A DNA stretch of 64,000 bases from Okeania sp. SIO1H4 (lineage in GTDB: Bacteria > Cyanobacteriota > Cyanobacteriia > Cyanobacteriales > Microcoleaceae). The stretch's first letter is position 1; every line of letters begins with the position of its first letter. Below the pieces are notes generated by a model. That model worked only from the letters and a program-made list of their open reading frames with translations. It had not been told where the DNA came from and searched no databases. The position numbers were made by a program, and so were the translations under genes. Where the stretch lies: the NCBI RefSeq assembly GCF_010672695.1, contig NZ_JAAHGB010000033.1, positions 7,965 through 71,964 on the forward strand, in the 5' to 3' direction. Of this stretch, positions 1 to 64,000 are shown piece after piece.

Positions 1-464
1 GTAACTTATCTACTCAACCTTATTATCGTTCTGATATAGGAGCTTTTAAAGTTAAAATTTTGACCAATAGTCTCTATCGTGCTTTAGGAGTAAAAATTGA
101 TGGTCAATCTCAAAAATTAACTGAAGAAAATGCAGGTAAACTATTAGCAAAAAGTGAATTAGTGATTGATACTTTTGATAATAGTATTAGTCGGAGTGCT
201 GTGAAAAATTATTGTGCTGATGCTAATATTTTTTGTGTTCATGTAGGGTTAGCTTCTGAATATTCAGAGATAATTTGGAATGAAAATTATCGAGTCCCTT
301 CTCCAGTAAATGATGATATTTGTGATTATCCATTAGCGAGAAATTTAGTAATGTTAACTGTTGCTGTTGCTTGTGAAGTTGTAGTGAATTTTGCAGCGAC
401 AAAACAGCAGGATAATTTTACTGTGACTTTAGGAGATTTTGCTGTTAGGTCTATAGATTTTTAG
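1..464 (+). CDS. E1-like ThiF/MoeB-fold adenylyltransferase domain protein, C-terminal part only (5' end lies outside window; frame open to position 1)
   Basis: Reading frame is open from nt 3 to the stop at 462-464. The translation ...SDIGAFKVKIL...LVIDTFDNSISRSAVKNYCADANIFCVHVGLASEYSEI...CDYPLARNLVMLTVAVACE matches the ThiF/MoeB E1 fold. This includes the inter-domain region of the nucleotide-binding fold and the conserved Cys-containing crossover loop. Confidence 0.5.
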   Translation, partial: NLSTQPYYRSDIGAFKVKILTNSLYRALGVKIDGQSQKLTEENAGKLLAKSELVIDTFDNSISRSAVKNYCADANIFCVHVGLASEYSEIIWNENYRVPSPVNDDICDYPLARNLVMLTVAVACEVVVNFAATKQQDNFTVTLGDFAVRSIDF

Positions 465-517
465 AATTATAAAATTTGCTAACATTTTAATAATTAGGAA
501 TTTACCTAACTTTATAT

Positions 518-2161
518 ATGAATAAAATAGAAATGTTGAATAAAAAGTTAATATTCCCACCTAGAAAAGGAAAAAGTGAAAATGAGGCTTTAGAATGCTC
601 TGAAGCAGTTGTAATTATAGGAGCTAATGGTTCTGGTAAGAGTAGACTTGGTCGTTGGATAGAAGAACACCAAGAAAGTTCTCAAGTGGTTCACAGAATT
701 TCCGCCCAAAGAAATTTAGATTTTTCTGAGTATGTGTCTCTTACAAGTATAGAAAAAGCCAACAATGAGCTATTATTTGGTATAGGTACAATACCTCAAA
801 GCTGGGGAGAATTACAGACAAAGAAAATACAAAGATGGAAAGCTAATCAGAGACCGGAGTTAAGTGTTACACCTATGCTTGATGATTATGATCAAGTGCT
901 TTCTCTTCTTTTTGCAAAAGAAAATAATCGAAATAGTGAATATGTCCATCAAGTAAGAGAAATGCAGAGCGAAGGAAATGATAAATCTCCGAAAATTTAT
1001 GACTCTCCTATTGATGTAATACAGCGTATTTGGAAAGATATTCTACCTCATAGAAAACTTGTGATTGAAAATGATAAGGTTACTGCTGCTATTTCAAATA
1101 GTGATACTTATCATGGTCGAGAAATGAGTGATGGAGAAAGAGTCGCTTTATATTTAATGGCTCAATGTTTATGCGTACCAAATGACTCTATTTTAATTAT
1201 AGATGAACCAGAAATTCATCTTCATAAGTCATTAATGAATAAGCTTTGGTCAGAAATTGAAGCAGCAAAACCTACTTGTCTATTTATTTATATTACCCAC
1301 GATCTTGACTTTGCGGCCTCTAGAATAGGAGCTAAAAAAATATTAGTTAAAAGCTATGACGGTCAACAATGGGATTGGGATGAAGTACCAGAAAGTGAAA
1401 ATTTACCAGAACCAGTGCTTCTTGAAATTTTAGGAAGTAGAAAAAAAATTGTTTTTGTTGAGGGTGATAAAGGCAGCTTAGATTATAAGATTTATTCGGC
1501 AATATATCCAAATTATTTAATAGTGCCTCGTGGAGGTTGTGATAAGGTGATTGAGTCAACAAAAGCAATGCGAGATAATTCAGCATTTCATCACATTAAG
1601 GCTTTTGGTGTTATTGATATGGACTATAGAACTGAATATCAAATAAAAGCTCTCAAAGAATCTGGTATAAAACCTTTGAATGTTGCTGAAATTGAGAATA
1701 TTTTATGTGTACCTGAACTACTAGAAATTGTTGCAAATAATCTAGGATTCAACTATGAGGAAATTTATCAGAAAGTTTTAGATTTTGTCATAGATATAAT
1801 TTCAAAAAACTTAGAAGATCAATGTTCAAAGCGTTCATCTGCTGAGATAGAATTCAAATTAAAGATGTTTAATGCAAAGGCTAAGGGAAAAGACGAATTA
1901 TCTGTAGCCTTAAAGGATCTTTGTGATTCCATTAATATCAGCGAAATTTATGATAAAAACTTGAAAATATATAATCAAATAATTCAAGAAAAAGATTATA
2001 AAAAAGCATTATTGTATTACAATAACAAAGGATTATCAAAACTAATTTCAAAGTTTTTTGATGTGCGTGATTATAGTAATCATATTATTAGGCTTTTATC
2101 TACTGAAAATAGGGAAAAAATTATCTCAGTTTTAAAAGAATATGCTCCAATACTAGATTAG
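518..2161 (+). CDS. Fused ABC-type ATPase + Toprim/DUF4435-like nuclease (OLD-family / PARIS AriAB-like / Gabija GajA-like)
   Basis: Walker A GANGSGKS, Q-loop SAQRN, ABC signature-like MSDGER, Walker B ILIIDEPEIHLH and H-loop YITHD are all present. The C-terminal half carries the Toprim hallmarks VFVEGD ... GVIDMDY (a conserved E, then DxD). The start sits 53 nt downstream of the E1-like ORF on the same strand. Confidence 0.6.
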   Translation: MNKIEMLNKKLIFPPRKGKSENEALECSEAVVIIGANGSGKSRLGRWIEEHQESSQVVHRISAQRNLDFSEYVSLTSIEKANNELLFGIGTIPQSWGELQTKKIQRWKANQRPELSVTPMLDDYDQVLSLLFAKENNRNSEYVHQVREMQSEGNDKSPKIYDSPIDVIQRIWKDILPHRKLVIENDKVTAAISNSDTYHGREMSDGERVALYLMAQCLCVPNDSILIIDEPEIHLHKSLMNKLWSEIEAAKPTCLFIYITHDLDFAASRIGAKKILVKSYDGQQWDWDEVPESENLPEPVLLEILGSRKKIVFVEGDKGSLDYKIYSAIYPNYLIVPRGGCDKVIESTKAMRDNSAFHHIKAFGVIDMDYRTEYQIKALKESGIKPLNVAEIENILCVPELLEIVANNLGFNYEEIYQKVLDFVIDIISKNLEDQCSKRSSAEIEFKLKMFNAKAKGKDELSVALKDLCDSINISEIYDKNLKIYNQIIQEKDYKKALLYYNNKGLSKLISKFFDVRDYSNHIIRLLSTENREKIISVLKEYAPILD

Positions 2162-2331
2162 ACATCAAACAGAAGTAAATAATTAGATATCTCCAAAATA
2201 AACTCAAAAAAGATATCGTAGTAATTCAGTCCTGTCATCGTAAAATCTAATGTAGAAAAGCAATCCCAAAAACTATTGGAGATTACTTTCCTATGGCAGT
2301 GATTTTATACTAAGTTATCAGTCAAATTTGA

Positions 2332-2433
2332 TATATAGCAGTCGAAGGAAAAGTTAGAACAGATAAAAAGCTTAAAACTCAAACAAAGCAATATTCTTCC
2401 TTCTTCCCTCTTCCTTCTTCCTTCTTGCTTCAA
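2332..2433. repeat. Copy 1 of a ~100-nt dispersed element (TATAGCAGTCGAAGGAAAGG...AAAACTCAGACAAAGCAATATT + CTTCCTT heptamers) lying just 3' of the minus-strand rubrerythrin stop
   Basis: Near-identical sequence at 46093-46183, 47581-47685 and 61143-61262. Each copy lies immediately downstream of a minus-strand gene. Confidence 0.7.
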
Positions 2434-2445
2434 CAAAAAAAACAC

Positions 2446-3159
2446 TTAAGCAGCAACCGCTTCTTCATAAGGAACAAAAGATTTCTTCTGCGCTCCACAA
2501 ATAGGGCAAGACCAATCTTCAGGAATATCTTCAAATGCTGTACCAGGAGCAATACCAGAGTCAGGGTCGCCAACAACTGGATCGTAAATCATCGAACATA
2601 CCCGACAGATCCATTTACGGGTTGCAGTTTCCTTTCCAGCAGCTTTTTGTTTCGGTGCAACCCCATTCAAACCTTCGAGAGCTTCCGTATATTGATCCGC
2701 GTGGTGATGCTCAATGCTAGTCAATAAACCAAATTTATGAGTTGCTTGACGGAACATGGAAGCGTGTTCGCGAGACTCTTCCTCTTGCTCCTTAAATTCT
2801 GCTGCTGCGGCACTATCGCGGTCTACCCGTGCTTGCTCGGCAAATTCTGGGTACATAGTTGTATATTCGTAGGTCTCTCCTTCAATTGCTAACTCTAAAC
2901 AACGAGAAGCGATCGCTTTTTTCTGCTCTTCAGTCAAAGTAGATGGGTCGTCTACTACTAACTCTGGGTGAAGTAGGCGAAAGTGAGAAAAGGCGTGTTG
3001 AGTTTCTTGGTTAGCTGTTTCCCGGAAAAGTTTGGCTAAATCTGCCATGCCCAATTTCTTGGTTACTTCGGCAAAGAAAAGGTATTTACGGTTAGCCATT
3101 GATTCTCCTCCAAAAGCATCAGACAAGTTTTTGGCGGTGTTAGAGTTGGACAAGTCCAT
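2446..3159 (-). CDS. rbr: Rubrerythrin (ferritin-like diiron domain + C-terminal rubredoxin-like CxxC...CxxC domain)
   Basis: C-terminal [10 protein letters not shown]...CPICGAQK rubredoxin motif and N-terminal diiron helices ([19 protein letters not shown], ExxH-type ligands). 237 aa. Confidence 0.85.
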
Positions 3160-3197
3160 GATGTTCTCCTGAATTCTTTCTTTTACTCTGTTATATC

Positions 3198-3212
3198 TAA
3201 GAATAATTCTTA
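3198..3212. promoter_or_regulatory. Perfect 7-1-7 inverted repeat TAAGAATAATTCTTA in the divergent rbr / fur-family intergenic region; candidate Fur/PerR-type operator
   Basis: Read directly from the sequence. It is an AT-rich palindrome like the PerR/Fur box class and sits between divergently transcribed rubrerythrin and Fur-family genes. Confidence 0.4.
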
Positions 3213-3318
3213 TTTAATAAAATGTCAAGGAAAAGATTAATTTTAAATTAACAACCAATATTTGTTGAGATGTGTTATAATCTGAAGTTGGTATAAAATC
3301 TATTAATAAGCCTAAATA

Positions 3319-3753
3319 ATGAACAGTAACTATACTGCAACAAATATTAAGAAAGAAATGCAATCTAAAGGACTGAGAATCACTCCTCAGCGGTTTGCAG
3401 TTTACGCTAATCTTTTATCTCGTTCAGACCATCCGACAGTAGAGGAGATACTGAGTGAAGTCAACCGTGAGTTACCAATTTCTTCCAAGGCAACTATTTA
3501 TAGCGCCTTAACAGTGTTACGAGAAGTAGGGTTAGTTAAGGAAGTATTGTTGGAAGAGGGAGTAACTCGTTATGACGCTAACGTTAAACCTCATCATCAT
3601 TTTTGCTGTCAAAAGTGTGGCGCGATCATTGATATCGACTGGGAAACTTTTAGTAATTTGCAAATGGATCGTTTACCACCAGGAATTTATCCTGAAAGTT
3701 ATGAGGTTATTCTTAGGGGTACGTGCAGTCGTGAAAGTTGTAATAAAGCATAG
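3319..3753 (+). CDS. Fur-family metalloregulator (PerR/FurC-like)
   Basis: N-terminal winged-helix region (RITPQRFAVYANLL...HPTVEEIL), an HHHF metal site and CxxC...CxxC structural Zn site. Divergent from rubrerythrin, as in peroxide regulons. Confidence 0.8.
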   Translation: MNSNYTATNIKKEMQSKGLRITPQRFAVYANLLSRSDHPTVEEILSEVNRELPISSKATIYSALTVLREVGLVKEVLLEEGVTRYDANVKPHHHFCCQKCGAIIDIDWETFSNLQMDRLPPGIYPESYEVILRGTCSRESCNKA

Positions 3754-4075
3754 GCATTGAAGAAGGAAGAAGGAAGAAGAAAGAAGGAAGAAGGAAGAAA
3801 GAGGAGATACTAAAAAGTTGACAACCCTCGAATGATACCCAACCAATTCTAGATACCGTGGGTGAGGTTGGGGTATTAAACCCATCAGGGAAAAGATAAA
3901 TTTGATAGTGCGAGCATCTTGCTCGCGAATATTTTAGTATCGCTAAAAAAGAAGGAAGAAGAAAGAAGGAAGAAGGAAGAAGGAAGAAAGAATAAGAGAA
4001 AAGTGGATGGGGATACTAAAAAGTTGCCACGACTCTCGATCACTCCCCAACCAATTGTTCCTTCTGCCTTCGTTT
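3754..4075. repeat. Composite repeat: (GAAGGAA)-type heptamer arrays (3754-3800, 3951-3993) flanking duplicated GATACTAAAAAGTTG...CCAACCAATT units and a GGGGTATTAAACCCATCAGGGAAAAGATAAATTT core
   Basis: The same core is at 12016-12048, 27617-27650 and 42100-42135. Heptamer arrays appear in inverted orientation (GGCAGAA...TTCTGCC), giving a foldback architecture. Confidence 0.7.
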
Positions 4076-4123
4076 ATGATATTCTTTTTGTTAATTACTA
4101 TTGCCAATTATTAGAATTACCCT

Positions 4124-4510
4124 ATGAAAATCAAAAGCTTCAATCACGTTGCAATTATTTGCTCTAATTATGAAAAATCAAAACATTTTTATGTGAATAT
4201 TTTAGGATTTGAAATTATTCAAGAAACTTGGAGAAAAGCACGCAATTCTTATAAGTTAGATTTACTTGTAGGAAATGGCGATCGCATTGAATTATTTTCA
4301 TTTCCCAACCCTCCAAAAAGATTAACTCGTCCAGAAGCTTGTGGTTTGAGACATTTAGCTTTAGAAGTAGATAATATTGATGAATCTGTCGATTATTTGA
4401 AATCTCACAATATAGAAGTAGAAAATATTAGAATTGATGAAATAACTAGCAAACGTTTTACTTTCTTTCCCGACCCAGATGGGTTGCCTCTGGAAATTTA
4501 TGAAAGTTGA
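4124..4510 (+). CDS. VOC/glyoxalase-bleomycin resistance family protein
   Basis: 128 aa. HVAI...FY...LGF N-terminal VOC motif and a second beta-alpha-beta-beta-beta module (GLRHLALEVDNIDE). Confidence 0.6.
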   Translation: MKIKSFNHVAIICSNYEKSKHFYVNILGFEIIQETWRKARNSYKLDLLVGNGDRIELFSFPNPPKRLTRPEACGLRHLALEVDNIDESVDYLKSHNIEVENIRIDEITSKRFTFFPDPDGLPLEIYES

Positions 4511-4675
4511 AAAAGGCGATTAATAATTAATAATTCATAATTAATAATTGCCTCTTATTTTCAAGTAGAAATAATTATTGATGGTTTACTTCCCCTCCTG
4601 GGAGTTGCTATGGGAACATTGCATGCAACGTCCCTACTGCCACTCAAGAAGGAGTTTGAGTACCCATCCATTTTT

Positions 4676-4790
4676 TCCTTGCTTCCTTCTTCCTTGCTTC
4701 CTTCTTCTTTGCTTCCTTCTTCCTTCTTCCTTCTTCCTTCTGACTTCTTCCTTCTGACTTCTTTCTTCTTCCTTCAAATAAATGCTAGGA
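4676..4790. repeat. Heptanucleotide tandem repeat array (TTCCTTC / TTGCTTC variants)
   Basis: Visible direct tandem heptamers between the VOC gene and the TPR gene. Confidence 0.8.
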
Positions 4791-4820
4791 TTGTTCATAA
4801 AACAATTAATTTAGAGTGTA

Positions 4821-6086
4821 ATGGAACAAGAAATCTATAAGCAAGCAGTAGCAAAATCTCGTGCTAAAGACTATGAGGCAGCAATTCAATATTTTAGTAG
4901 AGTTATAGAAATTAATCCTAATTTTGCTGAAGCTTATTATGGCCGAGGTTTAGCAAAGTTTGATTTAGGAAACAACAAAGAAGCCATTGTTGATTATACT
5001 CAAGCTTTAGCAATTAATCCTAATTATATAGATGCTTATTTAGCTCGTGGTATTGCTAAGTTGGCAGTAAAAGATATTTCGGAAACTATTGCAGATGCAA
5101 ATCAAATAATTGCTATTAATAATAACTATGCTCCGGCATATAAATTGTTGGGTAATGCTTATCGTCAACAACATAATCAAGCAGATGCCATAGATAATTT
5201 TAAGCGAGGAGCAGAATTGTATTTAGAACAGAAAGATGTAGTTAATTGTCGGAAATGTTTGGATAATATTAAGCAAATACAATCTGTATCTACTACTGCT
5301 GTAAAAGTTGAAAATAATCTCCAAAAAGGTGATAGTAAAACATTTTTAAATAAGATTTTAAGAAAATTTGAAAAAGGCGATCGCCAGGGAGTAATAGCAG
5401 ATTTAAACTGGGCTTTACAAGTAGACCCAGAAGATTCTCAAGCCTATTGTTGTCGGGGAATTATTCGTTATAAACAAGGGGAGAATTTAGGTGCAATATC
5501 AGATTTTAATCAAGCTTTGCAATTTAACGACCGAGATATTTTAGCTTATCAAAATCGAGGGATAATTCGCAGTAAAATGGGAGATTTTAAAGGAGCGATC
5601 GCTGACCTTGATGCAGCTTTAAAAATTGAACCGAATAATTCGCTTATTTATGTAAGTCGGGGAAATACTTATCGGGATATGGGAGCATATCAAGAGGCAA
5701 TAAAAGATTATGAACAAGCATTAAAAATTAACCCTAATGAAGCCAAAGCTTTTTATCATCGAGGCATTGTTTATTTCCGTTTAGAAGAAATGAAAAAAGC
5801 CATAGATGATTATCAGAATGCTGCTAAATTATTCGGGGATGCTGAAGATTGGAATAACTATAAAAAAACCTTAGATGACTTGAAGAAAATTCACGGAACT
5901 GTTCCTAGTCAAAATCAGAACCTTAACGAAGATAATCAATATAAACAACTACAACAAAAACTTTTAAAAATGGTTGGTGGGCATTGGGAAATGGCAGAAA
6001 GATTAATCGCAAAAGTTCGAGAAAAATATCCTGGAAGGGATAAGATTTGGTATTTGGAAAAAGTTATATCTGATTATCAACAATAG
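4821..6086 (+). CDS. TPR-repeat protein
   Basis: At least 8 canonical 34-aa TPR units (AxxYxxRGxAKxxLGxxxEAIxDYxxALxINPN...). Confidence 0.8.
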   Translation: MEQEIYKQAVAKSRAKDYEAAIQYFSRVIEINPNFAEAYYGRGLAKFDLGNNKEAIVDYTQALAINPNYIDAYLARGIAKLAVKDISETIADANQIIAINNNYAPAYKLLGNAYRQQHNQADAIDNFKRGAELYLEQKDVVNCRKCLDNIKQIQSVSTTAVKVENNLQKGDSKTFLNKILRKFEKGDRQGVIADLNWALQVDPEDSQAYCCRGIIRYKQGENLGAISDFNQALQFNDRDILAYQNRGIIRSKMGDFKGAIADLDAALKIEPNNSLIYVSRGNTYRDMGAYQEAIKDYEQALKINPNEAKAFYHRGIVYFRLEEMKKAIDDYQNAAKLFGDAEDWNNYKKTLDDLKKIHGTVPSQNQNLNEDNQYKQLQQKLLKMVGGHWEMAERLIAKVREKYPGRDKIWYLEKVISDYQQ

Positions 6087-6159
6087 TCATTTCAGTTATC
6101 AGTTATCAGTTATCAGTACCTCTAAAACTCAACTTCCCCCTTCTTCGCTCCTCCTTCTA

Positions 6160-6720
6160 CTATAAATTCAACCTAAAACCAGGCAATAAATTTTCACCCG
6201 ATAATTCAGTTGGAAGATTTCTTACTTCCACATCCTTTGCCAAACGATAAATTTCTACTTGTTGCTGCTGAGGATTAATTAACCATCCTAAATTTACTCC
6301 AGCATCCATATATTCTTGCATTTTGTCGCGCAACATTTCCAAATCATCTGTTCCTGACCTTAATTCAATTACAAAATCCGGTGCAATGGGAGGAAACTTG
6401 CGCCGTTGTTCAGGTGTTAATGCTTCCCAACGTTCCCGTTTTATCCAAGCAACATCTGGGGAACGGTTAGCACCATTTGGCAACTTAAAAACAGTAGATG
6501 AACTGAAAGTAAAACCAAGTTTTGTTTGCCGATTCCAGATGCCCAAATCAATAATTAATTCAGCTTCTCGATTACCACTATCCCCACCAACTGGTGGCAT
6601 AATAATTAATACTCCTTTAGCCGTTATTTCAAAGTTAAAATCGCAGTTATTTTGACATAACTGATAGAATTGTTCGTCTGTGAGATTAACAGTATCTAAA
6701 TTTAATGTCAAAGTACTCAT
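6160..6720 (-). CDS. Uma2-family (DUF820) putative restriction-endonuclease-like protein
   Basis: The MSTLTLNLDTVNLTDEQFYQL... start is the typical Uma2 N-terminus, and the PD-(D/E)xK-like core is present. The ORF track extends to 6825, but the conserved start is the internal ATG at 6718-6720. Confidence 0.65.
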   Translation of the reverse strand: MSTLTLNLDTVNLTDEQFYQLCQNNCDFNFEITAKGVLIIMPPVGGDSGNREAELIIDLGIWNRQTKLGFTFSSSTVFKLPNGANRSPDVAWIKRERWEALTPEQRRKFPPIAPDFVIELRSGTDDLEMLRDKMQEYMDAGVNLGWLINPQQQQVEIYRLAKDVEVRNLPTELSGENLLPGFRLNL

Positions 6721-6906
6721 AATTTTATACTTATTTAGAATTTTTATAAATATTATATGAGGAACTTTCCTACGGAATGCTACGCAAATGTTATCAGCTT
6801 GTAGGGGCGAATGGCATTCGCCCATACTTGAGTTTAAATCTCCTTCTAAAAGTTTACTGCTGAAAGCTGAAAGCTGAGTGCTGAAATGCTGACAGCTTTT
6901 TTAAAA

Positions 6907-7773
6907 TTAGCCAATTTCCGCAGTCATACTAATAACTGTTTCCACAGTTTTACCAGGTTCAGCAATTAATAAACTTTCCCCAGTATTCATAGCATTACGA
7001 GGTGCAGTCCAAGGTTCTAAACAATAAAAATCTTTACCTTTGACAGTCCAAAAAACTAGAGTAGAGTAATTACTATCGTAGTTAATAGTTAACTTCAAAT
7101 TACGACTTTTATCAGTAACTACTGCTGATTGTTTTGACAAATTAACAAACGCCCAATCAATTTCTTCGGCATTAAAATCAAACTCTCCAGAAAAAGTATT
7201 AACAGTTTGTTCGCCCTTAAGTTTATACTCATTTGAAGGTAAATCAAACTCTAATTGACTCTTATCAGTTACAGCAAAATAAGGATGAATTCCTGTAGCA
7301 AATGGCATAGGTTTCTGAGACAAATTCGTGTGAGAATATCGCATCTCTAGAGTATTACCCCGCAATATATATGTATAATTCAACTCAAAATTAAATGGAT
7401 ATACTGCCCGAGTTTCATCACTGCTGCGGAGAGTCACAGTAATACTTGCGCCATTCTCGGTAGACTGTTGTGTAACTTCCCAAGGGAGGGTACGAGCAAA
7501 ACCATGTTGCTTGATTTTGTAGCTTTCTCCATCTAACGTATAGGTATCGTCAACCACGTTGCCACAAATAGGGAACAGTAAAGGAATACCACCGCGTACC
7601 GAAAGAGTGGGGTCAGCAAAACGTTCCTTATCAAGATAAAATATTTTTTGGTCTTGAGTACGCCAGTCAGTAATGATGCCACCTCGTTCGGGAACAACAA
7701 CTACCATAGACTGAGTAGTTTCATCAGAAAGGATATAGGGTTGATTTTGATTTTGTCCAACATTAGCAGGCAT
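6907..7773 (-). CDS. Aldose 1-epimerase / D-hexose-6-phosphate mutarotase family protein
   Basis: 288 aa. Mutarotase-like beta-sandwich motifs (GGIPLLFPICGN, HGFAR, YSHTNLS...HPYF). Confidence 0.5.
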   Translation of the reverse strand: MPANVGQNQNQPYILSDETTQSMVVVVPERGGIITDWRTQDQKIFYLDKERFADPTLSVRGGIPLLFPICGNVVDDTYTLDGESYKIKQHGFARTLPWEVTQQSTENGASITVTLRSSDETRAVYPFNFELNYTYILRGNTLEMRYSHTNLSQKPMPFATGIHPYFAVTDKSQLEFDLPSNEYKLKGEQTVNTFSGEFDFNAEEIDWAFVNLSKQSAVVTDKSRNLKLTINYDSNYSTLVFWTVKGKDFYCLEPWTAPRNAMNTGESLLIAEPGKTVETVISMTAEIG

Positions 7774-8317
7774 AGATAATTTACCTAAAACAACTGCTAT
7801 TAAATTCTCATAGAATAGTCTGAAAAACTATTCATTTTGGACATAATACGAATTTGATAAACGTTTGCTACAAATATCTAGGGGATTTTTTAGGAGTCAG
7901 GAGTCAGGAGGCACGGAAGGAAGAGAATTTAGAAAGATTTGGCAATGGCGCTGAGGATGGAACATTTTTTTATACCGAACCCGAGCGGATTTTATATAAA
8001 ATATTGCTTAAACCTTTAACCATATCATTTAAGTGAACTGAAAACAAGTCTAAACTTAGTGCTACTAATATCAGTTACCAACATCAAAAAATTAGGTAGT
8101 GCATAAGTTCTGAACTTAAGGAAATATATCTAGCGATCGCAGGACTTATACAATAGACATCTGGTGATCATCAAAAATAAAATCAATTATTGCATATAAA
8201 TTATCAATTATTTCCCCCTACTCCCTACTTCCTACTCCCTCTTTTCCGGAGATAACTAATATATGAGGTCTAAACACTAAATATATAAAACGTTATAGTT
8301 TTGATTGACTATATCAA

Positions 8318-9574
8318 TCATCGATAAACTGGTAAAGTAAACTGAAAACAACTACCATTATTTGGACTAGACTCTACCCAAATTTTGCCGTAGTGGGATA
8401 AAATAATCCTTTGACATAAAGCTAGACCAATACCATAACCTTCTTGTGACTCATCACGCTTGAGTCTAAAACTATCTTCAAAAATACGACCGTGATTTTC
8501 TTTAGGAATACCAGGACCACTATCACAAATTGTCACTTGAATCTTTTGAGTAGTGCGATCGAGGATTAAAACCTGTATTTTTCCTTGTTTAGGAGTATAC
8601 TTTATGGCATTATCCAGCAAATTAACTATTACCTGACGTATTCTTTCTCGGTCAGCATAAACTAACGGTAAATCATTAGGAATATCCGTTTTCAACTGCA
8701 AATCTTTTGACTTAAGTCGGTCTCGAAAACTAATTATCACCTCGCGACACAATGCCCCCAAATCTAATTTTTCAGGCTGAATTTGTAACTGCGTACTTTT
8801 GCCTCTTGGCCTCTCCAGAATATCTGTAATCATTCTGTCAATCACACGAACTTGGTAACGTGCCTGCTTAATTAGCCTTTCCATAAGAGTCGGAGAGCTT
8901 CTAGGAAACTCACTATTAACAGTTTTTTGAGTTGATTCTAAAGTCTCTAGAGCCAATGAAACTGCTGTCAGAGGGTTGCGTAAGTCATGAGCCAACATGG
9001 CCACAATACGGTCTTTAAATCTTAGTTGAGCTTGAAGTTGTTCCTTTTCCTGTTTGAGACGAAAAATTTCATCTGACATTTGCATTAATTCTGCAGCACA
9101 GTCGATGGAATTAACAGATAATTTTTGATTAACAACCTGTTTAGACTGAGGTTGAGAGTTATGAGTGTGCCAATATTCGGCGATGGAACGTTGCCAGCGT
9201 GGCCACCAATATTCCAATTTGGCAATTAAATCTGTACCAGTTAGGGTTTGTCTCGGTTCAGGATAAATTTTGAGTAGAGCAGGAGTAGCAATTAACTTGA
9301 AGTGCTCTGCCATATAGGGTTGCTCTTGTACGTCAATGACTTGAAATTCAAAGGGATAATCATAATCTTTTTCTAAATTGTTGAGGGACTTACGAATGGC
9401 TTGAATTTGCTCTTGAGAGCCAGGACGTTTGTTGATAAACAATAAAATCTGTAAAAATCCCTGCTCATTACTATTATTATTATTATTAGATTTTTCTGAA
9501 GACACCTGTAAAAAATTTCTAGGTAAGTGGGATAGGCTATTAGCATCTCTTTTGCAAATAGAATAATTTACCAT
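8318..9574 (-). CDS. sasA: Adaptive-response sensory histidine kinase SasA (KaiB-like N-domain + HisKA + HATPase)
   Basis: KaiB-fold segment QPYMAEHFKLIATPALLKIYPEPRQTLTGTDL...WWPRWQ. This is followed by the H-box LAMLAHDLRNPL and the N, G1, G2 boxes (LLDNAIKY, DSGPGI, GYGIGL). Confidence 0.85.
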   Translation of the reverse strand: MVNYSICKRDANSLSHLPRNFLQVSSEKSNNNNNSNEQGFLQILLFINKRPGSQEQIQAIRKSLNNLEKDYDYPFEFQVIDVQEQPYMAEHFKLIATPALLKIYPEPRQTLTGTDLIAKLEYWWPRWQRSIAEYWHTHNSQPQSKQVVNQKLSVNSIDCAAELMQMSDEIFRLKQEKEQLQAQLRFKDRIVAMLAHDLRNPLTAVSLALETLESTQKTVNSEFPRSSPTLMERLIKQARYQVRVIDRMITDILERPRGKSTQLQIQPEKLDLGALCREVIISFRDRLKSKDLQLKTDIPNDLPLVYADRERIRQVIVNLLDNAIKYTPKQGKIQVLILDRTTQKIQVTICDSGPGIPKENHGRIFEDSFRLKRDESQEGYGIGLALCQRIILSHYGKIWVESSPNNGSCFQFTLPVYR

Positions 9575-10019
9575 TTAGTAGTAATCCATATTGAATATTC
9601 CCGCCTACCTAGATACTTGGCCCTATGCTGTAAGCGGGGCGGGGTTTACCACTTACGATTAAAAAACTAATTGGATGAATTTTATATTTTTCTATTAATG
9701 GCCTATAAAAGAAAATTAGTTTCTGAGATAATTTAATATCTATTTCATATTGTGACACTAATACTTTCAATTCGCGTTCTAGAGTATATTGAGATTATCT
9801 AATGCTGACTTGACATAATTGATATTTTATAGTAAGTGAATACAGATAAATCTTACCAGTGGTTATGATGACTCAAGTGAGGGAGAATTTTCTGGTAAGT
9901 GGTATACTGCAAGCTTAAATTTTATAGTAGTTGGAGGTTTGCTGAGGATACTCTCAGAACTTCATGTCTCAGTTGTCAAAAAAATGTAATTTTAAATTTT
10001 GAAATATTGCTAAAAATGG

Positions 10020-11672
10020 ATGAAGTTGGTTAGCTGGCAAAAAAATCAGTCCCTCAGAGTGGTGCTTGTGGCGGCGATCGCCTTCTTTGTTCTCTGTCTA
10101 TTATTTAATTTGCACCGCTATTATAGTTTTTACGCCTCTTACGACCAAGGTATATTTAACCAGGTCTTTTGGAATAGTATACACGGTCGTTTTTTTCAAA
10201 GTTCTCTCTCTTCTGCTCTTTCTACAAATGTAGTTCACCAAGGCCAAGTACCAGAAGTATACTATCACCGCTTAGGCCAACATTTTACTCCAGCTCTATT
10301 ATTGTGGTTGCCAATATATGCTCTATTTCCATATCCTGTCACCCTAACAGTATTACAGGTCACATTAGTTACTGGTGCTGGTTTAGTTTTATACATTTTA
10401 GCTAGGCACTATCTCCAGCCACCCTTATCAGCCATAATTACCATTAGCTTCTATTGTGCTAATGCAGTAATTGGCCCTACTCTCGGAAATTTCCATGATA
10501 TTTGTCAGATACCTATATTTGTATTTAGCTTACTACTGGCAATGGAAAAACGCTGGTGGCCTCTATTTTGGATTTTAGTAGTATTAATTTTAGCTGTTAG
10601 AGAAGATGCAGGAGTAGTTTTATTTGGAGTAGGATTCTATCTAATTTTGAGTAAACGCTACCCCAAAATAGGTTTAGCTATTTGTACTTTCAGTTTTGTT
10701 TATATGGTAGCTTTAACAAATCTGATTATGCCCCTATTTTCCGAAGACATTTCCCAGAGATTTATGATGGAAAGATTCGGTCAATATGCAGAAGGAGATG
10801 AAGCTTCGACTTTGGAAATTATTTGGGGTATGATTAGTAACCCTTGGCGGTTAATAGCAGAAATTTTCACTCCATTTTTTGGCACTATCAAGTATTTATT
10901 AGGTCAATGGTTACCTTTAGCATTTGTACCTGCTGTTGCTCCCGCTTCTTGGATGATAGCAGGGTTTCCTTTACTGAAATTATTTTCTGCTCAAGGTTTG
11001 TCTGTACTGTCAATTACAATTCGCTACGCTATGACAGTAGTACCTGGATTATTTTACGGTGCAATTCTATGGTGGGGAAAGAGAGAATCAGAAGTTGAAA
11101 ACTCACCACTGCCATCAGGAAAGTTTCGCCGTTTTTGGGTAATTTGTATTTGCTTGTCGCTATTTTTTACATTTACATCTAATCCTAATCGCACTTTTTA
11201 TTTTTTAGTACCAGATTCAGTTAAACCTTGGGTTTATGTTCCCGCACACCAACAATGGCAACACGTTGGTAAAATGCGACCATTGTTAGGAAAAATTCCT
11301 GATGATGCAAGTGTGGCAGCAACAACTTATATTATTCCTCACTTATCAAGTCGTCGAGCAATTTTGCGGTTTCCTAGAATGCAATTTAGAAATGATGCTA
11401 GAGAGGTGGAAAAGGTGCAATATATTATTGTTGATCTGTGGCGGTTGAATAGATATCGGGTCGCATTTAAGAGCGATCGCCAACGGTTAGAGAAAATTGT
11501 ACCGCGAATTGAAGAACTTTATAATTCTGGTGAATATGGAATTACTGATTTTAGAGATGGTGTGGTTTTGATGGAAAAAGGAGTAGTTTCTGATTTGGAT
11601 GCTCTGGATGGATGGGAAAATTTCCGCATGAAGAAGGAGTCAGGAGACAGGAGTCAGGAGTCAGTCAAGTAG
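10020..11672 (+). CDS. Polytopic integral membrane protein (DUF2079-like, putative glycosyl/mannosyltransferase-like)
   Basis: 550 aa with about 10-12 hydrophobic helices in the N-terminal 400 aa and a soluble C-terminal domain. Confidence 0.4.
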   Translation: MKLVSWQKNQSLRVVLVAAIAFFVLCLLFNLHRYYSFYASYDQGIFNQVFWNSIHGRFFQSSLSSALSTNVVHQGQVPEVYYHRLGQHFTPALLLWLPIYALFPYPVTLTVLQVTLVTGAGLVLYILARHYLQPPLSAIITISFYCANAVIGPTLGNFHDICQIPIFVFSLLLAMEKRWWPLFWILVVLILAVREDAGVVLFGVGFYLILSKRYPKIGLAICTFSFVYMVALTNLIMPLFSEDISQRFMMERFGQYAEGDEASTLEIIWGMISNPWRLIAEIFTPFFGTIKYLLGQWLPLAFVPAVAPASWMIAGFPLLKLFSAQGLSVLSITIRYAMTVVPGLFYGAILWWGKRESEVENSPLPSGKFRRFWVICICLSLFFTFTSNPNRTFYFLVPDSVKPWVYVPAHQQWQHVGKMRPLLGKIPDDASVAATTYIIPHLSSRRAILRFPRMQFRNDAREVEKVQYIIVDLWRLNRYRVAFKSDRQRLEKIVPRIEELYNSGEYGITDFRDGVVLMEKGVVSDLDALDGWENFRMKKESGDRSQESVK

Positions 11673-11880
11673 GTTGTGTTAGCGTTTGCGCAGTATTCCG
11701 CACCGAAAGCGTAACGCACCGAGATCTTTGAGATAGCTACAAACTATTCAACGGTGCGTTACGGCGCAACGTAATATTTGACAGTTCAACAGTATTTTGT
11801 AGTAAGCGCCTAACTCACCCTACTGTACTACTACGGAGGCGATGGCACTGACTCCTTAAATTAACAATGAGTAATCTTCT

Positions 11881-11960
11881 TGAAGAAGGCAGAAGGCAGA
11901 AGGCAGAAGGCAGAAGGCAGAAGGCAGAAGGCAGAAGGCAGAAGGCAGAAGGCAGAAGGG
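11881..11960. repeat. (GAAGGCA)n heptamer array (about 11 units) followed by the GGGGTATTAAACCC core element (12016-12048)
   Basis: Read directly. The ORFs called across it (11815..12050) are repeat artefacts. Confidence 0.85.
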
Positions 11961-12113
11961 AAAATTGTTTGGGGTTAGAATCCCAAACAATTTTAAGCAC
12001 CCCCGTTGACGGTGGGGTATTAAACCCATAAGGGAAAAGATAAATTTCAAATCAGATGAGGAGAACTTTTATTAGAAAAATTTGCTGCTCCTCCGGAAGA
12101 TGTCTTAGGAGAA

Positions 12114-12377
12114 TTGTCTTATTTTGAAATGGGAATTAGGCGTTTTTGTTACTGGTGCGATCGCCCCATCTTGATCGAAATAGGCAAAGAACAAATCAAA
12201 GTATTTTTAGACCCCGATATCTCTATGCTCCTGGAAGAAGATTTACCTACAAAAATCCACCAGTTATCGCGAGGGGAAACAATACGGTTAGAATTTGTTG
12301 ATAGTTTTTGCCTCACAATAGAATTAGTACCTCTTGGCAACAAGGTTAACTGCAACTTACGATATTTTGGCTATTGA
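12114..12377 (+). CDS. Hypothetical small protein
   Basis: An 87-aa ORF only. No recognisable motif. Confidence 0.25.
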   Translation: MSYFEMGIRRFCYWCDRPILIEIGKEQIKVFLDPDISMLLEEDLPTKIHQLSRGETIRLEFVDSFCLTIELVPLGNKVNCNLRYFGY

Positions 12378-12810
12378 GATAGCAATAAAAACTTTTCTCT
12401 AGATAGCAGTTACAAACAATATTTCCTTGAGAGTAGGGAGTAGGAAGTAGGGAGTAGGGTGAAAAGAGGTAAGATATCTTGGTTTAATGCCGATAATCGT
12501 TATAAACATTACTAAACGATTATTATTACTTAATAACTGAAGTTCATCGGAAGTATAGCATTAATGCATGGTAATTGATATGAGACCTATTAAAAGAACA
12601 AGGTAAAGGAGAAGATGTAGAAAAAATCGAGAAAGCAATACAAAGAACTCAAGCAGAATCTTAAGAGAAATATAGGTAAAAAAATATAGCGGTTTGTGAT
12701 TAATTTATATGCAAACCACTATTTTTTTGTTAGTTTTTCAGGCAAAGCATTGCTAATGCTACAGTTGTTATTGCCTTGATTAGGAAAACAGTGTCACCTT
12801 ATCCATTAGA

Positions 12811-13575
12811 CTATACAGCGAAAGTATCTACAAATACTGAACCTGTCGTGTTACCATTAATAGTTGAGAGTGATAAAGTAGTGTCGTCACTTTGCGGGAA
12901 TGTGAACCCATCTAATAGATCGTTATACAATGTGTGAGCGTAGCTGTGATTACCTACAAAACTAAAGGAACCTGGTTGGAATAGATCGTCCCAGTTAATA
13001 TATACATCTAAGTCAGCTAATGGGTCATCGTATCCCAATGTACTGCTTGTATGGAAAGCAACAACTCTATCCGCATCACTTGGATCTAAGCGATCGTCTG
13101 TGGGGTTAGCACTAGAGAACCAACCTCCTTCAAACTCAGGACCTGCTGGATCGAGACCAATAAGTTGATCGACTTCGCCACTTCGTTCGCGAAATTCTTC
13201 TCCTGCTTCACCCATCACATGAGCACCTAAACTGTGACCGATAAGAGTAGTATCGGTAGGATTAACACCTTGACTCAACAAATAGTCTGCTACCTCAACT
13301 CCCACATCATCAACTCTATCAGCAGCAGCAAAATAATTGAGAGTATTAGCGCCTTCTTGCCAATCTACTAACAAAATGTTAGCATCATTGCCTTCCAAAT
13401 CTCGTATATTTTGTGCCATTTCTGACATCCAACTTTGAGGGGTGAAATTATTACCTGGATTTCCACCCGTACTTTGGAAACCATGTACGATTACATAAGT
13501 AGGATCGCTTGTGTCTATAGAGCGTGAATTATTTAATCCCCCATTATCCCAAGTATTAAAGAAAACATCTACCAT
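12811..13575 (-). CDS. Lipase-family alpha/beta hydrolase (pancreatic-lipase-like, GHSLGAH nucleophile elbow)
   Basis: VIVHGF...GHSLGAHVMGEAG motif arrangement. Confidence 0.5.
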   Translation of the reverse strand: MVDVFFNTWDNGGLNNSRSIDTSDPTYVIVHGFQSTGGNPGNNFTPQSWMSEMAQNIRDLEGNDANILLVDWQEGANTLNYFAAADRVDDVGVEVADYLLSQGVNPTDTTLIGHSLGAHVMGEAGEEFRERSGEVDQLIGLDPAGPEFEGGWFSSANPTDDRLDPSDADRVVAFHTSSTLGYDDPLADLDVYINWDDLFQPGSFSFVGNHSYAHTLYNDLLDGFTFPQSDDTTLSLSTINGNTTGSVFVDTFAV

Positions 13576-14046
13576 ATTTTTAGTTTGTTCTCATGTATAA
13601 GTGTTTACTGAAAATATTATGCTTTGTGTTGAGTTCCATTTTGGAACTGCTACAATAGTCCTACAAACTTTTGCTGTGTAAGCACTAGCTATTGCTAGGC
13701 AAAAAAGCTAGGAATTATGGCTATGTCCAGTTTTGATGGATTTTTTCCATCTATATTATTTACAAGTTTTTTATAGCATTTTCAGGACGGGGGGCAAATA
13801 TGCGTTGAAAAGGCTATATGTAGGGATTAATGTCCTTCGCTATCACTATTTCCTCCCTATCCTATATGCTCCCCCCCCAGGTGTCAACTACATTTTGCCT
13901 ACTTCATCAAATCTTCATAATACTTATGTTCGATAAACTAAATAGGAGGCCCACCACAATCCCTGAGATTGCTTCCCTCCTCTCCGTTCCAGTCGCAATA
14001 ACTTACAATAACTAATAGTCCGAAGTAGTTGCGCAAACTAAATTTA

Positions 14047-16659
14047 TCACAAACTCATCGGATCGACATCCACAGTTAAACTTACCGCTGGCGGGCAAAA
14101 ATTAATCAACTTAGTCAAATCGGGTACATCCTCACATCCCGATAATAATTTTAACAAAATCTGCCACCGATAACGATTAGCGACTCTAGCAATAGGAGCA
14201 GGTGCAGGCCCCAATAAATCGTATTTTCCTGCTTCCGCTTTTTCCATTAACACACTTGCTAACTTTTGAGCAGTTACCGCTACTTCAGTCGGGTCATAAC
14301 TACTCAAACGCAACAAAATTAACCGCCCATAAGGAGGATATAGTAACTCTGCTCTCGTCTGTAATTCAGTCTCCACAAAAGACTCATAATCATTACGTTG
14401 CACTGCTTGAATCACAGGATGTTCGGGAGTATAAGTCTGAATAATTACCTGCCCCGGATTATCTCCACGACCAGCACGTCCCGCTACTTGCAACAATGTT
14501 TGAAAAGCACGTTCATTGGCACGATAATCTGAAAAATGTAGTAACCCATCGGCAGAAACAACTCCTACTAATGTTACTTGGGCTAAATCTAAACCTTTGG
14601 TCAACATTTGAGTACCAATTAATAAATCTGCTTCTCCATTAGCAAACTGAGTTAACAATATTCGATGTGCATCTTTGGTGCGAGTAGTGTCGCTATCATA
14701 TCTAATACATCGTAAATCGGGAAATTGTCTAGTTAACTCTTGAGTTACCTTTTGAGTACCACTGCCAAAAAATTTAAAAAAAGGAGAATCACATTCAGGG
14801 CAACGTTGGGGTTGTAGTTGAGTGTAATTGCAGTAATGACAACGTAACAGTTGAGTCCCCCCTTCGTGAGTATAATGATAGGAAAGTGAAACGTCGCAAT
14901 GGGGACATTCCATTACATAACCGCAACTACGACAAGATACAAATGTGCTGTGACCGCGACGGTGGATGAATAAAATGCCTTGTTGTTTTGTTTCCTGTAA
15001 CTGTTGCAGTGCTTCTTGTAGAGGATAGCTGAACATTGTCCGGTTTCCCTGTCGCAGTTGTTGGCGCATATCCACTATTTCTATAGGTGGCATTGGTCGT
15101 GAGTGGACGCGCTCTGGTAATGACAGGTAGTAGGTTTTAGGTGTTAGGTTTTGGGTGTTAGGTTTTGGGGAAACATTTTCATCTACATTTTCTCCTAGAT
15201 TAAGATCTCCTTGACTCAAGTTTTCTGGGTGGTATTCTCTTGTTTCTAACCAACTTTCTAAAGAGGGTGTTGCGGAACCTAATATTAATGGGCAGTTTTC
15301 GAGTTCAGCTCGCCATTTTGCTACGGTGCGAGCATGATAACAAGGAGTGGGGCGGTCTTGTTTGAAACTATTATCGTGTTCTTCGTCTAATACAATTAAA
15401 CCTAATTTTGGTAATGGAGCAAAGATGGCGGAGCGAGTGCCAATAATAACTTGAGGAATACCCCATGTCATATTACGCCAGGTATCGTAACGTTCCCCCG
15501 GAGACAGAGCGCTATGGTAAACGTAGACTTTGTTTCCGAAACGAGCGCGAAATCTATCGGTCAGTTGGGGTGTTAGACCAATTTCAGGAACAAGTACAAG
15601 AGCAGATTTGCCATTTTCCAGGATGGGAGCGATCGCCTGTAAGTATACTTCTGTTTTTCCAGACCCCGTAACTCCATGCAACAGCACTTGAGCAAATTCT
15701 TGTATTTGGGTAATAGTTGTTAATGCTTCTGCTTGATATGGGGTCAGTATTTTGATTTCATCTCTGATATTGCCTCTACCCTCTTCTCGTCGCAACACCT
15801 CCTGTGCTTCTATGATGACATAGCCTTTTTCTTCTAGTTTTCTGACCACAGAAGAATTAGTTTTGCAACTGTTAAGCAATTCAGTTAACCATGTTTCCCC
15901 ACCGTTTCGCCGTAGTACTTCCATTACTTCTTGTTGACGTGGGGTTAAATCTCTCGGTAAGTTTTGAACAACTAAAGTTACAGCTTGTCTCAATTTTGGT
16001 TTTGGAGGAGAAGGAGGTTCGAGATAACTTTCTACCCAACCTCGTTGGAGTAAATCTTTTAATCCTCTGTTAGCACTTTTGACTTGACGTTGGATATATT
16101 GCCAGGTGTAATCTTTGGTTTTAGAATTTTGCAGAACTTCCAGAATTTTTTTAGCGGTAGCATTGAGAAAAATTTCTGCACCTGTTGGTATTGCTTCTTC
16201 TATAATGCGGATGCGTCGTTGACTACGTTTGAGTAACCCTGGTGGTAGAGCGGTGCGAATAACTCTAATAATAGGTGTTTGATAATAACTAGCAACTTTT
16301 TCTATAAGTTGCCAATAAGTGGGAGGGAAAAAACCTCTAGTAATAATGTCCGATACATTTTTGATGCGATCGCTCGTTAACCCTTCTGGTAGTTGGGAGG
16401 TTTTGCGAATGGCGATCGCCCCTACCTGTTGACTGCCAAAGGGTACTGTTAAAATGTCTCCTGGTTGAATGTCCAGATCGGGAGGTATTTTGTAGGTAAA
16501 TAACTTTTCCTCATCTTCAGCATCATCTGTTGAAGTTTTGAAAGGAACATCAACTAAAACTTCCACCCACTCTTGCGACTCTTGAGGATGGTTGTTCATG
16601 TAAGACGATCCAGGTTCAGCCAATATTGGTTTTGAGAGTGCTTGAGTAGTTTGGGACAT
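14047..16659 (-). CDS. priA: Primosomal protein N' (replication restart helicase PriA)
   Basis: N-terminal 3'-DNA-binding domain, Walker A GVTGSGKTEVY, DEEH box and a Cys-rich Zn-finger insertion (CRSCGYVMECPHC...CHYC...CPEC). 870 aa. Confidence 0.9.
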   Translation of the reverse strand: MSQTTQALSKPILAEPGSSYMNNHPQESQEWVEVLVDVPFKTSTDDAEDEEKLFTYKIPPDLDIQPGDILTVPFGSQQVGAIAIRKTSQLPEGLTSDRIKNVSDIITRGFFPPTYWQLIEKVASYYQTPIIRVIRTALPPGLLKRSQRRIRIIEEAIPTGAEIFLNATAKKILEVLQNSKTKDYTWQYIQRQVKSANRGLKDLLQRGWVESYLEPPSPPKPKLRQAVTLVVQNLPRDLTPRQQEVMEVLRRNGGETWLTELLNSCKTNSSVVRKLEEKGYVIIEAQEVLRREEGRGNIRDEIKILTPYQAEALTTITQIQEFAQVLLHGVTGSGKTEVYLQAIAPILENGKSALVLVPEIGLTPQLTDRFRARFGNKVYVYHSALSPGERYDTWRNMTWGIPQVIIGTRSAIFAPLPKLGLIVLDEEHDNSFKQDRPTPCYHARTVAKWRAELENCPLILGSATPSLESWLETREYHPENLSQGDLNLGENVDENVSPKPNTQNLTPKTYYLSLPERVHSRPMPPIEIVDMRQQLRQGNRTMFSYPLQEALQQLQETKQQGILFIHRRGHSTFVSCRSCGYVMECPHCDVSLSYHYTHEGGTQLLRCHYCNYTQLQPQRCPECDSPFFKFFGSGTQKVTQELTRQFPDLRCIRYDSDTTRTKDAHRILLTQFANGEADLLIGTQMLTKGLDLAQVTLVGVVSADGLLHFSDYRANERAFQTLLQVAGRAGRGDNPGQVIIQTYTPEHPVIQAVQRNDYESFVETELQTRAELLYPPYGRLILLRLSSYDPTEVAVTAQKLASVLMEKAEAGKYDLLGPAPAPIARVANRYRWQILLKLLSGCEDVPDLTKLINFCPPAVSLTVDVDPMSL

Positions 16660-17218
16660 TTTGCCAAATTAACTAGAGGACAAGTAGGGTGTTTTGCTAA
16701 TGTATCTCCCTAAATTTGTTTGCACTAGCTTACTATATCTGGCAAGATTTTGCTAGCAACGTCATGGATGTTTTAGGGAAGTTCCATGGTATGAAACATT
16801 TATATAGTATTCGGATAATTAGTTATCGTATAACTCAGGAGTCAGGAGAAAGGAAGCAGAAAGGAAGCAGAAAGGAGGGAAAAATCTGGGGATATTCCGG
16901 CATTTTATGTGTGCATTGAATGGAAGTAGAGAGTGCGATAACTATATAACCGGATTTTATATTACAGCAGTTTTCGAGTTGATCAGGTACAAGGTACAAG
17001 GTACAAAGTTTTATGCTTTTAGGGAATAGAGAACAGGGAACAGCGGTGCCACCCCGCGTCAGCGACAGACGCAAGCGGTCGGAATCCGTCTTTTGCTCCC
17101 GCAAAGCTCCGCTTTATATGTTGCAGAGCAAAAGGTAAACTACAGACAAAATATAAGTATCTTTGAAGTTTAATAATTACAGACTTAATAACTGTATTCT
17201 ATGTTAATGAAAACTGCT

Positions 17219-17720
17219 ATAAAATGACGGTTATTTAAGTTTTTATGGATAGATATAGAATCAGAAATACTGGGCGATCGCTCTGTTAAAATTATAGCGT
17301 TAGCGGAGCTTTGCGTCAGCAATCGCTCTATTTGCAATGCGCCATATATAGTGTCTTTCCCTAAGTCCTGACTATTTATCAACTCAAACATCAATTATTA
17401 TCCAAATATCTAGTATCAGAGCTCAAATATCCTAGGCGTTGGTGATGCGTGGTTATGATTGTGCTTGAATGGCAATTGTCTAACTATTAACTGAAAAACA
17501 TTTTATATTTGGCTAAATTTAGGTTTCATAGCTTGATTCACCAACGCCATATCCTACAATTAAAATGACGGTTATTTAAGTTTTTATGGATAGATATAGA
17601 ATCAAAAATAGTAGGTGATCGCTGACAAAAATCATAGCGTTAGCGGAGCTTTGCGTCAGCAATCGCTCTATTTACCATGCGCTATATATAGTGTCTTTGC
17701 GTAAGTCCTGATGTATTTAA
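17219..17720. repeat. Two direct copies (~160 bp each, 17219-17380 and 17563-17720) of a MITE-like unit. Each ends in ...AGCGTTAGCGGAGCTTTGCGTCAGCAATCGCTCTATTT...TATATATAGTGTCTTTGCGTAAGTCCTG
   Basis: Read directly. Family members are also at 33840-33960 (reverse orientation), 33985-34010, 35990-36060, 36210-36300, 31915-32010 and 46895-46925. Confidence 0.8.
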
Positions 17721-17788
17721 TTTAATTGCTGAATTTAATTGCTGTAAATATGTCGGCGACAGTCGAAACAGACCGTAGAGCATGTCAA

Positions 17789-18190
17789 TTAATGTGGATT
17801 TTTTTTCAGAGCAGTAATAATCTGACTATTTGCTTGAGGAAATGTAAATTGCTCGATATTATCTAAAGTTACCCACTTAAACTCATCACATTCTATAGTT
17901 TTTGGTGTTCCCCGCAAATAGCGACAATGATAGACATGAAGTGTTACTTTAACTTCAGAATAACTATGTTCTATAGTAATTAAATGTTCTTCTACTGCAA
18001 TCTCAATTCCTAACTCCTCTAAGATTTCTCTTTTAATACAATCTTCTATTGTTTCCCCTGCTTCTATTTTGCCACCTGGAAATTCCCATAAACCGCCAAA
18101 TGCACCCCCAGGTAGTCGTTTATCAATTAAAATTTGTCCTGCTTCATTCCAGATGACAGCAACACCAATTAACTTATGAGGCAATATCAT
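17789..18190 (-). CDS. NUDIX hydrolase (MutT-like)
   Basis: Nudix box GGKIEAGETIEDCIKREILEELGI. Confidence 0.8.
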   Translation of the reverse strand: MILPHKLIGVAVIWNEAGQILIDKRLPGGAFGGLWEFPGGKIEAGETIEDCIKREILEELGIEIAVEEHLITIEHSYSEVKVTLHVYHCRYLRGTPKTIECDEFKWVTLDNIEQFTFPQANSQIITALKKNPH

Positions 18191-18262
18191 ATTTTAATCT
18201 TTTCTATTTCAAACAAAAATCCCCTGGTTAATTAACCAAGAGGACGATCAAAACTTAATTAA

Positions 18263-18604
18263 TTAACCTTCATTATTGCTGATTTGATTTCCTGGCAAAG
18301 ATTTTTCAAATGTCATTCTCTGTTCAGCATTTCTGAGAAAATAACCACTGATCATTGCTGAAGCTAATAACTTACCTAAATTTTCTCTACTGGTTGTTAC
18401 ACTTACATTAAATTGTTCTGAGGGTAGATTGCCTAAAAGTCCAACAATGTTTCTTTCCATCACTTGAAAAACTTCTTGAGAATTTGGCTTTGATAATTGA
18501 GAAACTGTGTCTGAACTCATAGATTGGACATATTCCCAGAGTAAATTACTTCCTTCTGAACTTTCTTCAAAAAACTCTCGGGTTTGATTTCTTCTATTGG
18601 TCAC
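18263..18604 (-). CDS. Conserved cyanobacterial/plastid-type small protein (DUF760-like)
   Basis: 113 aa. The LLASAMISGYFLRNAEQR segment matches the DUF760 family as I recall it. Confidence 0.4.
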   Translation of the reverse strand: MTNRRNQTREFFEESSEGSNLLWEYVQSMSSDTVSQLSKPNSQEVFQVMERNIVGLLGNLPSEQFNVSVTTSRENLGKLLASAMISGYFLRNAEQRMTFEKSLPGNQISNNEG

Positions 18605-19940
18605 TTTACTAACTCCGTTTCAGAAACTTTGTTTATATCGACAAATCAAATGTGGTTGATTGACTTAACCACATAATATATTGGGGTTGTTAATATTCTT
18701 ACTTCCTATAAACTAATGTAACAGCATAATTGTCACATCAAAGTAGATATAACCGAAATTATTACTTCAGGTATTTCCAATGTCCATTATTTAAAAGCTA
18801 GCTTAAAATGTGCGTAGAAATTATGGCAGCTAGAATATTAACCATTGGTTGGGACAAAATTTGCATATCATTTTAATAGGCTCTATAAGTATATATTATG
18901 TAATAATACATTTTGAAGCTTTAAATGTCAATATAACTCAAGTCCGACAGCATCGGTATGATCGAGTGCAAGCAATAACAAATTCAAAAAAGGTAGTGAC
19001 ATCTTAATTGGTAATTGATTCCGACAATAAAAAATCATCAATTCCATAAATTATAAAAATTCAACACTTTTTCCTCTTTTTAATCCTGTTTTTCTTTCCC
19101 TGTTCCCTGTTCCCTATGTTGTGACTGTAGCAATATTTTATGAACTATAAGGAAGAAAGAAAAAGTAGAGATTTACCAAGTTTTTATACAAACTATACCA
19201 ATGGACATGATATGATTGATAAATTGATTTAGAATCTGAGAAAGCTAAAGCAGAGAAAAAGTATTTTATTTCCTCTGCTTCTTGTTCTATTTCTTTACAG
19301 GGTTATTGACATCCTCACTCGTTAAGTCGCTCGATTATAACGAGGAATTCCCAAACCTCATGATTTAGGTTTACTGCTTGAGTGGCACTTATCTAGATTG
19401 TTTCCAACCCCCGACAGTGCGCCTACACAGTCAATTTGTTGAACCACTATCTGTAAAGGCGGCAGTAACACCTCAATGACAAATCACTTTTGCAACTGAC
19501 ACATGACGCATTATTTCGTGATTATAACATAATTCGGTAGTGGTGTACAAGTAGCAATCTTCTTAAAAAAATTAAGTGGGCAAGCAAATACTATTCCGAT
19601 AAAACGATTGAATTAGATATATTTTCTCTTGCCTTTTGCCAGATGAGTGGTGTTAAGTTAGACTCTTGCAAATCAAGGTCAGTATCTGTTTTTATTTTGG
19701 TCACGATTCACCTTCCGGTAAATCTAAGATTATACCGAGAGTCCTCTCGCTCCATTTTAGATAGGTTTTGATAAACTCCCGACGCTACACTTGAGCAACA
19801 ACGCGGGATTAACCCGCAGAAGAGTTGCAGCTTGTATAGAGGTAATGTCTTCCCCCTATGCCCATTAGTATTCCATATTATGGCTCTCCCATAGGGCTCT
19901 GAATCAAATATTATAGGGTGGGGACTTTCCGCCAGAAAAG

Positions 19941-20960
19941 TTAACTAGCTAAATAATCATTCATATCTTGTTTTCTTTTACGAAGTTTACTTAGAGCTTC
20001 TCTTTCTATTTGTCGTACTCTTTCACGACTAATATTTAGGCGATCGCCAATTTTTGAGAGAGTCATACTTTGTCCATCCTCTAAGCCAAATCTTAATGCC
20101 AAAACTTGCTTTTGTTGGGGAGTCAGGTCAGTCATAATTGATTCTAAATCACTACGCATGGAAGATTGGAGAGCATAATCTTCTGGAGAAGCTCCTGTAT
20201 CTTCTAGTAGGTCTCCTAACTCCGTATCTTGATTGTCCCCTACCCGTAAATCTAGTGATAGAGGTAAGCGAGCGCGTTCCAAACATTCACGAATTTGTTT
20301 TGGAGTGAAACCTAGTTCTTCTGCTATTTCATGGGTAGTGGCAGAGCGTCCTAACTCTTGAGTTAGTTGGCGTTGGGCTTTTTTGATCTTATTCAGCTTT
20401 TCTGTAATGTGGATCGGCAAACGAATTGTACGACCTTTTTCTGCTATGGCCCTAGTTATGGCTTGGCGAATCCACCAATAAGCATAAGTGGAAAATCTAT
20501 AACCCTTGGTAGGATCAAACTTTTCTACCCCTCTCTGCATACCGATAGTGCCTTCCTGAATTAAGTCAAGCAAATCTACATTTCGTTTGATATACTTTTT
20601 AGCAACAGATACTACCAATCGTAGATTGGCCTCCACCATTTTTCGTTTGGCTCTTTCACCTTCGCGAACAATTCGCTGCAATTCATGACTAGATAAGTTT
20701 GTGGCCTCAGCCCATTCTGCTATTGTCGGTTCGCGGCCTAAACTTTCGGTGAGGGTCTTATTTACTTCATGCAAAGCTGTGAAGCGTTGTACTTGTTTTC
20801 CATAAAGAATTTCTTCTTCATGGGTTAATAGGGGGACACGGCCAATTTCTCTGAGGTAAGTGCGTACAGAATCGGTGTCTGAGATTTTTGTCTTCATAAC
20901 TCTTCTCCCGCTAGATATCTCTACTGGTAGGGTTTCGAGCGCCCTGTTTTGAGTTAGCAA
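19941..20960 (-). CDS. Group-2 sigma-70 factor (SigB/C/D/E-like)
   Basis: Regions 1.2 to 4.2 are all present ([44 protein letters not shown]). The likely true start is the internal MKTKISD at 20897. Confidence 0.85.
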
Positions 20961-21661
20961 GAAAAGCGGGCGGGTATTGCGCTTTCCTTGGATTTTTTTT
21001 AAGAAGTTTGTTCTATGGCCATTTGATATAATTAATTTGGCCTACAGAAATTCTAAATTATAAATTTGATATTTCTGAGATTTTAGATCTGGTCAAAAAA
21101 CCAAATTATCTTTTATCTTTTGAATCTATTTGTAAGAATTTGTGGACAATAAAAGAAGTTTTACTATTTTTTGAGAATTTAGATTAGATTTTGACTAAGA
21201 TTCAAGTGCTTTAGTACAGAATCCAGATTGGATTGGCCTAAAGTACAGCTTTTTCGTTTCTTATCTATTCAGATAATTATGATGGCCTTTACACTACTCA
21301 ATACTATGTTAAGAATGTTAACATTTATTACGTCTTATGGCTATACCTATAAGGATGATTTTTCAGATGAATGAGTTTAATTACCTAAATTAGTTAAATT
21401 ATCTATAAGAGGGTACTCATAAATTCTTAAAAAAATTGCATCCTGCACAACAAAATCACAAAAATTTTGCAAAAATACTTAAACAAGGTCAAAAAAAGAG
21501 TATATGAAGTATATTTACTTGACTTTTGACTTTCAATTTTAAACTTTTGACTATCTTGAGTATGTCTTTAATTCTGTTTGCATAACATTTCGCAGCGAAA
21601 TGTTTGCTCAGAATTACTTAGTCATTTTTGGCTTCCGCGAAGCGGTTGAGTTACTTAATAT

Positions 21662-22384
21662 ATGACTTATTGCCTTGGTATTATTACTGAATCTGGTATT
21701 TAAATGGCCTCTGACTCTCGTACTAATGCGGGAGTAGACTATATTTCCACTTACCTGAAGCTATTTGATTTTTCTCTGACTGGAGAGCGGGTTATCCTCA
21801 TCAGCACTTCTGGAAATTTGTCAATTACTCAAGGAGTAATCACTGAACTAAAAAAAGACTTCAAGATTTCTGAGGATACTAATCTTCATACTATTCCTAC
21901 CCTTTACGAAATTGCTCGCTATATTGGGAGTAAAATTCGACAGATTCAAGAAAAAGACCGCTCTTGGCTACAAAAGGATCGAATTGACACTGGATGCAGT
22001 ATATTACTAGGGGGTCAAATTAAAGGACAAGATCCTGAATTATTTTTGATTTATTCTCAAGGGAATTGTATTTCTGCTACAAAAGAAACACCTTTTCTAC
22101 AAATAGGTGAGACTAAGTATGGCAAACCAATTTTAGACCGTGCTTTAAGTTTTTATACTTCTTTAGAAGCTGCTGCTAAATGTGCTTTAGTTTCTCTAGA
22201 TTCTACAATGAAATCTAATCTTTCTGTGGGACCTCCGATTAATTTGGTGATGTATGAAAAGGATAGTTTTCAAATTCGGCATCGCCTGCAAATGCGTCTG
22301 GGCGATCCTTATTTAGCTAAAGTGCGAAAGTTATGGGAGGAGTTTATCAAACAAGTTCTTGATGAAATGCCAGATTTAAACTGA
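21662..22384 (+). pseudogene. Anbu-type proteasome-like Ntn-hydrolase gene with premature in-frame TAA (21701-21703); the downstream reinitiated ORF (21704..22384) lacks the N-terminal nucleophile segment
   Basis: In-frame translation reads MTYCLGIITESGI*MASDSRTNAGVDYISTY.... From memory, Anbu proteins begin MTYC...GLVF-SDSRTNAG with the catalytic Thr at position 2. Confidence 0.5.
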
Positions 22385-23111
22385 TTACATGATTCTCAAG
22401 AATCTCAGGAAGATATTTTGATTGATTGAACAACACAAGAGAGTGGAGGAGTGGGGGAGTGGGGGCGAACGGCCGTTTGCCCGTAGGAGTACAGGAGTCA
22501 GGGAGTGGGGGAGTGGGGGAGAAATAAACATTAGAATTACCACTTACACAGTACAACGTATTTCCGGAATGCTCCGCAAACGAGAACATCTCAAAAAAAA
22601 TCTGCTGAAAGCTGTTTGCGCAGCATTCCGCAGGAAAAGCTGAACGCTGAGGTGCTTCTTTAATAATTTAAATGCTACCTAAGTTAAGCATTAATTCATG
22701 GTAATTGGTATAAATTAATCGAATTAAGCGATCGCGCAAGTAGAACAGAATTCTATCCCTCTAATATAGTTTCACCCCCATCGCGGAGTGTCTTTTTGGA
22801 CGATAAATCTTGATCGTTGGTAAAAAAATTTAGATGCGTTGTAATACTACAAGAACTTGGTTAGGACATTTTTCAATCCTAAAATCCTTTTACAGTTTGT
22901 GATTCCCTATTCCCTGATCCCTACTCCCTAGCGCGTAGGGCTATAATTTTTCAGTTTTCCCCATTTGTGGTTGTCAATAGTATAGTTAGAAAGAATTGGT
23001 TAGGACATAGACTAATGACGAATCTTAGACTAGAAAATTTTTTTCCAACTGTCCCCTGTTCCCTGTTCCCTGCTATACAATGTAACGGTTGTTTTAATTT
23101 TATTATAGAGT

Positions 23112-24407
23112 GTGATTGAACGTTACACCTTGCCCGAAATGGGTGAACTTTGGACTGAGAATGCCAAGCTAAAAACTTGGTTACAAGTAGAAATAGCTGT
23201 CTGTGAAGCTCAGGCAGAACTTGGGTACATACCTGCTGAGGCAGTAGAAGAAATCAAGGCCAAGGCTAATTTTGACCCAAAGCGGGTTCTCGAAATTGAG
23301 GCAGAAGTCCGCCATGATGTGATTGCTTTCTTGACAAATGTGAATGAGTATGTTGGTGATGTTGGGCGGTATATTCACTTAGGGTTGACAAGTTCTGACG
23401 TTTTGGATACTGCATTAGCATTACAGATGGTTGCGAGTCTGGATCTGTTGTTGTCATGTGTTGAAGAGTTGGGACAAGCAATTCGCTATCAGGCACAACA
23501 GCATCGGGAAACTGTGATGGTAGGTCGTTCCCATGGTATTCATGCGGAACCTATAACTTTTGGTTTTAAGTTGGCAGGATGGTTGGCAGAAGTTTGTCGC
23601 AACCGCCAGAGATTGGTAAAAATGCGTGATAATATTGCTGTGGGTAAGATTTCTGGAGCAGTGGGAACCTATGCAAATATTGACCCACGAGTTGAGGCGA
23701 TCGCCTGCCAAAAACTGGGACTTCAACCGGATACTGCATCTACTCAAGTAATTTCACGCGATCGCCATGCTGAGTATGTGCAAACTTTAGCGTTGCTGAC
23801 TGCTTCTATAGAACGTTTTGCTGTAGAAGTTCGTAACCTTCAACGTACCGATGTTTTAGAGGTTGAGGAATATTTTTCTAAGCGTCAAAAAGGCTCGAGC
23901 GCCATGCCCCACAAACGCAACCCCATTCGTTCGGAAAGGTTAACGGGAATGGCGAGAATTGTGCGGGGTCATGCCGTTGCCGCTTTGGAAAATGTTGCTC
24001 TCTGGCACGAACGAGATATTTCCCATAGTTCTGTTGAAAGAGTGATTTTGCCGGATGCTTGCATTTTAACTCATTTTATGCTCAAAGAAACTACTAATTT
24101 AGTCAAAAATTTGTTAGTTTACCCAGAAAACATGAAGCGAAATATGAATGTTTATGGAGGGGTAATTTTTAGTCAGCGAGTGCTTTTGGCATTAGTAGAA
24201 AAAGGCATGATTCGAGAGGATGCTTATCAAATTGTTCAGTCTTGCGCCCATCAAGCTTGGAATCAACCAAATGGTAATTTTCAGGATTTAATTTGCAAAA
24301 ATGAAGAAATTAAAAGTAAGTTATCTGAGGCAGAAATTGCAGCTTGTTTTGACCCGAAACATCATTTAAAACATTTGGATGATGTGTATCAAAGATTAGG
24401 TATTTGA
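23112..24407 (+). CDS. purB: Adenylosuccinate lyase
   Basis: Starts (M/V)IERYTLPEM... Fumarate-lyase signature GSSAMPHKRNP. 431 aa. Confidence 0.92.
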   Translation: MIERYTLPEMGELWTENAKLKTWLQVEIAVCEAQAELGYIPAEAVEEIKAKANFDPKRVLEIEAEVRHDVIAFLTNVNEYVGDVGRYIHLGLTSSDVLDTALALQMVASLDLLLSCVEELGQAIRYQAQQHRETVMVGRSHGIHAEPITFGFKLAGWLAEVCRNRQRLVKMRDNIAVGKISGAVGTYANIDPRVEAIACQKLGLQPDTASTQVISRDRHAEYVQTLALLTASIERFAVEVRNLQRTDVLEVEEYFSKRQKGSSAMPHKRNPIRSERLTGMARIVRGHAVAALENVALWHERDISHSSVERVILPDACILTHFMLKETTNLVKNLLVYPENMKRNMNVYGGVIFSQRVLLALVEKGMIREDAYQIVQSCAHQAWNQPNGNFQDLICKNEEIKSKLSEAEIAACFDPKHHLKHLDDVYQRLGI

Positions 24408-24939
24408 AGTTTTATTTTGAGTATGTAGAGATTTTTTCCCTTGATAGTGACTTTCAAATGTTGAGCGATCAAGATAAGATACACCAAGAAAATACTTGGC
24501 TGTTTTTACAAGTTAGGTTGAATTATTGAAGCTATAACTTACTTATTTATTCATACCAAATTTAACGCTATAATTTGGTGAAATTGTTTTTGGTTCTGAA
24601 TTAATCAGTAATTCCAATTAAGAATTTCGGTAGCTCCTAAACTGAAGTTTCTATAAGAAAAAATCTCAATTTGTAGTTCCGCTAACTGCACCCAATTAAA
24701 GTAAGACCGGGTTGAGCGGAACTATGAGTTTGGTGATAATTAGTAAAAATTCATCACGCGCTAATCACGAAACTAATGCTCCAACAGCAACTGGTGGTGC
24801 TACTACTGCAACTATTGGAGCGATCGCTAATGCTTTACCAAGCTTACCTATTAGTAGACTAATAAGCTTAAAAATGTAGGTTGGGTTGAGCGGTAGCAAA
24901 ACCCAACAAAAAGTTACTGGTTTTGAGTTTGTCTGAATC

Positions 24940-25467
24940 ATGAGATTATTTTAGATATTCGCTATGCCACTACAAATAATTTCCTCAACCAAAAATTATA
25001 CCCTGTAGCAAAATGTGCTTGAAGAAAAGAAGTAGCAGAAAAATTATCACAAGTCCAGGCAGATTTAAAAATAATAGGATTAGGTTTAAAAGTTTATGAT
25101 TGCTATCGACCTCTATCAGTGACAAAAAAGATGTGGGAAGTTTTGCCAGATTCTTGTTATTTTGCTAATCCTGAGAAAGGTTCTCGACATAATCGTGGTG
25201 CTGCAGTTGTCGTCTGCTTCTACTTGTTCCTCAATGATGCAAGTTGACCAGTTTCATAACGTGATGGCAGGTACGAGTATGGCAACGCCGTTTATTACTG
25301 GGTTGGTAGCGTTACTGTTGGAAAAGGAGCCGCAGTTAACCCCTGAAGAAATTAAGCAACGTTTGCATTCAAGTAGTTTTATTCCTGGAAAACCTGTTGG
25401 CAGTTTCGACCCAAAATGGGGTTTTGGTTTGATCGATGCTGAAAAATTATTGACGTTGGTGAATTAG
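24940..25467 (+). pseudogene. Two abutting gene fragments: a VanX-like D-Ala-D-Ala dipeptidase fragment (frameshifted) and the C-terminal ~70 aa of a subtilisin-like S8 peptidase
   Basis: DIRYATTNNFLNQKLYP and LGLKVYDCYRP...GSRHNRGAAV match VanX/M15 motifs (SxHxxGxAxD with D->V). HNVMAGTSMATPFITGLVALLL is the S8 catalytic Ser region. Neither fragment has a proper N-terminus. Confidence 0.5.
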
Positions 25468-26378
25468 TGTATGATATTAATCTTAATTATTTTAGGAGTC
25501 AACTCACCCCTCGCCCCTCCCCCTCCCAGGAGGGAAATTCAGGAGTCAGGAGTCAGGAGGCATCGAAGGAAGAGAATTGAGAAAGATTTAGCAATGACTA
25601 AAGATATAGCAGTATGCGCTAGTATATTCACAAATTGCAGGAACTACCCAATAGATAAAAGTCTGATATAACTCCTAAGAAATAGCCTAGCTATTTGCTG
25701 ATAGTATTTCTCACAAACATCGATCGTGCTTGTTATTACTAATGATATTAAATCCGGTTGAATACTTATCATATATTTGGGAGTGGGGAGTAGGAGAGTA
25801 GGGGCGAATGGCATTAGCGAACGCTCTCAGTAGATTTAGTATCCGTGCAGAGGATCGGTTTTTCCCAGGCTGCTATTAAACAAATGGACATGATATAAGT
25901 CCTAAAATATGTTTAAGAACTTATTAAGAATCTATATCAATAAAATTAAGGTTATGTTAGGTGATTTTTTGAATAAATTATAAATAATATCACCCATAAA
26001 AAAAAGGATTGTGCATGATGAACATTTCTTGCTACTAGGACTACTAAACTAATTGTTTCTTATATATCTCCTAGATTTTCCTGCTATTTCTTACTTGCTC
26101 TCCAACCCCAACTCAATTGATGTAACAGATACCCCTTAATAAAACTTCATATTTTATTGTTGATAAAAAATATTAATTGTGTTCAAATAAAATTATTGAT
26201 AATAAAGCTCAATTATAGTAGTCCTATTTCCGCTATGTAGAAAATATCCAACAGAGCAAAGGTATAAGGAATAATCATCATCAAAATTTTTATTCTACTT
26301 TGGGATTTTTACAAATTATTTAGGACTGCTATAGAGCCTTCTTTAACTGATCTTCATCAGACTGAGGACCAAATCTCT

Positions 26379-27479
26379 ATGCAAACACTTGGCAATGAAG
26401 AAAGCAGCACCATGTCTACAACTAACGACAGTGGAGTTTTCTGGACACCTGTTTGGCGATCGCTAGGCTGGTATGTTGAGGCCACTGAAGAAGAAGGTGC
26501 AGCTTTATTAGGAGGTAATATCAGGTTCAAAGACCTCTCTGGGCAATTACTAGGTGCCCATGTAGCCCATGCTGGTTTAATCATGCTGTGGGCAGGTGCC
26601 ATGACACTGTTTGAGCTATCTCAGTTTGACCCCAGCGTACCAATGTACGAGCAAAAACTAATATTACTACCTCATCTAGCAACATTAGGTATTGGTATCG
26701 AAGCAGGGGTACAAACAATCGACACCTATCCCTACTATGTCATCGGTATGCTGCATCTCATCAGTTCTGCTGTTTTGGGAGCAGGAGGTATCTACCATGC
26801 AGTTTTAGGGCCGAAACAGCTTGATGAGAAAGGTTTTGGCTACGACTGGGAAGATGGCAACAAGATGACTACTATTTTGGGTATTCATCTAGTGCTGTTG
26901 GGGGTGGGAGCATCTCTATTGGTCATTAAAGCAACGGTTTTAGGTGGTATTTACGATCCACTAATAGAACAAGTAAGGTTAATACAGCCTAATCTCGATC
27001 CCGTAAGAATTTTCGGTTATCTGTTTGGCTTTAGTCCTAATGGTTGGACAATTACTGGCATGGCTAGCGTAGATAATCTCGAAGATGTGGTCGGTGGTCA
27101 TGTCTGGGTGAGCCTACTCTGCACTGTTGGTGGTCTATTTCACATTATTTCCAAACCTACGGGTTGGGCAAAACAAATACTAATTTGGTCCGGAGAGGCT
27201 TACTTGTCTTACAGTTTAGGGGCACTTGCGATCGCAGGATTTAGCGTAGCTGTCTTTATCTCCACCAACGAAACTGTTTATCCTAGCGTGTTTTATAGTC
27301 CTATTGGCAGCGACTCTGTGCGAACTGCTCTTGCTACCGTTCATGCTGGATTAGGTTTCCTAGCTTTGCTCGGACATTTATGGCACGCTTACCGAGCGCG
27401 AGCTGCTACTCGTAAAGTATTTTATGGAACGTTCTTTGACTTTATGGCTAAGAATGTTACACCTATTACACCTGCTTGA
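26379..27479 (+). CDS. isiA: Chlorophyll-binding protein of the IsiA/CP43' (Pcb) family, copy 1
   Basis: Six CP43-like helices with the conserved motif [17 protein letters not shown], but no large CP43 lumenal loop E. Confidence 0.85.
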
Positions 27480-27670
27480 ATAGAAGTCAAAATCTAAGTT
27501 CATTGAAGAAGGAGACAGGAGACAGGAGACAGGAGGAAAATTACATGGGGATAGTCTTCGACAAGCCACTCCGCGTCTACGCTCCCCCAAGTAATGCGTG
27601 AACATCGCAAGTGACGGTGGGGTATTAAAGCCATAAAGAAAATGATAATTATATAAGGAGAACAATAGTA

Positions 27671-28699
27671 ATGACTGTCGTAACAGATGAGAATCTGCAA
27701 ATCCCATGGCGGGCAGGTAATGCTCGGCTTGTTAACCTATCTGGCAAGCTATTGGGCGCTCATGTAGCCCATGCTGGCTTAATTGTACTCTGGGCTGGAG
27801 CTATTACTTTGTTTGAAGTTGCCAACTTTGATTCCTCCCTACCAATGTACGAACAGGGCTTAATTGTACTGCCTAATCTAGCCCGCTTGGGATTTGGAGT
27901 TGGTGAAGGAGGTGTCATTGATACCTACCCCTACTTTGTGATTGGGGTACTGCATTTGATTAGTTCGGCGTTTTTAGGAGCAGGTGGTATATTCCACGCT
28001 CTCAGAGGTCCATCTAAACTAGAAGACAAATTTTCTTTCTTTGGCTATAGCTGGGATAATCCAGGTAAAATGACAACTATCCTGGGTATCCATCTAGTCT
28101 TATTAGGAATCGGAGCATTTTTACTTGTAGCAAAAGCGATTGCATTTGGAGGGTTATACGATCCAGTAGTTCAAAATTTACGAGTAATATCAAATCCCAC
28201 TCTAAATCCTATTACCATTTTCGGCTACCTATTTGGTACAGAAGGACGTTTCTGGCTGGCTGGTGTTAACTCTTTAGAAGATGTAGTAGGCGGTCACATT
28301 TGGATTGGTGCTATCTGCATTTTGGGTGGTATCTGGCATATTCGCACCGTACCCTTTGACTGGGCTAAAGGCTTATTTGTCTGGTCAGGAGAAGCATATT
28401 TGTCTTACAGTATTGGCGCAGTCAGCTTAATGGCATTTGTCGCAACATTGTTTGTGTCCGTTAACTCCCTGGTATTTCCCACAGAATTTTTCGGACCAAC
28501 TTTGACTCTGGTGTTCGATCGCTTTCCTGTGTTTGTTAGTACTGATGGAGCCTTGACTGCAAGAGTATGGTTGGCAAATGCTCACTTCTGGTTAGGATTT
28601 TTCTTCCTGCAAGGACATATATTCCACGCCCTCCGGGCAGCAGGTTATAGCTTCACCGAAGGCAGAGTAGTCACATTTACAAGAGGTCAAGTAAGTTAG
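27671..28699 (+). CDS. IsiA/CP43'-family chlorophyll-binding protein, copy 2
   Basis: [17 protein letters not shown] and a CP43-like helix pattern. 342 aa. Confidence 0.85.
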
Positions 28700-28701
28700 T
28701 T

Positions 28702-30267
28702 ATGACTGTAACTAAATCAAATCCATTGAGGTTTTTAGGCTTTTCAACAGATAATAATGTTGATGTTGCGAACTATGTTAGTGATTCCCAAGAACCTTAT
28801 TCTTGGTGGGCAGGTAATTTTCGCTTTGTTAACTTGTCTGGAAAATTATTGGGAGCGCACATTGCTCATGCAGGGTTGATCGTACTCTGGACTGGAGCAA
28901 TGACTCTGTTTGAGCTATCAAAATTCGATCCTAGTCTACCCATGTACGACCAAGGACTGATTTTGCTGCCCCACATGGCGACTCTGGGTATAGGGGTTGG
29001 CGCAAATGGTGAAATTATTGATACTTATCCCTACTTTGCTATTGGTGTTATCCATCTCGTTAGTTCAGCAATTCTAGGCGCTGGTGGCATTTTCCATGCC
29101 GTGCTTGGACCTGACAAACTTGATGAAAAGGGATTTGGCTATCAGTGGAATGATGGCAAGAAAATGACTACTATCCTTGGTATTCATCTACTGCTACTGG
29201 GGATGGGAGCATTTTTGCTAGTAGCCAAAGCTATGTATTTTGATGGTTTGTATGACCCGGCGATCGCCAATGTGCGACTGATTACTGAACCCACTCTCAA
29301 CCCACAGACTATCTTCGGTTACCTCGTCGGTATCACCCCTGATGGCTGGACGTTGAAGGGTATGGCTGCTGTCAACTCTTTAGAAGATGTAATAGGCGGT
29401 CACATTTGGATTGGTAGTATCTGTATTCTGGGTGGTCTCTGGCATATTAATACTGCTCCTACAAAATGGGCTAAGGGTCTTTTTGTCTGGTCTGGAGAAG
29501 CATATCTTGCTTATAGTCAGGCTGCTCTAGCTTACATGGGCTTTTTCGCTGCCTACTTTGTCTGGGTGAATGATACAGTCTATCCTTCAGTATTTTATGG
29601 TCCTGTAGGTATGACTAATGTTGATGGTACAATTACTCCTCGTACCTGGTTGATGTTGTTCCAACTCATCTTTGCCTGTCTGCTACTGGCAGGTCACTTT
29701 TGGCATGGTCTCAGAGCTAGAGCGATCGCCAGTGGATTTGTCTTCAGTAATATGAAGTTCAATCCCGGTGCCCTCTATGGAGACACTCAGTTTAATAACG
29801 AATCTCTAGTGACTGGTATTGTACAGCCTTTCCAGAACAATCCTCAATTGGGTAATTTGGCAACCCCAATTAATTCCAGTCAGCTTACCATCACTTGGGT
29901 TAAGAACTTGCCAATTTACCGCAATGGTTTATCTCCTATTGCACGGGGTCTAGAAATTGGCATGGCTCATGGCTACCTATTATTAGGGCCTTTTCTCAAG
30001 CTCGGACCATTGCGTAACACCGACCAAGCTCTTCTGGCTGGAGGTGGTAGTGCATCTGGCTTAGTAGTGATTTTAAGTATCTGTCTGTTTGTTTATGGGG
30101 CGGTAGTGTTTCAAGGTTCTAGAGAACCAAGAGGCGTTTTACCGGAGAACCTACAAACTTATCAGGAATGGAGTTTGTTTACCTCTGGTTTTCTCATTGG
30201 AGGACTAGGCGGTGTAGTTTTTGCCTGCTTTATCCTTATAGAAATCGGGCGAGCGGGAATTTTGTAA
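28702..30267 (+). CDS. IsiA/CP43'-PsaL fusion protein (chlorophyll-binding domain + C-terminal PsaL-like domain)
   Basis: N-terminal 340 aa are CP43'-like. The C-terminal segment [38 protein letters not shown] plus two TM helices matches PSI subunit PsaL. Confidence 0.85.
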
Positions 30268-30474
30268 CTTTGTTTGCTTGAGCAGGGGAAGAAGGGCAGA
30301 AGTTAATATTCCTAATTTTTATCAGGAAAGGCAGAAGGCAGGAGGCAGTAGGCAGAAGGGAATTCTGACTCGCCTGTTACCTTTAGGGGAACAAGGGTAT
30401 AAAAACCCCATCCAATTGTTCCTTCTGCCCTCTGCTCTCAGCATAGCTGCCTTAGTTCATCGGATATTTACTAT

Positions 30475-30620
30475 GTTTCCTGCTCTATAAAACTGACACA
30501 AAGCTTCACATAACGTGACAAATTGATGTTTACTTCCTGCTTCTTGTGAGGCCGTCGGCGGTTACTCATCCACAGGCATTGACGGTCAAGCCAACCGCAT
30601 CTGTTGAGTCTATACCTACA
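30475..30620. repeat. ~145-nt element (CTGCTCTATAAAACTGACACAAAGC...GAGGCCGTCGGCGGTTACTCATCCACAGGCATTGACGGTCAAGCCAACCGCAT) with a second copy at 58712-58850
   Basis: By eye the two copies are about 85-90% identical in the same orientation. One follows isiA-psaL; the other lies in the helicase upstream region. Confidence 0.7.
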
Positions 30621-31191
30621 TTTAAGTCTTTGTCAATCAACATCAGAAAAAATCCTCAAACCCTGACTGCGCCCTTCCTAGTAGGGAGCGGGATTTCTTC
30701 TGAGGTCTATGTCTATATAGATAGACCAAAGAAATGTTTAAGTCGCGATTAGTGCAGAAGATACAAAGCGTCACCATCGTTACTACTTGCCTGTGAGAAC
30801 TAGCGTATTATTTCGCGCTCCGTATCGCAAATTGTTAACTAAGTCGAAACTCTCCTGCTTCAGCTAATAGCTCAAATATGTTTTGACAACTCTATTACCT
30901 AGAAGTTGTTTGTAAATAATTATTTTGTAAATAATTATAAAGTTTTTTTACTCCTCACCAATTATAAATCTCCGATAATTAATCTTAAACCCTTGTACCA
31001 CCTGGGCAAAAACTTCGCTTCTGGAGATATATATTGAGTATTTCAGAGTACAAAGTTTGGAATAAATAACTAAATTAAAGGTGTTCCTTTCCTTTACAAA
31101 AATTTACAAACATTCTCTTAGGAATTTTTAGGTAATTCACTCTATGGTATAGTCTAGTCTTATAATTTTTAGTTTTTACAGGATTTTATCA

Positions 31192-31905
31192 ATGACAATT
31201 CCTTTAATGTACTACCCACTTTCTAGTCAAAACCATCGGGTTCAAAGATTTGATGTCCCTGGAGATGAATATCCTATACAATACAGTTTAGAGAACCTGC
31301 CTACTGCTACAGAGATGGATGAGATTATCTGGGCAGCCTATCGGCAAATTTTCAATGAGCAGCAAATGATCGCAGCACATCGACAGGTTGCTCTGGAGTC
31401 TCAACTGCGCAATGGTCAGATCACAATGAAAGATTTCATTCAAGGTTTGTTGCTTTCTGAGTCATTCCGGCGACTGATCTATGATAGCAACAGTAACTAT
31501 CGTTGTGTTGAGCTTTGTATTCAAAGGGTTTTAGGACGCCCTGTCTATAACAATCAAGAGAAACTTGCCTGGTCTATTGTATTGGCAACAAAGGGACTTC
31601 ATGGTTTTGTCAATGACCTGTTAAACAGCGAAGAATATGACAAGTATTTTGGCTATAACTTTGTTCCCTATCAACGTTGCCGAATTTTACCTCAACGCAC
31701 TCAGGGAGAGTTACCTTTTGCTCGAATGGCTCGTTACGACAGCTATTACCTAGAGCAGTTATATCAAACAGGGCAACTACGGAAATTTTATCCAGGTATG
31801 TTAGATAGTAGCGCTCGTGCTTATCGCAAAGCTCTATCATTTGTGGGAATACTCTCTGTAGCAGTGTTATTAGTTACTCTGATTCTAGTACTTTCGCCCA
31901 AATAA
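31192..31905 (+). CDS. cpcL: Phycobilisome rod-core linker CpcG/CpcL-like protein with C-terminal hydrophobic anchor
   Basis: PBS-linker domain (AYRQIFNEQ...LRNGQITMKDFIQGLLLSESFRRL...NYRCVELCIQRVLGRP...EEYDKYFGYNFVPYQR). The C-terminal helix ALSFVGILSVAVLLVTLILVL fits PSI-associated CpcL (CpcG2/G3) variants. Confidence 0.65.
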   Translation: MTIPLMYYPLSSQNHRVQRFDVPGDEYPIQYSLENLPTATEMDEIIWAAYRQIFNEQQMIAAHRQVALESQLRNGQITMKDFIQGLLLSESFRRLIYDSNSNYRCVELCIQRVLGRPVYNNQEKLAWSIVLATKGLHGFVNDLLNSEEYDKYFGYNFVPYQRCRILPQRTQGELPFARMARYDSYYLEQLYQTGQLRKFYPGMLDSSARAYRKALSFVGILSVAVLLVTLILVLSPK

Positions 31906-32446
31906 TATCAATAATCGGGACTTACGCAAAATATGAAATCATACACCATCTGTAGTGAAAAATTGTACTTAACCTCTACTATATGTGGTATTTATGCGTA
32001 AGTCCTGTAATAAATGTAACATTATGACAAACATCACAAAAACTTACATATCTACTTCACTCGATCAACACCAAAAAATCACGGTTGGTTGTACCATTAA
32101 TCACTACCAAATCAGGAAAAAGAGTGGATGATTAAAATATAGAATTTAAGATTAATCTTAATGCTTCAAATTAACTTACTTCCCGGTGCAATCAACGAAA
32201 TTATGGCTTCTGCTGCCAAAAGTGGCTTTCTCACAAAATTAGACTGCTATGGCCTCATGGCTGCTGTATTAGACGATTCTCTAAGCACAGAAGATCGTTC
32301 TACTGTTAAGCGACTTTCATATTTTGTACTCAGAGGATGGGTACGAGTAGAGTAGACATAGAGTTGGCGATCGATACTTTGTTTAAATGTTATGCCTCAA
32401 CAAATTCATCAGGAAATGCTTACCTTCTTCCTTCTTCCTTCTTTTC

Positions 32447-33367
32447 CTAAAACAAAAAAATCATCCGAATAATTCCCACAGTAATAGTTTCATTATCCTC
32501 GTCATGTTCGGGATTAATAACTACTAAAACTCCCGGATTAATTGAAATATTGTCATTAATTTGATAACGATAAAAACCCTCCAAATGCCAAGCTGTATCA
32601 TCATCATCTGGACCATTATCAGTATCAGTTACTTTAGGTGGATTTCCAATTACAAAACCAAGCAAACTTCCCTGTTTACCTAAGTCAGTAAATCCTAAAG
32701 TAACTGCCCAATTAAAAATAGTTGCTTCATCTCCTTCCTTAACAAGACCAACAGATTTTTCAGCATCAGCAAAACTCCATCCAGTCCAACCGGAAACTGT
32801 GAAATTATTCAAAGCACGCCAACTTCCTTGAATACCTAAATGATCTGCGGAAGTGGGAACTAAATTACCAAAGGGTGCATTTGCTCTTCTACTACCTGTT
32901 GCTGCTGAGACAAATAACTTCCTTTTTGGATAGTAAGAACGTACATAAGTAACGCCAAAACGGAGGCGATCGCTTGGTCGAATATCTAGTTGTGCTAAAC
33001 CTGCATTACTACCATTAAAAAATCCATTACTTTCTCTTGGGTTTTCCGGGTCTCTTGCTAAATATCCTAATGATAAAGTTACGGATTTATTAATATTATA
33101 AACAACTGTTACTCCAGCACCTCGTGCCCCTTGGGCATAGATAGGATTGAAGCGTCCAAACCTAGAAATTGCCCCTGATATTCTATTTGCAAAAAGTCTG
33201 TTGAAGTTATCAGAAACATTCATATTAAATCTACCACCAATGGCATCAACATGAACTCTAAATTTTTTGCCAACGGGAAAACGATAGAATAATTTACCAA
33301 TATCAACAGTATTATTAGTATTTCTTTGAAACGCTAAACGAGTCATATTTGTTCCAGTTATTGGCAC
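32447..33367 (-). pseudogene. C-terminal ~300-aa fragment of an outer-membrane beta-barrel porin (OprB-like), lacking its N-terminal part
   Basis: Alternating-hydrophobic beta-strand pattern and C-terminal aromatic residue (...IRMIFLF). Typical cyanobacterial OprB-family porins are >500 aa with an N-terminal SLH domain. It abuts a permease fragment. Confidence 0.4.
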
Positions 33368-33455
33368 TCCATAGGCAACTATCCTCTACAATCAATTTGG
33401 CTCACTTCCTGAAGTTACACCTTTTCTAGATGGGATTAAACCAGTTGTTCTATCC

Positions 33456-33809
33456 TTAATTTTTAGGTGGTACTCCTTGCAAAGCAGTAATCAGAGGTCT
33501 GACCGCTCGACTAATCAAAGGTTTTATACCAGCTATTATTCCGAGGAAACTGCCACTTAATGTTGCTATTGTGAAGCCACTAATTGCATTTAAACTAGTA
33601 GTTAAAATAGCTAAAGTTAATTTATTTGCCGTTGCCAAATTTTTCAGAGCGACTAGAGTTTCTAGAGGAGAAGGTAGAATGATTGAACTATAGTGCATTG
33701 CTAGTAGTTGCCATATAGTTATAAATCCTAAAAAGCCGATTAATTCAGGTAAAATAACTTGAATTAGTTTGAATATATTTTTATCAAATTTATCAGATTG
33801 AATCATCAA
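33456..33809 (-). pseudogene. N-terminal fragment (117 aa) of an ABC transporter permease (NitT/TauT family)
   Basis: IILPSPLETLVALKN... matches the start of the TM core of NrtB/SsuC/TauC-type permeases. The ORF ends after ~2 helices, where these permeases normally have 6. Confidence 0.45.
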
Positions 33810-33951
33810 CTTGACTATGTTATTTTAAACTTGAACAGGACTTACGCAAAGACACTATATATAGCGTTTACCAATTTAGGCGATTGCTGACGCAAAGCTC
33901 CGCTAACGCTTAAAAAATCAAGTGCGATCGCCTCAAGATTTTGGGCATTTT

Positions 33952-34164
33952 TCAAACAAGAGTAAAAACACTTAATATAGTGTCCTTGCGTAAGTCCTGA
34001 TTAAAATACATTTTAAGACATAGTTGTTTAACTTCAGGGTGATATGCTTTGGGTTTAGGAGATTCAACAAATTGATGTCCACAGTCGTGACAACGATAAG
34101 ATTGTTTTTGCCGACGAAAACCATTTTTCTTATAACGAGAAGATTGGCATTTGGGACAGTACAT
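33952..34164 (-). mobile_element. IS1-family InsA-like transposase N-terminal fragment (Zn finger), truncated by a MITE-like insertion
   Basis: MYCPKCQSSRYKKNGFRRQKQSYRCHDCGHQF gives a CxxC...CxxC zinc finger like InsA. The C-terminal 15 aa are translated from the CAGGACTTACGCAAGGACACTATA element at 33985-34010. Confidence 0.45.
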
Positions 34165-34406
34165 TTTTTCTTGAGTTTGACAACAATTTTATTCTATAGC
34201 ATTCTATATTCACTAACGCCTGAAAGTTTACATTAGGCATCTCCAATAATCAAAAATAAAATCAATTATCATACATAAATCATCAATTATTTCCCCCTAC
34301 TCCCTACTCCCTACTCCCTACTCCCTCTTTTCCGGAGATGTCTATTTTTGAGAGTTGAATAGAGTGTAAGATGGTTAATCAGTTGTTGAATATAACTAAG
34401 ATTATT

Positions 34407-35804
34407 ATGGCTCAGTCTCTAAACGATCACCTTCACCTTTCTATCATTGCATGTGGTCACGCTGGTTCCGGTAAGTCCACCACCCTATGACACTTGATCT
34501 ACAAATGCGGCTCGATTACCAAGCGTCAGATATCTACGTTTGAGAAAGAGTCTCTTGAAATGGGAAAGGGGTCTTCCAAGTATGCCTGGGTCATGGATAG
34601 AACTCCGGAGGAACGCGAGCGAGGTATGACCCTAGAGGTGAACTACTGGAGAATAAAAACGGAGAAATATTTCTGCCATCTCATTGATGTTCCCCATGCC
34701 ATTGATCAAGTGATTAGTGCGGCCTCCCAAGCTGATGCTGCGATACTCATGGTTGATGCCAAAAAAGGAAGCTTTGAAGCTGGCTATGCTATGGACGGAC
34801 AAACTCGCCAACACGCTTTCATACTCTATTGCCTTGGTGTCAAGCAGCTTATTGTTGCTGTCAATCAGATGGATGCTGTTAACTATGACCAAGAGCGCTA
34901 CAACGAGATTGTTCTAGAAATGAGTGAACTTCTCAAAAAAATTGGCTACAATCCGAAAGCAATTAGGTTTATTCCTATCTCTGGATGGACAGGTGAGAAC
35001 TTCTTGGAACCAGCAAGTAATATGAGTTGGTATCAAGGTACTCATATTGAGATGATGAACAGGTACGGGAATTTGGTACGAGCTTCTTTTAAAACCCTCT
35101 TCGAGGCTATTAATACCTTTCTTCTACCTTCAGATGACTCTGGACCCATGCGTACCTGTGTCTCTAGAGTATTTCAACCCGGGGACGACCATAACCTACA
35201 GATTGGTAATGGTCGATTTTCATTTATGGGACATGTTGAACGTGGAATCCTTAAGCCGGGAGATGAAGTTGTCTTTTACCCCACTCACACCAACTCCAAC
35301 CCTTGCACAGCTAGAATTACCAATCTAGAGATTAGCCATGAGGAGACCACCTCCGCTAAGAAGGGTAACATTGTCAATTTTATTCTCGATGGTATTTCCC
35401 ATGCTAACTCGCCCCATGTTGGTGATGTCATGGTTCATAAATCCGACTCCTCTATTGGCAGGATTCGGAGCTTCCAAGCTCAGGTTATTGTGCAATCTCA
35501 TTGTGGTTCGATTGAAGTTGGCTACCAGACCACAGTCCTTATCAATAGTGCCCAGGTTGTAGTCCGCCTCACTGCTATCGAGCGTCAACTAGATAGAAGG
35601 GGTCGCACCATCGCTGAGAACCCCGCTAAGATTGAGGAAGGAGATGGTGCCATTGTTACATTTGAAGTCCAAGAACCTTTAACGGCAGAGCCATTCAAGG
35701 ATTGTTCAGGACTGGGTCGGTTGATTCTGATGGACGGTAATAAGAATTCTGAGGGCGTTGCCAATTTAATAGTTGGTGTCATCCGAGAGGTTGAACGTGT
35801 TTGA
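34407..35804 (+). pseudogene. Archaeal/eukaryotic-type elongation factor 1-alpha (aEF1A/eEF1A)-like gene with in-frame TGA at 34488-34490 and degenerate G3/G4 motifs
   Basis: [74 protein letters not shown]... is colinear over the full length (domains I-III) with eEF1A/aEF1A. Anchors include [43 protein letters not shown] and SGW. It is not EF-Tu-like. DxPGH is changed to DVPHA and NKxD to NQMD. Confidence 0.6.
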
Positions 35805-36550
35805 CCTACCCATTGACATCCTCTCCCGCTAAATCGAAGATTATAGCGGGAGATTCCCAAACATCGCTATTTGGGTTCCGGGTTTAAGTAGCAATTGTGC
35901 AAGAAACCCCGTTAAGGTATTTGCGATCGCGCTCTCCAATTAAACCTCTCTGAGAAAAAACCCTGAGACCCTTGATTTATCGTTATAAATTTCTGCACCA
36001 AATAAACTACAGTTTATTAACAGGACTTACGCAAGGACACTATATATGGTGCTTAGCGTTCAGACTATCTCTATATTGGCACTGCTTACTAGGTTCCTCT
36101 GAGCGATCGCCTGAACTCCAAAACATAACTAATAGATATCTCCGAAAAAGAATCTGAAATCCCTGTGTATAGGTAAAAATATAATTTCTAGAGATGTTTA
36201 ATGGAATATTCACTAACATAGGCGATCGCACTTGATTTTTTAAGCGACCGCCTAAATTGGTAAACTCTATATATAGTGTCTTTGCGTAAGTCCTGTTGAA
36301 TATAATCTTGACAGGATTTATCGCAGAAGGAACACAGAGTAATATAATTCCCTTGATCATCATACAATGCGTAGGGGCGAATGGCCATTTGTGCTCCGCA
36401 AAGCTCCGAATGGCGCCCCTACAATATAGACTCTTAATCTTAAACAATGCTGAATAACACTGATGCGACCAGATTTGAGATCAAACCCTTGTAGGAATGT
36501 TCCATGGAACGCCCCTACATTCTTTTTCGGAAGGAAAGCAAGTTGAAAAC

Positions 36551-38038
36551 CTACGAAGCACTTCCAATTACAATATCGCGCACCCGCACAGGTACACAAC
36601 TATGAGTCATTTGAGCTATCTGCATCGGTTCCCCTTTCCCACAAATATTAGTACCACACTGCTCCCTTTCTGCAACAGTTCCCACCGCATCAACACTATT
36701 CCAAAAATCTGTTGTCATCGAATGATAAGTCACATCTTTCAACATTCCCACAACTTTGCCTTTTTTCACCTGCCAAAAAGCATCTCCACCAAATTGAAAA
36801 TTCCGTCGCTGTTGGTCAATAGAAAAACTACCAACACCATCAATTAAAATCCCATCTTCAGTATCAGCAATCATTTCATCTAAACTAGCAGTATGACTAC
36901 CACCATCAGCACCCGCTTCTAACCCCAAATTCGGAATGCGTACCATCGGTACACTCGACCAACTGTCAGCAAAAGCACAACCATTACTACTACCACGTCC
37001 AAGTCGGTAAGCTGTTTCTCGGTCTGTGAGATAATCAACTAATATCCCATCCTTAACAACATACCATTCTTGTGACTTCACACCCTCATCATCATATCCC
37101 ATTGTACTACGACCACCTGGTTGAGTGCGATCGCATTTAAAATTAACCCAGGGAGCAGCATATTGAAGTTTACCCATTTTATCGGTAGTGGCAAAACTTG
37201 TACCAGCAAAATTAGATTCATAACCATAAACCCTATCTAATTCGGTGGGGTGTCCAACAGATTCGTGGATGGTTAAAAATAGATTCGTTGGTTTTAAAAT
37301 TAGGGTGGAGCGAACATCCGCAGGTCCTTTGGGAGCATAAACTTTTGCAATTGCTTCCTCAGCAACCCGTTCTACTTGACTCAATAGATCCGTGGGGTTA
37401 ATATGCTCATAACCAATATTCAAAGGAGGTCGTTCGTAACTGCGACTTTGAGCATCACCATTAGCAATAGCTGTACAAGTAAACCCAGGATAACTACGGT
37501 AAATTGTTTGCTCAATTAAGGAATCATTTGTAGAAGCAAATATTTTCTCTTCTTTAGTAAACCGGAGAAAAGAAGCAGCTTTTTTCACTCCTCGCTCCTC
37601 ATAACTCAATAATTTCTCATTCAAATTTAAAAGTAATTCTGCCTTTTCGCCAATGGGTACTGCAAAAGGATCAATTTCAATGGGAGTAACATAACTATCA
37701 CGGTAGGTTTCCACAGGTACTAACTTTACAGGTGTTTGTTGACAGAGACGACTACCCTTAGCAATATCTACTGCCAGAGCAACAACTCTAGCTACCTCTT
37801 CTAGACTTTGGCGATGACTGGCAGCAAAACCCCATGCACCATTGAGCAAAACTCTCACCCCAAAACCAGAATTGACCTTATCTTCTAATCTGTTGAGAGA
37901 GCGATCGCGAGCTGTTAAATTTTGAGAACGATAAATACATAAGCGAATATCTCCATATTCACATCCGGACTGACGAATTAAGTCTATTGCGAAGGTAGCT
38001 AATTCTGTAGTTTTAATCTTTGCTGGTGCTTGTACCAT
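36551..38038 (-). CDS. tldD: TldD/PmbA-family metalloprotease (TldD-like)
   Basis: 495 aa with the TldD N-terminal domain (GCEYGDIRL...FGVRVL.NGAWGFA) and C-terminal conserved HESVGHPTE-type region. Confidence 0.75.
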   Translation of the reverse strand: MVQAPAKIKTTELATFAIDLIRQSGCEYGDIRLCIYRSQNLTARDRSLNRLEDKVNSGFGVRVLLNGAWGFAASHRQSLEEVARVVALAVDIAKGSRLCQQTPVKLVPVETYRDSYVTPIEIDPFAVPIGEKAELLLNLNEKLLSYEERGVKKAASFLRFTKEEKIFASTNDSLIEQTIYRSYPGFTCTAIANGDAQSRSYERPPLNIGYEHINPTDLLSQVERVAEEAIAKVYAPKGPADVRSTLILKPTNLFLTIHESVGHPTELDRVYGYESNFAGTSFATTDKMGKLQYAAPWVNFKCDRTQPGGRSTMGYDDEGVKSQEWYVVKDGILVDYLTDRETAYRLGRGSSNGCAFADSWSSVPMVRIPNLGLEAGADGGSHTASLDEMIADTEDGILIDGVGSFSIDQQRRNFQFGGDAFWQVKKGKVVGMLKDVTYHSMTTDFWNSVDAVGTVAEREQCGTNICGKGEPMQIAQMTHSCVPVRVRDIVIGSAS

Positions 38039-38166
38039 TCTATGTTAATCTGAATTTTATCTAATTTATTTTATATAATGCACCATTTTTGTCCAAAATT
38101 TTAGTTTGTAGGTTGTAGGTTAATCAAAAATGATTGTAGATTTGAGAGAATCGTGAGGAGTTTGCT

Positions 38167-39633
38167 ATGCCTAATCAATATTTATCTCCAAAAAATCTGT
38201 TAAAATCAAAATTTTTATTAAAATTTATTGGATTAGTAGGAACACTGGTAATTAATTGGAGTTTTACTCGGCCAGTTTTTGCAGCCTTCTTAACAAACTG
38301 GTTTTTTGACCCAGACAATAATCAACTCCAGTTTACTCTCCCATCAGGTACAGCTCCTAGTTTTTCTTTAGAAAATAAACCAGCTCGTCTAATTGTATAC
38401 ATTCCCAATACAGAGGTTAGTGTAGATGTGACTGAGTTATATCCGGCAGGTTTGGTGCGCCGAGTTAGTCTTTCTCAAGAGCAACCAGAACAAGCAAAAG
38501 TTATTATAGATTTTGCTCCAGAAGTGGTTATCTCTAGCAAACAAGTACAATTAGAACAGGTTGAACCACAGGAAAATAGTTGGCAGTTACGTTTACTTAT
38601 GGCTGAAGGTGCATTCTCAGAGCCACCAGAGATAATTTCAGATCCACAGGCAACTGAGCCAGAAACTACAGAAGTAGAAAATTCTCAAACTACTGCTTCA
38701 CAGGCAACTGAGCCAGAAACTACAGAAGTAGAAAATTCTCAAACTACCGAAGAAGAAGAGGATAATCAAACTTCTACTCAACCAAAGCAAGATAGTGTAG
38801 GTTTGTTAGACACTGCTCCGGAACAAGAATCTCCTTTACCAAACCCAGGGCCTTCTGCGGAGCCTTCTGTACCATTTTTGGTCATTCCCACTGACAGGCC
38901 AGGTAGGTTTAGGTCTCCAATAGTAGATGCTTTGAGTAATGAAAAGCCGGAAACGGAAAGTTCTCAGGTTGAAGAAACACCAACACTTGAGACTAGAGAG
39001 GAAGAAGAGACAGTTATTTCACTTCCTCCAGAGTCCATAGAAGAATCAAAAAATACTACAGAGTCAGTAAGTGTGGTTACTTTTGGAGAACCTTTGCCTG
39101 GATCGTCGGGGCCAAAACAATCTGAAGATGATGCTTCTATATTAATAGAGGAAGGAGAAGTTATCGGTTTAATTTATCCTTCTCAAGATGTTAGATTACC
39201 ACGAGATATTGAGATACAGGAAGTTTTGCTGCTCAAAGAGGCGATAGTTGACGAATCTGGTAGAGTTATAGTTCCAGCTAGAACACCTGTAGTTGGTGGT
39301 TTTGATACTACCACTCGCGGAAGTAAATTTATCGCCAGGGCTATATATGTAGATGAGCGCTTAATTCCTTTTTCTGCTGAATCAGAATTACTCCGAGGCC
39401 ATCCTAATGTAAATGAAAAAGTTTTGGCTGCCAGTAGCGCTGGTGGGGGGTTAGGATTATTACTGTTAACGGGTTCAGGTTTTGGTTTTCTGGCAGGAGC
39501 AGCTCTTGGTGCTGGTAGTGTTGTTCTTACTTCTCCTCGTTCTGTTACTCTAGAAGGCGATATTGTTATAGAAGTTCGTGTAGTTAAGGATTTACCTCGT
39601 TCTAGGTTTTACGAGGATATTGGCAGTTTTTAG
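38167..39633 (+). CDS. Hypothetical exported/membrane-anchored protein with acidic Pro/Glu/Thr-rich repeat region and Gly-rich C-terminal TM
   Basis: N-terminal hydrophobic segment. Duplicated ATEPETTEVENSQTT units at about 38650-38750. C-terminal GGGLGLLLLTGSGFGFLAGAALGAG helix. Confidence 0.5.
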   Translation: MPNQYLSPKNLLKSKFLLKFIGLVGTLVINWSFTRPVFAAFLTNWFFDPDNNQLQFTLPSGTAPSFSLENKPARLIVYIPNTEVSVDVTELYPAGLVRRVSLSQEQPEQAKVIIDFAPEVVISSKQVQLEQVEPQENSWQLRLLMAEGAFSEPPEIISDPQATEPETTEVENSQTTASQATEPETTEVENSQTTEEEEDNQTSTQPKQDSVGLLDTAPEQESPLPNPGPSAEPSVPFLVIPTDRPGRFRSPIVDALSNEKPETESSQVEETPTLETREEEETVISLPPESIEESKNTTESVSVVTFGEPLPGSSGPKQSEDDASILIEEGEVIGLIYPSQDVRLPRDIEIQEVLLLKEAIVDESGRVIVPARTPVVGGFDTTTRGSKFIARAIYVDERLIPFSAESELLRGHPNVNEKVLAASSAGGGLGLLLLTGSGFGFLAGAALGAGSVVLTSPRSVTLEGDIVIEVRVVKDLPRSRFYEDIGSF

Positions 39634-39652
39634 GAGATGGGGGGATGGGGTG

Positions 39653-39745
39653 ATGGGGTAATGGGGTGATGGGGTGATGGGGTGATGGGGTGATGGGGTG
39701 ATGGGGTGATGGGGGGATGGGGGGATGGGGTGATGGGGTGAAAAA
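39653..39745. repeat. (GGGGTGA)n heptamer array (~13 units), followed at 39811-39855 by a (CCCCTACT)n array
   Basis: Read directly. G4-capable on the + strand. Minus-strand ORF 39602..39790 is an artefact of it. Confidence 0.9.
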
Positions 39746-39938
39746 GACACCTAGAAACAAACATCTATTGCACAGTTTTAGGTATGCCACTCCACTACTG
39801 GATTGACTTCTCCCCCACTCCCCTACTCCCCTACTCCCCTACTCCCCCACTCCCCATGAGGAAACGGAGACACGGGGACACTCCCTCTCCGCGTCTCCGT
39901 GTCTCCCCCTCTCCGTGTCCTCAAGAACCCCTACTCCC

Positions 39939-40439
39939 TTAAAAGTCAGGAGCATTTCCTGGCCCTAATTGATCGGGTAAGAAGAGGTTTTGAGCACTAT
40001 CGTTTTGATAGATACAATTAATCTCTGGATCGTCATTAATATCTCCGGTATAACCAAAGGTATTCATTCTATTTTTACAATCCCGTACTTGCTCATTATT
40101 GACTAAGTTTCTTTTCTCTAGAATTGACCAGTTATTTCTGCGGATGACACACCCTGGTTTCATATTTGGTTGAGATACATATACGTTAAAAGGATTTAGA
40201 GTCAAGAAAACTCTCATATTCATTACCATAGCACTAGCTCCAAACTGTACACAAAGTTCTGGGTTTGGTACGCTGCGATCGATAAATTCACGAGAGGCCA
40301 CATTTTGGGGAGTAAAGTTAGCGGTAGAGCTAAAGGCAATGCCAATGCCAATACCTAAAACAAATACTCCTCCTAAAATTGCTATAGTGGCATAGTTGAA
40401 TCTAGATGGTTGGGTGGTAGTTTGAGGTCTACGTTTCAT
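39939..40439 (-). CDS. Conserved cyanobacterial membrane-anchored protein (DUF3172-like)
   Basis: 166 aa with one N-terminal TM (IAILGGVFVLGIGIGIAF) and conserved Cys pairs, as in DUF3172 from memory. Confidence 0.4.
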   Translation of the reverse strand: MKRRPQTTTQPSRFNYATIAILGGVFVLGIGIGIAFSSTANFTPQNVASREFIDRSVPNPELCVQFGASAMVMNMRVFLTLNPFNVYVSQPNMKPGCVIRRNNWSILEKRNLVNNEQVRDCKNRMNTFGYTGDINDDPEINCIYQNDSAQNLFLPDQLGPGNAPDF

Positions 40440-40951
40440 ATAAATAAAAGTTAAGTTATGGAGCTTAGGCTATAAACTAATAGTGGACGAGCTAAATTTA
40501 GATTTTTACTTTCCTAGTTTGACAAGCAAGTATGTATAATTTTACCAGGTAGGTTATTTGTCCTTAAGTAAGCATAAATAACCATCAGTAAATTACCTAA
40601 TTTGGAAATTTTTTGATTAATACTATCATAATTCTCAAATTAGAACGATTAAGTCAAAATTTAAAGGTCAAAAGTCAGATAACCCCCTAGTTGAGTAATG
40701 TTAAGTTTTATGTTATAATATTTCCAATATATGCTCATAATTTTTGAGTGTAGGCCAAAATATATATCAAATAATATTTAGCTATATGTTTGTTTTCGGG
40801 TAAGTTCTAATGAGTTAGCATTCCTGAAAGGTAAAATATTTGGCAAATATTATTGAACAGAGTTAAGTATTTCTACTTTATGTCTAGCCTAAGCATTGGT
40901 CTAGACTAATGTGTCTATGTCGTATTAGAATTTTTTAATCAGGATAGAGTA

Positions 40952-41239
40952 GTGTCTGTCGAGACTATAGAAAAGCGTTCCACTTCCACAGTCCGTAAAC
41001 CTGCACCACGTTATCGTGTTTTACTCCATAACGATGATTTTAATAGTATGGAGTATGTAGTGCAAGCATTGATGAAGACAGTGCCGAGTCTAACTCAACC
41101 CCAAGCTGTCGATATTATGATGGAAGCTCACAGTAATGGTATTGCATTGGTGATTACCTGCGCTTTAGAACACGCTGAGTTTTATTGCGAAAATTTAAAA
41201 AATCAGGGACTAACTAGCACTATAGAACCTGATGAGTGA
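40952..41239 (+). CDS. clpS: ATP-dependent Clp protease adaptor ClpS
   Basis: YRVLLHNDDFNSMEYVVQALMK...QAVDIMMEAHSNGIALV is the canonical ClpS core. 95 aa. Confidence 0.85.
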   Translation: MSVETIEKRSTSTVRKPAPRYRVLLHNDDFNSMEYVVQALMKTVPSLTQPQAVDIMMEAHSNGIALVITCALEHAEFYCENLKNQGLTSTIEPDE

Positions 41240-41300
41240 TTTAATTGTAATATAGAAGCCGAGTTTCTACCTTGAGAAGCTCGGTTTCTCATTTGTATAG

Positions 41301-42338
41301 GTGTTGGTAGTGCCTAATTTATCATTTGGCAAAATTGCAAAGTTTTCGGTTTCTATCAGAATAGGAATTTTTATTTTAACATTATTTCTGGGTTGGATAC
41401 CACTAGCAGCACCAATATATTTTTTTGGGCGAGATGCAAATTTAGCGAGTATATTGGCGATCGCTCTATTATATATAGAGTTTATTATTTTAGTCCAGTT
41501 TTGGGGAAAGAAAGTTTATCAACAACCACACCTACTACGTCACTACGGTTTAGAAATAAGTAGGGTCAACTTTCAGAATTTTTTTCAAGGTTTAGGAATA
41601 GGTTTAGTTAGTCTGTTTGGTTTTTTTATTTTAGAAACGTTTCTGGGATGGGTAATATGGCAGTCACCTTCAGCAAAGTTACCTCAATTTATTCTGGAAG
41701 GTTTATTGGTATCTGTGGGTATTGGTTTTGCTGAGGAGTTACTATTTCGAGGGTGGTTATTGGATGAGTTGGAGCGAGACTACAAACCAAAAGTAGCTTT
41801 GTGGGTAAGTAGTATTGTGTATGCCTTACTACACTTTATTAAACCAGTTGAGGAAATTTTGCGGATTTGGTTTCAGTTTCCTGGTTTGGTGTTGTTAGGT
41901 TTAATCTTTGTTTGGGCAAAACGTGGATCAGTTGAAGAAGGAAGAAGGAAGAAGGAAGAAGGAAGAAGGCATCCCCCCTTGCCCCCCTTTGAAAGGAAGA
42001 AGGAAGAAGGCATCCCCCCTTGCCCCCCTTTGAAAGGAAGAAGGAAGAAGTGGATGGTGACTCAAAACCCAACTAATTATCAACACCGTGTAGATAGCGG
42101 GGTATTAAACCCAAAAGAAAAAGATAAATTGACTTATTATCAACAACAATTATTGGGTTTGCCTATTGGTATTCATGCTGGTTTTGTTTGGGGTTATTAC
42201 ATTATTAATGTGGGTGGTTTAGTTAAGTATTCTAGTGTAGTTGGAGAGTGGATAGTTGGGATAAATGGTAATCCTTTAGCAGGTGTAATGGGGTGGTTTT
42301 TTTTAGGAGCGATCGCTTTGTTTATTCAGCGAAAGTGA
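41301..42338 (+). CDS. CPBP-family (CAAX-protease-like) intramembrane metalloprotease carrying an in-frame ~175-nt repeat-element insertion
   Basis: Motif 1 EELLFRGWL, motif 2 YALLHF and motif 3 region HAGFVWGYYIIN are present. Between motifs 2 and 3 (about 41930-42135) lie heptamers (GAAGGAA), duplicated GGCATCCCCCCTTGCCCCCCTTTGAAAG units and the GGGGTATTAAACCC core. The frame is preserved. Confidence 0.6.
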   Translation: MLVVPNLSFGKIAKFSVSIRIGIFILTLFLGWIPLAAPIYFFGRDANLASILAIALLYIEFIILVQFWGKKVYQQPHLLRHYGLEISRVNFQNFFQGLGIGLVSLFGFFILETFLGWVIWQSPSAKLPQFILEGLLVSVGIGFAEELLFRGWLLDELERDYKPKVALWVSSIVYALLHFIKPVEEILRIWFQFPGLVLLGLIFVWAKRGSVEEGRRKKEEGRRHPPLPPFERKKEEGIPPCPPLKGRRKKWMVTQNPTNYQHRVDSGVLNPKEKDKLTYYQQQLLGLPIGIHAGFVWGYYIINVGGLVKYSSVVGEWIVGINGNPLAGVMGWFFLGAIALFIQRK

Positions 42339-42567
42339 ATTGGTATAACCTAGAGGTAGTTATAGTCATTTAACTTTAGATTGAGACAAAGCTTTCTTGC
42401 TATGAGGGAGTTTCAGACGAAAAAACGTCTCATTTTTAAGTTAAACTACTATATATCATGTCTGGATAATAGCGTTCTGATTCAATATCAAATTGCTAAT
42501 AGCTATAATGCTTATAGAACAAGTTTTTTGGGGAATTTATAATTTATAAAGCGACAAGTCTAATATT

Positions 42568-43947
42568 TTATACAGTTGCAACAGAGGTAGGTTTTGTTTG
42601 TGACAGTATGCGTTTAGCTTTCATCAGCATTTTTACTCCTCCCTTGGGTCCTAAAGTTACTCCTCGACGTTGGGGTTTTACAGGTTGATTTTCTGCTAAT
42701 TCCATCTCGAAATTAGATAATAGAGTTGCCAATACCAAGCGCATCTCAAAATCTGCTAGTGCCATTCCCAAACAGCGACGACTGCCACCTCCAAATGGCA
42801 AATATTCATAGGGAGAAAACTTCTTCTCCAAAAATCGCTCTGGCTTAAACTTTTTCGGTTCTGGGTACAAATCTTCTCGTTGGTGAGTCAAATAAATAGA
42901 ACCACGAATTGTTGTATCTGCTTCCAAGTGATAACCCTGCAACTCAACAGGTTGTTTTGTCCGACGAGGAAATGTCATAACTACTACTGGATATATTCGT
43001 AAGGTTTCCTGACAAACTGCTGTGAGATAGGGTAAACGGAATATTGTCATGGGTTCAGCATCTATTTCCAGAGTTGTCAACTCTTCGATCAACTTTTGAT
43101 ACACTTGTGGTTGTTTATGAACCCAATAAACTGCCCAAGCTAGAGCTGTTGCAGTGGTTTCGTGACCAGCCAATAACAATGTCATCAACTCATCCCGAAT
43201 TTCTTGGTCTGTCATACCTTGACCTTCTTCATCTTGTGCTAATAGCATTAAGGTCAAGATATCAGTACGATTTGGATCTAGTTGAGAGCGGCGAGTGGCA
43301 ATTTCTGTATATAGGAGTTCATTAAGTTTTTGTTGTTGACGCTGATACTTACCCCAAGGACTCCAAGGGCCTAAATCCTTTTGCAACCAGGGAAAAAATA
43401 ATAAACTAGCTCGGAGTGGAGAAGCTGTGAGTTCAAGAAAATCTGTCAACATTGACCTAATTTGTGATAAGCGGGGGCTATCATATAGACCAAAAACAGT
43501 TTGGAGTATCACCTGCATCGTAATTTCTTGCATCAGTTTACGGGCAATAAATGTTTTACTCACTGTTAAGTTGCTGGCTACTTCTTTGGTGATGTTACAG
43601 ATTAAATCACCATAGTTCCGCATTCTGTTGCCATGAAAGGGAGGCATTAATAATTTGCGTTCTCGACGGTGGCGATCACCTTCTAAGCAAGAAATTGAGT
43701 ATTCCCCAAACACTGATTGTAAAAGTTTATTAGCAGGAACTTCATACTCATTATTATCCTTTGTCAATACCTCCTGCAAAGCTTGCGGACTGCTGAGGAT
43801 CACAGCTTTCTCAGCAGGAGCAGGAGTTATCATGGTAAAAATATCTCCATACTTCTTGGCATAAAATTCAAGAGTATTGAGTGGAGCGAGAACCAATTGC
43901 AGTCTCTGAAAGAGGGGTGGTGTTTTTGAGCCTTTGATTAATTTCAT
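42568..43947 (-). CDS. Cytochrome P450
   Basis: Heme-binding FGGGSRRCLGMALA, ETLR and PERF motifs. 459 aa. Confidence 0.85.
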   Translation of the reverse strand: MKLIKGSKTPPLFQRLQLVLAPLNTLEFYAKKYGDIFTMITPAPAEKAVILSSPQALQEVLTKDNNEYEVPANKLLQSVFGEYSISCLEGDRHRRERKLLMPPFHGNRMRNYGDLICNITKEVASNLTVSKTFIARKLMQEITMQVILQTVFGLYDSPRLSQIRSMLTDFLELTASPLRASLLFFPWLQKDLGPWSPWGKYQRQQQKLNELLYTEIATRRSQLDPNRTDILTLMLLAQDEEGQGMTDQEIRDELMTLLLAGHETTATALAWAVYWVHKQPQVYQKLIEELTTLEIDAEPMTIFRLPYLTAVCQETLRIYPVVVMTFPRRTKQPVELQGYHLEADTTIRGSIYLTHQREDLYPEPKKFKPERFLEKKFSPYEYLPFGGGSRRCLGMALADFEMRLVLATLLSNFEMELAENQPVKPQRRGVTLGPKGGVKMLMKAKRILSQTKPTSVATV

Positions 43948-44199
43948 ATTAGATTTGTGAATTTTTAGACTGTTTAATGTTAGAAGTTAACAAGAGCATT
44001 TTATCGGTTTTTTTGTCTCAGATTTAATACCCTAGTGTTATACAAATTTTTATGTTGGCGACAACCGTTTGCGTAGCATTCCGTAGGAAAACAATTAATT
44101 ATTAATTATTACCTCTCTTTGGCCAAGTTCTTTACATTGGACAAGTTTTTTCGCACTTTCAGGAGTTTTATCCCCTCAATCCATTTTTTTAATCTTTTT

Positions 44200-44350
44200 T
44201 TACCAAATAATTAAGGTTTAAAGCCTCTCCTTTGAAGGAGAAACAAGCGGTCCTCTTCGGAGCTTCCCGTAGGGTGGGATGGCGCAATTCGGAGCAGCTC
44301 TGATAAGAGCGGGTATCCTCACCATATCCATGATACCAAGAGAAGAAAAA
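44200..44350. repeat. Dispersed element (core CGCCATCCCACCCTACGGGAAGCTCCGAAGAGGACCGCTTG on minus strand) with an inverted copy at 56330-56480 and a related segment at 17040-17110
   Basis: Compared by eye: about 40 of 44 core positions are identical. It is flanked by TTAATTATTAATTATTA runs. Confidence 0.6.
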
Positions 44351-44476
44351 ATTTTCATGATTAGTCAATCCTCTTCTTTTCAAGGAGAGGTAATTGTTAA
44401 TTATTAATTATTAATTGTTGAAAGATACCCTCTAGTAATTAGTATTAGAAGGTAGAGAGTTGAAGCATCATACAAT

Positions 44477-45421
44477 TCAAATATCTTGTCTATTTCTGGC
44501 ATCTAAAAATTTTAATTGTTGATACAACATTCCAATTTTATCTAGCTGAATACCTGCTGCACCTGCCATTCGTAAGGGGTTGCCAATAATACTTTCTATT
44601 TCTAAAGGTTGTCGTCGCTCATAATCAATTTTCATGCTAGTTAAATAAGGGTTTAATTTGTCAGTATGGTCTAACATATTTTGAATATAACTATCTGGAA
44701 CTTGGCACTTACAACTTTTTGCACCCTCCAATACTTCCTGCATTATTTCTGTGATTAAGTTTCTAGTATGAGTGTCTCCCATCATTTCATCAGTTCGAGC
44801 ATCTAGAATTACTGACAAGCTGTTATAAGGAATATTCCAAACTAATTTTTTCCATCTTTCTTGAAATAAATCTTCAGTCAAATTAACTTGTATTCCAGCA
44901 CTTTCAAAATCCTGGGAAATTTCACGCATTTTATTAGTAATACTAGCAGGTTGATAATTTGTGGCATATTTTCCGATTCTAATCAAACCATAATCTACAT
45001 GGCGAATATGACCGTGACCTATTTTATTAGAAGCAATATTAGATACTCCTCCAATCACTCTTTCTTCACCAAAAATTTTGGCTATTTCAGGTTCTGCACC
45101 CAATCCATTTTGTAAGAGTAAGACAACGTTATTTTCTTGGCACAAAGGTGGGAGTAATTCTGGTAATAAATAGTTTTGCGTTGTTTTTAATGCTACGAGA
45201 ATTACATCACATTTTGGCATTTTATTAGTATTGTTATAGGCGTTAATTTGAGGGAGGGTAAAGTCGCCATTTTTGGATTCTATGATTAAGCCATTTTTGA
45301 GAACGTGCTGATAATCACTACGCAGTAAAAAATGAACTTCTAATCCTGCTTTTTGTAGTTTTGCACCGTAAAAACCTCCTAGTGCGCCACTGCCAATAAT
45401 CGCGTAAGTATTTTTTGACAT
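44477..45421 (-). CDS. panE: 2-dehydropantoate 2-reductase (ketopantoate reductase)
   Basis: N-terminal Rossmann IIGSGALGGFYGAKL and the ApbA C-terminal domain. 314 aa. Confidence 0.8.
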   Translation of the reverse strand: MSKNTYAIIGSGALGGFYGAKLQKAGLEVHFLLRSDYQHVLKNGLIIESKNGDFTLPQINAYNNTNKMPKCDVILVALKTTQNYLLPELLPPLCQENNVVLLLQNGLGAEPEIAKIFGEERVIGGVSNIASNKIGHGHIRHVDYGLIRIGKYATNYQPASITNKMREISQDFESAGIQVNLTEDLFQERWKKLVWNIPYNSLSVILDARTDEMMGDTHTRNLITEIMQEVLEGAKSCKCQVPDSYIQNMLDHTDKLNPYLTSMKIDYERRQPLEIESIIGNPLRMAGAAGIQLDKIGMLYQQLKFLDARNRQDI

Positions 45422-46092
45422 TTTATTGAACTTAAATTCGACTCTGTTTCTATTTTATTGTAAGCATTTCCTACGGAATGCTGCGCAAACAGCTATTAGC
45501 TGTCAGCTCTCAACAACAAGACTCTCTCATATAGGACAGTGTTTAAATTAATATAGACTTTAAGGGCAAGGGAGCTAACTTTTGCAGTAAGACAATTAAT
45601 AAAGCTTTTATCGTAAACTAAAAGCAATAGCTAATAGTTATGACTGACCGTTGAATGCTTCAATAAAAGTTTTATTTAAACCCTGTTATTAAGAGCGAAG
45701 TATTAAATTTTTGTACTTCATATACTTGCATTTTGCTGTATTAAACTCAGCTCTATAATTATTTTGTCTGTTCAAATTTTTCAACTTTAATTTTGTTACA
45801 TGAATATTCTTTCCATTATCCACTTTGAAATTTGTCCTAAAGCAAATCTTCCTGCCAATGCTAGGAAAATATAATACAGTAGATTCCAATTTAATGAGGT
45901 ACACCAGTTGTGGGCAAGATGCCCGCACTACAAACATTTAATTGTTAATCTCTGTACTTCTTATGGGAGGAATTTGCTGTAATTTATATTTATCACTCCA
46001 GCTTCAGTTTCTAGAATGTTCTGAACAAAGAAAGATAGAAAAAAATAGCAGGCAAAAACAGTACTAAAACTTTAGTTTTAGTGTTTATAAAA

Positions 46093-46183
46093 GTTATAGC
46101 AGTCGAAGGAAAGGTTAGGACAGATAAAAAATTTAAAACTCAGACAAAGCAATATTTTTCTTTATTCCCTCTTCCTTCTACTA
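46093..46183. repeat. Copy 2 of the 3'-end-associated element (see 2332-2433), just downstream of the minus-strand thioesterase stop
   Basis: TTATAGCAGTCGAAGGAAAGGTTAGGACAGATAAAAAATTTAAAACTCAGACAAAGCAATATTTTTC + CCTCTTCCTTC. Confidence 0.7.
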
Positions 46184-46208
46184 TGCACCAATTCCTGAAA
46201 ATAATGCT

Positions 46209-46649
46209 CTACTTATATTCATTGTTAATTTTTGAATAACTAGGAAAACTCAATAACCATTTCCTCATTTCATCAGATAATTTTTGCCTACTTCTACTTT
46301 GAGGATGAATACAAACGTGCTTCGTAATAGCTCTCGCCACCCACTTATCTCCTGCCTCTTTTAAAAAGACTTGATAGAAAATTTCAAACTCATCATCTCC
46401 CCAATTTTTAGGCATTAATTCAATAGTTAACTCATCTCCACAAAACATCGGGCGACGAAAATCAACATTAGCATGAATAATCGGAATAGCCATTTCTTGA
46501 TTACTAAAAAAGACTTTCAGATTAATACCAAATTCTCCTAAAGATGCCTCATAAGCTTCATGGCACATTGCTAAAACATTAGCAAAATAAACCACTCCAG
46601 CAGCATCGGTATCTTGAAAATGAACTATTCTTGTATAGTAAAAAGACAT
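46209..46649 (-). CDS. Hotdog-fold acyl-CoA thioesterase (4HBT family; DHNA-CoA thioesterase-like)
   Basis: RIVHFQDTDAAGVVYFANVLAMCHEAYE... resembles, from memory, the cyanobacterial 1,4-dihydroxy-2-naphthoyl-CoA hydrolase of phylloquinone synthesis. Confidence 0.55.
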   Translation of the reverse strand: MSFYYTRIVHFQDTDAAGVVYFANVLAMCHEAYEASLGEFGINLKVFFSNQEMAIPIIHANVDFRRPMFCGDELTIELMPKNWGDDEFEIFYQVFLKEAGDKWVARAITKHVCIHPQSRSRQKLSDEMRKWLLSFPSYSKINNEYK

Positions 46650-46759
46650 TTATAAAGATAGGTTTAATAGTTAAGTTGAAGAAAGTTTTAGGTGGAAGCT
46701 TTTAGGTTCAATTGAAGATTTAATTCCAAGCAATTTATAGATACTGTGAAAACGGTCAT

Positions 46760-47600
46760 ATTTTCTATACCTATAACCTACAACCTGCCATCTACCACTT
46801 AAGGAAGGATAAGGACAATAAATCATATATTCAGGAATTAGGGATTTTTGAGTTCTAAACGCTACATATCTGTAACGTTATAGTTTTTGTTTCCTATATA
46901 TAGTGTCTTTACCTAAATTCTGATAATCTGACACCTACCACTAAAGCAAAGGTAGGGATAATAAATCATATATTTAAGAATTAGGGATTTTTAATTTCTA
47001 AACACTACATATCTATAACGTTATAGTTTTTGTTCTCTATATATAGTTTCTTTACCTAAATAGAGTAGGAACAATTAATCATAATATTCAGGAATTAGGG
47101 ATTTTTGAGTTCTAAACACTACATATCTGTAACGTTATAGTTTTTGTTTCCTATATATAGTGTCTTTACCTAAATATCGATCGCCTAACACCTACCACTA
47201 AAGCAAAGGTAGGGATAATAAATCATATATTTAAGAATTAGGGATTTTTAAGTTCTAAACGCTACATATCTGTAACGTTATAGTTTTTGCTCTCTATATA
47301 TAGTGTACTTGCCTAAATTTTGATAATCTAACACCTACCACTAAAGCAAAGGTAGGGATAATAAATCATATATTTAAGAATTAGGGATTTTTAAGTTCTA
47401 AACGCTACATATCTGTAACGTTATAGTTTTTGCTCTCTATATATAGTGTACTTGCCTAAATTTTGATAATCTAACACCTACCACTAAAGCAAAGGTAGGG
47501 ATAATAAATCATATATTTAAGAATTAAGGATTTTTGAGTTCTAAACACTACAGATATGTAACGTTATAGTTTTTGCTCACTATATATAGTAGTTGAAGCA
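46760..47600. repeat. Tandem array of 6 units of ~141 bp (ACCTACCACTAAAGCAAAGGTAGGGATAATAAATCATATATTTAAGAATTAGGGATTTTTAAGTTCTAAACGCTACATATCTGTAACGTTATAGTTTTTGCTCTCTATATATAGTG...), with units 47194-47335 and 47336-47477 identical
   Basis: Direct reading. Whole units repeat with no unique spacers. The last unit grades into copy 3 of the 3'-end element (47581-47685). Confidence 0.85.
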
Positions 47601-47756
47601 AAGGGTGCGGACATATCAAAAGCTTAAAACTCAGACAACGCAAGATTTTTCAGTCCTTAGCTCCTTCCTTCTTTCTTTTCTGAACAATGAACAATACTAA
47701 ATTTGATTGTAGTAATTGTTCATTGAACATTCATCAGGACTAATTTTGTAATTAAA

Positions 47757-48203
47757 TTAACCCTTATTTTTAATCATCATTACATCAATAATATTAGTAG
47801 CTACTGCTTCAGAAATTTCCAAAGCATTATATAACTCATTCAAAAGTTGTTCCTCCTCTTCAGCAAGGTCTCCATCTACTAAAACCAAGTCTGTACTAAC
47901 AGCAAAAACTGTTTCCCTTAACTCCTTTGGAAGTTTAGCAACTGCAGCATCAAACAAAGGCTTAATTTCTTGATTTTTAATCATATCGAGAAGACGGTCT
48001 TGCATTTCTGTTTTACGTTCTTTTGGATAATCACTAAACAGTTGCATACGAGAGAAAATATTATTAATACCTTGAGATTCACTCTTAGTAATAACACCAT
48101 CAGCAGCAACAGCAATTAAAGCGATCGCTGCAAAAGCTTCTGCCGGTTCTAATTGAATATCAGTAGCTTGTATTGTTGTTGTTCCTTGATCGAAAAGACC
48201 CAT
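47757..48203 (-). CDS. TerB-like (tellurite-resistance TerB domain) protein
   Basis: 148 aa, all-helical, AIALIAVAADGVITKSE...LLLNELYNALEIS pattern typical of the TerB fold. Confidence 0.45.
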   Translation of the reverse strand: MGLFDQGTTTIQATDIQLEPAEAFAAIALIAVAADGVITKSESQGINNIFSRMQLFSDYPKERKTEMQDRLLDMIKNQEIKPLFDAAVAKLPKELRETVFAVSTDLVLVDGDLAEEEEQLLNELYNALEISEAVATNIIDVMMIKNKG

Positions 48204-48317
48204 TTTAGTACCTCATTAATGATTTTTTTACCATCTCTATTTTGGAAAAATATTAGGTGTTATTAAATAAGTTTTAGATTGAATCTACAACCTAAAATTT
48301 ACCACCTACTACCTTCT

Positions 48318-49673
48318 TCAATACTTCTCAAAAACTGTTAAATTAGCTTTGAGAAAATCAATAAATTGTCGTGCCGTTCGCCCAGAGCGACCATTATATT
48401 TCGTAGCCCATTGTAAAGCTTGATAGTCTAAATCTTCAGGATTTAGATTAATTTTTGCCTGTTTTGCCAGATGTCTAACAATTGTTAAATAAGTATCCTG
48501 GTTAGCAGGTTCAAAAGTTAAAGTTAAGCCAAAGCGATCGCTAAAAGAAAGCTTTTCTTGAACTGTATCCCAATTATGAACCTCATCACTATCTTTTGGG
48601 CGAGGGCGATCGTTAAAAAATTCTCTAATTAAATGCCTTCTATTTGATGTAGCATAGACTACCACATTTGTTGGTCTAGCAGTTAAATTACCCTCTAAAA
48701 CAACTTTAAGAGCTTTAAAAGTATCATCATCTTCTTCAAAGGAAAGGTCATCGACAAAGATAATAAATTTTTGTGGAATATCGCGTAATTTTTCTACAAT
48801 TAATGGTAAATCTTTTAGGTTTGATTTAGCCACTTCGACTAAACGAAGATTGCGTTGACTATACTCATTTAATAAGGCTTTTATTAAAGAGGATTTGCCA
48901 GAACCGCGACTACCATAAAGTAATATATTAAGGGCTGAATATCCTGCTAGGAGAAATTCTGTATTTTTGATTAAGGCATCTTTTTGAAATTCATATCCGA
49001 CCAATTCTTTTAATTCAACTGGGTCAGGGTAAGTAATAGTAAGTAGTTGACCGTTACGCCATTCAAAGGCAATTGATTCAGCAAATAAACCAGTGCCATT
49101 ATGATGATAATGAGTGGCTAAGGTCTCAATGGCATCTGCCCAATTTTCTAATTTTTTTAACTCGTCGTAGATAGCTTCTTTTTGTTGTGATTGTATTTCC
49201 CACGCAATAGGGGGATTCTCTAATTTAGCTATTGTTTTTACCCACTGACTAATTGTTTTACCACTGCACTGATAAAGATTTTGTAAAATTTGTAAATCAT
49301 GTTTTGCAGCTGCAATTAAATTTGGAGATAGGCTGGTAATATTTATTTTTTGAACTTGTTGACTAAAGGGATTATCATCTTGAATAATCTGAGCAATTAG
49401 ATATTCTTGCCAGGAAATATTTTGACTAGCAATATTTATAAACCAGTTACCATAAGCTTGAAGGCATTCTATAGCAACTCCATCATTTTTAGACAAAGAT
49501 TCTAATAATTGGATAAAAGCTTCACCCACTGTTTTTTTTAGAACAGACTTATATAACAATAGAGATGCTATTTGCTGTTGTAAGTTTTGAATTTTGGCTA
49601 ACACTTGGGAACCTAAACAAGACATAATTAATGATATGATTGCCTTATTAAATAAAGGATCAGCACTTAGCAC
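48318..49673 (-). CDS. P-loop AAA-type ATPase (DUF815-like)
   Basis: Walker A LLYGSRGSGKSSLIKAL and Walker B KFIIFVDDLSFEEDDD in the C-terminal half. The N-terminal ~200 aa are helical with no recognisable motif. 451 aa. Confidence 0.45.
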   Translation of the reverse strand: MLSADPLFNKAIISLIMSCLGSQVLAKIQNLQQQIASLLLYKSVLKKTVGEAFIQLLESLSKNDGVAIECLQAYGNWFINIASQNISWQEYLIAQIIQDDNPFSQQVQKINITSLSPNLIAAAKHDLQILQNLYQCSGKTISQWVKTIAKLENPPIAWEIQSQQKEAIYDELKKLENWADAIETLATHYHHNGTGLFAESIAFEWRNGQLLTITYPDPVELKELVGYEFQKDALIKNTEFLLAGYSALNILLYGSRGSGKSSLIKALLNEYSQRNLRLVEVAKSNLKDLPLIVEKLRDIPQKFIIFVDDLSFEEDDDTFKALKVVLEGNLTARPTNVVVYATSNRRHLIREFFNDRPRPKDSDEVHNWDTVQEKLSFSDRFGLTLTFEPANQDTYLTIVRHLAKQAKINLNPEDLDYQALQWATKYNGRSGRTARQFIDFLKANLTVFEKY

Positions 49674-50088
49674 TCAGCAATTAGTAGGAGCATTTTTTTT
49701 AGGTTTATAAGGGGATTTCAACTCCTACTAAACTATCTGAAACAATATTTGTTAGAGATTTTAACCCAAACTCAAAAAACTTTATAATAGCTGATAGCTT
49801 ACCACTGGATACTTACCTATTTCTTTGGCGTAATGTAAATCTATGTAATTCTATAATAAATTTTACTCTTTGTAGTTATAAACCACTATTTTTTTACATT
49901 TACTTAAGATGCAATTTAAGATCGAGAAATATTTCAAAAAATGTTATTGAATAGTTGAAAATTTCATTTTTAATCATAGTTTAATAATTATTGAATCTTG
50001 ATTAAGCAATATTAAGTTTTGATAAATTGGCTAGCTATTGCCACAAATAAGCTGTATAAGTTAGTTTTAGTTTTAGGAGTTAATAATA

Positions 50089-50427
50089 ATGACTATAAAT
50101 ATCGCCATAATAGCAGCGATCGCCTATGGTATATTAGCCATTGTTGGGGGCATTATTGGATATACGAAAGTAGGCAGCAAAATATCTTTAATATCTGGTA
50201 GTATCAGTGGTTTACTACTAATTGTTAGTGGAATTATTCAACTAATGGGCATGAATTGGGGTCTAATATTTTCTACCCTCATTACAACTATTCTAGTAAT
50301 TACATTCATTATTCGTTTAGCAAAAACTCGTAAAATGATGCCTGCGGGATTAATGATTTTAACTGGAGTTGCTGCTGTAGCAGTTATGGTTTATGAAATT
50401 ACCATAAACAATTCAGCCACAATTTAA
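50089..50427 (+). CDS. Small 4-TM membrane protein (TMEM14-like)
   Basis: 112 aa with four Gly/Ile-rich hydrophobic helices. Confidence 0.45.
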   Translation: MTINIAIIAAIAYGILAIVGGIIGYTKVGSKISLISGSISGLLLIVSGIIQLMGMNWGLIFSTLITTILVITFIIRLAKTRKMMPAGLMILTGVAAVAVMVYEITINNSATI

Positions 50428-51039
50428 AAAGAAACGTAAGTATTTAGCCGTCAGCTTTCAGCTCCATTAGAACTAATGACTATAGCCTTTAAAGCAGAAG
50501 TTACCATTGACAGATTTTATCTAATTAAAAATATGAATTAAAAGTTTCCCTAGTAACTTCTAAAGTCTTAAAAAATGCTTACTTCATTTATTAATCAAGA
50601 TGAGAGCTGACCACTAATCACTGTTTGTGGAGCATTCAGGCACGGAAATCCTTATACCAATTTCATAAACTTGAGCTACTTAGGTTTGGAGTAGTCAGTA
50701 GTCAGTAGTCAGTAGTCAGGAGGTAAGGTGAGTAGCCTTACTTTTTGAATTTGGTATTACAAAGAAACAAAGAATATGGAAGAGATAAAAAAGTAGAAAC
50801 TTGCTCAATAGACATATAGATATCTCCAGAAAAGAGATAACAGGTAACAGGAAGAAATAATAGAAATCATCAATTATTTCTCCCTACTCCCCTACTCCCC
50901 TACTCCCTGCTCCCTACTCCCTACTCCCTAAATTGGGATTAATCAACCCATTAGCCGTACCAAAAAGATTAATTGGACTCTTACCATCAGTAATTAAAAC
51001 ACTCTGAAGACCAAGCCCCTACAACAACCTCGCCTGCAT

Positions 51040-52676
51040 TTATGGGCCAGCTTGAGCGATCGCCCGAATTGTCTCAGCCCCCAAAGCCTCCACTTTTTGC
51101 TGAAACTCAGTAGCAGTAATTTCAGCCATTTGCCTTGCCTTCTCAATCTCTAAATTATTCAGTGTCTGCTGATGGGCTAACTCAGTCTCCTGACGCGCCC
51201 TCAACTGAGCCATCTCAGCCTCATGGCGAATCCGTGCTGCTTCTACTTCCTGCTGCGCCAAATTCACCGCCAACTGGCCTTGAAAAGGAGATAACATATA
51301 AGCTTGAGGTCCATTGACTAATTTTAGTTCCCCACTTTGAACATCCCGTACATATATACCTTCATTTTTGTCTAGGGGAATAGCCTGAAGTTTTTCTAAT
51401 ACTTCTAATTCCACTGGGGGAATATAATCTCTTGGCCCAGTAATCATCCATAAATCTCCTGGTTGCCGAGTAATAACGTTTGCTCCTGTTCCCTCGGTGA
51501 AAGTTTCCTCAACTCTGATTAGGAGTGCTTCTTGTTCACCAAGAATATAGACCTTTTTAATTCCTGTTTCTAAATCTTCTCCTGGGTGCAAAAAGAAAGA
51601 TGTTCTGCCCTGACGCACTTCTTTCATACCCCACTGCGGTTTACCATCTGCATCTATGGGATTAGTTACTATGCACCATTCGCGATCGCTTAAAGTAGTG
51701 ATTTTGACTTCTCCCACTACTTCTTCATAAACGTCGGGAATATGAATTTCAGCATCTGCAAAAGTAACTAACTATTCATATCCCGCTTTGCGTTGCTGAC
51801 CAAAAATATCAGTAAAAGTCCGTTTTGCTTTTAGATGTAGTGCTTGACGTTCGGTTAATACATAGGCATCAATAGTATCGACAATTTCTTCATCTACTCC
51901 AGGCAAATAAGCACCTTCTTCCCTGACCAACCATTATTCCCCAGTTCTACGTCTGTTACCTTGACGATCTATACAATTTTGTCGTGCCAGCAGTCGTAAG
52001 GCTTGGTTAGGTTTAATTATTTTAGCTATAACTGTGACTACCACTTCAACTTCTACCCTGGGAGTGTAAGTTCCTGGCCCCTCAAATAACCATTCATCCC
52101 CTGTCGTACGAGTGACAGTTTGAGACTCTCCTGCAACGATAACTGTATCAGTAAAATCTCGTATTGCTTTGAGACGTAGAGTTTGGTTTGTGTCAATTAC
52201 TTGTAGTTGAGTTACATCTTCTTCGAGTATTTCTCCTGGATATAGTGGGAAAGGGTCTTGAGCAAAGCGAATTTCCAGATCGCCATATTTGAGTCTAATT
52301 TAACCATACTCATCGGCCACAAGTTGATCTGAACTATAGCAATGTGCGCTGGCATATTTACACATTATTTTTTGTACACCTTTTCTAAAATGCACTTTGA
52401 ACTGGGCCTTGTAAATACCTGAGCGCTCATTGCTATATTTCTTAGTACAGGGTTAGCTGCTACACAATAATGGCGAGGTGGAACTACAATTGTCAGTTGT
52501 GGTTGTCAGACTAACCTTTCTGCATCTCCAAGGGTAATGGTTTGAGGGCCTATTTCTAGTCTGATAACACCAGTGTTATTGTCAAGAACATGAATATACT
52601 GTTGTGGCTTCAGGAGAATTATACCATTGTTCTCTATTGTAATTGGATATTCTGTGGTACTTTTTATTTTACTCAT
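51040..52676 (-). pseudogene. Major vault protein (MVP)-like gene, decayed by nonsense codons, frameshifts and a large internal deletion. The intact C-terminal ORF 51040..51717 has two MVP repeats joined directly to the end of the cap-helix.
   Basis: Translations across 51718-52676 give [107 protein letters not shown] and GYE*LVTFADAE. These match human MVP ([90 protein letters not shown]). Stops replace conserved E/W, and the shoulder and cap domains are mostly missing. Confidence 0.8.
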
Positions 52677-52739
52677 AGTTTAATAGTTTTGTAACTAGAA
52701 ATCTTAAGTTATTCATTATCCATTATTAATTATCTCTTA

Positions 52740-55118
52740 CTATCGTCGCCAAATTTTAATAGTTCTGTCTTTACTACCACTAGCAATACTATTACCATCA
52801 GGACTAAAAGTAACTGTATAAATCTCATCTTTATGCCCGGTCAAAGTACTAACTAATTCTCCTGTTTCTAAATCCCATATCTTAATATTATTATCCTTAC
52901 TGCCACTAGCAATATATCGACCATCTTCGCTAATATCAACAGATACAACTTCAGCAGTATGACCAAGAATAGTTTTGATTAATTCTCCTGTTTTTAAGCT
53001 CCAAATTTTAATAGTATTATCGTAACTCCCACTCACTATTTTTTCCCCATCTGGACTAATATCAACAGACCTAATTACTCCTTCATGTCCAGTCAATGTA
53101 TTAATTAATTCTCCAGTATATAAATCTTCAATTTTTATAGTTTGATCTGCACTACCACTAACCAATATTCTGCCGTCAGGACTAATAGCAATAGAATAAA
53201 CTACATCTGAGTGATCGGGGAAATTAAAAATTAAGAAACCTGTTTCTAAATCCCAAACTTTAACTGTTTTATCTCCACTAGCACTAGCAATTGTTTGATT
53301 ATCAGAACTCATAGCAACTGACCAAACAGGTGCCCAATGTTCAAATACTCGAAATAATTCTCCTGTTTCCAAATTCCAGATCATTACTCTCCAATCATAA
53401 GTACCTACCACTAATTTAGTACCATTATTATTCAAAGCAACTGACCAAATTGGAGAATCATCTGCAGCTAATGTGTTGATAATTTTTCCTGTAGGAACTT
53501 CTAAAATTTTTACTGTTGTATCTCTACTTCCAGTAACTAAATTTTCGCCATTATCACTAAATGCAAGAGCGCCTATAGAAGCATTAAACCTAGACAAATC
53601 TTCAACTTGATAATTCTGCCAATTTAGACCTTGTTGACAATTTTGTAAAAGAGATTGAGCTTCAGCAAAAATGCTAGATTTTTCACTAATTAAAGTTCCT
53701 TGATTGATACATTCTTCATAGTTGCGCTCTATGTATAAGTTTTTTACAAAATTAAATTTTGCCGATTCTTGTTCTTGCTGTTGTAATACTTGTTGTTGAC
53801 GTAATTGTAAATAATTTTGGAATTTAAGATATCTATATATAGCAAAGATTATTACAATTAAGGTAGCGATAAATCCTAAAATCAACTGCCAGTTAAAAGA
53901 TGATTGTTTGTTATTATTGCTAAATATTTTTTTAAATTTAGTAAGTAGAGATTTTGGTAAAACTCTGTTTTCTATTAATTCTATATCTTCTTGAGTTAGT
54001 CCTAAAATTTGCTGTAGACGCTCTAACTCCTGGCGAGTTTCTTGACTAAAAGGATATTCTTCCTGAATCGCAGCTTTTAATGTTTCTTCATATCTTTCTC
54101 CTTTCATCCGATATTTACGGTAAGGATTTAATACTTCATCCTCAATTATTTCCGTTTCTTCCCGGGAGAGTTCTAAACTTTCTCTAAGTTCATCTAAAAT
54201 TCTTCTCCCGACAATAGAAATATCTCCTCTATCGCTAGCTCGACGAATAACCTCTTCCCGATAAATTTCTTTATTATCTGTAGCGAAACTTGGAAACTCA
54301 TTAATTTTTTTTAAATCTGCTATAACTTCTGCTGCTGACTGGTAACGTTCGTGAAAGTTATAGCGCACCATTTTATCTAAAATATCTGCTAGAGAAGTAG
54401 AACAATTTGTTAGGTATCGCCAAAAAATCTCTTTTTTTTCACCATTTTCATTATCCTTTAGTTTCGATAATTCGCTGCTAGGCAATCCCGTAATTGCCTG
54501 AATGCCAATCATTCCTAAAGCATAAATATCACTATTTAATTGGGGATTATATTCAAATTGTTCAATTGGCATATATTCCATTGTGCCAATCCTAGCTGTA
54601 GGATTTTGCTGACCAATATTAATTTCTTTAACAGCTCCAAAATCAATTAATACTAATTGATTATCCGATTTTCTTCTAATTAAATTAGCAGGCTTAATAT
54701 CTCGATGAATAACACTATTTTCATGCACAAATACTAAAATTTCTAATACTTCATTGATAATTAAAATTACTTGTTTTTCAGATAGGGGTTTACCAGGTAA
54801 TATTTCATTGTCTAAAGATTGACCAGGAATAAAAGATTGAACTAGAAAAAACTCTCGATCTTCTTCAAAATATGCAAGTAGTTTAGGAATTCGATCATGT
54901 TGAGAAAGCTTTTCTAGCATCTGTGCTTCTTTTTGAAATCGATCGCGAACGATATTAATTAATCTTCGATCATAAATACTTGGTTGTAGATGCTTAATAA
55001 AACATTGTGCTTCTCCAGGACGACGAATGTCTAAGGCCAGATAAGCATGGCCAATTTCCCCTGATTCAATAATTTTAATAATTTGATAGCGTCCATCTAA
55101 AATATTACCAATCATCAT
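52740..55118 (-). CDS. Ser/Thr protein kinase with C-terminal WD40 beta-propeller (7 repeats)
   Basis: Kinase subdomains (VIHRDIKPANL, DFG, coiled/TM segment) followed by seven WD repeats each ending in ...W(D/S). 792 aa. Confidence 0.85.
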   Translation of the reverse strand: MMIGNILDGRYQIIKIIESGEIGHAYLALDIRRPGEAQCFIKHLQPSIYDRRLINIVRDRFQKEAQMLEKLSQHDRIPKLLAYFEEDREFFLVQSFIPGQSLDNEILPGKPLSEKQVILIINEVLEILVFVHENSVIHRDIKPANLIRRKSDNQLVLIDFGAVKEINIGQQNPTARIGTMEYMPIEQFEYNPQLNSDIYALGMIGIQAITGLPSSELSKLKDNENGEKKEIFWRYLTNCSTSLADILDKMVRYNFHERYQSAAEVIADLKKINEFPSFATDNKEIYREEVIRRASDRGDISIVGRRILDELRESLELSREETEIIEDEVLNPYRKYRMKGERYEETLKAAIQEEYPFSQETRQELERLQQILGLTQEDIELIENRVLPKSLLTKFKKIFSNNNKQSSFNWQLILGFIATLIVIIFAIYRYLKFQNYLQLRQQQVLQQQEQESAKFNFVKNLYIERNYEECINQGTLISEKSSIFAEAQSLLQNCQQGLNWQNYQVEDLSRFNASIGALAFSDNGENLVTGSRDTTVKILEVPTGKIINTLAADDSPIWSVALNNNGTKLVVGTYDWRVMIWNLETGELFRVFEHWAPVWSVAMSSDNQTIASASGDKTVKVWDLETGFLIFNFPDHSDVVYSIAISPDGRILVSGSADQTIKIEDLYTGELINTLTGHEGVIRSVDISPDGEKIVSGSYDNTIKIWSLKTGELIKTILGHTAEVVSVDISEDGRYIASGSKDNNIKIWDLETGELVSTLTGHKDEIYTVTFSPDGNSIASGSKDRTIKIWRR

Positions 55119-55430
55119 TATTGTGGTAGAGCCTTTTTTAGTTGATTATGGCATGAAACAATTTACTCATTTTGACATCTACAATTATAAAAAAAATAGT
55201 TTTAATTAAGAATATTTTCCTGATTCCAAAACTGAAAATTAGAAGTTTAATTGTAACCCTTAATCATTAATTGATAGAGATATGTTACTCCAGAACACAA
55301 ATTAATTCTGATAAAAAGTGTAATATAGAAACCAAAATAATAATTTTGGCCACTCAAAACAAAAGCACAATTTTAACAGTGCTATCATAGACAGAAGCAA
55401 AGCTAAAATCAGGTATAGGGAGTTAAGTGG

Positions 55431-55880
55431 ATGAGCCATGAAATAATAGCAATTAGGAGACCTGTTAGACCAAAACAGCCTATTGAGCCAAATTCTCCAA
55501 AGGAGGCGCTTCACGAACAAATTGAGTCAAAAGTAGAAAAACCAAATTCAATAAAAAATAGCCCCTCATCAAGAACAGAAGGTACGAATGAAAGGCAATT
55601 AGGAAAACCAATAAGTAAATCAGAAAGACCCAAAAAACCAGGAAAACCAAAGCTAAAAGAATCTATCCAACAAGTCACCAATGCTAACGGAAAAGTTTTT
55701 AGTTCGGGGGATAAGATTTTAGTATCAGCACCCTGGAGTAGTATTGTAGAAGCTGAAATTACGGGTTTTTATAAAAGTCCTGGAGGTTCAATCTGGGCAA
55801 TTTTTCTTCCCCAAGAATCTCTACCTAAGTGGAAGTGGGAAAAAGGTTGCATCCGAGCTGAATTATTAAAACAAGCATAA
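55431..55880 (+). CDS. Hypothetical Lys/Pro-rich protein
   Basis: ORF only. Low-complexity N-terminus, possible small C-terminal domain. Confidence 0.3.
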   Translation: MSHEIIAIRRPVRPKQPIEPNSPKEALHEQIESKVEKPNSIKNSPSSRTEGTNERQLGKPISKSERPKKPGKPKLKESIQQVTNANGKVFSSGDKILVSAPWSSIVEAEITGFYKSPGGSIWAIFLPQESLPKWKWEKGCIRAELLKQA

Positions 55881-56842
55881 TTAAGGCAAAAAAAATCTTA
55901 AATTCAGGATAATTTAGCATCTAAAAAAAATCCTAAAAAATATAACAGGATGATTTGGGTTGTGTAGAAAATATCCTGAATCAAATTAAGAGGAAACAGG
56001 GAAAAAATATCCTGAATAAAGGGAGGGGGGAGAGGATATATTTTAAACTTTTCTCCTGTTCCATAAATATTTAATCAAACTTGATATAACTGATACTAAA
56101 TCTGATTTAGATAGGTTACTTGTTAAGGTAGTAAATATTTATCCAAATGGTTAAATTCAAACAAATCAATTTCTTAAAGTGCTGAAAGTGTTAGTTTTTC
56201 AGGAGTTAATTCTTGAGCAAATTGGAAAACAAAATTTTCTTGCTGTTTAGTTTCTATTGTGTATTGAAGAGTTTCTCTGACCTTAGCGATCGCCTCACTA
56301 TCAGTTCCGGTGCTCCCTACTCCCTCTCTTGGTGAGCGTTCCTTGCCTTGGTCGATTGGATATGGCGTTAGCGCAACGGATCTGCCAGAGCGGGTTTCCT
56401 CGCCATTTCACCCTACGGGAAGCTCCAAAGATCGACCGCTTGCGTCTGTCGCACCCCGCGGGGTCGCACCGCTGCTCCCTACTCCCTAAATTTTTGATTG
56501 TGGTTATTCAAACAGACATGATATAATAGTAAAAATCCTTAAAAAAAATTTAGAGACGCGATCGCCCACATCTCTAAAATTACTATTCGACTATTTCAGC
56601 CAGAATTGATATCCTCTCGACGTTGCGCTTAGGCGACAACGTGGGATTCCTAACCATCACTGATTAGGTTTTTCTGTTCCCTCTTGCCTCCTCCGGAGGA
56701 GCTGCGCTAACAGAGGATCTGCCTCCGAGGTCTTTCCCTCTTTTTGGTCTTAAGGTCGCTCCACAGTACGTCACCAATCCGATGGCTCCCCTAGACACTG
56801 CTAGCCCAGCAGCCTCAATTTAAGTATTATAGCACATGGTTT

Positions 56843-56870
56843 GAAAAAAAAACCAATCAATATTGGTTTT
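56843..56870 (-). terminator. Intrinsic terminator candidate for the minus-strand DEAD-box helicase gene (hairpin AACCAAT-ATTG-ATTGGTT followed by a U9 tract on the minus strand)
   Basis: + strand shows AAAAAAAAACCAATCAATATTGGTTTT. It lies 65-90 nt downstream of the helicase stop. The stem is AT-rich (7 bp). Confidence 0.45.
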
Positions 56871-56932
56871 CCCATAGGATTATCCCGCACTCTCCTGAGG
56901 GCGGGTCTTCAACCAACGTTGAAATAAGTAAC

Positions 56933-58417
56933 TTAATTATTGCGTGACACAGAAGCCTCTTCTACAAAATTGTCACCATCTCTCCTCTGATTTTTAGGAG
57001 AAGGTTTTTGATGACGAATCTTCGGTGAGCGTGGCTTTGGCTTTGGCTTCGGAGTTTCATAGACAGGGATTTCTTCCTCCTGAGCATAATCAGGCCCCAT
57101 CCAAGCAGGACGAGTTTCATCATAAGCTATCTGTAAAGCTGCTGCAGCGATCGCATGGGGGTCATACTCTTCACCCAACTGAGCAATCAATGGTAAGAAA
57201 GAAGCCATTCGTTCCCCACTCAGAGCATCTCGTACCTTATTCTGTAACTTCTGCAACTGTCGGGCTTCAATTTGAGACCGCTTAGGAATCGAGCGAGTAT
57301 CCAAACGTTGACGTAGATGACGTTCTATCAACCGTAACTTCCGCTTATCTAAAGGATTAATTAACGAAATCGCTGTACCTTCACGACCTGCACGACCTGT
57401 ACGACCAATACGGTGAACATAATTTTCCACACTATCAGGTAAATCGTAGTTAATCACATGAGTTAAGTGGTCCACATCTAAACCACGAGCTGCAATATCA
57501 GTTGCCACTACCCAACGTACTTGTTGATTACGAAAGCGACTTAGCAACCGTTCTCGTTGGGATTGATTCAAGTTACCATGATATTCATCAACACTATGAC
57601 CTGCTGACTGTAATTGGTTTGTTAGTTCAGCCGCTGCTTGCCTTGTCCGCACAAATATCAAAGCTGCTTCTGGGTCTTCGAGTTCTAGAACTGGCTGTAA
57701 GGCTTTAGCTTTCGGCCAACCACGAGGCACCATGTAAGCAATCTGAGAAATTCGCTTCGGAGTTGTCTTTTGTTGAGCAACTTTGACTGTTACTGGCGAT
57801 CGCAAATATTTATTCACCAGTTTCTTGATTGAGTAGTCCATGGTAGCAGAGAAGAAAGCTGTTTGATGTTCAGTGGGTGCTGCATCCAAAATTCTTTCTA
57901 CATCCTGAATAAAACCCATACTCAACATTTCGTCAGCTTCGTCTAAAACCATCATTTTCAAACTATCTAGTTTTAAACTATTGCGACTCAGCATATCCAG
58001 AATCCGTCCTGGCGTTCCAACTACGATATGAACACCTCTTTGAAGGCGCTGAATCTGACGTTCAATAGATTGACCGCCATAAACAGTTAAGACCTGTAAT
58101 CGATGTTTCGTTGGACTCTTGTTATCCAAACCAGCAATTTGACGAATCGCTTCTGTAACTTGCAGCGCTAACTCACGAGTGGGAGTCAAAATCAAAGCTT
58201 GAACTGCCTTTGTCTCCAGCTCAATTCTCTCCAATATGGGTAACGAAAACGCTGCGGTTTTACCTGTTCCTGTTTGGGCTTGACCTACAATATCGGTTCC
58301 TGCCAGCAAATGAGGTATTGCTTGGACTTGAATCGGAGTAGGTTCAGTAAAACCAATTGTTTCCAGATGATTTACACGCTCTTGTGAAATTCCTAAATTT
58401 GCAAACGATAAATCCAT
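56933..58417 (-). CDS. DEAD-box ATP-dependent RNA helicase (CrhR/CsdA-like) with basic C-terminal extension
   Basis: Q-motif, AQTGTGKT, PTRELA, DEAD, SAT and HRIGRTGRAG motifs. 494 aa. Confidence 0.9.
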   Translation of the reverse strand: MDLSFANLGISQERVNHLETIGFTEPTPIQVQAIPHLLAGTDIVGQAQTGTGKTAAFSLPILERIELETKAVQALILTPTRELALQVTEAIRQIAGLDNKSPTKHRLQVLTVYGGQSIERQIQRLQRGVHIVVGTPGRILDMLSRNSLKLDSLKMMVLDEADEMLSMGFIQDVERILDAAPTEHQTAFFSATMDYSIKKLVNKYLRSPVTVKVAQQKTTPKRISQIAYMVPRGWPKAKALQPVLELEDPEAALIFVRTRQAAAELTNQLQSAGHSVDEYHGNLNQSQRERLLSRFRNQQVRWVVATDIAARGLDVDHLTHVINYDLPDSVENYVHRIGRTGRAGREGTAISLINPLDKRKLRLIERHLRQRLDTRSIPKRSQIEARQLQKLQNKVRDALSGERMASFLPLIAQLGEEYDPHAIAAAALQIAYDETRPAWMGPDYAQEEEIPVYETPKPKPKPRSPKIRHQKPSPKNQRRDGDNFVEEASVSRNN

Positions 58418-59743
58418 TCATTCTCCTAAGTAAATTATTTTACATCTGGTTTTGTTACCCAACTTGGAGGCAGATTTATGCTCAACTATAGCTGCTTATC
58501 AGCCCTTGCTCACGATAAACCTGTAGTTATTTGGTAGGGCAGTATGCCTTTGCCAATCACAGTTTCTACTAAATCTACTAAACTGATAGCTAACATTTTA
58601 GTAGTGTCTGTATGTTCTCAACGGCTAGGTTTTAACCTGAAGATCGACGACAGAATTAAAGGCAAAATGCCTGTTCCTTTTCTCTCTAGTTGGGTATAGT
58701 GAAGTACCTGCTCTATAAAACTGATACAAAGCGTCACATAAAGTGACAAATTGACGTTTACTTCTTGCTTCAACTGAGGCCGTCGGCGGTTACTCATCCA
58801 CAAGCATTTACGGTCGAGCCGACCGCATATCTCAAATTTATACTGGCGTTTAAATCTCCTCAAAAGGAGAATCAGCGCAGCCACCCTGCTTCTCAAGGCG
58901 GATAAATTCTGATTTTTTTTGTAGAGGCTTTCCGATTTTACAGGCAGACAAACATGAACATTATTAAGTTATGTAGTTTGTCTGATTACCTGAACTACCG
59001 CTAGTAGATATAATAGAAAATTTATATTGTTTCTACGACCTTTTAAGTAAGTCAGGTAGGTTATCAACCACTACAATATAAAGATATAGAAATTACTACT
59101 GTCTCACACATATCAATCTCAGGAATTTTAAGCCCCTGCGATTAAGTTTCCTTTCGTCTCACTCCTAAACCTACGGCCATAGAGAGGAATTTCCTAGAGG
59201 GTCTGTTGAGAAAGGTTAGAGCCAATATTTGGCTATCGTTAAGCTGTTGTATATATCAAGTTTCCGTTGGACAAAGGAAGAAAAAATGACCTTAATTTTG
59301 AGGTTTTCCATGTCCCAGCGTATCTACCTACATTACCGTAGGTATTTTATGATACTTAACAGCTCCCTTTGGGTAGCTCGTCTTTATCTTCATAATGATT
59401 AACATAATAACAAATGACTTAACATTTGCCACATTTATTACATATTTTCCTGGAATTAACTTAATTTTTTAGATTTTGTACATTGATGTAGAGGTTTTGG
59501 GACATTACACACTTTTTACAGAAGTTACTTAAAAGTGATACAGGCGTTACATGTAAAGTCTGTAAAGCAATCAAAGTTAAGAAGAATTTCTGATGTATAT
59601 ATTGTAATGTGTTAAGATTTTAAGTTGCGCAAGAAGCCCAGTATAGTTTATATCTTCATAAGTATCATTTAGTTGCAAGACTTTATGTGTCTAATGATGC
59701 TTTGGCAATCCCTAAAAATGTACCCTACACTTCAACTGAATGA

Positions 59744-61075
59744 CTAATTGCTTGATTTACTCAAATCTACATAACCATACAAATCGTAAACATCTGCATC
59801 TGTAATCATCACTGGCACAATTGAACCCAAACGAGCTTTACCTTGGAGATAAACAAGTCCATCCACTTCTGGAGAAAACCGTGGTGACCTACCAATCAAC
59901 TCTCCTGTCTGAGGATTTTCCTGTTCAATCAGTACATCAACTACTTGTCCCACTGATTTTTGATTCTGTTTTCCAGATATGGGCTGCTGGACTTGCATAA
60001 TTTTTTCTCTACGGGTGTCCATCACTGCTTTGGGCAACTGATTAGGCAAACTATAGGCGGGGGTTCCTTCTTCTGGAGAGAAAGTAAATACCCCAACATG
60101 ATCGAACTCGTGACGCTTGACAAATTTCACTAAATGTGCATGATGATCTTCCGTTTCACCAGGGAAGCCCACTATAAAGGTTGTCCGCAACACGGCATTG
60201 GGCATAGCTGCTTTTATTTTTTCGATTATATCATCATTAACCCGACCTTGCCAAGGTCTATTCATGGCCCGCAATATTTGGGGATGAGAATGTTGTAAAG
60301 GCAAGTCTAGATAGGGTAAAATATTGGGAGTTTCTTGAATAGCAGCTATTACTTTGGGAGTCAAACCTGTAGGATAGGCATAGTGCATTCTAATCCAGGG
60401 TATATCAACTTTTCCTAGGGCGCGGAGAAGTTCGGCGAGTTTGGGTTCGCCATAAATATCGATTCCATAGTTAGTGGTTATTTGGGAGATGAGGATGATT
60501 TCTTTTACCCCTTGGTCTGCTAGTTGTTGAGCTTCAGTGACAATAGATTCTATGGTGCGCGATCGCTGATTTCCTCGTAGATGAGGAATAATACAAAAAG
60601 CACAACGATAATCACAACCTTCAGCTATTCGCACATAAGCAACTCCTTCGGATGTGGTGCGGTAACGTGGGGTTGTTTCATCGGCAATATAGGTGGGTTG
60701 AGGGGAGACTTCTGTGACGCGATCGCCTTTTTCTACCCGTTGCATCACATCAACTATTTTATGATAATCACCAGTCCCCACAAGTGCTACTGCTTCTGGT
60801 AACTCTGCAAGTAATTCTTCTTGGAAGTGTTGCGCCATACAACCTGCGATGACTATTTTTTTGTTAGCTTCTGCTAATTCTACCAAAGTACGAACAGATT
60901 CTTCTCTGGCAGTTTGAATAAAACTACAGGTGTTAACGACTACATAATCTGCTAATTCTTCGTTAGCATCTACTTGATAACCCGCTTGTGCTAGTAAACC
61001 TATGATATGTTCGGTATCGATACGATTTTTTTCGCACCCTAAGTGAGAGAATGAAATGGTAGGTTTTGTAGACAT
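59744..61075 (-). CDS. rimO: Radical-SAM methylthiotransferase, RimO-type (ribosomal protein S12 methylthiotransferase)
   Basis: MTTase N-domain ([16 protein letters not shown]...VVVNTCSFI), radical-SAM CxxxCxxC (CDYRCAFC) and TRAM domain ending DVYDLYG, colinear with RimO. 443 aa. Confidence 0.7.
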
Positions 61076-61142
61076 TTAGAGTTCTGAGTTATTAATTTTG
61101 ATCGGGAATAGTCTTTATAATATAGCATATTACCTATGGCCA

Positions 61143-61262
61143 AATAAGGTATGGCAGTCGAAGGAAAGGGTGCGAACAGATCGAGAGCTTAAAACTCAGA
61201 CAACACAATATTTTTTCTTTTTCCTTCTTCCTTCTTTACTTCTTCCTTCTTCTTTCTGCTAT
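61143..61262. repeat. Copy 4 of the 3'-end-associated element plus CTTCCTT heptamers, downstream of the minus-strand OmpA-like gene (copy 3 is at 47581-47685)
   Basis: TATGGCAGTCGAAGGAAAGGGTGCGAACAGATCGAGAGCTTAAAACTCAGACAACACAATATT... followed by TTCCTTCTTCCTTC. Confidence 0.7.
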
Positions 61263-61379
61263 AAAGCAAGTCAAAGGTCTTAAACAGACAAAAACTGGCA
61301 TTAAATCCTAGAATTTGGCATCTGCCAGTCGAAAAATAAGAGTTAAAAATTAATATTGATTTTGTGAAGAAGTTCAAAG

Positions 61380-62372
61380 TTAATTAGCGGGTGTCAAAAT
61401 AATTACTGTTCGCTGATTGACATCAGCAGCAGGATCGCTACCAGGGAGTGGTTGAGAAAATCCCATTCCTTTGCCAACAACCTGATATGGTAAATTCTGC
61501 TGTTTCAAATATTCGACTACTGCATTTGCTCGGTCTTGAGATATTTCTTGGTTTAACTGAGCACCACCGACCTGAGATGTATGACCTTCAACTCTAATCG
61601 TAACTTTATTAGGATCGTATTCTTTAATTTCTGAGATGAGACTATTTATAGTTTGCTCTGCTTGGGGAGATAATTCAAATTCATCAAATCCAAATTTTAC
61701 TTGACCTAAAGTTTTGGCTTTACTCAAATTCTTGCCTTGTGGTTGAGATGTTGTAGATGTGTTAGTAGAGGTAGCAGCAGAAGTTTCGATTTCTGGCGAT
61801 GATGTAGCAGTTGGTTGTGCAGTTCCAGATCCAGAGGTAGTAGTAATATTAGTAGTAGGTGATACGGTCGCAGATGGAGAAGTAGATACTGAGCTAGTAG
61901 TTGTTTCAGTGTCTGTGGTTTCTGTAGTTGTAGTTATAGACTCTGCTTCAGTGGTTGTTGTATCAGTTGTAATAGGAGTGGGAGACTCTGCTGTAGTAGT
62001 TGTTTCGGTTTCTGTGGTTTCTGTAGTTGTAGTTATAGACTCTGCTTCAGTGGTTGTTGTATCAGTTGTGATGGGAGTGGGAGACTCTGCTGTAGTAGTT
62101 GTTTCGGTTTCTGTAGTTTCTGTAGTTGTAGTTATAGACTCTGCTTCAGTGGTTGTTGTATCAGTTGTTTCAGTTTCTATTCTTTGTACTTGAGTAACTT
62201 CTGTTTTATCATCTACATCTTCAGTTTCAGTCAATTGAACATCAATAGTAGGTTTTTCAAAAGCTTTAGGACCTGCAAATGCCCAAGCACAAATCATCAT
62301 AAAGCCCATACATCCTGCTAAGATACTAGGACTTAAAGTTTGTTGGTGATGTATTTTTTTTTCAGCAGTCAT
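61380..62372 (-). CDS. OmpA/MotB-domain protein with N-terminal TM and Thr-rich tandem-repeat linker
   Basis: C-terminal OmpA-like peptidoglycan-binding domain (VRVEGHTSQVGGAQLNQEISQDRANAV). Three near-identical 93-nt (31-aa) repeats at about 61870-62170 (ITTDTTTTEAESITTTTETTETETTTTAESPTP). Confidence 0.75.
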   Translation of the reverse strand: MTAEKKIHHQQTLSPSILAGCMGFMMICAWAFAGPKAFEKPTIDVQLTETEDVDDKTEVTQVQRIETETTDTTTTEAESITTTTETTETETTTTAESPTPITTDTTTTEAESITTTTETTETETTTTAESPTPITTDTTTTEAESITTTTETTDTETTTSSVSTSPSATVSPTTNITTTSGSGTAQPTATSSPEIETSAATSTNTSTTSQPQGKNLSKAKTLGQVKFGFDEFELSPQAEQTINSLISEIKEYDPNKVTIRVEGHTSQVGGAQLNQEISQDRANAVVEYLKQQNLPYQVVGKGMGFSQPLPGSDPAADVNQRTVIILTPAN

Positions 62373-62673
62373 ATCTAATAATATAGCTCCAAACTAGGTT
62401 TATCTGAAATAACTTCTATTAAACTAATATGATATTGATAGAATCAGCAACTGGCAAAAAATCCAAAATCATTGAGATTCTTGTTATTATTTATAGCAGC
62501 ATTTTATGACAAATGGAATAAATCGTAAATTATTTTTTTTAAGTTCTTTATATCCTTTTAATATTACTATTTAATATTACTATATTCTAAATAAATTGGA
62601 TTTTAATTGAAAATTAAATATCTTAAAGAGACGTTCCGCCAGAACGTCTCTAGAAAACTTGTATTGTTGTTAA

Positions 62674-62814
62674 CTAGCCAACTGTATAAGCGGTACTAAG
62701 TCCCCACAAAAGAAGAAAGACTATTGCACCTAGAATCACAATCGCAGAAATGGCGATCGCGCTGGGAGTATCTGCTCCCTTAAATTTCATTATTCCACGG
62801 TCAAGGTCTGACAT
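62674..62814 (-). CDS. Small single-TM protein (46 aa), MSDLDRGIMKFKGADTPSAIAISAIVILGAIVFLLLWGLSTAYTVG
   Basis: Found by manual translation; it is below the ORF-track size cutoff. There is a strong SD (AGGAGA, 8 nt upstream of the ATG), and a 10-bp hairpin (AGAGACGTTC-CGCCAG-GAACGTCTCT at 62619-62644) about 30 nt downstream on the minus strand followed by a U-rich stretch. Confidence 0.4.
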   Translation of the reverse strand: MSDLDRGIMKFKGADTPSAIAISAIVILGAIVFLLLWGLSTAYTVG

Positions 62815-63804
62815 AATATTTATCTCCTAATTATGTTTTTGATTTTAGCTAAGATTTTCTGGAAATATGTCTATATTGCTACTATATTTTCTCCCATTTC
62901 TGTTTATGATTTGTCTCTAATATTAAAATAATAATAAAGATTGGCAATGGTCATATTTTAGGCCGTTTATAAATTAGATAATTCTATGATTTTGTCATCA
63001 GTGTTAATTAATTATTGACTGAGATCAGACTCAAATTGTTTCCTAATCTAATCAGGGGTGTTAAAAAAAGGGAAGATACTTCAGAATATGATAATTATTC
63101 TGGTAATTCTGAGCAGGTTAAAACTGAGGAGGAATCTGAGCAAATTAATGAAGTTTTGCATGTTTAAACAGCAGATTCTCAGGAGTTATCTCAAGATATT
63201 AGTTTGCTCAGGGATTTTTTATACTTATTTGTACGGTTCTCTTTACAATCCAAGGGCTTAATTTACTTTTTAAATGTTCGGGAAATTAAGAAGAATGGAT
63301 TTTATGTTTTTTGAACGCAGCACATAAACAACCAGAATTAATGTTGATGATGATATTATTTATTCCAAGTATCACAGTTTCATTGTTTGTGATTTACTGG
63401 CTAATACTTCAGTTTATTAAAGCTCTGGCTTTGCTTAAGCAAAAGTTTCTTGAAATATACTTCTCCGACATTAACTTTAATCCCTTGTAATACCTGGGAA
63501 AAAACTTAGTTTCCGGAGATGAATAATCCAGAAATAGGAAGGTAAAAAACATCAAAAAATTCCCGAAAAAAAAATTATCTAAATGTTAGGTAGATTGCCT
63601 ATAATAAATATAGAAGCTAGAAATAAGAATTGTTTAGATAGATCGGTTCTGACAATATGTAGATAACGACTGTACAGATCTCTACATTTATAATGATAGC
63701 TTTTTGTCGAATATTGGACTTTGGACAAAAAGAAAAAGTGGTTAGCGTAAGTATTACACTAACTAATCGGTGATTGTATTAGAAATCAAATCTGGAATTA
63801 TCTT

Positions 63805-64000
63805 CGTTTCTCACATTATTTATCATCCTGAAGATCATAGGATGGGTCTGGTTCAATTTCTCCACCAAAACAAATATCTAAATAACTTTCTTGAAGGGAA
63901 TGAACAACTCTCTCCAACTCATCAATAAGATTCCTTCGAGTCATTTTTTCAACTGCATCAATATGAGCTTCACTTCCCCCTTTTCCTAAATACTTATATT
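63805..64000 (-). CDS. 3' end of an unidentified minus-strand gene (continues beyond the window end)
   Basis: Open frame ending ...LIDELERVVHSLQESYLDICFGGEIEPDPSYDLQDDK* with the stop at 63805-63807. Confidence 0.4.

Follow-up and report, generated by a model that had tools for sequence, protein, structure and literature searches.

Genes and features of the locus

The window (the whole stretch of 64,000 nucleotides from Okeania sp. SIO1H4 that was analyzed) opens with a partial gene on the forward strand (positions 3–464), which codes for the C-terminal end (153 residues) of an E1-like protein with a ThiF fold and about 212 amino acids, hereafter ThiF-212. This partial sequence matches Pfam ThiF above the cut-off (32.3 vs. 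28.1 bits; E = 7.3e-8). The ThiF stop codon (ending at position 464) is separated by 53 nt from the ATG at position 518 of ariAB, a gene on the same strand (positions 518–2161) that encodes 547 amino acids and is recognized as AriAB by PADLOC and as AAA_21 plus DUF4435 by Pfam. The next gene in the ORF list, on the reverse strand (positions 2446–3159), encodes a rubrerythrin-rubredoxin, and no gene for a UvrD-like GajB follows the nuclease gene. In these outlines the locus is as the sequence-only reading had described it: a C-terminal E1-like fragment, a protein that joins a complete ABC ATPase head to a Toprim domain, and then rubrerythrin, not gajB.

The N-terminal, AriA-like ABC-ATPase half of AriAB (residues 1 to about 291; positions 518–1390, forward strand) contains Walker A (GANGSGKS; residues 35–42, nt 620–643), the Q-loop (Q64), the ABC signature (MSDGER; residues 203–208, nt 1124–1141), Walker B (ILIIDEPE; residues 225–232, nt 1190–1213), and the H-loop (ITHD; residues 259–262, with the His at nt 1298–1300). 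The key residues of all these motifs show no variation among 20 homologs, which come from several phyla and extend down to 44% identity. The C-terminal, AriB-like DUF4435/Toprim half (residues 308–532; positions 1439–2113, forward strand) carries the Toprim Glu (E315 in VFVEGD; nt 1460–1462) and the DxD motif (D367/D369 in IDMDY; nt 1616–1624). These three acidic residues and E393 are likewise invariant in the 20 homologs, such that the conservation of the catalytic residues is established directly.

The profile matches cover nearly the entire protein. Pfam AAA_21 (41.5 bits, cut-off 27) matches residues 32–262, and the predicted Toprim nature of the C-terminal half is borne out by DUF4435 (47.2 bits, cut-off 27; E = 3.2e-12; profile positions 2–234 of 238). 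The PADLOC AriAB model PDLC02982 (502 bits, E = 4.1e-151) aligns residues 5–544 with profile positions 22–565 of 570, the AriA model matches the N-terminal half (1.2e-14), and the AriB model PDLC02983 matches residues 308–510 in the C-terminal half (7.1e-12). The AF2 model of AriAB has a mean pLDDT of 88; its ATPase half is structurally similar to the defense ABC ATPases PtuA, GajA, and AriA, and its Toprim half shows strand-helix alternation in the core (E310-314 to E384-386). Sequence and profile searches of the PDB with AriAB gave weak matches to AriA in the ATPase lobe only; for the solved AriA of E. coli (E = 1e-4), the match is confined to the C-terminal ATPase lobe. A PDB search with a profile of the AriAB C-terminal domain had no match to the solved AriB, and the evidence for a Toprim domain accordingly comes from the Pfam and PADLOC HMMs and the invariant acidic residues. 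An exact-sequence look-up of the AriAB protein of the window returned no match. As for the translation start, the ariAB gene of Okeania SIO1I7 (90% identical) has ATT where the window has the ATG at 518, and most of the 20 aligned homologs start near the second ATG at 533. Thus, the latter (giving 542 aa) may be the true start.

These results uphold the earlier assignment to PARIS with fused AriA and AriB, a form of the system that is already known: single-gene ariAB fusions composed of AAA_21 and DUF4435 were documented by Rousset (2022; PMC9122126), and merged ariAB constitutes two PARIS clades with a single origin from clade 9 (Burman, 2024; PMC11464382). PADLOC and DefenseFinder both recognize such proteins, and the latter classes merged PARIS as a "loner" (PMC9122126). 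Membership of this family is observed directly, in that an AAA_21-type ABC ATPase and a DUF4435 domain with the Toprim core (Glu and DxD) are present in one chain with a full-length profile match, and in that the gene stands alone, with neighbors that vary across independent contexts and no obligatory partner. Compared with the known merged PARIS proteins, Okeania AriAB has the same N-terminal ABC ATPase and C-terminal DUF4435/Toprim on one polypeptide, keeps the same Walker A/B, signature, H-loop, and Toprim E/DxD residues, and is likewise encoded by a lone gene, which is often found on mobile DNA. It is a cyanobacterial member with nothing structurally distinct. In the two-gene PARIS of E. 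coli B185 (PDB 8UX9 and 8V45), by contrast, AriA and AriB are separate proteins; the ATPase half comprises about 290 aa in Okeania AriAB but 464 aa in E. coli B185 AriA, and its helical insertion is much smaller. Given this short ATPase half and reduced insertion, AriAB may not form a hexameric propeller scaffold.

Exchange of PARIS and Dazbog cassettes

Comparison with Okeania SIO2C2 (locus L002) by blastn delimits a variable cassette of 1.9 kb that contains ariAB (positions 449–2323) and is absent in that strain. Positions 1–448 and 2324–3968 of the window match L002 at 97% and 94% identity, respectively, with no match between them, which establishes the cassette boundaries directly. The left break lies 14–16 nt ahead of the ThiF stop codon. 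At the right junction (positions 2324–2449), where homology to L002 resumes at 2324, the conserved flank opens with a dispersed repeat that holds an array of the heptamer TTCTTCC (2394–2431, by TRF). Further copies of this repeat are present at 21190–21308 and 7276–7184 of the SIO1I7 locus (L001), at 4045–3972 of L002, and at 46128 and 47619 of the window. The rubrerythrin-rubredoxin gene forms the right flank of the slot and lies outside the system; syntenic rubrerythrin genes with PF02915 and PF00301 are present in L002, L095, L096, and L097. In SIO2C2, the ThiF-212 gene is 95% identical and is followed by a 2.7-kb segment that occupies the slot and encodes DzbA of the Dazbog system (PDLC03835, 6.5e-59). 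PARIS and Dazbog cassettes have thus been exchanged precisely in the slot between ThiF and rubrerythrin in Okeania.

A transposon-like insertion was considered for the cassette and rejected, since neither direct nor inverted repeats were found to flank it; a better fit is recombination by way of the conserved flanks. A role of the slot as a general defense hotspot across cyanobacteria was also rejected. Among 96 proteins encoded within about 3 kb downstream of ThiF-212, few have PADLOC matches (E <= 1e-5), namely MADS-like, PD-T4-10, and kinase-like PD-T4-6, and the downstream proteins checked with Pfam belong to ordinary families (PG_binding_1, DUF924, GNAT, and pentapeptide). The hotspot claim is therefore confined to Okeania.

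The ThiF-like neighbor and its conserved partner

The full-length ThiF-212 ortholog of Okeania SIO1I7 (L001, 9316–9948) has 210 aa, with ThiF as its sole domain (3.8e-25). The family comprises 3213 homolog clusters, and the 120 listed homologs are at least 69% identical and come from filamentous cyanobacteria. In the family alignment, columns are on average 80% identical, and a GxGxxG motif, conserved Arg and Asp residues, and one invariant Cys (C164) are present. Judged by this conservation, ThiF-212 belongs to the core genes of filamentous cyanobacteria, is retained with or without AriAB, and stands outside the defense gene.

The fallback of the sequence-only reading, two unrelated adjacent genes such as a MoeB/ThiF paralog beside a stand-alone PARIS-like gene, holds for the unrelated neighbors and the stand-alone gene but fails for the paralog. 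An ordinary biosynthetic ThiF/MoeB was rejected because ThiF-212 scores below the NCBIfam equivalog cut-offs for PRK08644 ThiF (94.3 vs. 159), TIGR02354 (85.7 vs. 152.2), and MoeB PRK05690 (55 vs. 266); the score against the cap2_3 model NF058523 is also low (49 bits, cut-off 320). No genes for ThiS, ThiG, or MoaD were found in the annotated ThiF-212 neighborhoods, and the E2, Ubl, or JAB genes that an E1-based defense system might have led one to expect were not found nearby either, including in SIO1I7, where the neighbors are a 294-aa gene without a Pfam match and a 23S_rRNA_IVP gene. Although ThiF-212 shares the E1 Rossmann adenylation fold with CBASS Cap2, Bil, 6A-MBL, and ThiF/MoeB, it differs from the E1-based defense systems in its size of only about 212 aa, the lack of an E2 fusion, and the absence of both partner genes and linkage to an effector. 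In Planktothricoides, genes for DndBCD are located directly upstream of ThiF-212.

Of the 57 metagenome loci in which the sequence reaches 1.3 kb or more upstream of ThiF-212, 42 have on the same strand, directly upstream, a gene for a protein of about 275 aa (p279). The conserved partner of ThiF-212 is thus the uncharacterized p279 rather than AriAB. For this protein, Pfam, NCBIfam, and the PDB yielded no sequence match, and its AF2 model is poor (pLDDT 55). A literature search on the ThiF-212 family returned HesA only and nothing on the p279/ThiF-212 pair.

Alternative explanations and proposed mechanism

The sequence-only reading had raised the possibility of an undescribed defense system in which an E1-like enzyme is paired with an ATPase-Toprim nuclease. 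In such a two-gene module, by analogy with CBASS Cap2 or Bil, AriAB or a target could for instance be adenylated or conjugated by the ThiF-like E1. In favor of such a module, both genes lie on one strand with a gap of 53 nt and no terminator-like site between them; the promoter/terminator scan was uninformative in this AT-rich DNA. Given this lack of a terminator-like site, ThiF-212 and ariAB may be co-transcribed. The order ThiF-AriAB-rubrerythrin is kept in three Okeania MAGs. These MAGs, however, are the only ones in which this order was found and are close relatives (AriAB 86–90% identical), so shared descent explains the pair. A scan of the genome collection yielded only one locus. The conservation expected of a functional pair was not found: among the 50 loci that extend at least 1.8 kb beyond ThiF-212 on the downstream side, none has AriAB there, and ThiF is beside AriAB in none of the four independent AriAB contexts (three cyanobacterial and one from Vibrio, the last with TIR and AbiH genes on its two sides). 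Moreover, ThiF-212 keeps its identity of at least 69% among the listed homologs whatever its neighbors, the ThiF gene of SIO2C2 is followed by the DzbA cassette instead, and nearby genes for E2, Ubl, or JAB are lacking. Generic PADLOC E1-E2 models do match ThiF-212 (best 7.5e-14), but only in its Rossmann part (residues about 11–114 of 210). The absence of ThiF linkage is an observation, and the missing co-occurrence largely refutes the two-gene module, which we regard as extremely improbable. AriAB itself behaves as a mobile single gene: it has 2429 homologs across phyla and is present on 61 plasmids, whose hosts include Bacillus, Campylobacter, Escherichia, and Rhizobium.

Two other explanations concern AriAB alone, and both appear very unlikely. 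It could be a DNA nuclease of the OLD family (class 1) or of the Gabija GajA type that responds to another trigger, such as RecBCD inhibition or nucleotide depletion. OLD and GajA proteins likewise combine an ABC ATPase with a Toprim nuclease in a single chain and have an anti-phage role, which AriAB would share; Foldseek aligns the AriAB model with the GajA chains 8u7i_A and 8x5i_D across some 650 columns, and lesser matches were obtained to PADLOC GajA (3.3e-7) and ATPase-Toprim_I-B (1.2e-6) and to OLD 6p74 (0.0037). Nevertheless, the GajA match amounts to 27 bits, compared with 502 bits for the AriAB profile, and is located in the ATPase part, with GajA/OLD HMM scores about 20-fold lower in bits than the AriAB score. 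The Toprim of AriAB lies within DUF4435/AriB, unlike the Toprim_OLD of OLD and GajA, which is absent among the Pfam matches at E <= 1, and ariAB is followed by a rubrerythrin gene on the other strand, not by gajB. Alternatively, AriAB could be a decaying or non-defense remnant of the ABC-ATPase family without a current immune role, given that the visible flank consists of housekeeping genes (rubrerythrin, Fur, and glyoxalase) and holds no defense island. The ariAB ORF is intact in the window and in the Okeania orthologs at 86–90% identity, however, all catalytic residues are kept and invariant across phyla, and the other occupant of the slot is also a defense gene. Taken together, these findings favor the interpretation (probability about 0.85) that positions 518–2161 are a stand-alone, single-gene merged PARIS in a variable slot, to which the ThiF-like neighbor is unrelated.

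By analogy with the characterized two-gene PARIS of E. coli (PMC11464382), we infer the defense activity, trigger, tRNA target, and oligomeric state of this merged protein. AriAB probably senses a phage protein via its ATPase and activates a Toprim tRNA nuclease. The ATPase half would oligomerize and keep the Toprim half inactive until a phage-encoded trigger (e.g., an Ocr-like anti-restriction protein) is bound in an ATP-dependent manner, upon which the Toprim domains would be freed or re-oriented. These domains would then dimerize and cut the anticodon stem-loops of host tRNAs, and the resulting stop of translation would abort the infection. Since the two halves are covalently joined, activation would have to be conformational and could not proceed through release of AriB as a free dimer.

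For the ThiF-like gene, two broader explanations may be compared. It is conceivable, albeit tentatively, that the 3' end of ThiF-212 serves as the recombination anchor of an Okeania defense-cassette hotspot and that p279 and ThiF-212 form an uncharacterized E1-like pathway of filamentous cyanobacteria. This is more probable than ThiF-212 being a shared accessory that is co-transcribed with the adjoining defense cassette and adenylates or modifies one of its components. A shared accessory would be consistent with the occurrence in Okeania of PARIS or Dazbog on the downstream side of ThiF and with DndBCD directly upstream of it in Planktothricoides, yet such a role seems hardly credible.

The suggested E1 partnership thus dissolves upon genome comparison, and the locus offers little new for defense biology. 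The merged AriAB, which lacks the "release of free AriB" step of the E. coli system, poses a concrete mechanistic question. Furthermore, filamentous cyanobacteria share a strongly conserved but unnamed pair of genes, which encode p279 and a minimal E1-like enzyme. Finally, the clean exchange of PARIS for Dazbog at one chromosomal slot in Okeania provides an anchor for mining the defense cargo of cyanobacteria.

The AriAB gene and its family

The merged PARIS gene, designated AriAB, corresponds to a 547-aa entry in the ORF list of the window (518–2161, + strand). The sequence-only reading had described a protein with a full ABC ATPase motif set and a Toprim E...DxD signature, and every motif that it named is present. 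Residues 32–262 match Pfam AAA_21 and residues 309–532 match Pfam DUF4435, both above the gathering score. In an alignment of 20 homologues from several phyla (identity down to 44%), G35, N37, G38, G40, and K41 of Walker A, Q64 of the Q-loop, M203 to R208 of the signature, D229 to E232 of Walker B, H261 of the H-loop together with D262, and the Toprim residues E315, D367, D369, and E393 are all invariant. The true start may be ATG 533, giving a protein of 542 aa, because ATT stands at the position of ATG 518 in the closest orthologue (Okeania SIO1I7, annotated from the second ATG with 542 aa) and most homologues in the alignment start at the position of ATG 533. The annotated product of the SIO2D1 orthologue is longer (587 aa).

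The PADLOC AriAB profile (PDLC02982) matches residues 5–544 with E = 4.1e-151, and the separate AriA and AriB profiles match the N-terminal and C-terminal halves, respectively, which bears out the earlier assignment to a fused PARIS type. PARIS is found as two genes or as AAA_15/AAA_21 + DUF4435 single-gene fusions (Rousset et al., 2022; PMC9122126). Among the 11 PARIS clades, two consist of merged ariAB genes, which have a single origin from clade 9 (Burman et al., 2024; PMC11464382). The merged form is already in the literature, and the gene itself is not new. In sequence, AriAB resembles the solved AriA of E. coli marginally (E = 1e-4), and similarity to the solved AriB was undetectable when a profile of the C-terminal domain was compared with PDB; PARIS membership therefore rests on family HMMs and catalytic residues, and not on proximity to the E. 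coli system. The alignment-based AF2 model is confident (pLDDT 88), and in its C-terminal half strands and helices alternate in a core bearing E315 and D367/D369, as a Toprim fold would show.

An OLD- or Gabija-type nuclease is a very improbable alternative identity. The scores of GajA, PtuA, and other ABC ATPase defence models in PADLOC are 20-fold lower in bits than that of the AriAB profile, the C-terminal half is DUF4435 rather than Toprim_OLD, and GajB is absent. There is equally little to favor a non-functional remnant, given that the ORF is intact and the catalytic residues are invariant. The window gene is thus best read as a merged PARIS system of the known single-gene kind, adjoining an unrelated core gene.

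In E. coli PARIS, the AriA hexamer sequesters AriB, which upon release dimerizes and cuts the tRNA-Lys anticodon stem-loop, such that translation stops (PMC11464382). By homology, AriAB probably acts in a PARIS-like manner, and conservation of its Walker A/B and Toprim residues speaks for retention of both activities. With the two halves fused, activation would have to be a conformational or oligomeric change, with no release of a free effector. Moreover, E. coli AriA is much longer than the ATPase half of AriAB, so the scaffold geometry may differ. It is from this analogy that we infer a defence activity for AriAB, along with its trigger and target.

The ThiF-like gene and its conserved neighbor

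The E1-like partial gene that had been noted upstream is confirmed: an open frame running off the window edge (3–464, + strand) matches Pfam ThiF, and 53 nt separate its end from the AriAB ORF. Upstream extension, as had been proposed, was possible through a contig of Okeania sp. SIO1I7 (L001) that is 90% identical and syntenic to the window. This contig provided the full-length gene, ThiF-212 (L001 9316–9948), which encodes 210 aa with a ThiF domain only. ThiF-212 has 3213 homologue clusters, the best 120 of which have at least 69% identity and span Oscillatoriales and Nostocales; mean column identity in the alignment is 80%. These patterns mark it as a core gene. Its scores are well under the NCBIfam cut-offs for ThiF, MoeB, cap2_3, and PRTRC-ThiF, so it is neither a recognized defence E1 nor the ordinary biosynthetic MoeB/ThiF that had been offered as a fallback.

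The conserved neighbor of ThiF-212 is p279, an uncharacterized gene of about 275 codons located directly upstream on the same strand (p279/ThiF-212 at L001 7631–8515/9316–9948 and L003 4983–5822/6001–6642). The Okeania and Phormidium p279 are 64% identical. Eighty metagenome loci were collected with the ThiF-212 alignment. Of these, 57 extend at least 1.3 kb upstream of ThiF-212; p279 lies within 600 nt upstream in 42 of the 57 (in the range L016–L093), and anywhere upstream in 48. It has 1832 homologues; among the matches listed, all are unnamed or "hypothetical" except for one DUF4376 label, and no match was found in Pfam, NCBIfam, or PDB. The protein has an invariant GICLSG motif with C259, whereas its C-terminus is variable and lacks a Gly-Gly ending; its AF2 model (pLDDT 55) is too poor for use. 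No Ubl, E2, or JAB genes were seen near the pair in the annotated loci.

In Okeania, a 23S_rRNA_IVP four-helix-bundle gene on the opposite strand (L001 8576–8929; SIO2C2 contig L002 5122–5475) parts the otherwise tightly linked p279 and ThiF-212. The SIO2C2 p279 matches as two separate pieces, which may reflect a frameshift or a truncation. Upstream of the SIO1I7 locus, at a distance of a few kb, lies a PatG-like subtilisin gene (Peptidase_S8 + PatG_D + PatG_C; L001 3656–5809, - strand) for a cyanobactin-maturation-type protease; at the matching place in SIO2C2, a 115-aa Peptidase_S8 fragment alone was called.

Cassette exchange beside ThiF-212

SIO2C2 shares the flanks of the window: its ThiF is 95% identical, and the opposite flank comprises rubrerythrin, Fur, glyoxalase, and TPR genes. 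The interval from ThiF to rubrerythrin, however, holds two genes in SIO2C2, both different from AriAB (L002 6618–9362, the counterpart of window 449–2323). PADLOC identifies the first as DzbA of the Dazbog system (6.5e-59), and the second (358 aa) has a sub-threshold HEPN hint. At the DNA level, window 1–448 and 2324–3968 are homologous to SIO2C2, with nothing matching between. The left break is 14–16 nt ahead of the ThiF stop codon; the right one is next to a dispersed repeat of about 90–120 bp, within which AAAGCTTAAAACTCAAACAAAGC precedes an array of TTCTTCC heptamers. Neither a target-site duplication nor a terminal inverted repeat was found flanking the cassette. AriAB and DzbA are thus cassettes exchanged in a variable slot, for which recombination through the conserved flanks is the simplest route.

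The dispersed repeat, a possible recombination substrate, occurs at window 2331–2449, ~46128, and ~47619, L001 21190–21308 and 7276–7184, and L002 4045–3972. Intergenic heptanucleotide arrays (TTCTTCC/GAAGAAG; window 2394–2431, 3759–3799, 3949–3996, and 4675–4775) give spurious SSFFLL- or EEGRRK-rich ORFs, and lengthen the 3' end of the SIO1I7 p279 ORF to 294 aa.

This swap contradicts a functional module of ThiF-212 and AriAB, the new pairing put forward in the sequence-only reading, and so do the co-occurrence data. Of the metagenome loci, 50 extend at least 1.8 kb downstream of ThiF-212, and no AriAB homologue occurs there in any of them, nor in the Phormidium ETS-05 and Planktothricoides loci. 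Conversely, three cyanobacterial AriAB homologues (58–65% identity) and one from Vibrio (45%) reside in contexts unrelated to one another, and ThiF is missing from all four. The homologue in the Vibrio harveyi group (region 3835–7690 in L012–L014) has a TIR gene on one side and AbiH on the other, and AriAB relatives are present on 61 plasmids across many phyla. The ThiF-AriAB-rubrerythrin order was seen nowhere but in the window and in three Okeania MAGs that are close relatives, a restriction that common descent explains. Such a module is accordingly the least credible of the alternatives considered. Around the Vibrio TIR/AriAB/AbiH genes, regularly spaced 30-aa ORF calls hint at a possible chromosomal integron cassette array.

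A general defence hotspot at ThiF-212 was also considered. In Planktothricoides, DndB, PAPS-reductase-like DndC, and SMC-like DndD (L004–L006 1–5914) lie directly upstream on the same strand with an 86-nt gap; one variant has an additional HNH/ScoMcrA-like gene. A further defence system thus adjoins ThiF-212 in this genus. Among 96 proteins within about 3 kb downstream of ThiF-212 in metagenome loci L017–L094, a few match PADLOC mad2, mad3, mad6, and mad8 (MADS-like), PD-T4-10 A/B, kinase-like PD-T4-6, and MkoA. An initial set of ten had no PADLOC defence-system match. Nine downstream proteins compared with Pfam are ordinary (PG_binding_1, DUF924, GNAT, and pentapeptide), one being without a match. 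The general hotspot was rejected, and given the few matches, the hotspot claim extends no further than the slot between ThiF and rubrerythrin in Okeania.

The analysis has two by-products of value. One is p279/ThiF-212, a strongly conserved, uncharacterized gene pair of filamentous cyanobacteria whose second member is a minimal E1-like protein of 212 aa. The other is the exchange of PARIS for Dazbog, in which one defence cassette cleanly replaces another between sister genomes.

Follow-up and report, generated by a model that had tools for sequence, protein, structure and literature searches.

In the marine filamentous cyanobacterium Okeania, a relative of Trichodesmium, a tandem repeat occupies the space between a gene for a thioesterase-like protein and a gene for a TerB-family protein. 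We analyzed this repeat in a window of 64,000 nucleotides from Okeania sp. SIO1H4, and we regard it as likely that a MITE, a small non-autonomous transposon, seeded the array, which would then be a minisatellite (VNTR) kept by unequal recombination or slippage. This MITE-seeded minisatellite is probably neutral. By origin, the repeat belongs with MITEs of the IS701 group; by behavior, it belongs with minisatellites and transposon-derived satellites.

Tandem Repeats Finder (TRF) places the array at positions 46785–47590, with periods of 143, 114, and 257 bp and scores of 435–885. Two core probes (25 and 28 nt) each match six times, all on the + strand, where shuffled sequences lead one to expect no match. 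The probe anchors lie at 46836, 46979, 47093, 47236, 47379, and 47522, i.e., at spacings of 143, 114, 143, 143, and 143 bp. Thus, the six-unit array between the thioesterase and TerB genes that was reported in a preliminary description of this DNA is borne out by TRF and by the core probes (six matches versus zero expected). Its period, given there as about 141 bp, is 143 bp by both anchors and TRF. The unit start quoted in that description, the CCTACC...GGTAGG inverted repeat, and the CTATATATAGT motif are all present, as are the two identical units, which are units 4 and 5 (47193–47335 equals 47336–47478) and which lie in a stretch of 199 nt that is identical at lag 143. Two further details required correction. 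First, what had been read as an indel of about 10 bp is, by unit alignment, a 29-bp deletion in unit 3. The deletion takes out the CCTACC/GGTAGG hairpin, and because of it unit 3 measures only 114 bp. Second, the array had been thought to merge into an element at the 3' end of a gene. Rather, the repeat stops at 47590/47591, within its last unit, and is followed by a unique flank and then by an inverted repeat close to TerB that is still present in an assembly that has no array. The features are as follows.

46209–46649, − strand: 4HBT_2 thioesterase-like protein, 146 aa (Pfam PF13279, E=1.8e-20).
46768–46780, + strand: degenerate remnant, similar to the right terminal inverted repeat (TIR; TACCTATAACCTA), a few bases ahead of unit 1; this left flank is kept in other Okeania arrays.
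46785–47591, + strand: whole tandem array, six head-to-tail units of 143, 143, 114, 143, and 143 bp plus a truncated last one (TRF, core probes, unit alignment).
46832–46922, + strand: MITE part of unit 1, CAGGAATTAGGGA ... CTGTAACGTTATAGTTTTT ... CTATATATAGTGTCTTTACCTAAATTCTG (nhmmer E=4.7e-24; ends canonical at 18 of 21 and 25 of 30 positions).
46975–47061, + strand: MITE part of unit 2 (nhmmer E=3.8e-19); the 29-bp deletion past its right end removes the next spacer hairpin.
47089–47179, + strand: MITE part of unit 3 (nhmmer E=6.4e-24).
47232–47322, + strand: MITE part of unit 4 (nhmmer E=1.4e-21), identical to unit 5 in the register of the preliminary description.
47375–47465, + strand: MITE part of unit 5 (nhmmer E=1.4e-21).
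47518–47591, + strand: MITE part of unit 6 (nhmmer E=2.2e-18), truncated within the right TIR after CTATATATAGT, with its hairpin loop inverted.
46934–46956, also 47191–47213, 47334–47356, and 47477–47499, + strand: spacer hairpin CCTACC-ACTAAAGCAAA-GGTAGG, with a degenerate copy at 46791–46813.
46870–46888, 47013–47031, 47127–47145, 47270–47288, 47413–47431, and 47556–47574, + strand: MITE-internal palindrome and T run, CTGTAACGTTATAG-TTTTT.
47592 to about 47680–47690, + strand: right flank, unique and unrepeated, kept in most Okeania arrays.
47681–47733, no strand assigned: imperfect inverted repeat (GAACAATGAACAAT ... ATTGTTCATTGAAC) a short way past the stop codon of TerB, read from the sequence.
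47757–48203, − strand: TerB-family protein, 148 aa (Pfam PF05099, E=3.4e-7), 99% identical to an Okeania TerB; an exact-protein look-up found no identical protein on record.

At its left edge, marked by the remnant at 46768–46780, the array is eroded. Every unit combines a diverged MITE copy of about 91 bp with a local spacer of about 52 bp. The CCTACC/GGTAGG hairpin belongs to this locus-specific spacer and lies outside the MITE.

The identity of the 91-bp part comes from its relatives elsewhere. We searched the bacteria and archaea, each species being represented by one genome, for the invariant core GTTCTA-N14-20-AACGTTATAGTTTTT. The scan yielded 32 loci: 28 in Okeania spp., Dapis spp., and MAGs of Microcoleaceae and other cyanobacteria, with seven in Okeania sp. 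SIO3I5 alone, and four chance matches in unrelated taxa. Most of the cyanobacterial matches are single copies of an element of 90–101 bp, CAGGACTTACGCA-TTTTTGAGTTCTAAACACTACATATTTATAACGTTATAGTTTTTGAAC...CTATATATAGTGTCTCTGCGTAAGTCCTG, which is non-coding, is intergenic in all cases, and is bounded in Okeania, Dapis, and related MAGs by the TIRs CAGGACTTACGCA and TGCGTAAGTCCTG. The 5-bp sequences on its two sides are identical in 16 of 28 elements and differ by at most one mismatch in 21 of 28. Given its TIRs, its intergenic position, and these flanking direct repeats, the dispersed element is a MITE. A profile HMM built from the dispersed copies only matches all six array units, TIR regions included, with E values from 2e-18 to 5e-24. 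Moreover, the unit ends that lie outside the probe-defined core (TCAGGAATTAGGGATTTTTGA and CTATATATAGTGTCTTTACCTAAATTCTGA) agree with the canonical MITE ends at 18 of 21 and 25 of 30 positions. Together, the HMM matches and the matching ends divide the 143-bp unit into a diverged MITE and a spacer. Thus, there is strong support for the earlier suggestion that a MITE generated the satellite: the unit cores are copies of the dispersed MITE, an element with TIRs and 5-bp target-site duplications. The accompanying claim, that the array and the dispersed MITE have a terminal motif in common, needs amending. CTATATATAGTG is the inner part of the right TIR of the MITE, where it runs on into GTCTTTACCTAAATTCTG, and not the end of the array unit.

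Elements of the IS701 group are expected to generate target-site duplications of 4–5 bp. Longer relatives of the MITE in the window (17682–17710, 33836–33999, and 36021–36295) bear a full 29-bp TIR, CAGGACTTACGCAAAGACACTATATATAG, and 26 of its 29 positions match the published TIR (CAGGACTTACGCAA...CTATATATAG) of ISPlag1, an IS701-group element of Planktothrix agardhii (Christiansen et al. 2008, PMC2464740). Searches of about 400 kb of fetched DNA for TIR pairs at IS length and for the C1 motif of the ISPlag1 transposase found no autonomous IS701-type partner, and so two features underlie the assignment to IS701, namely the TIR identity with the published element and the length of the target-site duplication. 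MITEs and remnants of the ISPlag1 type resemble the array family in more than this 26/29 identity of the longer window relatives: they are short, non-coding, and intergenic, and in filamentous cyanobacteria they have been linked to deletions and rearrangements. The Okeania element differs from them in its length of about 91–101 bp, in its distinctive core (TTTTTGAGTTCTAAACACTACATAT-TATAACGTTATAG-TTTTT), and in its left end, which has only 13 bp of the TIR. Furthermore, the copies of the 91-bp element in the window have been amplified in tandem together with flanking DNA and are not dispersed. The array units have no target-site duplications of their own, and one homologous spacer is common to them. 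Thus, the array copies stem from tandem duplication and not from transposition. Given that their TIRs have diverged and that individual target-site duplications are missing, these copies are presumably no longer mobile.

A scan of metagenomes for the MITE core added seven single MITE copies and three chance matches, and revealed no further array of the kind seen in the window. In a published MITE survey, Okeania has the highest MITE diversity among the prokaryotes surveyed, and a MITE-derived repeat in this genus is therefore unsurprising.

The spacer has a different history. All loci that combine the hairpin spacer with the ATAAATCATATATT segment (L012, L018, L023, L025 with L029, L030 with L032, and L033, plus L001, L002, L004, and L005, which were fetched by synteny) sit between TerB and thioesterase orthologues. 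The preliminary description had proposed a search of other cyanobacterial genomes; this search places the hairpin-spacer unit at this same locus, with consistent flanks, in at least eight Okeania assemblies. The junction of spacer and MITE has no match in the metagenome scan. Because the spacer was found only at the TerB–thioesterase locus and the metagenomes hold no match to the junction, we take the spacer to be co-amplified flanking DNA and not part of a larger mobile element. Within this non-MITE sequence, ATAAATCAT is nearly invariant over 27 units. We count this near-invariance against a neutral reading, and concerted evolution might explain it.

The number of units at the orthologous locus varies widely. 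L002 and L004 have three units and a partial one; L001, SIO2C2, and SIO1I7 have five each; the window has six; SIO2C9 has nine; and KiyG1 has about 12 (L025 and L029 abut). In L003 (GCA_003838225.1) there are none: a clean 728-bp deletion that includes the array has left an intergenic region of 125 bp, and the TerB and DUF815 proteins of L003 are identical to those of L002. Nearly identical relatives of L003 do bear the array (GCA_010672745.1). The syntenic region of L006–L008 (Hydrocoleum sp. by the protein source, Dapis sp. in GTDB for the same assembly) also has no array. Thus, the array originated within the Okeania lineage, where it can also disappear, and its clean loss from one Okeania assembly suggests that it has no required function. 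The locus had also been called a recombination hotspot. As a description this is apt, given copy numbers of 0, 3, 5, 5, 5, 6, 9, and about 12, along with partial units, nested MITEs, a loop inversion, and the 728-bp deletion. With respect to assembly, a contig of GCA_010672645.1 is 99.9% identical to window positions 42209–47447, and from this match and the TerB identity we take the window to be chromosomal DNA of Okeania. Two assemblies break within the array (L012 and L030/L032), and L001 could fall one unit short of the window because the two identical units were collapsed in assembly.

Units resemble others of their own array most. Mean unit identity is 0.84–0.95 within a genome (0.75 in SIO2C2, which contributes a single pair) versus 0.75–0.84 between most pairs of genomes (0.90 for KiyG1 versus SIO3B5), and the nearest neighbor of most units is a unit of the same array. 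The window and SIO2C9 have their first units in common and in the same order, the 114-bp unit included, and differ in their TerB-proximal expansions. Judged from these alignments, the units evolve in concert and the edges are stable, as is expected for unequal crossing-over. The array has been kept at one locus despite species-level divergence, the neighboring DUF815 protein being 85–87% identical. Such persistence across species would fit weak selection and slow neutral turnover alike.

The MITE has formed arrays with unrelated flanks elsewhere: 4.2 copies of 177 bp in Okeania sp. SIO3I5 (L019), 2.1 copies of 135 bp in a Microcoleaceae MAG (L015), and 2.4 copies of 252 bp in Dapis (L024). Several genomes have partial units whose junctions fall in the internal palindrome CTATAACGTTATAG. 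In unit 6 of the window and in four SIO2C9 units, the hairpin loop is exactly inverted (CATATCTG to CAGATATG). Nested MITE insertions also occur in Okeania arrays. The palindrome junctions and the loop inversion would fit template switching at the hairpin. We propose the following course of events. A MITE of about 91 bp and of the IS701/ISPlag1 type would have sat between the TerB and thioesterase genes in an ancestor of the sampled Okeania species. The MITE and about 52 bp of local flank, hairpin included, would then have been duplicated in tandem. Later expansion, contraction, and homogenization presumably proceeded through unequal homologous recombination, replication slippage, or both, and the MITE palindromes may assist turnover of the array through template switching. 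A further reading, which we regard as unlikely, is that the central 14-bp palindrome makes the MITE an intrinsic seed of tandem amplification; arrays at four independent loci would fit it. Separately, the array-less intergenic region of Hydrocoleum/Dapis contains a 150-bp tandem duplication that distinguishes two assemblies. Intergenic tandem duplication may simply be common in the Okeania/Dapis clade.

Could the array be expressed? The preliminary description had raised the possibility of a tandem sRNA array. In one form, a MITE with an outward promoter (TAAACA or TAGACA, 17 nt, TATAGT) over a weak hairpin-U5 stop would have given rise to tandem, unit-length sRNA genes antisense to the TerB–thioesterase pair, which we regard as unlikely. 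In a second form, which we regard as very unlikely, the units would be tandem sRNA genes. Each would be transcribed on the + strand from a MITE-borne promoter (TAAACR or TAGAGA, 17 nt, TATAGT) and stopped at the CUGUAACGUUAUAG-UUUUU hairpin of the next unit, yielding transcripts of about 135–140 nt, comparable to NsiR1 of the Nostocales and the repeat-derived ncRNAs of Trichodesmium. Promoter-like hexamers at 17-nt spacing do recur: every unit has such a sigma-70-like match beside a weak hairpin and T5, the match reaching 9 of 12 positions in three of the six units, with a "−35" of 4/6 or 3/6 accompanying TATAGT in the others. In addition, three Okeania species have a related MITE copy with TAGACA-17-TATAGT that precedes an ABC-ATPase gene of the same orientation by about 105 bp, and the array persists across species. 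However, a promoter and terminator scan of the array region found six sigma-70-like sites versus 8.3 ± 3.0 in shuffles, i.e., no enrichment, and no terminator-like site. The putative stop hairpin comprises just five A-U-rich pairs, the −35-like hexamer differs among species, and the array is deleted in one Okeania assembly. Finally, at 20 MITE loci compared with their neighboring ORFs, the insertions have no consistent orientation bias and therefore lend no support to a terminator or promoter role of the MITE.

RNA structure speaks against sRNA genes as well. Rfam 15, run over the whole window at the gathering threshold and over 46600–47800 at E ≤ 10, gave only chance-level matches in the array, and thus no RNA family. 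The preliminary description had called for a unit to be folded. Single-sequence folds of whole units on the two strands are unremarkable (z = +0.65 and −0.04) and no better than shuffles; the best fold, at z = −2.5, belongs to a 76-nt piece of the − strand. RNAalifold, applied to 27 distinct units from eight genomes, returned a consensus of −0.43 kcal/mol with zero compensatory pairs. In the two obvious hairpins, the share of paired cells is the same as the mean of the shuffles (76.5%), and there is one double change in 396 cells. With no Rfam match, neither conserved structure nor covariation, promoter-like matches at or below chance, and no terminator, the proposed sRNA array finds no support in these tests.

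Two expressed arrays of cyanobacteria nonetheless merit comparison. In heterocystous cyanobacteria, the sRNA NsiR1 is described as forming a tandem array upstream of hetF (Ionescu et al. 2010, summarized in PMC6596454). The Okeania array differs in that it has no sRNA-family match in the Rfam scans (Rfam may hold no NsiR1 model) and in that its units are MITE copies with no conserved structure. Okeania is not heterocystous, and the heterocyst-specific TCCGGA promoter motif is presumably absent from its array. The second comparison counts in favor of sRNA genes: the sister genus Trichodesmium transcribes a tandem array very strongly. Specifically, in Trichodesmium erythraeum seven repeats of 736–973 bp produce the most abundant ncRNAs, and the repeat unit holds duplicated local sequence, for which the authors suspect mobile elements (Pfreundt et al. 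2014, PMC4143802). T. erythraeum is closely related to Okeania, and its array is likewise a tandem repeat of some length between genes. In contrast to Okeania's, its units are five to seven times longer, and their transcription has been demonstrated. No T. erythraeum record was among the core-probe matches in the scan of one genome per species. Thus, the Okeania array resembles those of NsiR1 and Trichodesmium only as an intergenic tandem repeat of a filamentous cyanobacterium.

An alternative role would lie in cis. Here, RNA that reads through from TerB on the − strand would contain a 9-bp hairpin, AACGUUACA-GAUA-UGUAGCGUU, every 143 nt, and by analogy with REP/BIME elements such hairpins could serve to stabilize the mRNA, to punctuate it, or to insulate the promoter of the thioesterase gene. 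Both flanking genes lie on the − strand, as does the 76-nt segment with z = −2.5, and the internal hairpin pairs better there (91.7% versus 71.7%), since mismatches on the + strand become G-U pairs on the − strand. However, the palindrome that overlaps it is better paired on the + strand (97.9% versus 87.3%), and because the two preferences oppose each other, the strand evidence conflicts. Furthermore, compensatory changes are missing, variants in other species break the lower stem, copy number varies freely, and the genes of L003 lie just 125 bp apart with no array between them. We therefore view a cis-acting element of the TerB–thioesterase unit as very improbable. A CRISPR-like or other repeat-spacer defense array, or an assembly artifact, to which the regular spacing and the hairpin-forming segment in each unit might point, has next to no probability and is refuted by unit alignment and independent assemblies: the segments between MITE cores, the supposed spacers, are homologous between units and not unique, as the preliminary description had recognized in calling the array not CRISPR-like, the neighboring genes are TerB, DUF815, thioesterase, and ApbA with no cas gene among them, and at least eight independent assemblies carry the array with consistent flanks.

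Other candidates were set aside in the course of the analysis. NtcA, LexA, and Fur boxes, iterons, and a replication origin were dropped when reading of the sequence, as opposed to a motif scan, revealed no matching motif. A small-protein-coding function was likewise rejected: the period of 143 bp cannot be divided by 3, and the units are not spanned by any ORF.

Close parallels to the MITE-seeded minisatellite are the transposon-derived satellites of eukaryotes and bacterial VNTRs. Like the Okeania array, they combine a transposable element and its flank in one unit, run head to tail, evolve in concert, and change rapidly in copy number. Eukaryotic satellites, too, can derive from MITEs. Among bacteria, the one case found is that of Porphyromonas gingivalis, which presents the reverse arrangement, a minisatellite inside a MITE (PMC4596501). 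The REP/BIME clusters of enterobacteria are, similarly, clustered palindromic extragenic repeats between genes. REPs are G+C-rich palindromes of 20–40 bp that are mobilized by RAYT and alternate in orientation. The Okeania units, in contrast, are 143 bp long, A+T-rich, and of one orientation, and they bear the TIR and target-site-duplication hallmarks of a MITE of a DDE transposon.

The origin of the array is now concrete: what had been a puzzling candidate sRNA array is best explained as a transposon-derived minisatellite. Were the unit to prove transcribed, to which no test result points, the locus would clearly illustrate how a MITE can turn into a tandem sRNA cluster. In practice, assemblies from short reads are likely to collapse or to end their contigs at this locus, and it could serve as a marker for typing Okeania strains. 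The array documents how a MITE and its flank can become a VNTR that lasts at one locus across species, in a cyanobacterial genus rich in MITEs.

Within the array, at window positions 47556-47563, the loop of the MITE internal hairpin is exactly inverted together with its closing bases (CATATCTG to CAGATATG). The same inversion occurs in units 5-8 of the Okeania sp. SIO2C9 locus. Judged from sequence, an exact loop inversion in both the window and SIO2C9 is a signature of apparent template switching at the hairpin. Array units in two other Okeania genomes harbor nested small elements. In SIO2C2, an element of ~100 bp, with terminal inverted repeats (TIRs) AGTCATTCTG/CAGAATGACT, lies within a unit; its insertion site is a TA of the TATATA tract that the MITE contains. 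The SIO2B3 array carries an insert of ~430 bp with ends AGGGTTTGCTGA/TCAGCAAACCCT.

Additional remnants or relatives of the array's MITE superfamily exist in the window at 8252-8314, 17342-17370, 17682-17710, and 31916-32007. The first shares its core with the array units (nhmmer E=1.3e-9), and the TIR at 17342-17370 possesses the TTAGGGA variant that is also present at the left end of the array. Two further MITEs carry a full TIR of the type found in ISPlag1, an IS701-group insertion sequence:

33836-33999, MITE with full 29-bp ISPlag1-type TIR
36021-36295, MITE with full 29-bp ISPlag1-type TIR

Between these MITEs lies a ~2-kb segment with an ORF for an EF-Tu-like GTPase (34494-35804). The two MITEs have reciprocal 5-bp flanks, TTGAA/ATTAA for the first and ATTAA/TTGAA for the second; thus, the 2460-bp block as a whole is flanked by TTGAA on both sides. 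This arrangement suggests composite-transposon-like movement of the block or recombination between MITE copies.

Other features of the window include a gene cluster and an ORF that adjoins the array locus:

26379-30267, ORFs of 366, 342, and 521 aa in tandem, all three with an IsrR hit
26847-27021, minus strand, IsrR match (Rfam)
28052-28229, minus strand, IsrR match (Rfam)
29146-29323, minus strand, IsrR match (Rfam)
51040-51717, minus strand, ORF encoding Major Vault Protein repeats (Pfam domains Vault, Vault_2, and Vault_4)

The IsrR antisense-RNA matches are strong (119-131 bits). Their presence in each tandem ORF indicates three neighboring putative isiA/CP43'-like genes. The vault-repeat ORF keeps its place beside this locus in Okeania, including related loci L002-L004. 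Heptamer and octamer tandem repeats, similar to short tandem repeats known from filamentous cyanobacteria, are numerous window-wide (e.g., 4675-4775, 11884-11959, 39636-39741, and 41952-42050). Examples are AGAAGGC x 10.9 and GATGGGGT x 13.2; a 41-bp repeat x 2.4 is also present. Across 42000-46000, cumulative GC skew climbs, peaks near 42-44 kb, and then declines steadily, which may reflect nothing more than a change in gene orientation.

A possible regulatory contribution of the MITE comes from related locus L009. There, a MITE-derived copy (3190-3300) carries a promoter-like, near-consensus TAGACA-17-TATAGT, and a co-oriented ABC-transporter ATPase gene lies ~105 bp downstream. Because this copy, also present in L010 and L017, occupies one shared locus across three Okeania species, it may be a donated promoter.

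Finally, the syntenic TerB-thioesterase intergenic region lacks the MITE array in two assemblies named Hydrocoleum/Dapis (L006 and L007) that encode the same TerB protein. A ~150-bp tandem duplication nonetheless separates the two, and other short tandem duplications lie within the region. Intergenic tandem duplication may be generally common in this clade.

Follow-up and report, generated by a model that had tools for sequence, protein, structure and literature searches.

Major vault protein, or MVP, is best known from eukaryotes, and established structural work on MVP has shown that its shoulder and cap helix are needed for assembly of the vault shell. A cyanobacterial MVP family has already been published (PMC3762200; bioRxiv 10.1101/872010), and transfer from a eukaryote to a cyanobacterium has been discussed for the MVP family as a whole (Daly et al. 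2013, PMC3762200). The cyanobacterial proteins, such as those of Moorena producens (F4Y3B4), Allocoleopsis franciscana and Okeania sp. SIO3I5, have in common the Vault, Vault_2 and Vault_4 domains and a C-terminus made of cap helix and cap ring; their usual NCBI name is 'colicin uptake protein', with 'major vault protein' also in use. A single search with a threshold of E<=1e-5 gave 2,483 proteins, mostly from filamentous cyanobacteria, so that bacterial MVP homologues are not rare, contrary to a first-pass annotation of the DNA studied here. Among the best 120 of the 2,483 matches, nearly all are full-length cyanobacterial proteins (860-930 aa), and none is an intact MVP under the name O. hirsuta. 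In the literature searched, no experiment describes vault particles from bacteria, and a 2026 preprint on the TEP1 NADase, consulted for partners of MVP in bacteria, has nothing on the bacterial protein.

The locus reported here lies on the minus strand of a 64,000-nucleotide stretch of DNA from Okeania sp. SIO1H4 (the window), and is a dead copy of this known cyanobacterial gene family, an ordinary pseudogene. It begins with the ancestral ATG (52676-52674) and ends with what was the original stop codon, TAG (50916-50914), thus covering positions 50914-52676, as delimited by tblastn, by DNA alignment and by comparison with rat MVP. We consider it very probable that the locus is the non-functional relic of a vertically inherited cyanobacterial MVP gene in an Okeania hirsuta-type genome.

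The longest surviving open reading frame (ORF; 51040-51717, 225 aa, GTG start), annotated by NCBI as a hypothetical protein (WP_240038893.1), carries Vault_2, Vault and one half of Vault_4, fused to a C-terminal portion of the cap helix. Its similarity to MVP repeats is far beyond chance, with Pfam E-values of 4.7e-16 (Vault), 8.8e-10 (Vault_2) and 1.7e-8 (Vault_4). When the conceptual translation was stitched across the lesions, it matched the rat and human MVP chains with an E-value of 2e-159, and the Pfam Vault repeat domains (PF01505, PF17794 and PF17796) were found, with E-values of 1e-60 for Vault (four stretches), 1.7e-34 for Vault_2 and 4.3e-8 for Vault_4, of which half of the model was matched. 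The first-pass annotation had described the remains of an MVP gene, with nonsense codons, a disrupted frame and a large in-frame deletion, and with an ORF in which MVP repeats are followed by the last part of the cap helix; this description holds, and all the MVP-repeat peptides it quoted are found on the minus strand. In the alignment with rat and human MVP (PDB 4V60, 7PKZ), the remnant covers rat residues 5-410 and 735-850 and conserves several motifs, ITDGxSPINLF among them, whereas the part that corresponds to rat residues about 411-734 is deleted. It is nevertheless a bacterial sequence closer to the cyanobacterial proteins: over its retained parts the amino-acid identity is 85-88% to intact Okeania-type proteins and 72-77% to other cyanobacterial MVPs. 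Of the eukaryotic vault partners TEP1, PARP4 and vault RNA, none was seen, either by Rfam on the window or among the neighbours of MVP loci; the Rfam search of the whole window gave only three IsrR matches, far from the locus, and nothing resembling vault RNA, and a tRNA scan of the window returned no tRNA.

The lesions were mapped base by base on a DNA alignment of the remnant to two intact loci, that of Okeania sp. SIO3I5 (L002, 926 aa) and L048. In place of a single uninterrupted ORF of about 860-930 codons, the locus has six in-frame stops, one insertion that shifts the frame and two gaps that keep it, which together identify the locus as a pseudogene of the MVP family and not a functional member. 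The stops comprise one TGA, three TAA and two TAG codons, a mixture of three types that argues against recoding. From the 5' end of the gene, they are TTA (Leu) to TGA at 52506-52508, CAA (Gln) to TAA at 52300-52302, GAA (Glu) to TAA at 51934-51936 in the conserved TGEEWLV motif, TGG (Trp) to TAG at 51772-51774 in the conserved GDEWLV motif, GAA (Glu) to TAA at 51040-51042, which closes the 225-aa ORF, and GAG (Glu) to TAG at 51019-51021. At least two nonsense codons at conserved E/W positions had been proposed at first; the number is six. The MVP homology continues past the end of the ORF to the native stop (50914-50916), within a (GGGAGTA)n heptamer array (50880-50930) that codes for the last codons (GSRE) and this stop; intact P0001/L048 ends alike.

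The largest lesion is a deletion of 942 nt (314 codons), with its junction at 51278-51290, that removed the equivalent of residues 488-801 of the intact protein P0002; indeed, tblastn of P0002 on the window covers residues 1-80, 81-487 and 802-918. Vault_4 thereby keeps its first half only, and Vault_3, the shoulder and an N-terminal portion of the cap helix are gone. Because of this deletion, Pfam detects neither MVP_shoulder (PF11978) nor Vault_3 (PF17795) in the reconstruction, whereas intact P0001 has both (3.2e-54 and 1e-31). About 116 residues of the cap-helix/cap-ring C-terminus are left, and these align to rat MVP 735-850 (domain E-value 1.3e-22). An in-frame deletion of about 350 codons had been estimated before; it is in frame, as proposed, but shorter, and is accompanied by another gap that keeps the frame, 165 nt (55 codons) long, at about 51570. 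The junction of this gap (51563-51576) lies between GAAACAG direct repeats. The closest intact relatives carry there an acidic, partly duplicated insert of 55 residues; it is present in L043 as well as in L002 and L048, and the more distant L044 is without it. The difference may therefore go back to a deletion in the pseudogene lineage or to sequence gained by the intact relatives.

The frame is shifted only once, by a miniature element (MITE) of 99 bp (52337-52435) which, together with a duplicated flanking TA (52335-52437), adds 101 nt; what had been read as several frameshifts in the first repeats is thus this single event. The element has 14-bp terminal inverted repeats (TAGCAATG[A/T]GCGCT), and the site is empty in the sister Okeania locus of GCA_010692685.1 (L047), in L002, in L048 and in the Dapis locus (L042). 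Moreover, the same MITE occurs in 13 metagenome contigs at at least 10 differently flanked sites, every one flanked by TA. With its inverted ends, its duplicated target site, its many copies and the existence of an empty site, it qualifies as a TA-targeting MITE. In its size, its 14-bp inverted repeats, its TA duplication, its many unrelated sites and its empty site in a close relative, the element resembles those of Tc1/mariner-IS630 type, a putative assignment based on the TA duplication, with no autonomous partner element identified. Within the window, only one degenerate match to the terminal repeats was found, at 28854.

Comparison with related genomes gives the order of these events. Identical lesions are present in GCA_003838225.1, GCA_010672745.1 and GCA_010672505.1. 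The sister Okeania group represented by L047, at 0.76% divergence, shares with the window the 942-nt deletion and four of the stops (at 52300, 51934, 51772 and 51019), and is without the MITE and the other two: the first of the six codons is still TTA in L047, as in L002, L048 and L042, and the fifth is still GAA. This nested subset points to stepwise decay. We suggest that MVP function was lost in the common ancestor of the SIO2G4 and O. hirsuta groups, through the 942-nt deletion and four of the nonsense mutations; the 165-nt in-frame gap is likewise common to both groups. Two more nonsense mutations and the frame-shifting, TA-targeting MITE followed in the window lineage. No product capable of building a vault shell could presumably be made from what is left, and the 225-aa ORF would be a by-product of chance stop positions. 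Draft and metagenome-assembled (MAG) genomes are involved, and an intact gene broken by sequencing or assembly errors, as the first-pass annotation had also considered, might be imagined. We give this next to no credence: the six stops, the MITE and the deletions are alike in three separate assemblies, a fourth and divergent one carries the nested subset, and this recurrence across four assemblies shows that the lesions are not sequencing errors. Furthermore, they consist of substitutions, of a complete transposable element with its target-site duplication and of a 942-nt deletion, not of homopolymer indels.

The ancestry of the pseudogene is established by its position. An intact 926-aa orthologue, of the kind the first-pass annotation had proposed to look for in cyanobacteria, is found at the syntenic site in Okeania sp. 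SIO3I5, and the gene order hyp149, STK-WD40 (a Ser/Thr kinase-WD40 gene), MVP, Tmemb_14, DUF815, TerB, 4HBT is common to the window, L002 and the Dapis locus. That a eukaryote, or some donor of high GC content, recently passed on the gene, which then died on arrival, could be suggested by the local GC content (0.40-0.47, against 0.30-0.33 in the immediate flanks), as well as by the eukaryotic renown of MVP and the transfer discussed at family level. This is highly improbable, since the site is occupied by an intact orthologue in Okeania sp. SIO3I5 and by a separate pseudogene in Dapis, the divergence between the remnant and L002 (13.4%) is like that of the flanking genes, and the nearest relatives, at 72-88% identity, are cyanobacterial. 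The 'eukaryote-like' label of the first-pass annotation, taken as a special link with eukaryotes, therefore does not hold, and any inter-domain event would be ancient and a matter of the family rather than of this locus. GC content was also considered by itself as a sign of recent transfer and rejected: the 41.5% of the remnant is within the range of the window's genes (DEAD 43%, MiaB 42%; window mean 37%).

A further reading sees in the ORF a functional truncated MVP, a small protein of 225 aa (232 aa in the sister group) in which two and a half vault repeats are joined in frame to the tail of the cap helix, an architecture that would have arisen with the shoulder deletion, the protein being kept since and expressed by read-through from the STK-WD40 gene. 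Indeed, the ORF is found in at least four assemblies (of strains almost identical in sequence) and annotated by NCBI, the large deletion is in frame, and no terminator-like site separates the kinase gene from the remnant. We nevertheless regard this as a very unlikely alternative. Four to five stops and the frameshift stand between the ORF and any inherited start, it begins at an internal GTG, it has no shoulder and only a minor part of the cap helix, and its end differs by lineage (225 against 232 aa) because a new stop, the fifth, arose in the window lineage. The substitutions point in the same direction. Since the split between the window and L047, the remnant has accumulated 10 nonsynonymous changes (two of them nonsense) against two synonymous ones, a pattern which, for 12 substitutions only, fits neutrality (binomial p=1.0) and departs from the flank-like omega of 0.3 (one-sided p=0.02). 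The flanking genes show 33 nonsynonymous and 34 synonymous changes over the same comparison (omega 0.16-0.38), and Fisher's test of the 12 substitutions of the remnant against them gives p=0.056. Conserved motifs were hit in both lineages (the D of GDEWLV is Y in the window, and a P of DPFPLYPGE is T in L047), and of three nonsynonymous changes in the C-terminal part (codons 880, 883 and 908) two are inside the ORF. We thus favour an MVP gene that appears to be non-functional and to decay neutrally.

Within the Okeania/Dapis clade there seem to have been at least three independent inactivations of MVP (in the O. hirsuta group, in Dapis BLCC-M229 and in Okeania SIO2F4), with the gene retained by sister lineages, a count that relies on a MAG assembly for SIO2F4 and on a Dapis locus with a run of Ns. 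If true, such repeated loss would provide natural knockouts for asking what the cyanobacterial vault protein does. To our knowledge the function of the vault protein is still unknown in any organism, and close relatives that differ in having or lacking a working MVP could for this reason be compared in studies of the bacterial protein. As a dead member of an already known cyanobacterial family, the present locus is itself of little weight; its modest value is that of a clean, datable stepwise decay, with the deletion and first stops preceding the MITE and further stops.

The proposed link with the kinase gene is not borne out. The remnant is indeed co-oriented with and directly downstream of the STK-WD40 gene, from which it is separated by a spacer (52677-52739) of 63 nt, not 60 nt as first given, with GGATAAT-type heptamers and no terminator-like hairpin. 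The former operon inferred from this arrangement is not supported by the relatives: with the kinase as query, tblastn found it next to MVP at three of 46 loci (L001, L002 and L042), thus solely in the Okeania/Dapis block, and the spacing in relatives is wide. From the kinase stop to the MVP ATG there are 1,150 nt, rich in repeats, in L002, where MVP is intact, and about 870 nt in Dapis, the 63-nt distance being restricted to the pseudogene lineage; in L048, with its intact MVP, the 4.2 kb upstream contain no kinase. L002 has an insertion of about 810 nt immediately before the ATG, and about 100 nt of proximal upstream sequence common to L042 and L048 is missing from the window; the short spacing may result from a deletion in the window lineage or from insertions in the longer spacers of its relatives. 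A scan of 50400-55500 gave fewer promoter-like sites than shuffled sequences, and no terminator on the minus strand, and so carries little information. Within 10 kb on either side of MVP at 44 loci there is no conserved partner (TEP1-like, PARP-like or WD40) and only clade-local synteny, the commonest neighbour family, a heterogeneous cluster of sensor kinases, being present at 11 of the 44 at most. STK-WD40 would thus be an unrelated neighbour in a lineage-specific synteny block.

This neighbour, which is context outside the MVP pseudogene, is itself intact (52740-55118, minus strand): its 792 residues comprise a Ser/Thr kinase (Pfam Pkinase 9.6e-34), a hydrophobic segment and a seven-bladed WD40 domain (6.7e-71), and its dN/dS is 0.37-0.44 against L047, L002 and L042.

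Three-frame translation of the minus strand from 52676 to about 50914 recovered all the major vault protein (MVP) peptides quoted in the first-pass annotation, which had read this region as a decayed MVP gene. The 225-aa ORF at 51040-51717 alone matches the Pfam families Vault (4.7e-16), Vault_2 (8.8e-10) and Vault_4 (1.7e-8), and a 52-aa fragment at 51772-51930 matches Vault (5.1e-12). A conceptual protein, made by stitching the frames together with X for each stop, matches the rat and human MVP chains with E ~2e-159 and aligns with rat MVP residues 5-410 and 735-850. Chance similarity to MVP is excluded, and the locus is an MVP pseudogene, a new member, in decayed form, of a known family. 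In NCBI the 225-aa ORF is a hypothetical protein (WP_240038893.1); its exact sequence, like those of the neighbouring Ser/Thr kinase-WD40 gene and DEAD-box helicase gene, is present in Okeania hirsuta and other Okeania assemblies.

The lesions, all on the minus strand, were mapped in a DNA alignment of the window, three other assemblies and two relatives whose gene is intact, L002 (Okeania sp. SIO3I5, 926 aa, protein P0002) and L048 (a MAG, 924 aa, protein P0001). From the ATG (52676-52674), the reading frame meets a first nonsense codon (Leu TTA to TGA, 52508-52506), a 99-bp MITE (52435-52337) that adds 101 nt with its TA duplication and is the sole cause of frame change, and three further nonsense codons, namely Gln CAA to TAA (52302-52300), Glu GAA to TAA within TGEEWLV (51936-51934) and Trp TGG to TAG within GDEWLV (51774-51772). 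Two in-frame gaps follow, one of 165 nt at ~51570 bounded by GAAACAG direct repeats and a 942-nt deletion with its junction at 51290-51278, and then two last nonsense codons, Glu GAA to TAA (51042-51040), which ends the 225-aa ORF, and Glu GAG to TAG (51021-51019). The native stop TAG (50916-50914) lies inside a (GGGAGTA)n heptamer array. The MITE has 14-bp terminal inverted repeats, TAGCAATG[A/T]GCGCT, and belongs to a family of 99-103 bp with these repeats and the TA target duplication conserved (window 52337-52435; L052-L064), whose copies occupy at least 10 different sites on 13 metagenome contigs (JAAUY assemblies); no autonomous element was identified.

The 942-nt deletion, equivalent to P0002 residues 488-801, takes out the second half of Vault_4, the whole of Vault_3 and MVP_shoulder, and the N-terminal part of the cap helix. 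In the Pfam comparison all of these are present in intact P0001 and missing from the reconstruction. Established structural work on MVP has the half-vault held together by the shoulder and the cap-helix coiled coil. The intact Okeania-type MVPs of L002 and L048 also contain a 55-residue insert (P0002 residues ~335-390), in which a partial duplicate of the GTKEVRQGRTSFF segment just before it leads into an acidic stretch; this insert is missing from the window. Heptamer tandem arrays flank the genes (GGGAGTA, GACTACT and GGATAAT, at window 50880-50930, 50690-50719 and 52709-52734, respectively), and one of them encodes the last four MVP codons and the stop in the window and in intact L048 alike. 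The two share their C-terminal ending, from which that of L002 differs.

These disruptions are not sequencing artefacts: the complete lesion set is identical in contigs of GCA_003838225.1, GCA_010672745.1 and GCA_010672505.1. Furthermore, L047 (GCA_010692685.1, SIO2G4 group), which differs from the window by 0.76% of nucleotides, shares both in-frame gaps and four of the stops. Its MITE site is empty, it has TTA where the window has TGA, and it keeps GAA where the window has TAA at 51040, so that its ORF there is 232 aa. This nesting gives the order of events: the deletion and four stops came first, the MITE and two further stops later, in the window lineage. Since the split from L047 the remnant has undergone 12 codon changes, 10 nonsynonymous (2 of them nonsense) and 2 synonymous; with 1,276 nonsynonymous against 380 synonymous sites, this is what neutrality predicts (binomial p=1.0). 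The flanking genes show 33 nonsynonymous and 34 synonymous changes (omega 0.16-0.38); the remnant's changes depart from an omega of 0.3 (one-sided p=0.02) and, against the flanks, give p=0.056 in Fisher's test. The pattern fits neutral change, and constraint like that on the neighbours is unlikely; though the changes number only 12, they point clearly one way and strike conserved motifs.

Searches by tblastn with the window's neighbours revealed that the gene order hyp149, kinase-WD40, MVP, Tmemb_14, DUF815, TerB, 4HBT is common to the window, L002 (where MVP is intact) and L042 (Dapis sp. BLCC-M229). Remnant and L002 differ by 13.4% of nucleotides, on par with the flanking genes. By this shared order and equal divergence, the remnant is the orthologue, inherited vertically, of a gene that still works in L002. 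The kinase gene is itself intact, and its omega of ~0.4 indicates purifying selection. The proposal that the two genes once formed an operon did not hold: a conserved operon is not supported, and among the loci compared the adjacency is confined to Okeania and Dapis. Kinase stop and MVP ATG lie 1,150 nt apart in L002, the genome with both genes intact, with heptamer and repeat-element sequence between them, and ~870 nt apart in Dapis. In L048 the kinase is absent from the 4.2 kb preceding MVP, and tblastn did not find it near MVP in the 40-odd remaining loci, from other cyanobacteria, Beggiatoaceae and Anaerolineae. When all ORFs lying within 10 kb of MVP were compared with one another, no widely conserved partner emerged. 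The 63-nt spacing is confined to the pseudogene lineage and may reflect a deletion there or insertions in the others. The L002 spacer (8851-10001) contains a ~150-nt repeat unit twice and, immediately 5' of the ATG of the still intact gene, a ~810-nt insertion. In the window, the hyp149 and DEAD-box helicase genes are separated by GC-richer non-coding sequence (56290-56830) whose hairpin- or repeat-like parts resemble elements upstream of L048 MVP; Rfam gave nothing for it even at E<=1.

Bacterial MVP homologues had been called rare, which is out of date: of 8,000 candidates scored with the reconstruction as query, 2,483 proteins matched at E<=1e-5. Nearly all of the best 120 are full-length (860-930 aa, Vault repeats and MVP_shoulder), from filamentous cyanobacteria such as Okeania, Moorena, Symploca, Planktothricoides, Microseira, Laspinema, Aerosakkonema and Nostoc sp. 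T09. The family, named 'colicin uptake protein' at NCBI and 'major vault protein' at JGI, has already been described (Daly et al. 2013, PMC3762200; Sokolskyi 2019, bioRxiv 10.1101/872010). The label 'eukaryote-like' was likewise mistaken, the remnant being 85-88% identical to Okeania-type proteins, 72-77% to those of other cyanobacteria and lower still to rat MVP; nothing points to a recent or eukaryotic origin of this copy. A local rise in GC, considered as a sign of transfer, is due to very AT-rich adjacent sequence, the remnant (41.5%) being like other window genes. Whether the family as a whole ever passed between domains has long been asked in the literature (PMC3762200; 10.1101/872010), and this locus has no bearing on the matter. 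Cyanobacterial-type MVP genes (65-71% identity) also occur in Candidatus Parabeggiatoa, Thiomargarita, an Anaerolineae MAG and an Actinomycetota MAG (L037, L038, L040, P0069), which could reflect either transfer between filamentous bacteria or errors in binning.

MVP is kept in SIO3I5 and the L048 MAG. The Dapis pseudogene (L042 10001-11400) has ATG changed to ATC, a deletion of P0002 residues ~222-701 and a 4-nt insertion, and in that of Okeania sp. SIO2F4 (L043 237-1345) codon 9 is a stop and the frame shifts near codon 134, with the 55-residue insert kept. The window has none of these lesions, and therefore MVP seems to have been lost three times or more in the Okeania/Dapis clade; this count is provisional, as the SIO2F4 assembly is a MAG and the Dapis locus contains a run of Ns. 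Mild interest attaches only to the tidy order of decay, the MITE insertion and this apparent repeated loss in one marine cyanobacterial clade.

Elsewhere in the window, three tandem plus-strand ORFs (26379-30267; 366, 342 and 521 aa) are each overlapped antisense by a full-length Rfam match to IsrR (26847-27021, 28052-28229 and 29146-29323, minus strand; 119-131 bits). Since isiA is the gene to which the RNA IsrR is antisense, the three ORFs are probably a tandem cluster of isiA-like genes.
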